A DNA stretch of 63,911 nt, counting the filler, from Cercozoa sp. M6MM (taxonomy: Eukaryota; Protista; Endomyxa: Ascetosporea), in assembly GCA_040357565.1 (NCBI GenBank). It is 12 parts of 12 records of this genome, joined end to end, with 100 filler letters (N's around TTAATTAATTAA, not from the genome) between each part and the next. Parts side by side here need not be neighbours in the genome. Positions count along the whole stretch, not along the records: positions 10,663 to 40,205 come from JBDODJ010000133.1; 11 more parts are not named here. One strand, written 5' to 3'. The position numbers and the translations under genes are program-made. Below the pieces are notes generated by a model, which saw nothing but the letters and a program-made list of their open reading frames with translations, was not told the origin of the DNA and ran no database searches. Below are positions 1-63,911 of the stretch, piece by piece; the stretch's first letter is position 1; each line of letters begins with the position of its first letter.

Positions 1-63
1 TGTTTACCCCCCATTTTACCCCCCTGTTTACCCCCCATTTTACCCCCTCCCCCACGTCCCTAG

Positions 64-2157
64 TGCTACCGTTTCTTGGCGCAAAAAACGCGCGTCTTTG
101 TCGAGTTTCTGCTGGACGAGCATGTCAAGGTACATATGGACCTCCGGGAGGGACATGTGCTGGTCCATATGGACGTGGGTGTGTTGGTCCGTATGAACGG
201 GTCCATGTGTACAGAGTCCACTGCTGGCCGACACGCGGTGGCTACGACAGCGACGCGAGCAGCAGCACAAGAGCGGCGGCGTGTATCCCTACGAGCGCGC
301 CGAGCGTTTCTGCAAGGTCACACGCAACCTGTGTCCGCGCGGACACACCGACCTGTGTCCAGACTGACCTGACCGGTGTCCAAATCGTACAAATGTACCT
401 CTGTGTGGACAGGCCATGCGACAACTCGGTGTGACGGGTCCTGATCGACTGTCCTACTTGGTGTTTACGCCCTACCCCCCTACCTCTGACCCCCTACCCT
501 CCCCTACCCTCCCCTACTTCGTACCCCCCTGTTACCCCTCCCCCGGGCAGGACCTGTTCCGCCAGGTGGTGGCCGAGATCGGCAACGCACTCGGACTGGT
601 GCGACTGCTACGCACAGCCGCCATGCATCAGGTAGGTTTGGACCGGTCCAAGTAGCCAGTCTGTCCCTTCCTGTGTCCAAATGGACCGTGTCTCTGTTTT
701 GTTAAGGCTGCCGAGTCGGCGCAGTTTGTGCCGCAGCAGTCGGACGCGAAAAACGCGAGCGGCGACGAGTCGCGTGCCGCGCGTGTTCTCGTACCTCACA
801 CCGACAGCCTTGTTCACACTCTGTGTTTAAGGCTGCGGTATGTCCCCATTTTTGTGTACAGACGGACCTGTCGACGGTCCGTTTGGACGCGTTTCGCGGC
901 AATGTGGACTTTTTGGGCATGCTGCTCGGCGTGTTTCGGCGGCAGCTGCGGCGACTCACGCGGCGACAGGTTTTACCCCCCTGTTTACCCCCCTGTTTAC
1001 CCCCCTGCTTACCCCCCTGTTTACCCCTCATATACCTCCTGTTTACCCCTCATATACCCCCTCTTACCCCTGTTTACCCCCCTCTTTACCCCCTGTTTAC
1101 CTCCCTATTTACCCCTCTGTTTACTTCCTCTTACACCCCCCATTTACACTCCTATTTACACCCATGTTTACGCGCCTGTTTACCCCTCTGTTTACCTCCC
1201 TATTAACCCCTCTTTCCGCCCTGTTACCCCCTTGTTACCCCTCCCCCGTGTATCCCCCAGGAGGGTCACGAGGACAGTCAGGTGGACCTGCGTTTCTTCC
1301 ACGCCATCGTGCCGCCGCTGCTGATGGCGCACGTGCAGCGCATGCGTAGCCTCTCCTCTCTCTAGACTCAGTCAGTGGACACGTGTCTCCCAGTGGGACA
1401 CGTGTGTGGTACCTTTCCTACCTGTGTATGTGTGTGTCTGTGTAGTGGCACTCAAGGACAAGTTGGCACGTGCGAAAAAGTATGCCACACTGAGTGACTC
1501 ACTGAGTGACTCACTGAGTGACTCACTGAGTGACATGTGTGACACGTGACTGGACTCACTGACTGAGTGACACGTGTGCAGGGCGGCCGACTCGCTCAGT
1601 GGTGGCACGCGCATGACGGGCGCCGAGGCCGGCTTCACCGACGATGGGCTGTAGTTTTACCCCCCTCCCCTCCCCTTACCCCCCTTTGACCCCCCCCCCC
1701 CCGTGTTGGTGTAGTGCACTCGGACTGGCCTTTGTGCTGGCGGCGCTGCCGGAGCAGGACGCCATGTTTGACTCGCTCTCCTGGTATGTCATGGGGGTAA
1801 TGGGAGAGGTGGGCTAAGGGGGTAAGATACGAGTCTGCAGGTGGGACGAAGTCGACGCGCACATTGCGCGACAGCGCGAGAGTGTGCTGGTACCTTTTGC
1901 CTCAGTTGGCACGTGTGTCTATGTGTGTGTGTCTGTGTCTGTGTCTGTGTGTATGTGTGTGTATGTATGTGTGTGTGTGTATGTGTGTGTATGTGTGTAT
2001 GTGTGTGTGTGTACGTGCATGCAGGTGGACACTGGCGACAATGCCGAGTTGGCACGTGCGCGACTGACGGCGCTGCAGCGTGAGTGGCGCCTCGTGTTCT
2101 TCTCCTTCCGCGCGGCTCGCATCTTCTTCCGCCGGCAGCAGGACGCCGACGCCACCG

Positions 2158-2190
<33 letters not shown>

Positions 2191-2523
2191 GCAACAACAA
2201 TAACAACAACAATAACAACAACAACAGTAATAACAACAAGGTGGATGATGACAGTATTGAAACCGAGAGCAGTAGTGTACAGAGTGAGGTACCCCACCTA
2301 CCTTACCCTATCCTCCCCTAGCTTACCCTATCCTGCTCTAGCCTATCCCTATCATATTACCTACGTTTGTCTGGTGTGTCAGGTGGCTGCACCGGCTCCT
2401 GCACCGGCTCCTGCACCGGCTCCCGCACCGGCACCTGTCCCTCAGGCTGCTGCACCCGCGGTTGCTGTCCCTGCTGTTGCTGCGGCAGCGCCGCCGCCGC
2501 CACTCGCCTCGCTCGGACTCTGA
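64..2523 (+). CDS. WASHC4: WASH complex subunit 4 (SWIP/KIAA1033), 3' part, multi-exon, 5'-truncated by window start
   Basis: Spliced GT-AG exons give YRFLAQKTRVFVEFLLDEHVK / YPYERAERFCK / AMRQLGVTGPDRLSYL / DLFRQVVAEIGNALGLVRLLR / FTDDGLALGLAFVL...FDSLSW / REWRLVFFSFRAARIFFR. These match WASHC4 C-terminal motifs (YDEHIKS, YPFDRAEKF, FRQLISQIGNAMGYVR, FTDDG, FDSLHW, SARIFF). Poly-Asn and an AP-rich tail precede TGA at 2521-2523. Confidence 0.9.
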
Positions 2524-2766
2524 GTTCTCACGTACGCCGACTGCAGTGTGCGGTACCGACCCAAGTTGAATTCCAACTCAACTCGTCTTTTCGTTTTACT
2601 AAACTCAACCAAGAGATAGTTCTTTCCGGCCAGTTCAGCCAGTTCAGTAACAGTAAAGGAAGTGACGGCATACGGGTTAATGCTGCAATCGATTTTTCTG
2701 TGGCCCTAATGTCTGATGGCTGATCGATCGACTGCGGCTTTACAAGCTTTATGCGAAGGTGGCCGC

Positions 2767-3590
2767 TCACAGGCGACGGCCCGACCACGTCACGAAGAAG
2801 TCCTGGCCTGCCATTAGCACAAGCACATATACACACACACGTCCCTCTGATTCAGCCTGTCAGTCCCCTGTTTTTTTTTACCGAGCGGCAGGACGGCATC
2901 GGCATCGCCAGTGCCGTCACACGGCAGCACGAGTTCCACAAAGCCCTCGCCTGCACAGAGCGCGTTAGGATCAAACACATGAGGTTTTCCAGAAAAACTC
3001 AAGGGAAAATAAATTAATCATACCAGCAAGCCATTCAGAGGCGGGACGGCCGTTGAGAGTGACCTACAGACACACACATGTGTGTGAGTACCATCTGCGT
3101 CGAACACAAACAACACATCCTCAACAGGAAGACTAACCGCAGTGATTTCGACACTCGAGGTGAGGTGTGTTGCATCGAACACAGTGATCTTTTCGCTGCC
3201 CAAGCACACGACAACCTCATGTTAATCTAACACAAAAACATCCACACAGAGACGTACAAACAGTAGTCGGCAGCGCCGGCAAAGTCATTCACTGGCACCG
3301 AGACGCGTAGGAGACCCTCGACCTGTGTAAACATAGGTCAAGCAGCTTTTATGGAAACAAGAATAAGTACGGCATCGTGGGAGGTCTCGGTGGCCACGCG
3401 CATGTGCATAACCGTCGACTCCGCCGTTGCGTCGCGTTGCACACCTAGAAGAAGGGGTCAAGTCTCAACTATGAGGGGGGGGGTAAAGCAGTACCGTCGT
3501 CGAGGAAGAGCTCGCCGTGGGCAGCGCCATCACCGCCGACAAACGCCGTCAGCGAAAAGGCGTTCTTCAACTGCGACGATACATGCATGC
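2767..3590 (-). CDS. Glycoside hydrolase family 31 (alpha-glucosidase-like), C-terminal exons
   Basis: Exon SQLKNAFSLTAFVGGDGAAHGELFLDDG carries the GH31 C-terminal A-x-G-E-L-F-L-D-D-G motif. The last exon VLMAGQDFFVTWSGRRL* ends at 2767. Truncated at the contig end. Confidence 0.6.
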
Positions 3591-4499
3591 TTACAAAGAC
3601 AAAGACAAAGACAGAGACAAAGACAGAGAGACACAGACACAGACACAGACACAGACACACACACACACANNNNNNNNNNNNNNNNNNNNNNNNNNNNNNN
3701 NNNNNNNNNNNNNTTAATTAATTAANNNNNNNNNNNNNNNNNNNNNNNNNNNNNNNNNNNNNNNNNNNNGGCGCGAAAACACACCGAGACGAAAAACAGA
3801 AAAGAGAACGCAGGAAACAAGAAACAACAAAAGTTGGGGCAGCTTCGCTGGGGCTCTAACTCCGCATGCTAGTTGTATGGGGCCCTCAGGCCTCGTTTGT
3901 GCCTTCTGGCGGGCCATAGGGACAGGGCCCACCTAGCCAAAAAGTGGGGTTGCGCACCTTAGTGGGTCGATATGGGGCTCTAACTGGAGCTGATGACTTG
4001 AGCAGAGCAGTGCACACACTGGTTACTCTAAAGAAGGTTGGCGGTCAAGTAAAAACACTAAAAAACCCCCTAGTTTTCGCCAAAGTGGTAACAGGTGGGT
4101 CATGTCAGTTAAGAAAGGGATTTCGAGATCGCCCAGCAACTGAAAGTCATGGCAGGATAAAAATCCTCTGAGGGCCGCTCGGCCGGGCTAAGGTAACACC
4201 GCAGACATTGCGTTGGCAGGATGTGCAGAATCCGGAAATGAAACAAAACGGCATCACAAATATGGCGGCCCTGGGTGAGAAAAAACAGACGGAAGGGTTT
4301 CCCAGCCGGGTACTTCGGGCGCAGGCGCGCTCGAGTTCGATCGACGCTCGGCATCGTTTTGGTCTCGTGTCGGTCTGTCTGCAGTGTCTTGATGTCTTTG
4401 GTACTGGCGCAGTGGGACGCGAGGCGACGTAGCAGGCGAGAACAAAGCTTCGTACGGACTGCCAGTGACACGGAGACTTGTCTGCTCCGAGTTGGCACT

Positions 4500-5958
4500 G
4501 CGACTCGTTTGGTAGATTACTGGTGTTAGCGGCGACAGTCTTTGTCGCGTCTGACAGGGTGTAGATAGTGGAGAAGATGAATGAAAGGGAGGAGGACAGA
4601 AAGGCAAAGTACACGCGCAGAGCCAGGTGCCAGGGACCTCGCCGAAAACTCGGCCAGCGGTGGCGGTGGCACAGGCAGCAGCGATGGCGCCAGCGTCGGC
4701 GACAAATGAAACGTCGGCGGCACGGTGTCTCGGTTCTCATCGCGACTTTCACACGCTTGCTTTTGTGAACTACCAACATCGGGCAACACACATGCAATAA
4801 ACATTAAAACACATGAGAAGCAACTGAGATACGCACGAAAGGCACAAAGATACGTTGGCACTCCTACGCATACATCAAAGTCGTCCGCAGGTGCCGCGTG
4901 GTTGAAATTGGAAAAAAAAGACGCCGCTTCGGTCTCCATCTTTCCTCGCTCTTCTTCGTTGCTTCCTTCCGTTGATCTTGCTTTCATTTCTTCTTGCTCG
5001 CACTCATCGCTGGTTGTTTCGCTGTCAACTGACTTGACACTTACATTGTCGATTGGGCCGGGGTTGGACGAGTCCTTCGCTTCTCGAGAGCTATTCTCTC
5101 GGAAGCCTTCGCTTTCGTCATGGAAGCTGTCCTCTTCTCGGTTGGAGTCGTTTTCGACAGCTTGAGCGTTGCTCGGCATTCGACTGACAACAACATTGCT
5201 TGCTTTTTGTTGCGAGCGAAAGTGTCTTTCGGTTTCAAGTTTGCCTGTGTCCACACTAAGCGGTCGCTGCGTTTCGACCTTGTTTTTGTTGGTTTCAATG
5301 CTCGGTTCGGTGCTTGGCGTGATACTGGTGCGATCGCTCTGCAAACTTCGCGACTCCAAACTGTGATGAACACTGGTGACATCATTGTCGTCGCTGTCGC
5401 TCCAATCGCTGTACTGTGGGGACAGAGGGTAAGTGGAAACTACTAGCAAGTAGGGTACAAGAGACAAGACGCACCTGCTGAACTGCTTCGTTCATGTGTT
5501 CTAGTGCGTTTTCGTCATTTTGCTCCTTCAAGCTATCTGCTCGTAAGCGTTTTTGTCTCGCTCGCTCCTTTTCTTTTCGCACACGAATTCGTTTCTTTCG
5601 TTTTTTCTGTCGCAAAGTCACACAGCTCTCTTCAAACGAATACAGCAAACAAAAAAGCAGCGTTTACCTCTCGTTGCCGCCGTCGTCTCCGTGTCGTTGA
5701 AGGACGCGATCGACGTTGCTGAACTTCATTCTGCGGGACTGCAGTGGACCTCGAAGTTTGAACGCACACTATCGCTCGCTGTGGGTTCACTGTCGCTCGC
5801 TTTGGGTTCTCGGTCTCAACAACAGCCTGAGCTTCCTCAATACACACTGACACACTAGCGACCCGTGTTTCGTCCAGCACGACGAACACGAAGGCGACCA
5901 AGCCTCCCAACAGTGAAAGACTGGCAACAAAGGCCAGAGCCACCCAAGGAGGTATCAT
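4500..5958 (-). CDS. Uncharacterised N-terminally membrane-anchored, low-complexity protein (multi-exon)
   Basis: MIPPWVALAFVASLSLLGGLVAFVFVVL hydrophobic start, a basic K/R exon, a long acidic/Ser-rich exon and a Pro-rich exon, with GT-AG boundaries. 3' end approximate. Confidence 0.5.
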
Positions 5959-6305
5959 GTGGCGCTTTGACTGGGGTCAATAAAACGGATTAAAACGCTG
6001 GCCATGGGTCCTAAAATAATCGCAGCAGTGAACAACACTATGCAGGTTATACCTGGTGCTGGCTGCCGCTGAACGCAGCACAGACTTTTAACAGACTCTC
6101 AGAAAGGCCTCAGACGCTGAGTGCACAGATTCCTCGGACAATGATGCAGTAAGGGCTCAGAATTCTGCCTATCGGCTCATTGGATTGGTGATGTGCGCCA
6201 ATACAGTGCAGCACTAAGAGTGTTTCCTGGGCTGGTTCTGGCACGAGTGCTGCTGCAGGTGCACCGCAGGTTTGGTTCGTGGGCAACACACTTTTTAAAT
6301 CACAA

Positions 6306-7322
6306 ATGAATCGGCGAGTCGCGAGAGTGAGCGCGTCGCTGCAGCGGAGGCACAAGGCGCGATATGCGCACCAAGATCTCAAGCTCGCCAAGGGTCACGA
6401 ACTTGCCACGGAAACGCGATTGGTCAAGGTAGGATCAGACCCTGGTTTTGTGTTTTTTTTGTACCGACTGACTGTTTGTTGCGTGTAGCGAGTCGAGAAG
6501 TATTACAAGCGACTGCTTGAGGACAGGAAGCACCTGTTGGCTGGCTACACGCAGGAAGATGTGCGTTTGCAGTTTGCAACTTTGTAAATGTGCTTTGTCG
6601 AATTTCTGTGCATAGGTTGACAAGCACTGGCGACAGTACCTTGGCTCGAGACAGCAGTGGCTCAGCGAGAAGAACGAAAGCAGCTGGGACGTGATTGTGC
6701 AGAAGCGCTACGAAGCCATCATGTCGGTATGCTGCTTACGACTTGCATTATTATTTATAATATAATATAGTATATCTGTTCATAGTATATCTGTTCAGTT
6801 GCCAGCGCGACTGCGTTTCGCGGCGCACAAGCAGCGCAGTGAGCAAGTCGGCGACTATCACGCGCTGGTGTGGACGTGGTACCCGCGTCGCGCCTACTTC
6901 ACCAACCAGGAGCGCAGTGAGGAGGTCTGTTTTTGCTTTCGAGTTTTCTCCATCAGTTTCTTTTGCTTTCGTTTCGTTTGAACATGTTTGTGTCTTTGTT
7001 TGATGCTGTGCAGGTGGTCAAGAGCTGGCCGGCAGACGAGGACTCCTTCAACTCGGGCCGCATGTTCCAGGCGCCAGTCAAGACGTGCTCCGAGCCAGTC
7101 AGCGGAGCTGCTGCTGAGCTCGTCTCGTTCGACGAGACCACCGGCTTTGCTGGTGTCGGTACGCTGCCGCAGGCCCTGCTCGAGCGCGCCAAGATGGTAC
7201 CTGACTGACCCCTTTTTCGAAGCGTTCCTCACCGGGTATAATTATCTGTTCTGCAGGCCGCCCAGAAGAAGAAGGAGCGCGCCGCGGCTGCTGCTGCTGC
7301 TGCCGAGACTGCCAGCGAGTAA
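6306..7322 (+). CDS. Probable mitochondrial ribosomal protein mL40-like
   Basis: Six exons splice in frame: MNRRVARVSASLQRRHKARY (presequence-like)...KRYEAIMS|LPARLRFAAHK...VWTWYP...ETASE*. Resemblance to mL40 is from memory only. Confidence 0.4.
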
Positions 7323-7736
7323 AACGAAGAACGGCACTAAACTCGACTTTCACGCTGGCGTTCCAGTCCAACAAGCACGGTCATTTACGGGTATTTATGT
7401 ATCCGCGCGAAACGGAACGGAAGAAACCTGATTGGAACTGAACTCCAGCCACCGACGCGTTCGGCCACTTGCGTGTACTACCCTTGAATTTCTTTAATAA
7501 ATTGCTTAATAATTTGAATCGANNNNNNNNNNNNNNNNNNNNNNNNNNNNNNNNNNNNNNNNNNNNTTAATTAATTAANNNNNNNNNNNNNNNNNNNNNN
7601 NNNNNNNNNNNNNNNNNNNNNNGGGGGTAAAGGTAGGGGAGAGAGGGTTAAAAGAGAGGGTTAAAGAGGGGGTAAGAGGGGGTAAAGAGGAGGTTAAAGA
7701 GGGGTAAAGAGGGGGGTAAAGAGGGGGGTAAAACAC

Positions 7737-7962
7737 CATCGACTGCATCAGACGAGCGCCGAGAGAAGTCGCCGCCAGCGGCGTTTCTTGCGCCTCGCTC
7801 GCCGTGCGATGCTGTTCCTCACGTCTTCTCTGTCGCTTCCGTTCCCTGCCTTCTTTCTGCCTCGGTTCCTCCTTTCTTCTCCGAGCATTCCGCTCCTCTT
7901 CCGCCTGTCTTCGCAGCGACTCGAGTGCCGACTCGGCGTCTTGCTCCAGCAGAGCCACCATG
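7737..7962 (-). CDS. G-patch domain protein fragment
   Basis: A charged coiled-coil is followed by ETPLAATSLGARLMQSM (start of a G-patch motif), then an intron and the contig end. Confidence 0.6.
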
Positions 7963-8690
7963 CTCTCGCTCTCTGCCCAGACAGACCCCTCAGACACAAA
8001 TACTCACTGGCACACTGCTTGACACTGCTCACTCACTGAAAGCCGAGAAACGCACCGGCAGACACCGACTCGCTGAAGTGCCGCCGACGCTTTTTGCGTT
8101 TCGGACGAACGAGCGGCATAACCTCGACGCTCTAGGGACAGTCTGGGTCACTTAAACAGCAATTATTCTCTCATGAAAGGTCTAAATGGCGAGGATTTGC
8201 TCTATCCAACGCGCGAGGCACTCCCATGTTTACAGTCATGAGAAGACACCTCTTTTTGCCTGCCATCTACCCCAGAAGCATTATGCTGGTATAGCTGTAA
8301 ACATGGGCACCGCACCTTGCATAGCTAGTAACGAAACTGCCAGAACAGCAGTCAACAGCAATTAGTTGCCCAGCCAACTACTCCGCTGTCAGGCAATGAC
8401 GCCGTCAGGCAATGATGGGTTTCTAGTTAAGGCCGCGCTCAAGCCCCTTTTGTGATCGCTCTTGGATAGACCTCTAGAAGGTCAGAGTGACTTCCCGTCC
8501 ACATCGATCGCCTGTCAGCTTAGTCGTGCAGGGTTTGCAGTCTTTAGCAGGGCACGTGCGCTCCGAGCGGCGCGAATTTGTGTCACTTGCAGATCGATAC
8601 AGTGACAGTTTCTCGACAGCGAAAAGGTGTCAGGAGGACGTTCAAGTCGTCAAAGCTTGAGTTAGCCCTTCCTAACGAATCAAGGACACC

Positions 8691-10363
8691 ATGGCGTCGC
8701 CTGCCTCGCCTGTCGACCCGCGAATTTTGGAACTCATCAAGGTTTGCCTGCTTTCTCGAAGTCCACTCCGGTCCAACCAAGTTATGTACGCAGGGAACGC
8801 TCACTGTGAGGGTCCTACGAGGTCGCAGCTGGAGCGACAAAAAGGTAAAAAGTCAAATCCGCTTAACACTAATATAAAAATTACGATGATGCGCAAAACT
8901 GACTCAGGGCAAGTGCTTTTTGAAAGTGCGCGTGTTTGGCGGCCAGAAGCGTCACAAAGCGCAGACTGCCGCTGTTGCTCCTTCAGTACACACTTTGTTA
9001 CAACGTTGTGCTGTGCGAGCATTCGATTGGGGGCACTTGCTTTAGGGTGGTGACATTGAGTGGAAGACTGACAACGTTTTCGAGTTCAAAAACATCGCCG
9101 TTAATGAGATCAGTAAAGAATTCTTTCGGTTCTGCATGTGTCCTGTTAGCTTTCAACTCTTGCAGTTTACTTGAGCGCCAAGCAAAAGCACAATTTCGGT
9201 CGCAATGCTGCCATTGGTAGACTTGCTTTCCTTGATATCTCAAATCTCTGCATCGCCAGATGGTTTCTTCCAGGCAAGAGCGAGGTGCCGATCTCGCAAC
9301 AATGTCCGCCGGGCCTGCCCAAGGGCAGCGACTTTGTGTCACCGCCCACGTGGTTCACTCTGAGCGAACAAGCTGGTCCGAATGGCAGTACCACAGCTCG
9401 AACAGACACTGCCGAGGTGCAGCTCGTCTGCGAGTTTCGCTTCAACAATTCGGAGAAACTGCTGCAAGAGTTTAATCAACACCAACTCTCTGCCATGGTA
9501 TCACTACTGTGTTAAGTGGGATAACGGATAAAGAGGGTGGGTGGCTAGTGGTTGTATGCAGTGGATCTAGATATTAAATTTTATGTTATATCTCTATTTA
9601 TATATCTATATGTATATATACTGGTGTTTTGATCCTGCAGACTCGCACGACGGACGCGAAACGTCGCATGTCGATGTCGCTTTCGGTAGTTCACCCCCAC
9701 TCCTACCTCCATCTCTTACTCCTCTCTTTTATCCCTACCCCCTGTGACAGATGTCGCCGGCACCGGCGGCGCAGACGCGGAAGAATCTCTTCGTGGCGCA
9801 GTCGCCGCAGCGACTCGACTTTGGATCTGCTGGTGGTTTTACCCCCCTTACCCCCTTTTACCCCCTCTTGAACCCCTTCTTACCCCCTATTTACTCCTTT
9901 TGCTCCCCCTACAGAAGCGACGCCGGAGAAGGCAGCGGACGAGCAGTCGGAGAAGCCGGGCGAACAGTCGCCTCCGCCCGATGTGGCGGTTGAGGTTGGG
10001 TTGCTCTACCTCCCCCTACCCCTTTCCCCGCCCCCCCCCCGCACAGCAAGAGAAAGAGGCAGAGGCAGCAGCGGAGCCGTCGAAAACGGCGACACTGTCG
10101 AGCGAGTTGATAGAGAATCGCACCTTGGATCGAGGTACAAATGGACCGTACAGACACACTCCAGTACTGATACACAGTTGGACCGCTCCCGCCCCTGTGT
10201 ACAAGTAGTACCGGCCAACAGTCCGGTCCAGGTGGGCCGTCTGGTACTGACGCTGCAGAGTGCGACGGGGTTGGCCGCCATGGACAAGGGCGGCACGTCG
10301 GACCCGTACGTCAAGGTGCGTCTGTGCGATGCCGACGGCGTACGGCACAAGAAGCAGACCAAG
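8691..10363 (+). CDS. Multi-C2-domain protein, 5' part
   Basis: Exons GTLTVRVLRGRSW, CFLKVRVFGG..AQT, IEWKTDNVFEF, FGRNAAIG form C2 no.1. VGRLVLTLQSATGLAAMDKGGTSDPYVKVRL...KKQTKV is a canonical Ca-binding C2 no.2. Truncated at the contig end. Confidence 0.8.
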
Positions 10364-10662
10364 GTGTTTAACCTCCTTTTACCTCCCCCTTTACCTCCCC
10401 CTTTACCCCCTTTTACCTCCCCCTTTCCCCCTTTTACCTCCCCCTTTACCCCCTTTTACCTCCCCCCTTTACCTCCCCCCTTTACCTCCCCCTTTACCTC
10501 CCCCTTTACCCCCTTCTGCCTTATCCCCTGTTTATCCCTGTTTACCCCTGTTTACCCCTGTTNNNNNNNNNNNNNNNNNNNNNNNNNNNNNNNNNNNNNN
10601 NNNNNNTTAATTAATTAANNNNNNNNNNNNNNNNNNNNNNNNNNNNNNNNNNNNNNNNNNNN

Positions 10663-10833
<171 letters not shown>

Positions 10834-11716
10834 CACATAATTGCGCGCGGTTCATGTGATGTAGAGCGTCACGCACTGCGGGCCAAGATTGTTCAGTTGG
10901 AGTACACGGTCGCGTACATCCAAGCAGCCAAACAAGAGACATTTGATCTCGTATTTGACGTTTGTGCACTTTCTGTTCTTGAAAACCTGGGTCATACGCA
11001 GGAGGTGACGAAGATGAAAACACAGCTACAGTTGAGTCAATCGCAACTCAAACGCGTGCAGGTTGGCGCAGTTTTGCAGTTTTTATCCCTGATGTCGGTC
11101 ATTATGGGCTCTTTCGCAGGAGTCGCTCAACCACCAGATGCATCTTATGTCGTCACATCGCAAGGTGTTTCGCGAGCTCCATTCCCAGACTCGAACAGAA
11201 AGCGAGGTGCGTTACAAACGGGTGAAGTTACTCTTGTGGAGTGCGTCCGGTTCAACAAACCCCCAACAACTGAGAAACTCGGTCCAGGCGGTGTGGCTGT
11301 GCTTAGGCTCAACAGGCGGACGTGGCTTGCCAAACCGACGATAGCTTTTGCCAAAACCTAGAATCACGAGAACAGTTCCGCTCGAGGATGCGACGCCTGG
11401 CAACCGTAAGCATGGCGAGCCTTGGAGTGACTGTCGCAATGCTCTTGGCAAAGCTCTCGCAATGATTTCATGGTAAATGGCAACGCGAGCCGCAGTTCAT
11501 TTCTACCATGTTTAACTAGAACTAAAATCCCAGAAATAGTACACTATAGTCAACAACACTGTGTCGCGCTCTACAATTTTTAATAACGATGTCCAAAGCG
11601 CGCCCTTAATTACGACAGACTGGACCAGGCAGCAATCGACGATTGGACAAGTCTCTCTGCAGCAGCGCACTCACCCTCCAACAGTTGTTTCGCAACAGCA
11701 AAGCGCACAGGGAGAC

Positions 11717-13307
11717 ATGCGACAGGTACGCGCGAGCAGCGTTGCCTAGCGTTGTGTGCTGGGTTTTGTTTTTCGAAATTGTTCGTTTCCGGCGTGTTTA
11801 CATGTATGGGGTTCTCGTTGTTTTTTCCTGATCCAGCCTGGAGTTTGTGTATATGACCCACAATAAAGCATTTATTTTGCAGGCTGTTACCTTGGCGAGC
11901 CGCCGTGCCCTGTTCCGTCCGAGCCAGCAGGTGCGCCTGTTCTCGCTGCCGCTGGACGAACCGGATGCCTACGAGGTGCTCGGCGTGTCGCCCAGTGCCA
12001 GCAGCGAGGAGATCCGCCGCGCTTTCACCAAGCTCTGCACGGTAACATTGTGTTCGCAGGACTACAAGGCATTCACATGCTGATGTACATGCTGATGTGT
12101 GTTTGCGCAGAAGTACCACCCGGACACGGGCAGCAATAAGGACCCGGAGCTCATGAAGCAGGTGATGTCGTCGTACGGCCGCGTCAAGAACGAAAAGTTG
12201 CGCGCTCAGTACGACGCGGAGCGCCAGCAGCAGCATATGGCGCAGAACGGCTTCAACGTCGACCCGGGCATGGGCGGCATGCACGGAGGCTTGAATCTCG
12301 ACGAACTGCTGCGACAGATGGGCATGGGTGGCATGGGCATGGGTGGCATGGGCATGCGCGACATCATGGAGATGATGAAGCGGTCGCAGCAGACGCAGGG
12401 CGAGCCGATCGCGCTCGAGGTCGACCTGTCGCTCGATGAGGTGCTGGACGGCGGCGAGCGCGAAGTCACGGTCATGCGCGACCAGGTCTGCAAGAGCTGC
12501 GACGGCCAGGGCGAAATGCAGAACGCGCAGACGCGCTGCGGCCACTGCCACGGCAGCGGTCGCTTCACGGCCGTGCAAGGCGGCATGCAGGTGCACGCCG
12601 TGTGCCCGGCCTGCGGCGGCCTCGGTATGGAGCGCAACCCGTGCCACACCTGTGCCGGCACCGGTATCTCCGGCTCGGCCCAGGAGACGTTCAAGATCAC
12701 GTTCCCGCCCGGCATGCAAAACGGCGACCGCATGCGTTACCCCCGTACGTTTCGCTTGCTGTGCATGTGTAGCCTTGTGTGGTGTTCTTGTACATGCGGT
12801 GTTGTTGTAGGCAAGGGCCACCCGGGTCGCTGCGGAGGCCCGGTGGGCGACGCCGTCGTGAGGTTCACCTACAAGCCCAAGGGCCAAGCCGCCATCTTTG
12901 AGCGCTCCGACTCGGACGCCTTCCTCAAGCAGGATATCTCGCTCAAGCAGGCTGTACTTCATTACTTAACCCCCCCCCCCTCCCGGCCGCCTTGTTCGAG
13001 TGCTATGCCTATGTGTCTGCGCAGATCTTTGGCGACAAGATCACGATCCCGGGTCTGCGCGAGGAGCACGACGTCAAGGTGCCGGCCGGTACCTCATCGG
13101 GCCGAGTGCTGCGTCTGCAGGGCCAGGGCTTCCCGCTCCGCAAGTAAGTTTGTGCGTGTATGTGTGTCTGTGCATGTGTGTCTGTGTATGTGTGTGTGCA
13201 GCTCCTTGTCGAAGCGCGGTGACTTCCACGTGGAACTCAAGGTCAAGATGCCCAAGGCTGACGACCTCACCGAGGAGCAGCAGAAGGTGCTCATGACGCT
13301 CGAGTAA
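11717..13307 (+). CDS. Type I DnaJ/Hsp40, probably mitochondrial (Mdj1/DNAJA3-like)
   Basis: Presequence-like MRQAVTLASRRALFRPSQQVRLFS; J domain DAYEVLGVS...FTKLCT|KYHPD; G/M-rich linker; four CxxCxGxG zinc-finger repeats; C-terminal ISLKQA|IFGD...RGDFHVELKVKMP. Five GT-AG introns. Confidence 0.92.
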
Positions 13308-13674
13308 TCGAGTGCCTGTCCGGTTTTCCTCTCTCTCGCGGTCTCTTTGCCTTGGGTGTCTCCTCTGCCGACTGACCGAAAGACCGGACCTTCATTTCTT
13401 CTAGACGCCGAACTGAAATCATCATCTGTAGTCCTCACAGAAGCTGCCGCTTCCTCTGCCTGCGCGCGTTTTTCGCTTTAGTTGACGCGCGTGGCAGTGG
13501 CTGCGACGACTGTAGTCTTTTGCTAGCGAAACGTATTACACACGGCTCATCCATGCCAACCAAGCGAAGCAGAGCAGTTAAATTTCGATTTAGCTAAGTT
13601 AGAGATCATCCATCAGTTTTTGTAGTAAAAGGCATCAAATCCATCACTAGCGTCGACATACAAGATCTTTGCGG

Positions 13675-14296
13675 TTACTCAGTCTTTTCGACGCACGAGA
13701 TTGCAGCACGGGACTCGCGATCGGCCACAGCTGCGCACACAGATAGCAATACTAGCAGTTCACACAGACCGCAAAGCAAAGCAAAAACAAAGACGGATGG
13801 GTACCTTGCTGCTGCTGGAACTTCTTCATGTCCTCCTCAGTCATCTCCTGACCGTCGGAACGCTTGGTCGGCACGCGGTTCGTACCCTCGAGCTTGACCA
13901 TAAAGTCCTTCCATGAGTGAGTCGACTTGGGCTTGGGTGTCACACCCAGCTTTCGCCACTGCTGACCGCGACGGAAGTGCATCACTGATTCGGTAAATTT
14001 CTCGTTCTGCAGCTGCTCCGGCACCGCGGGTGCAGGCTACCCAAACACAACCGACAGTACATGCTGTGCTATTTATGACTGGACGTCGCTACCCGGCCCT
14101 CAAGTCGTGAGCGACGCAGAGCCACCTTGTGCTCGCGCTCCGACTCGAACTTTTCAAAAAGCTTGCGCTACACAAACAAATAGAACATACAAAAAACTAA
14201 AACAAACAAAAAAACATGTCGCTGGGAACACAAATAGAAACTGACCTTTTCACGGCGCAGCTTGCGTCCTCTATTCGATCGTCCAGCACGGCCCAT
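13675..14296 (-). CDS. Small basic protein, LLPH/LAP18-like (tentative)
   Basis: Four exons: MGRAGRSNRGRKLRREK|RKLFEKFESEREHKVALRRSRLEG...CVEKTE*. The N-terminus resembles LLPH MAKSLRSKxKRKxRxxKR. Confidence 0.4.
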
Positions 14297-14684
14297 GTCT
14301 TTGACCAGTTACACGCACACACAATGTGCTAGCCAAGTCGGGTGTTTTGGATCAGGCGACGTTCTGAAGCCTGAGGCGTATATGCGTCAAAATGTGCCAA
14401 TTCGGGCAACTACTATAACGCTATCGCACTGGGATCACACGGGCAGTCGTTAACGCAGCCAACGAGCACGGGGTGTCGTGAGCGCTGGTTTTATTAATTT
14501 ATTGTTACAGATTTTTCTGGCTGTGGTGGGTAAATACGCTGTCTGTGGTGCACCAGCAAACGCCCAGCCTACGCGATCGTTGTTTTATTCCTTTAGCGCA
14601 CGCGGTGAGTTGTTACATGGCGCGATGGAACTCGTTTTGGACTCTCATATCGGTGTGATTGTTTGCACCCTCAGTCGAGGCAAA

Positions 14685-17681
14685 ATGGGAGCCAAGCAGG
14701 CGCGCAAGCATGCGCAGAAAATGACCAAGCTGCGCGAAGGTATTTTCACTTTGTATCACCTGTGTGGGTAGATGCAGAGGTCTGTAGGTCGAAGCCAGCG
14801 CGTGTCGAAGCGAATTGACAACACTGACCGCCGGAGTTCGCAGAAGGTATCTTTAGTGAGAACAAACAGGCCCTCGAATGGTGTGAAAGGAAGTAATGTA
14901 TATGTTCTGACTGAGAACAGAGCCAGCGAAGCACGTCGGCGATTCGTATGGAGCGCATGCGAAGCCAGAAACTTCAGCGCGACCGAGATGTGCATACGCA
15001 TATATACGTGCATATATGTATACACATGTATGTCTATACGCACACGTCGGCAGGGCCGTGTCATTGGCGGTGCCTTCCAGTCGTCGGAGGCTGAGTGTGG
15101 CAAGGTCGCTCGCGTCCAGGTGTGTCTCCCTTTTGCTTCCTCGGTTAGGCTTGGCGAGTCTATGTGTGTACTCTCGTGCGTCATGCAGCCCGATCGTCGC
15201 TGGTTCGAGAACACGCGCGTGATTGGTCAGAAGCAGCTCACGCATTTCCGCGAGGAGATGGCCAAGCAGGTGCAGAACGACCCGTACAAGGTCGTGCTGA
15301 GACGCAACTTGGTCCCGATGGGCCTGCTCAATGCCGGCAAAAGTGCGCTTGCCTTTTGGCGTGTGCGTCGTGTCTCTTCCTCAGTTCATTGGCTTGTGTT
15401 GGTACCTAGACGAGAAGGAACAAGTGCGCACTTTGCTGGACAGGGAGAGCTACAGTGACACGTTTGGTGTGTTCTCTTTCTCTCCTTGTTTGTACTGTAT
15501 TGTACTTGATTGTCTTGTATAATTTATTTTTTTGTATGTCGCACAATATTATGTGATGTTGTTTGTGCATATACCTGTGTTGTACTGTACTGTATATTGT
15601 GTTGTTTTGTATCGTATATTGTACTGTATTGTATCGTATGATGTATTGTATTGTATGTTGTATTGTGTGTTGTATTGTATTGTATGTTGTATTGTATTGT
15701 ATGTTGGATTGTATTGTGTTGTATTGTATTGTATGTTGGATTGTATTGTGTTGTATTGAATTGTGTTGTATTGTATTGTATTGCATGCCTGTCGTGTTGA
15801 GTTACAGGCGACAAGGCGCGTCGCAAGCGCCCGACGCTCTCGGTGACGTCGCTGGACGAGATGGTCGCGCAGGTGAGTGTTGTCTTTCGTCCTTTAAATC
15901 CGTTACCTCACCTCTCCCCCAGGCCCAGCAAGAGGCTCTCAAGTACGACGCCTCGAAAGACGCCGACCACGTCAAAGCCACAACCGATGACGATGTAGGT
16001 CTCGTGTCAGTCTTGCTTGTTCCTTGTCACGTCGGTGTTTCTAGGGCTGCGGTGTCGTGGCCGATCCGTTCATGAGGGCCGGTCAGTCCAACCGCATCTG
16101 GTCGGAGCTGTACAAGGTACCCTGTCCTGCCTACTTGGTGTCTGGGTTGTTAGTTTCGTTTTTTGCTATCTTTATACCTGCCCCCTTGACAGGTCATTGA
16201 CTCGTCGGACGTGCTGATCCAAGTGGTACCAGACACTGCTTGTTTCGTTTTGTACCACCCCCCCCCTTGACTCTTCTAATGTGTGCGTGCAGCTGGATGC
16301 ACGCGACCCGCAGGGCACTCGGTGTCTGCACATTGAGCGACACCTGCGTGAACGCGAGCCGCACAAACACATGGTGTGCCTGACTTATCCCTTGTTCCCC
16401 TACCCTCTGTCCGCTACCGATCTCCTCTGACCAGGTCATTGTGCTGAACAAGTGCGACCTGGTGCCAACCTGGGCGGTGGCACGGTGGATCAAGCTGCAC
16501 ACTGTCCAAGGTACAATGCGCCTCTCCCTTTTTCTCCCTCTGTTATAATGCCTTGTGTGCGTGCACTCCTCAGGGCAAGAGTTTCGGCAAAGGCGCTCTC
16601 ATTGCGCTGCTACGACAGTTTGCGACGCTGCACAAGGACCGTCGTTCGGTAGCTTCTTTGCTTGCTCCTGCCCTCCGGCTGTCGTTTCTTTGTCCTTGCC
16701 CTTGTGCATGTGTGTACCGTGTGTGTGTGTGTGTGTATGTGTACTGTGTGTGTATGTGTGTATGTGTGTGTGTGTGTATGTGTGTGTATGTGTGTGTGTA
16801 TGTATGTGTGTGTGTGTGTCTGTGGTGTGTGTGTGTGTGTCTGTGTATGTATGTCCTTGTGAGCAGGTGAGTGTGGGTCTCATCGGGTACCCCAACGTGG
16901 GCAAGAGCAGCGTGATCAACACGCTGCGCGACAAGCGCGTGTGCCGCACGGCACCGGTGCCGGGCGAGACCAAGGTGTGGCAGTACATCACGCTCTTCCA
17001 GCGTGTCTTCCTGATCGACTGTCCCGGCGTCGTGTACGATGGTACCAAGGACACGCACGTCGACACGGTGCTCAAGGGCGTCGTCATGGTCGAGAAGGTC
17101 GACGAACCGGCCTCGTACGCCGCCGACATCCTGCGTCGCGTCAAGGCGCGCGACATCACGCGTGCCTACGGCATTCCGGTGCGCGGACTTCCTGTTACAC
17201 ATACACACACATACATATATATATATATATATGTGTGTGTATATACATACATGCATACATACATGCATACATACATGCATACATATACACAGGAGTGGGA
17301 GAATGCCGACGACTTTCTGGAGAAGTTTGCACGCAAGCGCGGCAAGCTCGTCAAGGTACACTTGTGTCGTATGTCGTGTGATAGACCACAATACCCTATT
17401 TCCCACCTTTGACTTTACTCATTCCTCTGGTCAGGGCGGCGAACCCGACATCAATGCCGTCGGACGTCTGCTGCTGGCTGACTACATGCGTGGCCGCCTG
17501 CCCTGGTATCTTATCGCTCTCAACACTGCGCGTCGTTTAGATCAACCCGCCTTCCAGGTTCGTGGCCCCGCCGTTCGAAACCGAGCTTGAGCGGCAAAAG
17601 TACCTCGCCAAGCGGCGCAAGCAGGCTGCGCTGGCCGACGAGGGCACCGACGCCGCCGTGGCGCCTGTCGCAGCAGCCTGA
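14685..17681 (+). CDS. NOG2: Nucleolar GTP-binding protein 2 (circularly permuted GTPase)
   Basis: ARVQ|[26 protein letters not shown]|[87 protein letters not shown]. An apparent lesion lies near 16495-16510 (see findings). Confidence 0.95.
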
Positions 17682-18729
17682 CTGATCACTCGAACAGAAG
17701 ACTAAAACGAGATAGTCTGTACGATTTGGTAAAACGTGCTCTGGGTGCTAGGAGACAAGTAGGCAGACAGCAAATGTTGTTACGGCATAGCGTTTCTCAA
17801 CCAGTCAAATCTGAACCAGGGTGGTTAATAGAAAAGGATTTGTTTTGCAAGACCTGACTTTCTAGCTTGGGTTCAAGCTTTCAACAGCTCGCGCTCTTTG
17901 ATTGTTATTTTTCAATTGCCATCAACGCAACAAGCCTTCGAGCCCGCGACGACCTTTTCTAAATTAATTTACAATTTACAAGGATATGTCTTCTGATTCT
18001 CCTTCGACGCCATTCTAACTGACGTTATACTTCCTTTATTTAGTCGTCTTCAATATCTTACCTTAGTGAGCGGTTTGCAATCCCTGGTTTCCGTACCGCA
18101 ACAATGCAAGTACAGCGAGGAAGCAACAAGAGGCTGAAATGGTCCGGAACGGTCAGCTTGAGTCAGGGCCTAGAAGTTGAGTTCAACAATACCTCTGTAG
18201 GGTGCTGATAAGCTGCCACAGGAAGAACGATGTTGGCATGAAGGCGACCTACTAGCTTGATACGAGCATCCAAGTGGTCCATCAACAAGGTTTCGCGCTG
18301 GGACGACAGCATAAATTTAACGGAGGAGGCGACTCCGAGCTCAAATTGTTGATCAAAGGGAACCGCAAAACACCCTGCCAGTTTGGCGGACGTAGAACCT
18401 CAGTCGTCGGCTTCGTTCTGCCCAAACACCGGCAGATGTGCTGGACAATACGCCCAGTGACGAGTCCGCTGGGGTTTCGTGCAAGCTCAGAGTTAAAACG
18501 CGGGTGGAGGAGGTGGGGGTCAAAGGGTAAATATGTAGGGGGGGTTCGGTTTTGCCTCGAAATACCAAGCCGTGCAAACAATTTCACACGCAATGCGCAT
18601 GTACGACGGGTGATCGACACAGTAAATTTAGAGTAAATTATATGTCGTGTTCGCCAATTCGTCCTGTCGTTAAATTTACTTGTATTCGAATTAACCAGTG
18701 TCGGTGCAAGTACTGTATCGTATTACTGG

Positions 18730-18815
18730 TTGTAGGGCGGGTCGAAAGTGCACGGCCGTCGACAGCCCACTCAAGGTAGGACCGCCCAACTCCCTTTTGA
18801 CGTTCCCGAGACAAG
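18730..18815 (-). mobile_element. Diverged partial copy of the same LINE 3'UTR
   Basis: Reverse complement TGTCTCGGGAACGTCAAAAGGGAGTTG..GGTCCTACC..GGGC..GACGGCC.TGC..GACCC.CCC aligns with about 62015-62100. Confidence 0.7.
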
Positions 18816-18895
18816 GATCCTTCCGTCTGCCTTTGTGGCTTGAGCATCCGACTGGCCGGACAAGATAATGCACTTGGCTGGGCTAACTAAGCTAT

Positions 18896-21800
18896 CTACG
18901 GCTGGTCGAGTCCATTGTTGTTGCTTTCGGCGGCGGCAACCTGTCGCAGGAAGCGCGTCATGTACTGCACGGCCAGTTTGCGCACACGCATGCGGTGCTC
19001 GTCCAGGAAGGCATGCGCGCCTAATTGTATCGGTACCGGTACATGTTATGGTACAAGAGAGCAGAGGGGCGTGGGAGAGATGCTGTACCAACAGGCGGCG
19101 ACAGTCGCCGCAGTCGTTCTACAGTTTTGTGCGTCACCTTGCGTGCGCACTAAAGAGCACGCCCGCCATGCACAGATATGGAACACGATGACAGGGAGGA
19201 CAGTGCATACCTCCTTGAACAGATCGCGTGGCAGTCGCTGTCCCTTGTGGCGCTGGATCTTGCTCAACTCCTCCGTCACATGCGCCGCCTGGGGGGGGGG
19301 GGGGGTGGTAAATGGCAAGCGATAAGGATTAACATATCAAGGGTACAATGATCTTTTTGGCCGAATGCGCACTCTCTCGTTTCTCTGCTCTCTTTTTCTT
19401 CTTCTTGCCGCCTGAGTCAAAGAAGGCAGGAAGGGGAGGGTAGGGTCAATGGCAGCACAGAGACGAGCGCTACCTTTGTCAGAAACGTGCTCATCGAACG
19501 ACGGCAGACGCTCGATTCGAGGTCGTTTCTTTGGCTTACTACACATGGCGTTTAATCCCCCTAGACTTTCTTCGCCCACTCCCCCGTGTCCCATGGGCCA
19601 CAAGCATCAAGAGTACACGGCAGGCTTGCTGTCCACCGACAACAGCGACATGTCGACACTCGTGTCCAGAGCGGCGGCCTCGTCGTCCTGCATTCGAGTC
19701 TCGTGCTGCTCGGTGTCAACATCAAGCGACACCAGCGACGCCAGTTCGTCCAACTGCGCGCCTATCTCGGTCTTGTTACCTGCCCAACAGGGAGGTACAG
19801 AACACGCTAGCCAGGGAGGGAGAGGGGCAGGTACCGACAATGGCAGCATCGGCAAGCTTTGCAAACTCGTCCTGCCCAACACATAGTACAAGTAGGCACC
19901 GTGTGTCCAAGTGGCCAGTGTGCACAAGTATCCACATGGAGCACTCGAAATGGCGGTACCTCCGACAGGCGCACCGACTCGGTGGCGTGCTGCACGTGCC
20001 GCACGTGCGTCGTCACACTGACGACCTCAGCCTCGCTCATGTCGAGATCGATGGCGACTGTCTTGGTCTGTGCCGTGTCGTCTGCTCGGTCCTGGTCTCG
20101 CTCCGCGTGGTCCGCGTCGTCCGTACGGTCCTGACTGTCCGGGCGGTCGCTGTCCGCGCGGTCGGGGACGATTTCCTTGCGCGTGTCGGTACTGGCAGCG
20201 CTCACCTTGTCCGTGTGGCGCAGCAGGCGCTGTCTCACGTCGAGTGGCACGTGCGGCAACTGCTGCTGCCACACCGACAGCAGCTCCTCGTCGGCACACG
20301 TCCACTGCAGCAGCCGCTCGTCGCACGGCACACGGAAGGCACCGTCCGACTCGAGTTCTGTCCGGTAGTCGTACAATATTGAACGAATGGTAAAGGTCCT
20401 GAGGGGAGGGGTACCACCGGAGGACACGTGACCGACACAGCCGACAATACGCGGCTCCGACTCGTTCTTCCCAAGCACTCTCTCGCGCACCTGTGAGGAG
20501 ACAAATGGGGGATCATGGGAAGCGTGCGGGCACAACGGTAAACGAGGGAATAAAGGCGGTAGAAAGGAGTAAACAACACACCTTCTGCTGCTCCTGCAGC
20601 GCGAGTCGCACGGCTCGGCGCGTGTCGTAGAAACGGTGCGACGACTTCTCGCGCAGCCACTCGCTCTGCCGACACACACACAAGCCATACCTCGCGACTA
20701 CTACAAGTCTACCTATGTCTGGGCAAGAGGTACCAAGGTGTCATCCAGGAGAGCTTGGTGCACATCGCCTGCCACCTGCGAGGCAAGTGTTTTGGTAGCA
20801 CACATGAATGTAGAATGGGGGAGGAGGTACACGGAGGGCACTCCACAAGGCGCCGGCAACCTTGGTCGGATGCTCGCGACACGTGGCCTCGCCTGCCCAG
20901 AAGATGCGTCCGCACGGACGACGCATGCGATCGTAGTCCGACCTGCAACGCAGACTTACCACATATCAGACCGGTCAGTCCACAGGGAGGGGTACCCTTC
21001 GCCTCCCGTGGAAACATACGAGTACGACATCTGTGCGTACGGGTCGCTTGCCCTGTTGGTACAAACACAAGCCCACATACGTACACTGTCGATACACCGA
21101 CACAGTGTCTCACAAAGCAACGACACCAGCGCGTGTGCCACATGTCACTCGGTTCCGGTGCCTGCTCGGCCTGCGTGCTGCCTGCCATTCGGGCTGCTTG
21201 CCATGCCGCCTGTATCAGCATTGTACCCACAGACACATGCACACATGCCTTCCGCAGACGGTGGGATACCTGGACAGCTGCCTGGATCAGTTCGGACTGC
21301 TGGGACGACGTGTGTTTCTCATCGGGCTCGCCTTTCTCCAGCTCTTCCGCCGAGTCGCCTGCACAGCAACCACACAGTCCTCTGAGTGCATACACTAGTG
21401 CACACACACACACACACACACTGTGCACATACACTAACGTACCGGCACACAGTGCAACCAGCGCCGGAACGCCTGTGACGTGCCGCATGTTCCAGAACAT
21501 GAAGTGTCGTCCGCGCTGACGCGAAGGCCACTCGTCCTGCTAAACAGACTGGTGTGCGAACTGTTCTCTCGCATAGACACTTGCAGAAGCTAGGCATACC
21601 GGTGTGTCGTCGATATGGCACCAGCCAAACTGCGCCACGTCGGGCCAGAAGCACTCGTCGTACACCAGCACAACTGAAGTGAAACGCACACGCATTCGGA
21701 CATACCGCAGTCGGACAAAATCGGTCCGATTAAGACATAGAAAAATAGGCCAGTGTACTTTTGTTAAGCAGACCGGCGCCAAGATTCTTAAGAGCACGTC

Positions 21801-24532
21801 TCTTGAACTTGGGCTGCCCACATAAACCACAGTGAGTCACTATGTGAAGAGTGTGGTGTGGGCGGGTGTGGGGCTTAAAATGCATACCAGTGGCGGGTCG
21901 AACTTGATCTGTTTCGACTTGAGCACGCCGAGCGGTACAGTGACCACGGCAGCGTCGGCCTTGAGTGTGACGCCATTGGCGTGCACCGTGACGCCGCCAC
22001 TGCCGCTTGAGGACTCTTCTTCGAGCGCGGTATCGCCATGTGTGCTGAAGTCGGTCCACTCGATGCACGAGACCGGGTGCTCGAGCCGCACGTCCAGATC
22101 CTCGGCCAGTGTCTGCACCATGGTCTGGTAGCCGCGCTTGAGCGAGAAATGCGCGCCCTTCCACTCTATGCTGCGCCCCTGTGCCACGGCTGCACACACA
22201 CACATACATAAATAGAAATAGATATATATATATATATATACACATGCATGCATAAATTCTATAGGGGGGTACCGCCCTCGTCGCTGTCCCAGTCAGTGAG
22301 TGACACCTTGTTCAACGGCGCCGCGCAACCGTACTCCATGTTGGCAATGTGCCACGCCACCAGACTAGAAGACTCTCAAGATGTGTCAGTATAGATGTGT
22401 CAGTATAGATGTGTCAATATACGCGCGAAGAGGTACCTGCGAATGACAGGTGACCACCTCTCAAGCAGACCGAGTTTCGTGGCCGCCGTCTGCATGGCTT
22501 CCAGCAACGACAGGCGACGACGGACTTTGAACAGTCCGGCGGCGCAGTCCTCAACCTACCGGAGGAAGTAGATTGGTGAGGGTACTGGTAACACAGGTGC
22601 TGGATCACACAATGCTACCTGCTTCTTATCGAGTGGAACACATAGCTCACGTTCTCGCAGGTAGTGCTGTCTCTGTTCGCCTGTGAGGTCGGGGAAGCGA
22701 GCAAGCACATTCACAATGTCCAACAACCTACACACACATATGGACAGACAATGCGCTTGCTCCCAAAGTAGCCAAGACTAAAAGGAAGAGTTCGCACCGA
22801 TCGAACTCGGCCAGCGCAGTGTCGTCTGCTTCCGGTGTTATCTAAAGTCCAGAGATTACAAGGAGTGACGTAGGGAACATCTGGAGTCAAAACAAAGGCA
22901 CCTTGTTGGTGTCGACACCGCCATAAATCTTGCACTCAAACCCAACCTGCCAAAACTCGCACATTATTTTGCATACAACGGGGGGGGGGGGGGGAAAAGC
23001 TACCTGTGTGGTCTGCGAGAACTTGTTGTCCAAACTGCGATCCTGCCGCAGCAGCACCGTCACCGGGTTGCCGCGTGGTCCCGTGATCAGAGAGGCTACA
23101 CGTGCACGTGCGACCATGCATAACACGTTTGCAAATGTGCATAAAGGATACCGCCCTGGTCGATGCCGACATCGCCAAAGTTTCTGTAGACATGGCGGGG
23201 GGGGAGGCAAGGTACTGGATGGAACACGGTAGGGACAAAAGGGTACCGAGTCCATGTGCGTCCGCCAACACGATCGCGTGCCTCCAGAACAATCACGCGG
23301 TGGCCCAAGCGGCGCAGTTGCCTGTCAGGGGGAGGGGATCAAGGTGAGGAGTATAGGGAAACAAGAAAAGATGTGCCTACCGCGCAGCACACACGCCAGC
23401 CGGCCCAGCGCCAATGACAAGGACGCGGTGCGACATCTGTGCACCTGCAGGAAGCAGAACGATAACCATAGTAACTAAGGAACACGGAGGAAGAAGAGGT
23501 ACTCAGAGGGATCGGGTGTCCACGCAGTGCTTGTACAACAGCCTCTTGGACCACATCCTCCTTTAATCTGGGGAGAAGGGGCATACCGTAGAGCGGCAGA
23601 AGTGGGGTAGAGGTACCGCGTGGTGTCGCCGCGCATGTGCGCCAGCTCAGGCAGCACGTGCTGCGTCTCGGGCGACAGGCAGAGGCCCCAGTTGATCCAG
23701 CCGTACTGCACGAGGAAGTCGTAGACACGGCGTCCAAATGGCACTGTCCAGACACGCGTGAGTACTCTCTCGACGTGAGAAATAGCATGTACCCAGTGCC
23801 TCTGGCAAGTGCGACCGCACAACGTCAAAGTGCAAATGTCGCTGCGTGCCTCGAGTGCTCCACAGGTAACACACCAAGTTACGGATCTTGACTGCACCCC
23901 ACCAAGCAAAATACATACATGTCAGGCCTCAGGGGCAAGAAACATGGAGTCGGATACGGTAGATCTGCCGACCAACGGAGTGCTTCAACAGTGGAGCCTC
24001 GCCATCTGCAGTCAGCGTGCGTGCAAAGTATCTCCTAAACACAGGGAACATCGCACACGAACACACACAACCCTTGCGAAGCACAAGTCTTGTACCATTC
24101 GTCCAGCAGAGGCCGCGAGGGCGACAGACAGCAGCGCAGCGTGTGAGCAGCGTGCTGCCGTTTCTGCCGACACAAACAAGACACTCGCACTTAACAAAAC
24201 CAGTTCGACTGTTCCAAGTACCACAGTGTCCCACAGCACAGACTTTAGTTTATCCTGCGGCAGTCGTTGCCACACACGCGCGTCTTCCTCTCGCCGGGAC
24301 ACCGGTGCTAAGTCCTCGTCCTAAAGGGTCAAACCACTTGAGAAACACCACATACGATGGCAAAACAAAACACAACTTTGCACCAGTGCATCACTGCCGA
24401 TTGCGTCCTTTTCGCGAGCATCTACAATTTCGCGAGTACATTTGTATCAAAGCGCCGTTCTTTGCTTTTTATTGGTTAATTGTTACCCGAGACATCTTGG
24501 TCACTGGCTTTACGACGACGCTTAGCGTCCAT
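18896..24532 (-). CDS. KDM1: Lysine-specific histone demethylase 1 family (SWIRM + FAD amine oxidase) with C-terminal extension
   Basis: SWIRM: IRNLVCYLW, RRVYDFLVQYGWINWG. FAD binding: VLVIGAGPAG, VIVLEARDRVGGRTWT. Oxidase: WHIANMEYGCAAPL, ADAAVVTVPLGVLK, LGAGLLNK, SDPYAQMSYSYV, IFWAGEATCREHPTKVAGA. Start MDAKRRRK at 24532; stop at 18896 inferred from splicing. Confidence 0.9.
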
Positions 24533-24688
24533 TAGAACATAAAGTAATGTAATTGAACGTGCGCACACACCCAGGGAACGTGGCGAACACAGAGTTCTAG
24601 ATTGGTTGCAGCGGAACGCTGGAGGGACAAAAAATTCAAAAATTAAATTCGCGCAACACCGGTTATTCCTTGCGTCAGGCTACTCAAA

Positions 24689-25400
24689 ATGGTACGAACA
24701 TTACACAGATAGGCCGCACTTGCGCTGCGACAATTTTTGTCGTCCTGCTCGACTTTTCGCGCTTCGGCGTTGTTGGGTCGCGTGCGAGCTCGAAAGGCGT
24801 CTGATGATACCCCTGTTGTGTGCAGGTCCAGCGTCTCGCCTACCGTCGTCGTCATTCGTACAACACGAAGTCGAACAAGGTCGCTCCGTAAGTTGTTCTG
24901 TTTCACTAAGGCTCCAGATGCGTCAGGCGTGCTTGTAGCGCGTGCTGGCCTTTTGGCGGCTGTTTCTAATTTAGTGACTTTTGATTGGATTTGTGTCTGG
25001 CGCGGTTTTGTTTTGTTGTTATTTTTGGCATTGGCAGGGTGAAGACGCCGGGTGGCAAGCTCGCCCTTCAGTACCTGAAGAAGCGCGGCACCGTCCCGAA
25101 GTGCGGTGACTGCGGCGTCAAGATCAACGGCGTCGCTGCCACGCGTCAGGGCTTCGCCACCAAGCTGTCGAAGCACCAGCGCACGGTTTCGCGCGCCTAC
25201 GGTGGTGTCCTCTGCCACATGTGCGTCAAGAAGCGTGTCCTGCGTGCCTTCCTCGTCGAGGAGCAGCGCGTTGTGACGAAGCTCATGAAGGAGCGTGCCG
25301 CCGCTGAGAAGAAGGTGCCTTTCCGTATATTTTTTTTAAAAACCCCTAGTAGACATGTAATGTTTATGTATGCAAACAGGCCACCAAGAGCAAGAACTAA
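24689..25400 (+). CDS. RPL34: 60S ribosomal protein L34 (eL34)
   Basis: M|VQRLAYRRRHSYNTKSNKVAP|VKTPGGKLALQYLKK...CGDCG...TVSRAYGGVLC...RAFLVEEQ...|ATKSKN*. Three introns. Confidence 0.97.
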
Positions 25401-25722
25401 GCATCGTTTTGTTTTCACGTTCGACACAGTAGCTTGACCAACTTTAACTACCTACACAAAAAAACGAAACTTGGCGCTCACGTCAATTTGAGGATTCTTC
25501 AGTGTCGTTCAATCTGAACGAACGGCAGGCCCAGTTGTGTGAGGTCAAAACACGGTAAAATTAGGTCTTGCTCCCGACCACCGCCAAACACTCTGGCTTC
25601 AATCGGGTGCGGATTAAAAACGCCTCTGACCCGCCCGTCCTGTGGTTCTCGCGTCATGTTTGTCGGGCGACTGCTGAATCGCAGGGTGGGCTAAAATGAC
25701 TCAACCTAACGCCTCAATTCGA

Positions 25723-26562
25723 TTATGCCATGCGCGTCGCCTGGAAGATTTCGATCCAGTACTACACACAGACAGAGTCGAGATATCGAGCCCAAGTGCA
25801 CGACAACGAAAAGTGTACCTGGTCGGGGTCCTTGATGAAAGCGATGTGGTGCATCGAGCCGTCGGATAGTCGTTTCTGGAAGTCGACGTTGAGCTGCTCG
25901 AAGCGGGCGCAGGCAGCCTCCACGTCGGGCACGGCCACTTCCCAACAACAACGATATGCACAAGCGAATGCCAACTAGATCGAGAGGTGTGTGATACCGC
26001 CAATGTGACCAAAGCCACGCGGGTCCGAGTTGCCATTGTGGTAGCCGGCAAAGTCGGCGTCGTTCTCGGTGCCCCAGTTGTGCGTCAGTTCGACTGTTCC
26101 CGGCTGTCGGAAGGTCCACTGGACGCGCTCCTTTTCGTCCTCAGGAATGTCCTCCTTGTTGGCGTAGCTACAGCAACAAAGCGACGTGTTTTGGAGCATA
26201 CAAAAACACGCGCAAACAAAGTGCGCATACCCTACAAAGTAGAGCGAGAACTTCCACTGGTCAAAGTGCAGCTCGCACAGCAGTCGCATGCCGAGAACGC
26301 GCGTCTGCCCACACATTGACCCCTGATTTATGACACTGACTGACAAAACCAGGCTGAACTACGTAGAAGTCGAGCGAAGCCTTTGGATCGCGGATGCGCA
26401 GCATGGTTTGCTGCATCACATAGTCGCGCGTCCTGCACAGCAAATTGCGCAATATGTGCGCAAATCGTTTCATTTCGGATATTGGACACATGCGATCATG
26501 ACATACTCCGGGGCAGGCTCGACGACAGCACTCTTGATGTCTGCGAAGTTAGGGGCACTCAT
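25723..26562 (-). CDS. GLO1: Glyoxalase I (lactoylglutathione lyase)
   Basis: [18 protein letters not shown]|TRVLGM, FSLYFVG|[26 protein letters not shown]|[14 protein letters not shown]|YWIEI. Confidence 0.96.
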
Positions 26563-26808
26563 TGACGCACTATGTTCAGTATTGTAAGGCAAATCTCACA
26601 AAACACAAAACGGAATTTTCTGCGTGTTTTAGTTAAGGACGCTTTTTAGAATACAGCAGCCCTGCTGCCCTCGACTCAAAGAAAGACGGGTTACTGGGGC
26701 AGTCTGCTGTGCGTATTAAAGAGCTCATCAGGTTCTAAAAATGGTAAGTTTCTTCTTTGTTTCTTCAACTCGAAAGAGCGGCGGTGACTGGTTTGTGATG
26801 GATAGGTT

Positions 26809-27920
26809 ATGTCAATTTACGCGATGGGCCGCGGTCGCCGCGCCGCCAAGAAGGTACTTGAAGCGCTCGTTATTCAGTGTCTGTGGTACACAAATTGCAC
26901 ACAACAATGCCCCCACGCAGCAAGAGTCACAAGAGGATGGTGGCGACAGAAAGACGGTCGGCGCCATTCGCGTGCAGGTAGCCTTTGCTATCTCGTTACC
27001 GCTTCTGCTTTTCTATGGAGTGTCCGCACGTTATGACAGATCGATCTGGACGAGTTGGAGTGTCCGTCCAACTGCCGTCTGGAACTGCCCAACCCGGACG
27101 ACATGCTGCACTTCCGTTTGCAGGTATGCGCGAGCTCTCTTTGCACCTGGTTTATTTTCTATTTCTCTCTGACACTCGGCGTAGATTGACGTGCAGAGCG
27201 GCTACTGGAAGGGCGCGACGTACACGTTTAACTTTGACGTGCCAGAGATGTACCCGCACAAGGCGCCCAAGGTCACCTGTCTCGAGGTACACTGTTCCTT
27301 CTCCCCCTCCTACCCATGTCCCCTTTGAGTGTGTTGATTCGTGTGTTTAGCGCATCTACCACCCGAACATTGATCTGGAAGGCAACGTGTGTCTGAACCT
27401 GTACACCATCGAATTAGTTTGTTTCGATGATGAAGAAATGAAGAATTAAAACACCTTCATTCAACCTGCCGTTGCAGCTTGCGTGAGGACTGGAGACCGA
27501 TTCTGACGGTGCAGCAGATTCTGCACGGCCTCATCTTCCTCTTTTTGGTACCTACGCATTACTTATGCGCATCCTGTTCTATGCATCCTGTTCTTTGCAT
27601 CCTGTTCTTTGCATCCTGTTCTTTGCATCCTGTTCTTTGCATCCTGTTCTTTGCATCCTGTTCTATGCATCCTGTTCTTTGCACTGTGTTGAGTCTCGTG
27701 TGTTTTTTATTTTTTTGCTGACAGGAACCGAACGGCAACGACCCGTTGAACCACGATGCTGCCCGTGTGGTATACTGAGTGTACACTACTTTCCCTGAGA
27801 TGCTTGTTGTTACCTTTGTGTGTGCAGATGCGCGAGAACGAGGCCTTGTTCCGACGCAACGTGAACACGTCGCTGCGAGGCGGCACCGTTGACGGCATGC
27901 GATTCCCGCGACAGCTCTAG
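26809..27920 (+). CDS. UBC12: NEDD8-conjugating enzyme Ubc12 (UBE2M)
   Basis: Basic N-terminal extension, YPHKAPKVTC, IYHPNIDLEGNVCLNL|LREDWRP, GLIFLFL|EPNGNDPLNHDAA, RNVNTSLRGG. Seven introns. Confidence 0.93.
27568..27683 (+). repeat. Intronic 14-nt tandem repeat (GCATCCTGTTCT[T/A]T) about 8 copies
   Basis: Directly visible in UBC12 intron 6. Confidence 0.9.
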
Positions 27921-27988
27921 TTTCGCTTCGCTTCGCCCGCGTTTGCTCTCTTCGCCGACATTGCGTTCAAGCAGTGCGACTCTGTTGA

Positions 27989-28158
27989 CGCTACCTGCAC
28001 CAATCATGAAGTCGACTTCGGTGTCTAGGGATAGTCAAAAGGGGAGTTGTATGTCCTATCCTAAGCGGGCGGTAGACACTCATGCTCTTGTGACCCACCG
28101 GACTGGTGCAGGGGAACTACATAGTTGGTTTCTAGAAGAATCAACTAACTGACTAAAC
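27989..28158 (+). mobile_element. 5'-truncated LINE 3'UTR copy / SINE-like element
   Basis: Highly similar by eye to 61985-62160 (CTACCTGCACCAA..GAAGTCGACTTCGGTGTCT..GTCAAAAGGGGAGTTG..TGGTGCAGGGGAACTACATAGTTGG..CAACTAACT.ACTAAAC), including the (CTAA)n-like tail. Confidence 0.85.
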
Positions 28159-28438
28159 TGGCCGCCGAGTCCCGACCCTTCACTTTCATCTTTACGCCAC
28201 CAATAGGCATACCCCGGGGTAGCGGCGCCTTTGATCTAGCGTAGACCTGTCTAGCACTACGCTACAACATCGTCACATGAGGAGTTTGACGCATGGCTCA
28301 CGAGTGTTCGTATAGTATCGATGAGACTCAAACCAGTCAGATGGCAAAGAGCGAGTAGTGATCGAGATCAAAGTTAGGTGTCTGTCGCTATACTCGCTGC
28401 AAGATCGACTCGGGCTTGGCTCACCACTGCCGCGAGCT

Positions 28439-32809
<4,371 letters not shown>

Positions 32810-33229
32810 CACGACGGTTTTGCGGCTTTCGCCACTCCTTTTGCACGAACGTGTGCGTTGAATTAACTTTGCTTGGGCACTGTCACGCACTAGGAACAGC
32901 TCAAAGTTATTGTGCGAAACAACCGTTACCACGCGATCACCCGGCTGACCCAATCGCCCAACGACTGCAGCGGGTGCAAAAAGTACCCAGGGACATCTTT
33001 CGTTTTCAAGTTCTGATCTGTTTGGACTCCATCCTCGTGTTTTAACAGGTTCTGCCGCAATAGGTGACGGTAAGATTTAAACCCTTTGCGGCAGAACCTG
33101 TTCTTTTAAGCATCCAAATGTTAAATTTAAACCCCCGAGCTAAGATTTATTACTCCGCGCTTAAAATTTAACTTCCGTAATAAACGAACGGAACGACAGC
33201 GTAGGCTATGCGCAATAGTAGTTGTTCTC

Positions 33230-34100
33230 GGAGTCGTACTCGAAAGCTGCAGGTCTTGAATATTCGATTAAGCTGTTTATACCATGGTCTCCCAGTAGAG
33301 ATCAACAGTACCTTCGAAAGGAAAGTTCTCGCCGATCTCTTCTGAGTCTGAGTCTTCATCGTCCGAGTCACTTGTGCTTGAAATTGGTTCCCTATCTTGA
33401 TGGTTTGAACTTACCTGCTGGAGCGGAGGCTGTGGAGCTTCTTGTTGCGGTCGGAAGTCATGCCGTTGGTATCGATACGCACCGGCGCGAGGCGCCTTAG
33501 ACCACTCGGCCACCTGGACATGTACGCAGCTTACAAGCCATTGAATGACTGCATAGCAGCAAAGACACCTGTCTCTGGTTGGCACGTTCGAAGCGAGCCA
33601 TGAATTCGAACGCATCTTCTTCTTCGTCTGTCACTTCATCTAACCTCGGCTCGCTGTCAGTTTGACTGGATACCTCCATTGCACTTTCGCGAGTATGTTC
33701 TTGTCGAATCCGATGCAAACTTGGACGGAGGGGCTCCTCGACGTCGTAGCTCTCCCGAAAGCGTTGTCGTCGTGCGTGCAACTGAGCTTGCGCTTGTCGA
33801 GGAGTTCGGAAAATCGGCCGTTGATGTGACTCGCCTATCGCCGTAGCTTCGTATTCCAGTCCGTTTCTGTCCGTGCTTGTTTCATCAGTATCGTGCTCTT
33901 CTTCGGTGGTCGAACTGTCCTGCGGACTTTCGTCCGAATCCGAGTTGGAAGAACTGTCCGTGTCCGTGCTGCTGCCATCTTCGCTCGAACTGTCGGTGTT
34001 AAGCTCTTCTTCCATTTCTTGGCGCAGCATATCTTCAATCTCGCACGCGAGGTTGTCGATCTCTTGCTCGACTCGTTTCAAGTGCTTTCGCATTCGCACA
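33230..34100 (-). CDS. Uncharacterised acidic/Ser-rich protein
   Basis: A 200-aa open exon plus a second acidic exon after a GT-AG intron. No recognisable domain. Confidence 0.45.
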
Positions 34101-34749
34101 ACAAAGACCTGCGCCCTTAACCGCCTCTCGAACAGAGCAACTGATATTTTTTATCGCTGCTGTTAATACCTTATCGCACAGTTTTTCAGCACCTGACTTT
34201 CGCCACGAAGCACGGTTTCGCTGGTAGAAACAGAACTCAGAACCTCCAGCATGGCTTTTTCGCGCTCTAAATTTATTGCATAACACAGCGCGTATGAATG
34301 CACACTTTGGATCGGAAAAGGCAATTACGGCAAAGCTGTTCACATGGCCCGCTTATAATTTGTGCCATACGGCTTAAGGTTCCGTACTCCTGCGAGGCCA
34401 TGTACTGCTTTCTACTCCAGAGCGGATTTCCAGGCTTTGCTCGGGAACTCTCGTTTCCTACCGACAAACTTGTTCGCTTGGGACCAAATTTAAAAGCCTG
34501 CATGGCCTAAGCGAACTGCAGAACTCGCAGCGTTTTAATTTCGACAGATGCTGTATTTTGGGTGGGGGTCCACGGCTGTGTCTTGTAGACTAGGGCACGG
34601 TGACCGTAGTCGCTAATTTTATACACGTGCGTGCCACTTGAGCTGACTGTTCAGTTACCGTGCCCGTCCTGTCGAACTGATCTGTTGTCTGGGCGCATGG
34701 AAAGTGGTGTTTCAGTTCAGCACGGAAAGAGTCGTGGGGATCGGCCATG

Positions 34750-36072
34750 CTAGTAGATTCTTCTTTTGAATCGGCAGTGAGGACATCTGTTTAACCACAC
34801 AATTGATATGCTCTTCGCGTCGAGATACGATTCGTAAACGCGGAGACTGAAAGAAAAGCTGAATACGTTGCGAAGCTCGCGGTGCTGCGGACCCTCCAGT
34901 TGCAAGATGTCCTGCAGAAGTCGGTCGCGAGTTCTTTGAGCAACTCCGCGGTCGGGCTCGGCCAATTCACGCGAAAGTGACTGCGACAGGGTTGAGTTCT
35001 CGCAAAACGCATCGTTTGTTTCGTTAAAGTAGCGGCTCCACGCGACAGTCAGAGGATCGGGTTTCGGGACATGGGAGGTTTTCCCCGGAAGCTCCTCTTT
35101 CAGGTCGCTTTCGTCTTCAAGTAGCAACATATCGATGCTGTTGTCTTCGTCATCGCTGTCATTATTGGTGGCATTGACTGCTCTGCCGCGACCGCGAGGT
35201 GCCATGTCTTTCGTTTCCTCAAGTTCGACCACCTCGGATGTCGTTCCAGAATCCATAGCCTCGGCGGAAGTCGATTTCGACGTTGACACCGAGGACGTTG
35301 ACCGCGACTCAATGCCTTGGGCGAAGCTAGCTGCGCACATGTCTCGCACTTGTCGTGCCACGTTCGCGCCGTACTGCAAAACAGCAGTCTCCAGTGCCTT
35401 TGCAAAAACCTTTGGCGACTGCTTCGACGCAAAGCGCTTGGCTTGCTTTTCCAAAAAGGCGTTTCTTCTCTTTTCTTCCTGAAGAATCTCAGGCATGATC
35501 TCAGCCATAACATCTCGCAACGGTTGCAACTGTTCCGCCGTATGTTGATCCTCACGATCCGAAAGCCACTGCTGCAGTGCCTGCGCCCGCTCAGAAAACA
35601 CGTCGAGATCTCGTCGGATCATCTCCACGCTTTGACACCGTATCCCTAGAACATTAAAACAAATTGTATGACGGCTGAAGTGAATGAAGCGACAGGTACC
35701 ACCAAAGCGCAGGCCACCTGCAAGCACTGGGAGTGCAAAGTCGTACCACGCAGAGAAAAGCACGGAATCGTTTTCGTCTCCGATGAGCTGCTCGTCGTCT
35801 ACCACGAGCGCAGATGCGTGCTTTTCTTCAATTTCTTTGACCAATGCCGTCAGCTTTGGCACAAAGCCTCCATTTCCTTGCTCCAACTCACGTAACCGCT
35901 GCACGGTTTGTCCGCTGCTGGACCACTGTACGGCGCTCTGCACTAGCGCTACAGCAACTTTGTCGCGCTGCCGTCGCACGAAAGGCAGCGACAACCGGTA
36001 AAAACTGCAAAACCATTGTTGAGACCGCAATAGTAGTGCGAGGCATCTCAATTCAATGACTCGTTTTACCAC
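34750..36072 (-). CDS. Uncharacterised helical/acidic protein
   Basis: A 440-codon ORF with in-frame intron-like stretches. No recognisable domain; termini uncertain. Confidence 0.45.
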   Translation of the reverse strand: MVKRVIELRCLALLLRSQQWFCSFYRLSLPFVRRQRDKVAVALVQSAVQWSSSGQTVQRLRELEQGNGGFVPKLTALVKEIEEKHASALVVDDEQLIGDENDSVLFSAWYDFALPVLAGGLRFGGTCRFIHFSRHTICFNVLGIRCQSVEMIRRDLDVFSERAQALQQWLSDREDQHTAEQLQPLRDVMAEIMPEILQEEKRRNAFLEKQAKRFASKQSPKVFAKALETAVLQYGANVARQVRDMCAASFAQGIESRSTSSVSTSKSTSAEAMDSGTTSEVVELEETKDMAPRGRGRAVNATNNDSDDEDNSIDMLLLEDESDLKEELPGKTSHVPKPDPLTVAWSRYFNETNDAFCENSTLSQSLSRELAEPDRGVAQRTRDRLLQDILQLEGPQHRELRNVFSFSFSLRVYESYLDAKSISIVWLNRCPHCRFKRRIY

Positions 36073-37979
36073 GTGACGCTGCTCGGGGTCGCGTCTTTCG
36101 GGGTTCCCTGTAGCGCCTTGCGTCTCTTCCGGGCCGGCATGGCAAAAACTGACCTAAGACACTTCAATACCTCCTACTGGGTCTCGTTTGGCAGTATCTA
36201 CGACGCGAGTTGGTTTCAATTTTTGTATTTCGCGTGTTCCGAACCCCAAGGGAAAATAAAAGAAAATAAACTGACTCGTCAGTCGGCTTTCAGAAACTGC
36301 CTCGGTGTTTGACAGATCTTGTAAAACTGCTCGATCGGTGTCATACGTTCGCGTTACAATTTCACGTCTTGTTGATAGGTTCTCCCGTCTCTAATAGCAC
36401 TGTAGCTGTCAGTGTAGGGATCCATGAACTTGGGGTTTATCCCTTCAAAACGGTTCGCGGTTTGTTTGAGTTATTGATCAATTTGATGTAGGTCTCCCGT
36501 CTCTTGCTGCCAAGTGTGGATCAATGAAACCTCACCCATTCGAAAGGAAAGTACGATTTGCGCTGGCTGCTTTCGCGACGCTTTGCGCAGCTTGCGTTGT
36601 TGTAGAGACAGTTGTGGCGTTTTCTATGTAAAATTTAAAGCTGGAGTTATTATTAACTTTTTACTTGTAGTCAGTGTGAATTCCTCGCCGCTGTAGACTC
36701 GCCTTTTTTTACTCGTGCGAACTCATCTATCTCCTCAAAGTCCTTCTTTCAAGGTACAAACCCCGATGGGACATTGGTATGGTCTAAGTAGACTGGTTGT
36801 AGAACTTCAATCACTTCTCGCGTTAACTCGCTTCGCCTTGTGCTGGGTTGGACAGGCGTAAGTCTGTCCTTTTTAAGCGTGTACGTTGTTCTGTGCCAAA
36901 GGATCCTTTGGAATATTAAACAAGATAATTGCTTTGATACCTGCAGGTACCTTGCTGTTGCGATTGCTTTCGACACCGCGCACAAGATAGTCACGGCGCA
37001 CTCCGAACAAATAATCATTAGGTACAATGCTAACACACAATAGCTGGCATAGAATTTGTATCGCCTGTATTCCTTGCCTTCTCTTTTTGTTCACCCTTCA
37101 CTCCCTTCTCCATGTGCGCACAACACCTTGAAGTATTGCAAGTGCTTTCTCAGTCTATGCACCACGTTGCTTTTGACGGTCTCCAACCTGAGTTGCCGGC
37201 ATCTTCTCGGTGTTTACGTGAAGGAAGTGGCCAAGAGCAAGGTGCGGGAACAACAAATGCGCAACGCACCTGCAGGTGTAATCACAGGCACCGACACGGC
37301 ACGTCTGGAAGTGCTCACAGTCCCGAAGCGAATCCACTCGCTTCGTCCTGTGGCGCTGTACACGATCGATGAGGGCAGCGACTCTGCGAGTCTGTCTTGC
37401 GAAGCAGCTTCACTCAGCCAGGGTCAGCAACCAGCACTAAAAGCTACGCCGCACGTGCGGTTCGTGCCTCAAGTTGCCGAACGAAAACGCAATTTAAACT
37501 GTGAAGACGACTCACACGAAAACCATGAATCTGAAAACTCCCGAGGAAATGATGGTATTCAAACTGAAATAGACCGACAGCCTGTAGTTGTAGGAACGGC
37601 ATTTTGACTCTTGTTTTTTTTGACAGAGATACCCCTACAGAAAAACGACATCGAAGCTCTATCAACACGCACCACAGACCTCGGTCCTGTTCGACTGCCA
37701 TAGCGACCGCCGCGTGTTGGGCGCATTTTAATTCGCAGGTATCCAGTTAAAAAATGGACGTAGATATTGCTAAACGAAATTTGAGTTACTAAATACAATG
37801 TGCTTCTCGTTTCCGACTAAATTTAGTGCGGCGAAGCTAAACTTCTTCTACTTTGGTTCTGGATTTCAGTTCAGCTGGAACCTGGAGTTCGACATTTGTC
37901 TCCTCCTCTTAGACGTCCGAGTAAGGCAGTCACGGCCGGATGTCCAGTCCCTGCAGTTTGGCATAAACACAGATGCCAC

Positions 37980-40146
37980 TTACGAGGCAGTGTTGAGCTG
38001 TTGTACCAGTCCAGGGTTGAGCGCAGGGTTCGCAAAGCCGGCTCCCTACGAGGAAGCACAGTTCAGATCTAAATTTAATACCTATAAAGAAAAGAGGGGT
38101 CACCAAATCGAACTGCGTCCAGCCAGGTGTCCATCCTGGTGTGTCGAGAGGCACGTTGAAGTTGCCAACTCCTCCCAGCACGGTTCCTCCTGTACCACCG
38201 CCACAGCAACCGCCGGTGCCGGTGTCAAAGGCGTTGTTGTTGCCGACGCCGTAGATTGTTGCCGGCACTGTCACTGCTGGATATCGACCGGCATCCTACA
38301 GGGGGGAATAAATGAGAGGGAGAGGTATAAATGCAGAACAACATGCCAACATTGTCTGGAAGGCTTTCCATGCCAGTTGAACGTCAGCTCTCGATGGGTC
38401 TAGGTAGCCGCCATAGGTACCTACGGGGAGGAGAGGTACCAGGGGTATCGGGAGTGGGGTTGAGGGAAGAAAGACCAACAGGCGGCGGTCGATCAAAGCC
38501 GGTGGCCACCATGACATCACTCAGCTGCGAGGACAGCAGTCCCACCGTGTTGAGCAAGTTCTGCAACTCGGCCGAGTTGTTGTCCTGCGCGTTGTCCTTC
38601 CCGAACAGGCAGCGCAGGATCCAGCGACGAAAGCCATCTGGGGGGGGGGGGGGGCGGAGAGTGAGTACAGGTAGGGGGAGGGTAAGGTGTAAAGGATAAA
38701 GAGAATCCTACTGGCACGTCGATTCTCTTCGTTCTTCTCGTCGCGTGCCTGACCTGTCTGCTGCTTGCGTCGCCAACTCTGCGGGGGAGGGGTAAAGAAG
38801 CGTATTAAGGGGGGAGTCGAAACGCACCTGCACATCCTGTGCGATCTGCATCTGCTGCGCGAACAGTCGCACGTCACGGTCCATCTGAACACACCGAGGG
38901 ATGGGGAGGAGGTGGGTAGTAAGGCTTAAGGGAGTACCTGCAGCGACTGAATCAAGGCCTGTCGTCCAGCACGGTCGAGTCGAATCTGCGCGCCGACTCG
39001 TCCCTGTTCACACACCATCAGCGTGCAATTATACTCCCCTCCCCTATTACCTCCTAGAGACAACGCACATTGCGGTCAAAGCCGAAACCATTGTTGTTGT
39101 GACCGCAGGCTGCGCCCGTGTCAAAGCCGGTGTTGCCACCGTACACCTTCTGCCAGAGCAGCAAGCTTCCGCGCGGACGCCCACAACTACAAGAAAACAC
39201 TAAAGACGAAACTTACGCCCGTGTCGAAGCCGGTGTTGCCGCCGTAGACGTTCTAAACTTACATTTCACATTTTTCGATTTTCTCTCGTCCGCGCGCATG
39301 AAAACAGAAACTTACGCCTGTGTCGAAGCCAGTATTGCCGCCGTAGACGTTCTGTCAAAAACCTCATTTTTCTCTTTCTCCCATGCCCGCGCGGACGATC
39401 GGAGATGCAAAAAGAAACTAAGCGTGTACGCCTGTGTCGAAGCCGGTGTTGCCGTTTCCATAGACGTTCTACCAGAACAGCAATAATTAGTCTTTCTCCC
39501 ACGTCCGCGCGGACGGCAGATACAAAAAAAGGAAACAAATCGAGTACGCCAGTGTCGAAGCCGGTGTTGCCGCCGTACACGTTCTGGGCACAGGGAGGCA
39601 CAAGTAGCCTTCCGCGCGGATGCAGGAAAATACAAGAAAGCATGCTACGCCAGTGTCAAAGCCCGTGTTGCCACCGCACCCGTTCTGCGCGAGAAGCAAG
39701 TGTTTCCCTTGTCCTGTCTTCCGCGCGGATACCCGCAAAATAATAAAGAAGAAAACAACGAACGCCAGTGTCAAAGCCGGTGTTGCCGTTGCTGTAGACG
39801 TTCTGCAAAAGAAAAACAACAACAATTCTTCCGTCCGCGCGGACGCAGGAAAAAAGGAAAAAAACGCTACGCCCGTGTCAAAGCCGGTGTTGCCGCCGTA
39901 CGCATTCTGCCGACACAAAGTGAAATCCCCTTCCGCGCGGACGCGAAAAAGTACCGAAATGCGGCGACATACGCCAATGTCGAAGCCGGGCGTGTTGCCG
40001 TACAGGTTCTGTGTCCCACACGCACGTTAAACGTGCGAAACTGCCTCCGCGCGGATGGCATAGAAATACACAAAAGCACAAAGACAAGAAACGGGGTGAG
40101 AAACTACGCCAGTGTCGAAGCCGGTGTTGGGCTGACTGCCGTAGCC
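37980..40146 (-). CDS. G/N/T/Y-rich repeat protein encoded by a mini-exon array (5'-truncated by contig end)
   Basis: Mini-exons 40108-40146, 39973-40008, 39871-39906, 39764-39802, 39649-39684, 39548-39583, 39430-39468, 39316-39351 and 39217-39252, then exon 39069-39149, all AG/GT-bounded and phase 0. Ordinary exons follow (GRVGAQIRLD.., MDRDVRLFAQQ.., ..VATGFDRPPP, ..NNNAFDTGTGGCCGG..TPGWTPGW). Confidence 0.85.
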
Positions 40147-40305
40147 CTGTGTCCAGTGAGCGATCAATGTGCGCACGTGCTCAGTGGTGCCAAATGACTC
40201 GGGGGNNNNNNNNNNNNNNNNNNNNNNNNNNNNNNNNNNNNNNNNNNNNTTAATTAATTAANNNNNNNNNNNNNNNNNNNNNNNNNNNNNNNNNNNNNNN
40301 NNNNN

Positions 40306-40339
<34 letters not shown>

Positions 40340-40350
<11 letters not shown>

Positions 40351-41711
40351 GAGAAGAGGTACGAAGCGCCATCGGATGCGCTAGCAACGCTGCCTTTCGC
40401 CTGTCGCACAACTCCTTCGACGTCAACTATTCGGGGGGGGGGGGGATGAGTAAGGTTAAGGGGTAAAGGGAGGGGGTAACTACCTGTCCTGGTGCAGCCT
40501 TCTCAATCGACTCGTGGGTCACTGGCGTGATGGATTCCGTGTCTACCCAGGGTGGCGGTAAAGGGGTGTGTGTGTGAGTGTGTGTGTGTGTGTGGGGGGG
40601 GGGGGGGTAAAGGGCAAGTGTACTCAAGACACGCGAGGCAGCACCGGCCTCGCCCATGGCCAGAACCAGCAGGGTCAGCTACACCGTCCCATCACCGTAT
40701 CACTGAGGTCACATTCGTGAGCATAGAACGAAGTACCACGTGCGGGTCCGCGCGGAGACTCTCGCGCAGCATGGTGGCCGCCGCATGTGCACGGTGCACG
40801 CACGCCGCGCCACGTGCTGTAGTGACCAACTTGATCACTAGACGGTTTGACACAGACTGATCGGACTTGGCCGATCGATCGATCACTGACTGATCGGACG
40901 GTGCTGCCTGTCGCCAGCGACGCAGCATGCCACGTGCCACGCGGCACAGTTCTTCCGCCGACTGCGGCGACGTCTCGGCACTCGTCCAGTGCTGACTGCG
41001 ACAACCGTGTCAGCACAACAACAACCCTGCCTGTCACTGGTCACTCTCACCTCAGTACGACCAGTGTGTCCGCGCGGACGCTCTGTCGCAGCGAGCGCAG
41101 CGACAGGTCCTCCAGTTCGAGCACCTCGACGTCGACAGCGTCGGCGCCCGCTCGCACCGCCGCCTGCGTGCACTCCACCTGGGGGGGGGGGGGGGGGTAA
41201 GGGGTAATAGGGAGGTAAACAGAGAGGTAACTAAGAGAAAATAGAGGGTAAATCGGGAGGTAAATAGGGAGCTAAAGAGGGTGGTAAATAGAGGGATAAA
41301 AAGGGGATAAATAGGGGGATAAATAGGAGGACAAATAGGGGGATAAATAGGGGACGGGGGGGAGGGGTAAACAGGTAGGTAAACAGGGATACATAGGACA
41401 GAGGATCGGCGCGGCCGCCCTGCGACGAGGAGCGCATGCAGAACAACAGCGGTGTCTGCGGCGGCAGGTGTCGACGCAGGTTGCACACCTGTCTGCACAG
41501 ACATACACACAGCGCATATAGGGGGGTAGGGTAGGGTAGGGTAGGGTGGATAGGGTAGGGTGGAGTGAGTAGTGATGGTGAGTAGGGTAGATAGACAGAC
41601 AGATAGATAGATAGATAGGTAGATAGATAGATAGATAGGTAGATAGATACGTAGATAGATAGGTAGATAGATACGTAGATAGATAGGTAGATAGATACGT
41701 AGATCGATAGG

Positions 41712-41742
<31 letters not shown>

Positions 41743-41990
41743 GTAGATAGATAGGTAGATAGATAGATATAGAGATAGATAGATAGATAGATAGAATAGA
41801 TAGACAGACAGATAGAGATATTACAATCATACACACAAATAGACATACATACAAGAAAGTAAGGGAGGGTAGGCTAGGGCAGGTTCAGGAAAGACAACAT
41901 ACCTAGCCACTTGGAGCGGCGACGGCGAGCACAAAAAGTCGCCGCGCAGTTCGACCACGTCGGCACTGTCCACGCACGCCGGTCGCTCCT
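40340..41990 (-). CDS. Uncharacterised multi-exon gene fragment
   Basis: GC-rich exons (VECTQAAVRAGADAVDVEVLELEDLSLRSL..; LVIKLVTTARG..) between satellite-filled introns. No family recognised. Confidence 0.4.
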
Positions 41991-42169
41991 CTGCGGAGGC
42001 GGGGAGGGGGGCAAACATGGGGGTAAACAGGGGGGTAAACAGGGGGGTAAACANNNNNNNNNNNNNNNNNNNNNNNNNNNNNNNNNNNNNNNNNNNNTTA
42101 ATTAATTAANNNNNNNNNNNNNNNNNNNNNNNNNNNNNNNNNNNNNNNNNNNNGGGGGGGGGGGGGGTA

Positions 42170-42524
42170 CCAAGTTGACAACATCTTTTTCGAACTGGTC
42201 AAACTCATCGGATGATAATTGCAGATACGACAACGATTGCTGGGCAACACAAACATAAACCCATAGACCAGTACCCCCCCCGGAAAAAAATTAATCAGTG
42301 CACCGCTTTGTGCAGCTCCTCTGTCGTTACAACCGGCACCTCGTCGGCGTCTTTGTCAAAAAGTGCCGACAGAGACCACGTACCGTGTTTTTTTGAAAAG
42401 ATCTGCGCACCAGATGTCACAGATACGAGGTGAGTCACAATCAACAAAAAAGGCAAAGCACCTCATCGACATTGCGCGACAGCGGACGCACTTGTCGCGT
42501 TATTGATCGTCGTAGTACTTGCAT
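42170..42524 (-). CDS. Mitochondrial GatC-like protein, 5' part (tentative)
   Basis: Presequence-like MQVLRRSITRQVRPLSR, then VVTTEELHKA|QSLSYLQLSSDEFDQFEKML, resembling the GatC helix pattern. Confidence 0.3.
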
Positions 42525-42698
42525 TTTACTATAATTATTACTCACACACGCTCACACCGGTCAAGTTTCACTGTACTGTAAGTCCTTTTCAGTCGACTTT
42601 TCGTTTATTTTTTCAGGCGTTTCGCGAACAAAACAGTGATATTATTTCGTCTTTTTTAAAGTATTAAAGCGCAGTTTAAATGAACTAGAACCGTCTTG

Positions 42699-45229
42699 TT
42701 AGCTTTCGTTGCGACTTTCGCGTCGTGAGGTTGCTCTTCGCCACAATCTGCGCGGCGAAAACGAGAAACGCGAGCGATGTGAATTCACCACGGGAACGAA
42801 TTCGTGCGGTGGGGCAGCTTGCTGTGTCGCCAACTGTGTCGGACGGGTCTGCTCTTCGTGCTCTTCTTCTTCTTCTTGAGCGTGTTCGGTGAAGTCAACG
42901 ACAGCTTCGGCATCTGCGGCAGGCACAGGGAACCGAGGAGAACAGGCCGTTGGTGTAACTACAAAAAGGAGGGCGGATAAAAGCAACTGTTGCCACGAAA
43001 AGAAGTGTACATTCAAAAGCTTCATCAAGCTCATGCGCCACTCGCTGCAGCACGTCGTGACCGAACGCAACATGAGTGTATCCTTCATGTTCTCGCACTG
43101 CGGCGACTTGCATCACGTTGAGCAACCATTCCCAGAACTGGAGGGCCGAGGGTCGCTCACGCTATGAGCACAACTCCCGTGTTTAAGAAAGCTTCGACAA
43201 CGACAACAGTGAACGAGTTACCTCGTTGAATCGCAAGGCCGCTCGCAGCAGGGCAACAACGGTCTGGATCAAGTCAGAGTTTTCTGCACAAAGCACAAGC
43301 CACAATTCTTACGCACAATGGATGTGGGCTAAAAACACCATGATTCTGAAGAAGAGCCTCCAGACTCTCCTTATTTTTTGGAGAGTCCAGATAAGACGAG
43401 TTTCGTTGTGGTTTACTCAAGTAATTTTCGTAGCCCAGGATGACAGTGTCATCGCAATGCATCCACGGTAGCTCTCCCATGAGGATCTCGTAGGCAACCA
43501 CTCCCAGCGACCACACGTCCACTCGGTCGCCCAGCAACTCTACAGAGCACCGACTGATGAAACCGACCGCTCAGAATAAGAGCTAAATCTACCAGTTTGG
43601 TCGAGGCTTCTGCGCACTTGGCACGGCCATTTTCGCAGTGCCGACTTGTCCTTCGAACAGTTGGAGCATTGATACTTAACCTGAACGTATGACAAGTGAC
43701 AGTGAATTTACCTCTGAAGGAAGGTAGGCGCAGGCAAGTATCTCTGGTGCCAGGTAGCCAGTTGTGCCCCGGGCGTGGTGTGTCGTCTCCGACGTTGACG
43801 CTGCCAGACCAAAATCCACGAACACTGGCTCGTAGACCACTCCATCCTGGCGTTGAATACAAAAGAAAGATGAAACAAAAAGGATTTTTTAAGCTTGTAT
43901 TACCGGGGTCTCAGTCTTCCGGATCGCAATGTTTGGTGGTTTTATGTCGTGGTGAACCACCTTGTTTTCGTGGACGGAAGAAGCGCCCAGGAACAGATCG
44001 GAGATCAGCATGAGCTACAGTGCCGAAACATGCCGCAGTATGGTAGATTTTTCCCTGGTACAGCAGGATTAGAATAAATGTTAAACGATACCCGAGTGAC
44101 AAAAGAAAGCGACTGCTTTTGTAGCAGCTTGTCCAATGTGCTCGCATAACGGGGCATCACAATGGCAAACTGCTCCATTCTCTGGGGAGTGGCGTCGCTG
44201 CAGTGTTTCACATCAGCAAGAGAGGGCGGAGTGGAGACGGGGTTGAAAAACACAGTATACGGTCGAAAACGGCCAAAGCTGCCTTCGATCGGATTCGGAG
44301 GATTGTCGACGTTCCATCTGGCGACCTGACGGAGACTGTCCTTGTCGATTTGAAGCACCAAAAGTGGCACCGAAAGGTGGTTGTTCCAGTGAAATTTGTT
44401 GACTGCCAAAGCGGTGGCGTGGTCTGCTTGCTGTGAGTTCATCGAGGCAACACCGGGAATTAGCTTCCGTCTGTCGAAACCATGTGCACGATCGAGGTAG
44501 GTGAGCTCTAGCTTTTGGTCTGGACGAGACTTTCGCACGATTTTCACGACCACTATCATTCAAAAGAAACTAAACATCTGCACAAAAGGGCAACAATAAA
44601 AGAAGGAAGCTTGAGGCTACATCCGTGTGCTTCCACATTGTCATTGGTCTGCTGGAGTGCCTGTCGGAACATGGCATGAATCTTCATGGTAAAGACCGTT
44701 GCTTTGTCCACTCGCAGAACCACTCCCTGCAGAAGAGGATTAGTTTTTTTTTGAGACAATGCTCTGAAGGAAAGACTGGTACATGCTTGCATCTGCAAAT
44801 AGTACGCACGCCGTTGTTCGTCAAGGTACCGACACTGTGAGAAGGCTTCGGCCGAAGGGTTAGTGCACCAGTCTCGCACGATGGCATCGGCACTAGAGGC
44901 AAATGCACGGGCACTGGCTCGCGTCGTGGTTGGCGACGAAGAGGATTGGCCACTGGCTCAGCTCCGAGGTGAATGACAGGAGTTTGCAACTGCAGCGGTC
45001 GACTGCCTTTCGCTCTGGCTGAAGACACAGTGGACACAGGCACCTCTGGCAGACCAAAGTGCTGCCTGAGCGATTCCACGTTGCAAATTGCGCTTTCGGG
45101 AGAACTCGAAGCGATGACGTCGGCACATTCGAGAAGATTTCTCAGCTCAGAGCTGGCTGTTGTGAAGTCTGCCTTGAGAGCCAAGACCAACAGGGCACCC
45201 AACGAGATGCGGATGGTGTGTCGCATCAT
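42699..45229 (-). CDS. Ser/Thr protein kinase with N-terminal signal peptide
   Basis: MMRHTIRISLGALLVLALKA-DF; VVVKIV (beta3 Lys); AIVMPRY; VVHHDIKPPNI; VFVDFGLA; GTTGYLAPE; DRVDVWSLGVVAYEILMGELPW. 3' end approximate. Confidence 0.85.
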
Positions 45230-45808
45230 CTTCCGATGTCTCTGCACGCCACGGCTGTAAAAGGGCGCGTGGAGGCCTAGAGCCCAACCGCAGTCTGCGA
45301 AAGTCCGAACGCTTCATTGTCGCGTGCCTGCGGGAGGCGCGCGTGCCTGCGACGGGTCCTCTCGTGCGAATTTTTCGACACTTCTCCGAGGCCAAAAAGC
45401 AAAGCGCTGTCATTCTCTCACTTTATTCTGTGTTCGTTTGCCTATAATTCGCAGTATCAAGCGATCCTATCGACCTTCCGAGGTGATTCGATTTTGCTTT
45501 GACCTTTTCGCTTTTCAGATTTCGAGTTTCTCCGAATTGGGTTTCCGCGTGGACGCAGGCTTGAAAACCAACAAAGAGAAAAATGAAACTTCTGTTCCGT
45601 GCATTGGTCGCTGCCGTCGTGGTGGCGAGTGGCACCTCTGCTTCGCGCTCATACGTTAGCCCGATTCACCGCGGTATAGCTAGTCTTTGATGTGTTGAGT
45701 ATTTATTAAAGACCTATTCTGGTAGCCCCTACCGCAAGTCGCTATGGCACCCCGACTGGTGCACCGGCTATTTCACTGGAAGACTTGCTGGGCCGGGAAG
45801 CGACAGCA

Positions 45809-47187
45809 ATGAGACGTGAGGAGCACGAACGTTTGGTAGCTTCCTGCATATTATTTGCTTTTGTGGCATATACCTTGGTGTCTGACTGCCCAGGCGCAAG
45901 AGTACCAGACTGCCCAACAGGAGCATCAACGCCAAACGTCCGATGCAACTGCGCGAATTCCACCTGCTTGCCGAGCGTTCATCGAGCTGTTCGTGGATTC
46001 AAAAGAAGACCCTCGCTCGGTGATGGTATACTCGAGTCCACAAAAACAAAAACTGTGGTATGGACACTTGAGTGACAGGAAGCGGTGCCGGAGCTGCTGG
46101 CTGGGGTCAAAAAGATTCCCGATTGCGCTAGAGTCGGCCCTGATGACATCCAGGTCTTCGCGGCATCCGTCATGGCGCGTCGTACGGCGCGTCCTCCAAG
46201 TCCGGGTCTTTGGGCGGCGCCAACTCCCTTCGGCGCTGCCTTTCCGGCCCCTCCTGCCTTTCCTACGGCTGAGCCTGCCAGTGCTGGCTACCCTGGAGAG
46301 GCATACCGGCGTGTCATGATCGCTGAGCTGTCGCCGGCATGCCAACGCGTAGTGACCCACCGCACTGAGACCACCGAGACCCTCCGCACGACAACGACTA
46401 CGACAACGACCACGACCACGGAGGTACATTGCAATCACTCTTCGTCAGAGACACGTGTGCCTACTCTCTCATTGTGATGTTTGTATGCAGATGCTGCATC
46501 AGCATCCCGTCGAATGTGCCGTGGACTTGCACCGCCTTCAACAAGAGCCGGTCGGCCGGTACGGACCAACTGAATCCCCGGGCTACACTTCTTATGAGGT
46601 ACCTCTGATCATTGTTTAAACAAACTGTCCATCTTGGCCAGTGTGTTAATCACTTCGATGTAAATTGTAGTCTCGCTTCGGACCAGAGAGCCCGCGCGCA
46701 CGTGGTCTTGCCACTGGTGTTGACATTCCCATCACTCGCGGTGGCGGACCGCCGCTTGAGCCGATGTCCGCTCGTCCCGAGCGCAGTCGTTCTGGACCGG
46801 CTCCGCTAGCAGCTGCACCTGCCGGTGTCTACGGCGGCTACCCGACACCCGGCGAAAGCATGCCTCCCTCGCCTACCACGGTACTCTAAAAGACTCAGTC
46901 ATCTGGCATGTTCACAAGAAAATAGCACACTGGGAGTGCCTCACTGTGTGAACAGACGACTCCCCGTGATACTCGTCCACGTCCGCGTCCGCATCAACTG
47001 CCCACTGACACGCGTTCGGCTGACCCCGCCCGCCAGCCGGCTCAAGGCCCTCCTGTCGTGGGAGATACTTCGCATGCACGCACACGAACTTAGTCACCGA
47101 CGTCGTTCGAATCTATCCACATTTAAGAATAGAGACGTCCCATCGAATCCGCGCCTAACAACGAAACATAAACTACTACGTTACTAA
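45809..47187 (+). CDS. Uncharacterised Pro/Thr-rich multi-exon protein
   Basis: In-frame exons with GT-AG junctions and a poly-Thr tract. No domain recognised. Confidence 0.4.
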
Positions 47188-47211
47188 AATTCTGAAAGAT
47201 CCGACAAAGTT

Positions 47212-47417
47212 AAATTGAAAGACAATTTACTCTGAAGGGAAACTGAATCGAGTGTGCTGACGCTCAAAGTCCGAACGACCCAAAGCTAAATGCGTGCCTG
47301 ACGAGTGTCTGCTAGACCGCTCAAACTCACCTGCGGACCTGTTGAGTGCGCTCACACTCGTTCGACGTTAGACTTTGGACGGCATGCTTCGCTTCAGTCT
47401 AAATTGTCTTTCAATTT
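47212..47417. repeat. Imperfect long inverted repeat (MITE-like)
   Basis: AAATTGAAAGACAATTTA (47212-47229) is the exact reverse complement of 47400-47417. Pairing continues inward (CTGAAG.GAA, CGAGTGTG, CTCAA). Confidence 0.7.
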
Positions 47418-48165
47418 GGTCAATCGTCATCAGCGTCATTTCATTGTCAGCGCCACTGGCGGCGTCACCGAGGAGTCCTGCAACTCAAGTACCTAACGGT
47501 GCGACTCCAATGTCACTGCCAAAAGTGTGTCCAGAATCACCGATCAGAGACGCCGTGGTGAAAGTAGATTCAACCTGTTCCTACCCGTCCCTACCATTTC
47601 GTGTTGTTGTTAGCGAAGCGACTTTGATGCCGAGAGTCAATTGCGGCACTGTCAGGAGCGGATTCAAAAATTAGTGGACTCCAATCCCGGCCCGTTGGAA
47701 CTGAGTGCTCTGGTACCAATGATAAGCTATTCTTCAACTGAGGGCGACACCCAGTGCATGGGCAACACATGACCAACACAACAGCTAGTGAACGTCCAGA
47801 CGGCGATCGACGAAGTGCTGTCGGCTCGGACTCCATCACTCCGAGACTACGAGAACACTGAGACACAACTCCAACTCAAGGAACGGGTACCAGTCCTGTA
47901 GTCCAACTCCAGACTGTGAATAAATTTACTGTTGCAAACAGGCCTGGAACTATGCGATCGAGTACATCAAGACTCGACTCGGTCTGATACTTCCCAGCAC
48001 GCCTGTGGCCACTTGACTGTGAGCAAAGGGCCTGCCTGCACTAAGGCTGCTTGAATTTACGACTCATACAGTTAAAACTGTCCGTTACAGTATTGGTCGG
48101 TTGTTAAGTTGCTCACGGCATACAGTAAATTTAAAACTGAGCTAGCTCAATGGTAGCTAGTAACG

Positions 48166-49475
48166 TCAGTCAGTCAGTGTGCACGTGGTCACAGACACGG
48201 CATCCTCGTTGAGCACGTGCGTCAACTGCAGCGACACAGGGTGCAGCGATACAGGCGATTCCGACTCAGCTTCACGGGCGACTGTCCAGTGTCACACATC
48301 ACACAGCAGGTACAGTGAGAGACAGTAGTATGTGCTGACTGTACCTCTCTCTCCTGTAGATGACTTATCTGCCTGTGTCTCCTCTTTATTCGCATCGATC
48401 ACATGCGACACGGGCCCGACGAAACTGAGCCCTGGGGGAGGGGGGGGGGGTAAGAAGGGGTAAAGAGGGGGGTAAAGATGCGCAGAAACACTACACGAAG
48501 GCAGCAGCAGCAGGCCGTGCAGCGTGCCGCCAAGCAACACGAGTGTCATCAGTTTGAAGAAGGACACGAAGATGTTGCTCTGACTGAAGGCTGTGGGCAG
48601 CACGCCCAGAAACGTACTGACGGCTGCCTACGGGGGGGGGGGGGGGGGGGGGGGGAGGGGGTAGGGAAGGGGGGGGGGGGTAACCTACAGGATGGGAACG
48701 CCCATATGCGACAAGGCGTGCTGCATTTTGTCACTATAAAATACATACATACACACATACACTTACATACATACATACATACATATATACACTTACATAC
48801 ACACATACATACATACATATATACATACACATACATACACATACATACACTTACATACACTTACATACATACACTTACATACACTTACATACAGACATAC
48901 ATACATATACATACATACATACATATACATACATACATACATATACATACATACATACATACATACATACACATAACTACCCCAGCACGCAGAGGTCGAT
49001 GGAGAGCAGCGTCAAAAGCGCGACGACGACGACGCCGACGTGTGCCACGAAAACCAAAGTGATCGCAGTGACCACCGTCAGTGACACCGTCATCGAGGTC
49101 AGTGTCTCCGACAGTACCACCTGGTCCCTGTATGTATACGTATGTACAAGTCATATGTATACGTTGTATATGTATGTATCTCGATGTATATGATGTAGCT
49201 GCATGTAGCTACGTCTGCGCGAACAGCAGCAAGTCGGCGCTGGCCAGTGCCAGGTGCACGTGTTCCTGTGTCTCCGCGCGGACCTGCAGTTGCCGCAACT
49301 CACGTGTCACTGCGACAGGTCGGGAGGAACATATGGACGGGACATATGGACGGAACATATGGCGGGATATATGGACGGGACATATGGACAGAGGCTACAG
49401 TCGTTTCGCTGCCGTGCCGACAGAACTGGCGCCGACGCCATCCAGGCACGCGACGCCACGCCCTCCGCCACCTGG
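48166..49475 (-). CDS. Patched/NPC1-family sterol-sensing membrane protein, 3' part
   Basis: TM exons VSLTVVTAITLVFVAHVGVVVVALLTLLSIDLCVLG and AVSTFLGVLPTAFSQSNIFVSFFKLMTLVLLGGTLHGLLLLP..LSFVGP match the NPC1/PTCHD C-terminal signature. Confidence 0.85.
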
Positions 49476-50856
49476 GGGGGGGGGGGGAAAGGGGGTAAAA
49501 ACAAACCGAAATATCGCTCGCGAATTCAACGTGTGTCTCTGCGAACTCTGACNNNNNNNNNNNNNNNNNNNNNNNNNNNNNNNNNNNNNNNNNNNNTTAA
49601 TTAATTAANNNNNNNNNNNNNNNNNNNNNNNNNNNNNNNNNNNNNNNNNNNNGACACGCAGACACATAGACACATAGACACATAGACACACAGACACACA
49701 GACACAGTCACGGACACACAGACACACAGACACACACACACACACACACACAGACACACAGACACACAGACACACAGACACACAGACACACACACACACA
49801 CACAACGCGAAGAAACAGGATGCATACGCTGTCGACACCATTGAACATGGAATCGTCGCAGCAGGCGCGATGCGTGACTCGGTTGGTCGAGTGACGGCGA
49901 CACGAACATTACCAACAGTGTGCTTTTGAATTGCAACTTGGCAAGCTGCAACTCATAACTCCGGTTCATAGCGATATAAAAATATCAAAAAATATCAACC
50001 CCTACGTATATATACCTTATCCTTGTGCGACCGCACAAAAAACTGTCTGAAAGGGATGTTTCGGAAGTTAAGCGTGATCTTGTCTTGACTCAAATCACTC
50101 TGCATCGAGAACGTCTTTTGTGGGTCACTTGAGAGGTTCTGGCAGAACTCCCGAATCCTTTTGCGCGCATCAAGAGGGCTTGTGTCCAGGCTAACACATG
50201 TACGCACAAAACGAACAGTGACAATACTCAGAGGTGTACAAGAAATGAAGCGAATCGCTACAAGAGCACTTGGCGGTAGCTTGAGTCAAACGCTAGCTGG
50301 AAAGCCTTCCCTCGCTCACATGTAATGCCGTAGACCGGCAAAGAAAGTTCGGCGTTTTTGTTGGATTCCTTAAGGTGGATAGTATTCGTCTGCACATCCA
50401 AACGCATCGAAGGGCCATCTAGCTCACCTTCGTACAGCAGAAGCACCGGCAAGGCCCCTGCGCATATCAAATCATGGAAAAATCGAACATTGGCCAGCCT
50501 AAATTATCTTGCTGTCTTGCTGCCTGAGTGACTTACACTTATGGACCATTCGATCGCACAGCAAACACTACAGGACACCTGACCGATGTGACTGCAGAGG
50601 TACAGCAAGCGCCTATCTGCACTTGAGCTCATCGGCTCCACCGAGCTGAAAACACCCAGCGTACTTTCATTCTTAATCCACCAGCTTAACGGACGTCCGT
50701 GCGGTTTGTGCCTAAAGTATGACTGTCATCTTTGTTCATTTGTTTTGGATACGCGCAAACATTTTTCTTGGATTCTGCTGCTGTAGCAATATTCAGTCTT
50801 GCGCATATGCGTGGTTGCGTGTGCGTCTATGCACTGTGCTTGTTAGGAGTGTCGAA

Positions 50857-51373
50857 ATGGCCGAGGAAGCCGCGGCGATCTTTGTGCGTCTAGGTCTCAA
50901 GGAGCAGGAGGCCGCCCAGACGGCGGGCAATGCCAAGAAGCGCGACAAGCTGCTTGCCATCCTGGTACTTGCGTCGACTCCTTTGTGGTGTCGTGGATAT
51001 GGCTCTCCATATGTTCGTTTAGGCTGAAGCCGGTGTTGCTGATGGCAACGGTGTCACTTCTGAGGCTGGCAAGCTGCTTTACTCGTTCGCCATGAAGGTA
51101 GCACCAGCTTTCTTCTGTCTGCCAATTAACATGCCGTTGTCTTTGGCTGTGCCAACATGCTTACACATATACATAAGACATGTCTTTTGTTGTGCCATAT
51201 CTATGCGTCTATGTGTTAAGGTGTCGCCTGCTCCGTTTGCCACCGAGCACCGTACTTTTCACATTGATGAAGGTCGCACATGTCACTGTACCTGTATGTG
51301 AGACTTGTGCTTGATTTAGGCGGTGTTGCGGCCAAGCTCATCGTGGAGGGCGGCATCGATTCGCAGCCCAAGG
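50857..51373 (+). CDS. QARS: Glutaminyl-tRNA synthetase, N-terminal domain exons
   Basis: MAEEAAAIFVRLGLKEQEAAQTAGNAKKRDKLLAIL|AEAGV..GKLLYSFAMK|..EHR|..LIVEGGIDSQPK matches the eukaryotic GlnRS N-terminal extension. Truncated. Confidence 0.75.
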
Positions 51374-51382
51374 TGTGCCTGG

Positions 51383-51430
<48 letters not shown>

Positions 51431-51534
51431 NNNNNNNNNNNNNNNNNNNNNNNNNNNNNNNNNNNNNNNNNNNNTTAATTAATTAANNNNNNNNNNNNNN
51501 NNNNNNNNNNNNNNNNNNNNNNNNNNNNNNGTGT

Positions 51535-51576
<42 letters not shown>

Positions 51577-52269
51577 CAGTTCTCGAAGGGACGTTCTGGT
51601 ACCGATCGTGCTGACGCCTTTAAGTAATTAATAAACCTCCTTGGGCGGAGTTGCCTGGTGTTTGTTTAAATTTGTGACAAGTACAGTGCACTGCGAGATA
51701 TTGCGGCCGAGCAGGAGACTCTGAACACCTTTGCCGACGCCTACGACAGTGTACTAGAAATCAGACTCTCATGCAATGCAGTGCAAATGACCTTCGGCGC
51801 TGTAGATTCTGAGCAAAGCGGAAGCATACACTGCGACGGCCCTACTGTTCTCGCAGGCCTACGAATTCTACAATGTATCTTTCTGCTACCTGCCCTCAAT
51901 TTATATCCCGAGATCCATATGTCTTTATTTCTTTTAGACATCTACAGCAGTGCTGTTAAAATTGAGTGACATGGAAACTGACCAGATCGCATCCTATTCG
52001 GTACGGCCTTTTAAACATAGTACCACCAGTACAGTTGACACTCAAACTCGCTTGTTCAGAAGTGGGCATACATGTCACTGGGCACAGTGTTTGCCGCTTC
52101 AGCAGCACTCGTGTGCTATGCGTGTTTTGTGCTCTACTTGTACCTAAGCTTCCGCTCGCTGCCTCTACAAGCGGCTGAGGAGAAATTCACTTCGTCGCTT
52201 GTAGCCATTTCGGACCCGTACACACCCCCCCCCCCCTGTTTTCATTTATGGTGAGTATACATTTACTCC

Positions 52270-55200
52270 CTTGTCAGTAGATATGCACGGCACGTGGAGG
52301 CCGAAGCTAACGACTTGCATGATGAAGACGCTCAGCATGTTGGTGTGTACTCACTTATCTCTCATCTGGAGCATCTTTCATCTGGAGCTATGGGGTGAAC
52401 GGATTCTGGTGCAGGACAAATGCTGGAATTGACCAGTGTCAAACTTGAGGAGGAGGAAGACGACTCCGATAGTTCCGAGGAAAAAGAGAACGACAAAACT
52501 TTGGATCGACGTCGTCGACTGGTGTGTGTGCCTGTATCTTGAGTATCCTGGGTTTGATATGCTATATGCATGGCACAGGCAATGAAGAGATACCTTTCGC
52601 ACCGACCTGCAATGTCGCGAAAGTGGATTGCACGACTCGCGTGGCTGGAGTACACTACTTTTTTTTTTGAGATTAACATCTAACAGTGCATTTGACGCCA
52701 CACTGCAGGAGAACAGGTCAGCGAGCGCTGCTTGGTTTCGGATGTGCACTCTGGGCTCTCTTGTACATCATTCTCTTTCATGATGTGACCATGTTTCCAT
52801 GAATCTGTTCTCAAAGAGCAATGGCGGTACTGGCGACCACGCTGACAACAACTCGTTTCGGTCAGCTTCGCGACTTGCAGTTCGACTTTGTACCTCTTGC
52901 TTTCACTCCAAACCGCCCAGCTGTAACTTATGCCAAATCGAATCTTGTCACTGTCAGCGCGGAAGAGACAGTGTGCTGGCGCGTGATGCCAACATGATCG
53001 ATGCGTGCACTCACCTGTACCTCCTTGGAGTCACAGATCAGGTGAGTCTAAATATCTGGGAGGGAGCGTTCCAGGCATGAGTTGCACTCCATGATTTTGG
53101 CGTCGTGCAGAACAAAAAGAGCGAAGAACGAGTGTTCCAGCTGAAGTCACTGATACGACCCTTGAACAGTGCAGTGTTCAACCTCATCAACATGACTACT
53201 GGTATCTTTTATCTGTCGCGTTGCAGTTCATTGATGCTCTTCATTCAAATTAGAAAAGGAAAAGCACAGAGACTTTTTCAACGTGTCTCGTCCTGCCATT
53301 CGAAGCGACACCTTGCCGATCGTACAGTGTCTTACTTGTCAGCACATGTTTTGTCACCTGGAAAAGTGTCTCTACAGGAAGCCACTTCGTTTACGCTGCA
53401 AGTACCGCGTCTGAACACGCTGCAAGTACGCTAAATTACTGTTTAAACAATGCGAGCGATCTTTTTGACTTTGCTCTTTACCTTGGGACAGGAGACGACG
53501 TTGGAAACGTTGAACAACAGAAACAACTCTACTCGACCGAGTACGCCTGTGTTCATGTGGATGGACAGCGTGTACGTTGGGCAACCACCGTTCTGTTTCG
53601 ACTGGAATTACACTGTAAGTTATAAAACCGTCCATCCGTTGATTTGTTCAGAGTTGAACGAAATTCAACGACCAATACGCTCGTGCTATAGTACAGTTTT
53701 GTCTTGTCTCTCTGAACTGTTGTTTTAGGAACGAAGCATTCTCTTTGCAGCGACGGTGCCTTGCCTTACATGCGCTTGCGAAACATAACGTCGCGCATGT
53801 TCGAAGACCGTATGGAACAGGAGATGAAGGATCACAAGTTCGCCTCTGTGCTGACTTCGGCGTTTGCGATTTCCGTGCTGGCAATACTGGTTTGCATGTC
53901 TAAATTGGTAAAATTACCCCACATTCCGTTGAAAACGGGGTTGAGTCCATGCCGTGGTGCAGGCATCAATGTACAAAGTGCGACGGAAACTGAGCACTCG
54001 ATCTCAGGTAAACCACTCCAACAAACTACTTTGCGTGTATGCTTGGTTCACATGTACGCACGAGTAGCGTTGGACGCTGGAGCGAATCGTGGCGGAACAT
54101 AGCACAGCTGGTCAATTTTCTTTCCTCTGACTTGGGCTGATCTGACTTGAACTGATTTTTTTTAAATAGGCCTGCTGCAAGAGTACTGCTACGGTGACCG
54201 GCGACAATTGAGCGCCGTGGCTTTCTGCTTTAGCTACATGAAGTGTCTGCTGGTTCGGCGCATGGTCTTGGGGTCTGCGACCTGCACGCCACTGGCATGT
54301 CGCCAAGAGATCACGCGTTTCTGGGAGCTGGCGGGACTGCCTGCTGCGTAAACTTTGCCCATTTGTGTTATAGTTTTCCGAGTGTGTTAATCCATCACTC
54401 CTCCTTTGGGGAAACAGGGAAAACCCGATCAGTATCAACGGAGTGTTCTACACGATGAACACGAGGCACGCAGTTGACTTGTTCAACATGTACTTGCGCA
54501 CCTATGCACCGGCACGTATCGAAATTCCGGTGTTATATATCTGTGAAGTCTGTGTGCTCAACAAACGTAAAATATGGATGTGGGCCACAGCCGCAGCTGC
54601 GAGAGAAACTGTTCCAACTGCTTGGGCGCGACGCGAAGGCTAGCGAGCACCTGAGTCTGTTGATCCTGCAGCTTGTCACTGTCACATGTTTATTTTACTA
54701 TCTACAGAGAAGGAAGAACGCAATGTGGGTGCCGACACGATGACACTACTTCACTTGGTGCACATTCTCGTGACACGCGCAGTCTACGACAAGTAGCTTT
54801 ATTCTCATGCATGTCTAGCGGGGAGCACGACAGTTCTGAGTGCTTGTAGGATCTTGTGGTCGTACATTCAAGAGGAGGAGTTTCGATCCATCGAACATCG
54901 TAGGTAAAAAAATCACAGTTTTTTGAGAGTTGAAGAATGACATAACAAGCAACCTCCGTCATCTCAGGGTGGAAGAGGCCGTGAAAACAGTTCAGTACGC
55001 TCGCTCGGAGGAAAAGTTTGCTGCACGACAAGACGAACTGCGCCGTATGCTGGAGGTGCGTTTCTTCCTTCAGTCTAAACATCATCACAATTTTGGCAAC
55101 TAAACAGAATCCGACGATTTGGGTCAAACTGCTTCTCTGGTGGTATAATGTCTACCATGCATTGAACGCTGACAATGACTGTGCATTTAAATGCAGCACC

Positions 55201-55700
55201 AAGGAGGAACTCATTGAGGAAGAAGAACGTGAGGAGGAAGGCGACAGTTTCAGTCGCAAGATGCGGTAAGGGTTTTCTTTCAGGCACGCACTCCAGTTAT
55301 ATTGATGTTAAATGTGCACTCTGCAGATTGAAGACGGCGGAGTTGCGGCGTTTGGAAAAACCTGACGACAGACACAGGTTGCGCAACAATCATCACTACA
55401 TTGACAACAGCATCGACACCATCAGTGTACTCTTTTTGTTGTTTGCGCGATCTGTTTCTAAAGTGCACATTGCGTGCCTCTTGCGTGTAGTACAACATCA
55501 CTACGGCTCGCGGTTTGGACGAAGCCGGAAACAGAAGAAGGTGCGATCACAAGATAGTGTATCTTGAAACAGACGAAGGGAGTTGTTTCATAAACAGACG
55601 AAGTGAAACGGCAGTTCAGCCAATCAACGAAGAATACAATGCGGCACCTTCCTCTTCTGAGGTAATTACGCAGAAGGAGTCTCTTGACTATCTTTTAGAT
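52270..55700 (+). CDS. Uncharacterised multi-exon gene(s), with TM segments
   Basis: A series of GT-AG-flanked open segments (e.g. KFASVLTSAFAISVLAILVCMSKL; NPTIWVKLLLWWYNV). Structure unresolved. Confidence 0.3.
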
Positions 55701-57134
55701 GGAGGACCACATGGGTGCCTGGTTTAAATGCAGACACGGGCGGGCAAATCGCCAGCGTCGAGACTGAGCGGTTTCATTTCTTTGTGCCTTGACACCGCGT
55801 GTCTGTTCTGCAATGACAGTTTTTCTGACAGCTGATTCCAAGCGCTCAGTTCCTGCCAGTCGTGGAAACAGCAGTGGCAAAACCGATCGCTCCAGTCGAC
55901 GTACATATATCCCTCATTCTCAGTTTTAATATGGTTTATAGCGATATATGGTAGGTAAGGGATCAAAAGGTGGCAAAAAGAAGCGACGCCAACATCGTAG
56001 CAAGAACAAGAAACGGACTGAGGAGGACCCTAACCAGAGGTATATTGAGTGTAATGTTTTGGTATTTGTGCTTTCAATATCACATTGCCATCTCTAGCTC
56101 CGAGGCAACAACCAACGTTGAACTGCAACTCTCGCTAAACGACTCTGACGCAGTCATGCTACAATCGTTGAATCGATTGGCTTTGTCACCGGTGCCCATC
56201 CCTGCGGAGGAAGGCATCAGTGACAATGACAGCGTTCTCATCGACGTGGACACGTTCGGGCATGATGATCTTGGCAGCAGTCGGAATGATCACAGTTTTT
56301 GCGCGGAGGGTTACTCGTTCGACGGCCCCGGCCGCGATCAGCACTTGCAGTTGCCCGACCGCAGCAGAGATGCCGTCAATGCGGACACACTTGACAGTAT
56401 CTACCAGGGCAACGTGTCCATTGGGTCTCCTATCGATGTCAACTCCATTTTTGGTGAGTTCAGTTCTATTCGCATATCTGCTCTGGCCCGTCGAGTAAAA
56501 CCTTTGCCTGCGCAGGCTCTGCGAACTACTCTGTATCAGCCGAAGACAGCGACGCCAGTGACCACGTATGAATTCCGCTCCTTTCTGTCCGGATTCATAA
56601 TATTCGATTTACTCGCGCGGCCGTCAATGTTCCGTTCCGTTCAATCAAACTGTCATCGCGCCCGGCCGCGTCTTGTCTAGCGTAGTAAATTTACGTACCT
56701 GCGCCTGCTGCTGAAGCTTGAATTAAGTTTCCGTCAAGGTATATACAGCATGCGGTCATGCACATACAACTCGAACTGAATCGTTGGTGAGCGGTATACC
56801 ATATAATACGGCCGCATGCCACAAGGTAAATTTATACGTACAGTGCTGTACTAATTTACGCATACTGACGTCGACACGCTGCAATCCCCGAGTGACATCA
56901 CGCTGGTTGACGTTCCCGGAGACACGTCGTTGCGACAGCCGTCATTTCGTACTTTGGTTCAGCCGTACGGTACAGTGTGCTCATTATCTTGCGCAGTATT
57001 TCTTTACAATCTCACGACGCGAAAAAGTCGTAAGTCTGCTAGGGTGGGGACTTTTGTTGCGCACCAAGCGTGCAGCGTCAAGTTTTTCTTGTTCAGGAAA
57101 ATGCTACTGTTGTTGCTGTCGGTACTGGAAGTAG

Positions 57135-58190
57135 CAGTTTCGAGCATGCCAGTGACGCGTAATCCACTCAACGCGGCATTATTCGCTCAACTTCTCGGCC
57201 GCTGGGACGGTAAATTTATCCGTAACAAAATCGATACTGCCGGAGTCGGTGAAGCTAAATTTATAAATTTAAAATTGGATTCGTCGAAAAACCGTAGCTC
57301 GCACGGTGCACTACTTCGTCAACATGGAGCGTTCGTCTGGCAACCGTACTTTGTCATCTTGTTTAACCTTGTAACTTTGAAGGGTTTCGTTTTAGACCTC
57401 GTTTGTGCCGATGGAATCAAATACCTCGACATGTTCACTCAGATTTCATCCTTGCCTCTCGGTACTATTTTAGTCGACAGTAAATTAGTGTTAAAGGGCT
57501 GCGATGAGAAAGTACATACTGTCCATAGGATGGAATCACCCGGCCTTGCTCGACCTGGCGAGAACTGATCGGGTACCTTTTTTTGCCCCGCCATGTCGAT
57601 AATTTACCATTTTGAGTGTGCTCAGTTCGTGCGTGCAGCCGCCACGCGTTCCGCACTCGGGTACCCGTTTCATAGCGGTCACAAACTAAACTCTCCACAA
57701 TTGCCATCGCAATCTGTTTTGGCAGAATTGGACCTCCAGTTTGGTTCCCCAACGAGGTTGAGCGCTTCGCTCGCAATGCGGCACCTGCCGGCTGTCCGCA
57801 CCTGTTCACGACCTCAACTGTAAACAGCACAGCAAGCAATGGGAATGTTAATTCTGTTTCTGCTCATGAACGATCAGGGAAGCGAGGCAGTGGAGAATGC
57901 ACTCAAGACTGCGTTTATCTACAAGGCGAACCGCGACACCTTTGACGACGCTGACGCTGACAGTGTGCTGCGCAACATGACACCAGGCGCTTCCGACAAG
58001 ATTGTACTGTCTTTCGAGGGAGGCTTTCACGGGTACCTCTTTTTCGCCTCTCCCTTCTTGAACTATTTACCATACATAGTACTGCTTTAATATTACTACC
58101 AGACGCACACTGGGTGCACTCAGTGCAACGCGTTCGAAGGCACTGCACAAAGTACATCAGTCCTTCTCCACATAGACATTGATTGCGGTA
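57135..58190 (+). CDS. ABAT: 4-aminobutyrate (GABA) aminotransferase, 5' part
   Basis: RTVHYFVNMERSSGN|HLVCADGIKYLDMFTQISSLPLG|WNHPALL, TRSALG, GSEAVENALKTAF, VLSFEGGFHG|RTLGALSATRSKALHK. Start uncertain; truncated at the contig end. Confidence 0.92.
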
Positions 58191-58302
58191 GTTCCTTTTT
58201 TTNNNNNNNNNNNNNNNNNNNNNNNNNNNNNNNNNNNNNNNNNNNNTTAATTAATTAANNNNNNNNNNNNNNNNNNNNNNNNNNNNNNNNNNNNNNNNNN
58301 NN

Positions 58303-59490
58303 GCCCCTTGTACACACACATACATCATACACAGACACCAGACTGGTCCTGGTTGGAGACGACTCGCTGGCGGCTGCCATCGTGCAGGTGTGTCTCTGTA
58401 TTATACGTGTGTGTCTATGTGTATGTGTATATATAGTGTGGATGTATGTGTATATATATTTTGTGTGTGTGTGTGTGTGTGTTTGTATATGCAAGGATGT
58501 ATCTATGCATCTCTATATTTATGTATCTCTGTATTTTTATGTGTGCATGTATGTATGTATTTATGTATTTATGTTTGTTGTATATATTCGCAGGCCGAGT
58601 TGCAACTGAGAGCACAGCACCCGCGTATTCTAACACTGCAGTTCAGTTGTGACTGTGTGTGTGTGTGTGTGTGTATGTGTCTGTGTCTGTGTGTCTCTGT
58701 GTGTGTGTGCAAGGTATGACTATCCTACTGTGACTGCGCAGGTGCGAGGTTCCGCGTGGACAAGTTCATTCTGCCAACTGGCGCGTCGCACGCGATTGCG
58801 CGTCGCGTCGCTCTGTCCAGTACATGGCCCTGCTGTCCCTGTAGACATGGAGTATCTCTATGTATCTGTGTGTGTCTGTGTGTCTGCGTCTNNNNNNNNN
58901 NGCCCCTTGTACACACACATACATCATACACAGACACCAGACTGGTCCTGGTTGGAGACGACTCGCTGGCGGCTGCCATCGTGCAGGTGTGTCTCTGTAT
59001 TATACGTGTGTGTCTATGTGTATGTGTATATATAGTGTGGATGTATGTGTATATATATTTTGTGTGTGTGTGTGTGTGTGTTTGTATATGCAAGGATGTA
59101 TCTATGCATCTCTATATTTATGTATCTCTGTATTTTTATGTGTGCATGTATGTATGTATTTATGTATTTATGTTTGTTGTATATATTCGCAGGCCGAGTT
59201 GCAACTGAGAGCACAGCACCCGCGTATTCTAACACTGCAGTTCAGTTGTGACTGTGTGTGTGTGTGTGTGTGTATGTGTCTGTGTCTGTGTGTCTCTGTG
59301 TGTGTGTGCAAGGTATGACTATCCTACTGTGACTGCGCAGGTGCGAGGTTCCGCGTGGACAAGTTCATTCTGCCAACTGGCGCGTCGCACGCGATTGCGC
59401 GTCGCGTCGCTCTGTCCAGTACATGGCCCTGCTGTCCCTGTAGACATGGAGTATCTCTATGTATCTGTGTGTGTCTGTGTGTCTGCGTCT
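58303..59490. repeat. Apparently identical 589-nt duplicate (58303-58891 and 58902-59490) across a 10-N gap; likely assembly artefact
   Basis: Both copies begin GCCCCTTGTACACAC and end GTCTGCGTCT, with identical microsatellites. Confidence 0.9.
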
Positions 59491-59819
59491 NNNNNNNNNN
59501 NNNNNNNNNNNNNNNNNNNNNNNNNNNNNNNNNNTTAATTAATTAANNNNNNNNNNNNNNNNNNNNNNNNNNNNNNNNNNNNNNNNNNNNGGGGGGGTAC
59601 ATTACTGTACGACAGTCTATCCGTCAGTTCTAAACTTACTACTCGCGCGGATGCACTTCAACTAACAGTATCCGGTGTCACCAACTCAAGTAATAGAAGT
59701 GCGAAACTGAAGGAAAGTGGATCGACTTGAGCGAGCTACTGGTTCAATGGACTCAGTTTAGTTTGTCAGTTCTCGACTGAGCCAAGCGGAGTGACTCCCA
59801 TAGCATTCGTTCGCTAGGT

Positions 59820-61387
59820 TCAGTAGCCGTACTTGTCGCTCGCGCCGTAGCTGTCCTGACCCGTCCAGTAGCCAGTGTTACCGTGACCAGTGTTGCCGTA
59901 GCCAGTGTTGCCGTAGCCAGTGTTTCCGTAAGTGCTACCATAGCCAGTCTTACCGGCGATGTACCCAGTCTTGCCATTGTTGTTGCCGTACTGGTAGCCG
60001 GCATTGGCACCGAGGATACCGCTCAGATCAAAGAGATTGTCGACCCACTTGTAGCTGCCGTAGTCGTTGCTGCCGTAGCCACTGCTGCCATAGCTGTTGC
60101 CGCCACTGTAGTAGTTCGAGTAGCTCGCGTACTTGTCATTGTAGCCCGGGTAGCTGCCGCTGCCGTAGCTGTCTCCGTAGTAACTCGAGTACTCGGCGTA
60201 CTTGTCGTCAGCCTTCTTGACTGACGGACGGGCAAACTTGAGCAGCAACTCACCCGGCACGAGAGCGCGACCGTGCTTGCGCATGTCCTAACTTACAGTC
60301 CCAAACATAACGCGCATAAATTTGACTGACTTGGAGTTGAAATTAGCCGGCATGAGACTGATGAGAGGAAAAACAGTTTTTACCATAGGCCGTCCCCACT
60401 GGTCGAGGAACTCCATCATGGCCAGCAGCATCGTGTTGAAGCACCAATCGCGGCGCGACACGAGCTTCTGTACGGCCTCGGAGATATCTAGCTCGATGAG
60501 ACCGCCGTGAATGACCTTGTGTGCCGTGCTCTGTCGCTTCAGCACCTTGCCGTTGGCTGCACACAGTGTCAGTACCGGTGTACAGTGAAATCATATCATA
60601 CACACCGACAGTCCCAACATGTTTATCGGACAAGAGACTCTACCCAAAAGCTCGCCGACGACACCGACGACGCCGCAAACGCCAGCCTTTGAGTCGAGGT
60701 CCTGGAACAGCTTGAGCGTGTGCTTCTCGTGCACGGTGCCGAGCCAGACCTTGACGCCGGAGCCCTTCCAGATCTCCATGTCGAGACCGACGCGGATGGC
60801 GGCACGCAGGTGACTCGCATCGCGAACGACAGGCACTCGGTAGCCGGCCACCACGGCAACGTCCTGCGGTTTCTTGCGCCTGCGCGCCCCGTCCATCATG
60901 GCGCGCACCCTGCTTCGGTCTGCACTGTCAGTGTGGCCGAGCAACTGAGCATTGTCGCTCTCGTTAGCGTTCTCTTCCTCCGACTGATCGGCAAGCAGGG
61001 CCACCTTGTGCGAGATCTTGGACAAGGCGAAGCGGCAGTCGGTGTCGATACCACCGAGTCGGTGGCCGGTCGGTGTGGCATCAGACACCACGAGTGACAC
61101 CGCAGGTGAGCGCGAGATTCCCACGCATGCCTACGGTACAACGCAGTACATACGACACAATAACAAGCAATACAGTCGGTACCTTTGGGCACAGGTGAGG
61201 AGCACCAGCCTTCATAGCAGACTCGCAGGAAGAGGCACAGCCGTCACCGGCCGAAGGTGCCGCGGCCAGCTTGCGCAACTCGCGAATGTCCTTGAGTGCC
61301 ACCGACAGCTTGCTCCAGACGTCAGCGACTGACGCGGGATGGTAGCCGTCGATGTCGCCGTAGCTATCACCGTAGCCACCGTAGGCA
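59820..61387 (-). CDS. Gly/Tyr/Ser/Asn-rich repeat protein with a central globular domain, 3' part
   Basis: GYGDSYGD.. exon, globular exons, then a terminal exon YGDSYGSGSY..GYGNTGYGNTGYGNTGHGNTGY..DKYGY*. Confidence 0.7.
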
Positions 61388-61487
61388 NNNNNNNNNNNNN
61401 NNNNNNNNNNNNNNNNNNNNNNNNNNNNNNNTTAATTAATTAANNNNNNNNNNNNNNNNNNNNNNNNNNNNNNNNNNNNNNNNNNNN

Positions 61488-62160
61488 TACCGCGAAAGTG
61501 CAATGAATGCAAAGCCAGAGGCAGACTCAGGACTCCCAACTGCAAGGGATGCAAACAACGACTACAAAAGCGCGAAGTAAGCGAGTGCCCCGACTGCGCA
61601 GGTACCTGGGAAAATGCAGAAGACACTCTCGATACGTACCACCGATTGCTGGAATGCAAAGTAACGGAAGCTATCAGACACAACACCAATGCGGCCCAAT
61701 GGCGCACAATTGAAGACATACTGGCCAACCCTGAGAACCTAGCAACACTCAACAGAATGCACCAAGGCACCAAGATCTCCTGGGACGAGGAAGCAACTGT
61801 CGAAGGACAACCAGCCTCCCAGCAGGTAATGGACCGAGAGGTCCCCGACATAGACTAGGCCACCACTCACAGCAGTGGTGGCCCCAAGTCTATGTCTGAT
61901 TGCTTGCTTCGTTATCGAGTGGAGAGGCGGGAGGACGACGACGGGACGACCGACACCGACTGCGACGCCTCTCTACTTGTAGCCCGCTACCTGCACCAAC
62001 CATGAAGTCGACTTCGGTGTCTGGGGAACGTCAAAAGGGGAGTTGTATGGTCCTACCCTAAGCGGGCGGTAGACACGGCCATGCTCTTGTGACCCACCCC
62101 AGACTGGTGCAGGGGAACTACATAGTTGGTTTCCTAGAAGACTCAACTAACTAACTAAAC
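61488..62160 (+). mobile_element. Non-LTR retrotransposon (LINE) 3' end: ORF2 C-terminus, 3'UTR and (CTAA)n tail
   Basis: Intronless frame KCNECK..NCKGC..ECPDC...EDTLDTYHRLLEC (CCHC knuckle) ends at TAG 61856-61858. The 3'UTR is repeated elsewhere in the window; tail CAACTAACTAACTAAAC. Confidence 0.75.
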
Positions 62161-62638
62161 CGCATCGCAAACGACAAAAGCTGCGTTGACTCATGGGGGT
62201 AGTGCAAAAAGAGTACTGGTCGGCCAAGTACAGGAAGGTAGAATTCCACATTCCGAAGCTCTGCAATCCGCATAGTACTAAGCTGGGGTAGACTGGCCGG
62301 GAAGGAAGAAAGGCTCGTCAACAGTCGTTTCGAATGGTTATTCAGGACCGGAGCTGACAGCTTGGACGAAGGACGACGCGAAACGACGCATTTTCTGCGC
62401 GCGGATTTGAAGTCGACACAGCACAGAGTCGTTACCCTGGTACTGGCACTACGCAGGGGAAAGGAAATAAATACTACACCTCCTGTGTTCAAAAACAGTA
62501 AAAGAGCACCATCTCAGATTGTGCGACGACCTGCTGCAGCAGAGCACGACCATGTTCCGAAAGCGCGTCAGCGTTTTTGGTGCTCAGAGCGAGTCGATCT
62601 TGGTCGGGCAGGGGGACTGTTTAAGTGGATACACATCG

Positions 62639-62694
<56 letters not shown>

Positions 62695-62795
62695 GNNNNN
62701 NNNNNNNNNNNNNNNNNNNNNNNNNNNNNNNNNNNNNNNTTAATTAATTAANNNNNNNNNNNNNNNNNNNNNNNNNNNNNNNNNNNNNNNNNNNN

Positions 62796-62827
<32 letters not shown>

Positions 62828-62851
62828 GAGGTGTGTGCGTGTGTGTGTGTG

Positions 62852-62894
<43 letters not shown>

Positions 62895-62929
62895 GTGTGT
62901 ATGAGTGTGTGTGTGTGTGTGCCCACAAC

Positions 62930-63800
62930 AGAAGTACCTGCCAGTGGAGGCAGTCACCGTCGCCGACAGCGCTCGTGGTGCTGCCGGCGCAGACACCGCC
63001 ATTGTCGTCGAACGTGTGCGAGGCCGCTCACTCGAGCAACTCTTGATACCAACTGCTCCCTTTGGTGCGCCTTGCTCTCTCCGGTGTGTCTACAGCAAGT
63101 AACTTATGTACGTGTGCACTTGCACTTGCGCAGTAAGCGAGCGGGACCTGCAGAAAGCCGCGCGAGGCACAGTGTCGCTGTTGGCGCCGCTGTGTCGCCT
63201 TCTGACGCGTCTGCACTGCAACGGCGTCTTGCACAACGACTTGTCCCCAGGCAACGTGTTGCTGACCTCGAGCGACGACGCCGTGTGTGCGCGCATCGAG
63301 GCGTGCGCTTCGCTCGGCCAGTTGTTCGACCTGCTCGACCAGGTAGCACCTTTCGCTGTGTGTGGCGCGTGTGTGTGTGTGTGTGTCTATGTGTCTGTGG
63401 CTGCAGGTCGGGCCCAACAGCATCCGAGCCGTGCTGATCGACTTTGGCGAGGCGTCGCTGCGCGGCCGCTCGCGCCTGCACCCCGAGGTAGCGTGGCACC
63501 GGGCAGACCTTCCTTCCGTCCAGTGCCGATGTCGATGTGTCTCTGTGTGCTCACGTATGTGTTGTTGTGTGTGTGTGTCTGCAGGGCTGCGCGCTAGCCA
63601 ACATGATGGCCTCGCAGGTCAAGTACGCGCGCTTCTTTGTGCGTCAACTTCGACTGGCGCGTCTCGAGCATGAGTACCACACGCCCTCGGACGGTGCGCT
63701 GACTTTGCATGTGCGTGTGTTGTGTGTGTGTGTGCAGTGTCTCACTCGAGAAGGAGTTGCTCACTGCACTGCGAATGTTGTGTCGCCCGGCGTCGGCCCA
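62930..63800 (+). CDS. Protein kinase fragment
   Basis: AIVVERVRGRSLEQLL, LHCNGVLHNDLSPGNVLL, IRAVLIDFGEA. Confidence 0.75.
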
Positions 63801-63858
63801 CTCACAGCGCCTGTGTACCCTGGCTTTCCTTGTATCTCTTGAGGGTAGGGTAGGTGCC

Positions 63859-63909
<51 letters not shown>

Positions 63910-63911
63910 GT

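What the first reader, a model, noticed from the sequence alone, without database searches (positions are those of the whole stretch)
39069..40146. Mini-exon array with a self-complementary CCGCGCGG element in every intron: candidate combinatorial exon-skipping system
Seen: nine 36/39-nt units on the minus strand, each exactly AG/GT-bounded and phase 0. In order they encode GYGSQPNTGFDTG, NLYGNTPGFDIG, NAYGGNTGFDTG, NVYSNGNTGFDTG, NGCGGNTGFDTG, NVYGGNTGFDTG, NVYGNGNTGFDTG, NVYGGNTGFDTG and NVYGGNTGFDTG, with a tenth repeat (KVYGGNTGFDTG) opening exon 39069-39149. Variation within the shared NTGFDTG core is mostly at third codon positions, so selection acts on the protein. The nine introns (63-99 nt) are otherwise unalignable, yet eight contain CCGCGCGGA and one contains CCGCGCGCA mid-intron, several extended to TCCGCGCGGA or CGTCCGCGCGGACG palindromes. 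Inference: the motif is under selection. Because it is self-complementary, any intron could pair with any other and loop out the exons between them, and phase-0 symmetry keeps every product in frame. This would be a single-motif analogue of Dscam docking/selector pairing, generating repeat-number or repeat-sequence isoforms. Alternatively it is a protein-bound enhancer for micro-exon definition.
Basis: partly seen in the sequence, partly recalled or inferred. Interest (0 to 1): 0.85.

Follow-up and report, generated by a model that had tools for sequence, protein, structure and literature searches.

The report
Mini-exon array carrying a genome-wide palindrome
A marine amoeba gene built from ten copies of a tiny exon plus a short intron carries the palindrome TCCGCGCGGA in every intron, but this word is about 70 times over-represented across the whole genome, so it is not a device special to this gene.

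Summary
On the minus strand, ten 12-13-residue repeats are encoded by nine 36/39-nt AG/GT-bounded phase-0 mini-exons plus the start of exon 39149-39069. Nine short introns (63-99 nt) separate them. Eight introns carry CCGCGCGG and one carries GCGCGCGG. The organism is Lemnamoeba sinaloensis (Cercozoa sp. M6MM), a rhizarian amoeba with 10-13 introns per gene.

The motif is constrained, but it is not specific to this locus. TCCGCGCGGA occurs 2239 times in the 23.6-Mb genome, against 33 for the reversed control. About three quarters of sites on the largest contig have no second copy within 1.9 kb. It lies in introns of unrelated genes (Aquarius, DHHC, HMG-box), where a roughly 30-nt unit around it is 90-100% identical. 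It also lies in a conserved coding exon, in coding repeats and near one end of a transposon-like repeat.

My best reading: an exon+intron module was duplicated in tandem, and each intron inherited a copy of this genome-wide palindromic element, most likely a site for a dimeric protein. Intron-to-intron pairing is thermodynamically possible. It is untested, because no RNA reads were reachable, and it is unlikely to be why the motif exists.

The parts
40108..40146 (-). mini-exon 1 (39 nt, phase 0), the most divergent repeat
   Evidence: AG before and GT after. The 59 nt of upstream intron up to the contig end (40147-40205) hold no motif.
40009..40107 (-). intron 1 (99 nt) with TCCGCGCGGA; 8-mer at 40047-40054
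39973..40008 (-). mini-exon 2 (36 nt)
39907..39972 (-). intron 2 (66 nt); 8-mer at 39933-39940
39871..39906 (-). mini-exon 3 (36 nt)
39803..39870 (-). intron 3 (68 nt); 14-nt palindrome; 8-mer at 39835-39842
39764..39802 (-). mini-exon 4 (39 nt)
39685..39763 (-). intron 4 (79 nt); 8-mer at 39721-39728. The public gene model retains it, out of frame, near the contig edge.
39649..39684 (-). mini-exon 5 (36 nt)
39584..39648 (-). intron 5 (65 nt); 8-mer at 39612-39619. 29 nt around it are 90% identical to the unit in the Aquarius intron.
39548..39583 (-). mini-exon 6 (36 nt)
39469..39547 (-). intron 6 (79 nt); 14-nt palindrome; 8-mer at 39505-39512
39430..39468 (-). mini-exon 7 (39 nt)
39352..39429 (-). 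intron 7 (78 nt); 8-mer at 39387-39394 (10-mer ends in G instead of A)
39316..39351 (-). mini-exon 8 (36 nt)
39253..39315 (-). intron 8 (63 nt); variant GCGCGCGG at 39290-39297
39217..39252 (-). mini-exon 9 (36 nt)
39150..39216 (-). intron 9 (67 nt); 8-mer at 39169-39176
39069..39149 (-). exon 10: the tenth repeat followed by 15 further residues
37930..39068 (-). rest of the gene: eight more small exons (about 39003-38938, 38884-38828, 38778-38713, 38637-38474, 38418-38344, 38273-38104, 38045-38007, 37950-37933) and the stop codon. Their introns are C/T-rich and lack the motif.
   Evidence: public model MHM6MM_003779

Best explanation
This is the 5'-truncated part of an orphan gene of Lemnamoeba sinaloensis (NCBI model MHM6MM_003779; the contig ends inside the gene). 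It encodes a disordered protein rich in Gly, Asn, Thr, Tyr and Phe. The N-terminal repeat region arose by serial tandem duplication of a module of about 100-135 bp, consisting of one 36/39-nt phase-0 exon plus one short intron. The ancestral intron held one copy of a palindromic element, with core TCCGCGCGGA and symmetric extension ACRT...AYGT. This element is spread over the whole genome in introns, exons, intergenic DNA and other repeats. Every daughter intron inherited a copy. Since then the T-rich flanks have diverged almost to randomness, while the core has been kept by the same genome-wide constraint that keeps thousands of other copies intact. I infer, but have not shown, that the core is read as double-stranded DNA by a dimeric sequence-specific protein. 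The reasons are that the conserved thing is an exact symmetric sequence rather than a pairing pattern, that it has no fixed distance to splice sites, and that it also occurs outside introns. In a genome that is 84% genes and 6% intergenic, such sites must sit largely inside genes. The nine copies then form a dense homotypic cluster in the gene body. Splicing of the mini-exons is most likely ordinary intron-defined and largely constitutive. Any skipping or circular RNA caused by pairing of the palindromes would be a by-product.
For: Exon and intron structure: and the public model. Protein-level selection. Core conserved, flanks near random. Organism and genome architecture (10-13 introns per gene, mean intron 82 nt, 84% genic): PMC11069148, PMC13746701. 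Genome-wide excess: the 10-mer is found 2239 times against 33, the 8-mer 3239 against 556, and 69% of 8-mers carry the T...A flanks. The ratio of perfect copies to the excess of one-mismatch copies is about 1.1 to 1, which implies about 8% divergence in the core although the flanks share nothing. Mostly solitary: 32 of 44 sites on contig 1 have no neighbour within 1.9 kb. Unrelated contexts: the motif lies inside the Aminotran_5 domain of a cysteine desulfurase exon, in coding repeats on contigs 64 and 364, and in an Aquarius intron whose downstream exon aligns to human Aquarius from the predicted acceptor. The same roughly 150-nt multi-copy segment, 82-87% identical, lies in an intron of an unrelated gene. 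The 32-nt unit is 100% identical in an HMG-box gene intron and 90% identical in array intron 5. No extended hairpin: intron z-scores are mostly non-significant and the arm-complementarity test gives z = -1.0. The introns just outside the array (59 nt upstream, all those downstream) lack the motif, as expected if it travelled with the duplicated module.
Against: Retention of a perfect or near-perfect copy in 9 of 9 introns fits a need of each intron (an RNA-level role) better than a redundant DNA site cluster, in which some turnover would be expected. In introns that hold several copies, some copies are degenerate, which points the same way. No binding protein is known. The share of sites in exons, introns and intergenic DNA could not be measured, because ORF-based and composition-based classifiers did not discriminate. 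No transcript data were reachable, so constitutive splicing is assumed, not shown. The flanks may look random partly because T-rich tracts mutate fast by slippage in this microsatellite-rich genome.
Confidence: 0.5

Rival explanations
1. RNA-level intron element. Each of these introns needs its own copy of the palindrome in the pre-mRNA, as a small GC hairpin or as the site of a splicing factor, to be spliced efficiently. The palindrome then marks a class of about 2-3% of the introns of this genome.
For: One well-kept copy in each of nine diverged introns. Degenerate copies occur where an intron has several. Many other copies sit in short introns of unrelated genes: Aquarius, DHHC, HMG-box, an ankyrin-like gene and others. 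5' splice sites in the array are weak beyond GT.
Against: The motif also lies in a conserved coding exon, in coding repeats in a fixed reading frame, in apparently intergenic DNA and near one end of a dispersed repeat. The distance to the 3' splice site ranges from 9 to 49 nt. There is no covariation, only sequence identity. There is no significant hairpin beyond the core. At least 97% of introns do without it.
Confidence: 0.22
2. Selfish or mutationally driven element. The palindrome is the core of a short mobile or self-propagating repeat, comparable to organellar and bacterial palindromic elements. It spreads into tolerant places, mostly introns in this gene-dense genome, and has no function for the host gene.
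For: Near-identical 21-32-nt units lie on different contigs: 57 copies within 3 mismatches against 1 for the control, and three exact 21-mers. A homologous segment of about 150 nt lies inside introns of two unrelated genes whose flanks are not homologous. Tandem arrays with different periods each carry one motif per unit. The motif is present near the common end of a 5'-truncated, retroposon-like family.
Against: Most copies share nothing beyond 10-16 nt. There are no terminal inverted repeats: only one copy of the full 28-nt palindrome exists. The core is far better kept than its flanks, which neutral decay of dead copies does not predict. The exonic copy in the cysteine desulfurase is not an insertion relative to homologues (my reading of the translation). 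The authors of the genome paper found no Introner signal (PMC13746701).
Confidence: 0.15
3. The self-complementary motif lets any intron pair with any other in the pre-mRNA, looping out the exons between them. Phase-0 symmetry keeps all products in frame, giving repeat-number isoforms by design.
For: All mini-exons are phase 0 and symmetric. A fold of the 1.2-kb unspliced RNA pairs motifs 1-9, 2-8 and 3-6 with probabilities near 1, and 4-5 partly. The motif is conserved.
Against: Any G+C-rich palindromes pair in an equilibrium fold, so one search is not evidence of use. The motif is genome-wide and mostly solitary, so selection for it cannot rest on a partner in cis. There is no distinct docking site and no graded selectors. 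The public gene model joins neighbouring exons. No isoform data were reachable.
Confidence: 0.07
4. Hitch-hiking only. The motif is there because the module was duplicated recently, and it has simply not had time to decay.
For: Neighbouring introns still share some similarity.
Against: Synonymous sites of the same modules differ by 28% and the intron flanks are near random, yet 70 of 72 core positions are intact. The word is 68-fold over-represented genome-wide.
Confidence: 0.04

Closest known systems
Genes built by tandem duplication of an exon+intron module (fibrillar collagen 54-bp exons, titin PEVK exons); established knowledge
   Same: Short phase-0 exons each encode one unit of a repeat protein. 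They are separated by introns that descend from one ancestral intron, and skipping any exon stays in frame.
   Different: The exons here are smaller (36/39 nt) and the introns much shorter. Every intron keeps a specific 10-14-nt palindrome that is also a genome-wide word. The protein is an orphan with no known family.
Dscam exon-6 docking site / selector sequence RNA pairing (Graveley 2005); from my own knowledge
   Same: Conserved intronic sequences next to each member of an exon array could base-pair within the pre-mRNA.
   Different: Dscam has one docking site and many different selectors complementary to it, which gives mutually exclusive choice. Here all elements are the same self-complementary word, there is no docking site, the word is not specific to the locus, and no isoforms are documented.
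Complementary intronic repeats (for example inverted Alu pairs) that promote exon skipping and back-splicing to circular RNA; from my own knowledge
   Same: Copies of a dispersed repeat in different introns of one transcript can pair and loop out exons as a by-product. This is the closest analogue of what the palindromes could do here.
   Different: The duplex here would be only 10-14 bp, the element is its own complement, and no circular or skipped RNA has been looked for.
Introner elements (Gozashti et al. 2022, cited in PMC13746701)
   Same: Related sequences recur in introns of many unrelated genes in an intron-rich aquatic protist.
   Different: The shared segment lies inside the intron and does not include the splice sites. 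No terminal inverted repeats or target duplications were seen, and most copies share only 10-16 nt. The genome authors report no Introner signal.
Highly iterated or selfish short palindromes: HIP1 of cyanobacteria (from my own knowledge); palindromic repeats of Volvox organelle genomes (PMC2670323)
   Same: A short G+C-containing palindrome is tens of times over-represented and found in coding and non-coding DNA alike, or filling introns and spacers.
   Different: Those cases are bacterial or organellar. This one is in a nuclear genome with spliceosomal introns. I found no report of it in the two genome papers of this organism.

Membership tests
Tandem exon+intron module array (collagen-like gene architecture) | Repeated exons of equal or near-equal length, all in the same phase, each encoding one protein repeat | tested here: met
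   Nine exons of 36/39 nt plus the start of a tenth, all phase 0
Tandem exon+intron module array (collagen-like gene architecture) | Introns between the repeats descend from one another | tested here: met
   Shared conserved block, similar lengths, and flank similarity slightly above shuffled and higher between neighbours
Tandem exon+intron module array (collagen-like gene architecture) | Exons are joined in the mRNA | tested here: inconclusive
   The public gene model joins exons 5-10 exactly at these sites, but it is a prediction.
Dscam-type docking/selector system | One docking site and several distinct selector sequences complementary to it | tested here: not met
   All nine elements are the same self-complementary word, and no separate docking element exists
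Dscam-type docking/selector system | Alternative (mutually exclusive or combinatorial) use of the array exons in transcripts | not testable with these tools
   No RNA run was reachable. The only holder is a DNA run without joints.
Dscam-type docking/selector system | The pairing elements are specific to the locus | tested here: not met
   2239 genome-wide copies of the 10-mer, mostly solitary
Introner elements | Near-identical sequences that make up whole introns, splice sites included, in many unrelated genes | tested here: not met
   Similarity of 82-87% over about 150 nt between introns of two unrelated genes, but the ends with the splice sites are not homologous. Most copies share only the core.
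Introner elements | Transposon hallmarks (terminal inverted repeats, target-site duplications) | tested here: not met
   The full 28-nt symmetric form occurs once. No duplications were seen at the inspected introns.
Highly iterated palindrome (HIP1-like genome word) | Exact short palindrome over-represented by more than an order of magnitude over composition | tested here: met
   2239 against 33 for the reversed control, and about 28 expected from base composition (my calculation)
Highly iterated palindrome (HIP1-like genome word) | Occurs in coding and non-coding sequence alike, in coding sequence irrespective of frame | tested here: inconclusive
   One exon case is supported by homology, and candidates exist in the other two frames. 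The proportions could not be measured.

The most novel reading that the evidence does not exclude
Lemnamoeba has a nuclear 'highly iterated palindrome'. Where several copies lie in successive introns of one gene, as here, they pair in the nascent RNA and give repeat-number isoforms or circular RNAs of a disordered repeat protein. A dispersed genome-wide element would then have been co-opted as a single-motif exon-shuffling device.
Probability: 0.08. Interest if true: 0.8.

Novelty: new variant of a known kind. Interest (0 to 1): 0.5.

Why it matters
The array itself is a clean but ordinary example of a repeat protein gene grown by duplication of an exon+intron module. What is unusual is the word in its introns. 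A 10-nt palindrome is about 70 times over-represented in a nuclear genome, is kept intact while its surroundings randomise, and recurs as a shared 30-nt unit in introns of unrelated genes. The organism has one of the highest intron densities known for its genome size, and the authors of its genome paper say the origin of its introns is unexplained. Neither genome paper mentions this palindrome. Working out what reads it (a DNA-binding dimer, a splicing factor or a mobile-element enzyme) could bear on how regulation or intron turnover works in a genome with almost no intergenic DNA. RNA-seq data and a chromosome-level assembly already exist, so the question is directly testable.

Tried and rejected
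1. Extended intron hairpins centred on the palindrome. Whole-intron folds give z-scores of -4.1, -1.6, -0.4, -0.6, -1.95, +0.6, -1.9, +1.3 and +0.9. The duplex energy of the two arms against shuffled arms gives z = -1.0 overall. Rejected.

2. Classifying 15 unbiased genome sites as exon or intron. I tried stop-free stretches, spliced-ORF continuity (13/15 sites against 229/255 controls, so no discrimination), a codon model (too weak) and G+C profiles (no dip). None was usable. Only homology settled single cases.

3. A fungal zinc-cluster site (CGG half-sites). There is no Zn_clus match in the genome, and the organism is a rhizarian. AP2 also gave no match. Both family searches rang in none of the control genomes, so they are weak negatives.

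4. A literature search for the 8-mer returned only primers and unrelated sequences.

5. MITE-like terminal inverted repeats. The symmetric 28-mer occurs once.

6. An snRNA or spliced-leader RNA gene as the source of a second repeat family that carries the motif after a U-rich, Sm-like stretch. There is no Rfam match at E up to 1. The copies are longer than 400 nt and 5'-truncated. Rejected.

7. Relatives in metagenomes. The only hits are bacterial FG-GAP repeat proteins that share an eight-residue word by chance.

8. Protein family of the gene. No Pfam match, no Atlas look-alike, a low-confidence disordered model, and a single hit, itself, among 1.84 billion representatives.

9. RNA evidence. 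The organism's RNA-seq run named in PMC13746701 could not be reached.

One script holding typed peptide strings came back unrun, and I redid it from the stored protein file.

Exons were searched by reference, and the public protein P0002 was used instead.
Full report
**What is there**

Read on the minus strand, window 40146-39069 holds nine units of 36 or 39 nt. Each is preceded by AG and followed by GT. Together with the first 36 nt of exon 39149-39069 they encode ten copies of a 12-13-residue repeat ending in N-T-G-F-D-T-G. The nine introns between them are 63-99 nt long. Eight hold CCGCGCGG and intron 8 holds GCGCGCGG. Seven hold the full 10-mer TCCGCGCGGA, and two hold the 14-nt palindrome CGTCCGCGCGGACG. 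The window has nine CCGCGCGG where shuffles give 0.73, and eight of the nine lie in this kilobase. DNA contigs of the source run cover the array colinearly.

**Organism and gene**

A neighbouring DnaJ gene on the same 29,543-nt contig is named 'Cercozoa sp. M6MM' by NCBI. This strain is now described as Lemnamoeba sinaloensis, a marine amoeba of the rhizarian group Apofilosa. Its genome is 23.7-27 Mb with 53% G+C and 8.7-9.7 thousand genes. Genes carry 10-13 introns on average, mean intron length is 82 nt, 84% of the genome is genic and 6% intergenic (PMC11069148; PMC13746701).

A profile-free scan of 1.84 billion representative proteins with the longest downstream exon found one protein, P0002. 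This is NCBI MES1911332.1, 'hypothetical protein MHM6MM_003779, partial'. Mapped back to the window, the model uses exons 39583-39548, 39468-39430, 39351-39316, 39252-39217 and 39149-39069. It continues through eight more small exons to a stop at about 37930. Near the contig edge the model reads exons 2-4 out of frame and retains intron 4. I take that for a prediction artefact at a truncated 5' end.

The protein has no Pfam family and no relatives. Its Atlas model is of low confidence. It is an orphan and probably disordered. The gene's 5' end lies beyond the contig.

**Selection**

In the seven shared codons, third positions differ by 0.283 between repeats and first plus second positions by 0.043. 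Almost all amino-acid differences come from the second exon. The repeat is therefore under purifying selection as protein.

With the introns anchored on the motif, information is confined to the block C-R-T-CCGCGCGG-A-n-G. Upstream there is only T-richness. The flanks align only slightly better than shuffled flanks. The core shows at least two substitutions over ten columns, against at least seven over the seven synonymous columns of the same modules. If rates were equal this would have a probability of about 0.006 (my calculation).

**The motif is a genome-wide word**

- TCCGCGCGGA occurs 2239 times in the 23.6-Mb assembly. Its reversed control occurs 33 times, and about 28 are expected from composition.
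- CCGCGCGG occurs 3239 times against 556, and 69% of the 8-mers carry the T and A flanks.
- Allowing one mismatch gives 5087 against 920. Perfect copies and the excess of one-mismatch copies are therefore about equal, which corresponds to roughly 8% divergence in the core. Yet fifteen unselected copies share nothing beyond a weak R/Y extension.
- On the largest contig, 32 of 44 sites have no second site within 1.9 kb.

Whatever keeps this word cannot depend on a partner in the same transcript.

**Where else it lies**

- *A conserved coding exon.* The motif sits inside the Aminotran_5 domain of a cysteine desulfurase.
- *Coding tandem repeats.* On contigs 64 and 364 it sits in a fixed frame.
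- *Apparently intergenic DNA*.
- *Introns of unrelated genes.* An intron of the Aquarius gene holds three perfect and two degenerate copies in roughly 30-nt T-rich units. The exon after it aligns to human Aquarius residues 452-494 starting at the predicted acceptor, and the next exon matches Aquarius_N_2nd. An intron of an unrelated ankyrin-like gene on another contig is 82-87% identical to it over about 150 nt, while the flanking exons and the splice-site ends are not homologous.
- *A shared short unit.* A 32-nt unit is 100% identical in an intron of an HMG-box gene, 97% identical in a DHHC gene intron that has four copies, and 90% identical over 29 nt in intron 5 of the array. The 21-mer TTCCCACAT-core-ACGT has 57 matches within three mismatches against one for the control.
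- *A second dispersed family.* It is longer than 400 nt, has 5'-truncated copies, and carries the palindrome about 25 nt from its common end.

The array introns are thus members of a genome-wide population of copies, some of which are clearly related by descent.

**What it is not**

- It is not the tip of a conserved long hairpin. Intron folds and an arm-complementarity test are not significant.
- It is not a MITE with inverted ends. The symmetric 28-mer occurs once.
- It is not an Introner in the strict sense. The shared segment lies inside the intron and excludes the splice sites, and the genome authors found no Introner signal.
- It has no fixed distance to the 3' splice site. The range in the inspected introns is 9-49 nt.

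An equilibrium fold of the 1.2-kb unspliced RNA does pair motif 1 with 9, 2 with 8 and 3 with 6, and partly 4 with 5. The pairing is therefore physically possible. But any set of G+C-rich palindromes would do this.

The model also lacks the defining features of a docking/selector system: one docking site, distinct selectors and locus specificity. No transcript data could be reached. I rate a selected exon-skipping device at about 7%. Some incidental skipping or circular RNA, as with paired Alu elements in human introns, is quite possible and worth looking for.

**Best explanation and its limits**

The array grew by tandem duplication of an exon+intron module whose intron already held a copy of the genome-wide element. 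The intron upstream of exon 1 (its last 59 nt) and all downstream introns lack the motif, which fits. This descriptive part I hold at about 85-90%.

For the force that keeps the core, I favour recognition of double-stranded DNA by a dimeric protein. The reasons are the exact symmetric sequence, the absence of covariation, the absence of positional rule, and the occurrence outside introns. In a genome with 6% intergenic DNA such sites must sit inside genes.

The strongest argument against this reading is that all nine introns keep a copy, while redundant copies within single introns decay. That pattern fits a per-intron RNA role, which I rate at about 0.22. A selfish spreading element I rate at about 0.15. 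I could not measure the exon/intron/intergenic split of the sites, which would be the quickest way to decide.

I sent no joined spliced model to any search. 

Noticed in passing
L040-L046 (contigs 13, 17, 16, 8, 36, 28, 6 of the same genome): A dispersed repeat family with at least 10 copies. It is longer than 400 nt, some copies are 5'-truncated, and there is a variable 57-nt insert. All copies share one end about 25 nt past the palindrome, and a U-rich Sm-like stretch followed by GTAAGT lies just before it. There is no Rfam match. It looks like a retroposon-type element or an unknown RNA gene.
   Followed up: partly
L031 749-933 and L035 463-655: Introns of the Aquarius gene and of an unrelated ankyrin-like gene share a segment of about 150 nt made of five roughly 30-nt units (82-87% identity), while their exons and splice-site ends are unrelated. 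This is evidence that intron-internal sequence moves or is copied between genes in a genome reported to lack Introners.
   Followed up: partly
L032 about 805-1010 (contig 25), minus strand: Two predicted 69-nt introns, both in frame and stop-free. One begins with GT as part of GTCCGCGCGGAC and ends just after a second copy of the palindrome, so copies sit at both intron ends. It is not verified by homology.
   Followed up: no
contig 64 at 32713-33386 and contig 364 at 1845-2401 (listing): Coding-looking tandem repeats of 24-27 nt in which the palindrome is read in one frame as x-Arg-Ala-Glu/Asp. There are dozens of copies, so part of the genome-wide count comes from such protein repeats.
   Followed up: no
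window 38640-38654 and introns in L031, L032, L035, L036: Many introns consist of low-complexity repeats. On the coding strand these are C-runs with TTAC (the complement of the TAA[G]n repeat that the genome paper found at contig ends), GTACAT/GTCCAT repeats that resemble reiterated 5' splice sites, and (AACAA)n.
   Followed up: no
window 31700-32110: A long (CA)n/(TG)n microsatellite interrupted by a run of N. This fits the AC:GT microsatellite excess reported for this genome.
   Followed up: no
L033 (metagenome contig Ga0163144_10215259) 1-960: A bacterial FG-GAP/VCBS-type repeat protein contains the same eight-residue word G-N-T-G-F-D-T-G once per repeat of about 63 residues. I take this for coincidence, but it is the only other place the word was found.
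   Followed up: partly
window 39954-40007 and 39649-39801: The 5' part of the public gene model MHM6MM_003779 reads mini-exons 2-4 in a shifted frame, uses a donor 19 nt inside intron 2 and retains intron 4. The deposited protein is therefore wrong for its first 69 or so residues.
   Followed up: yes
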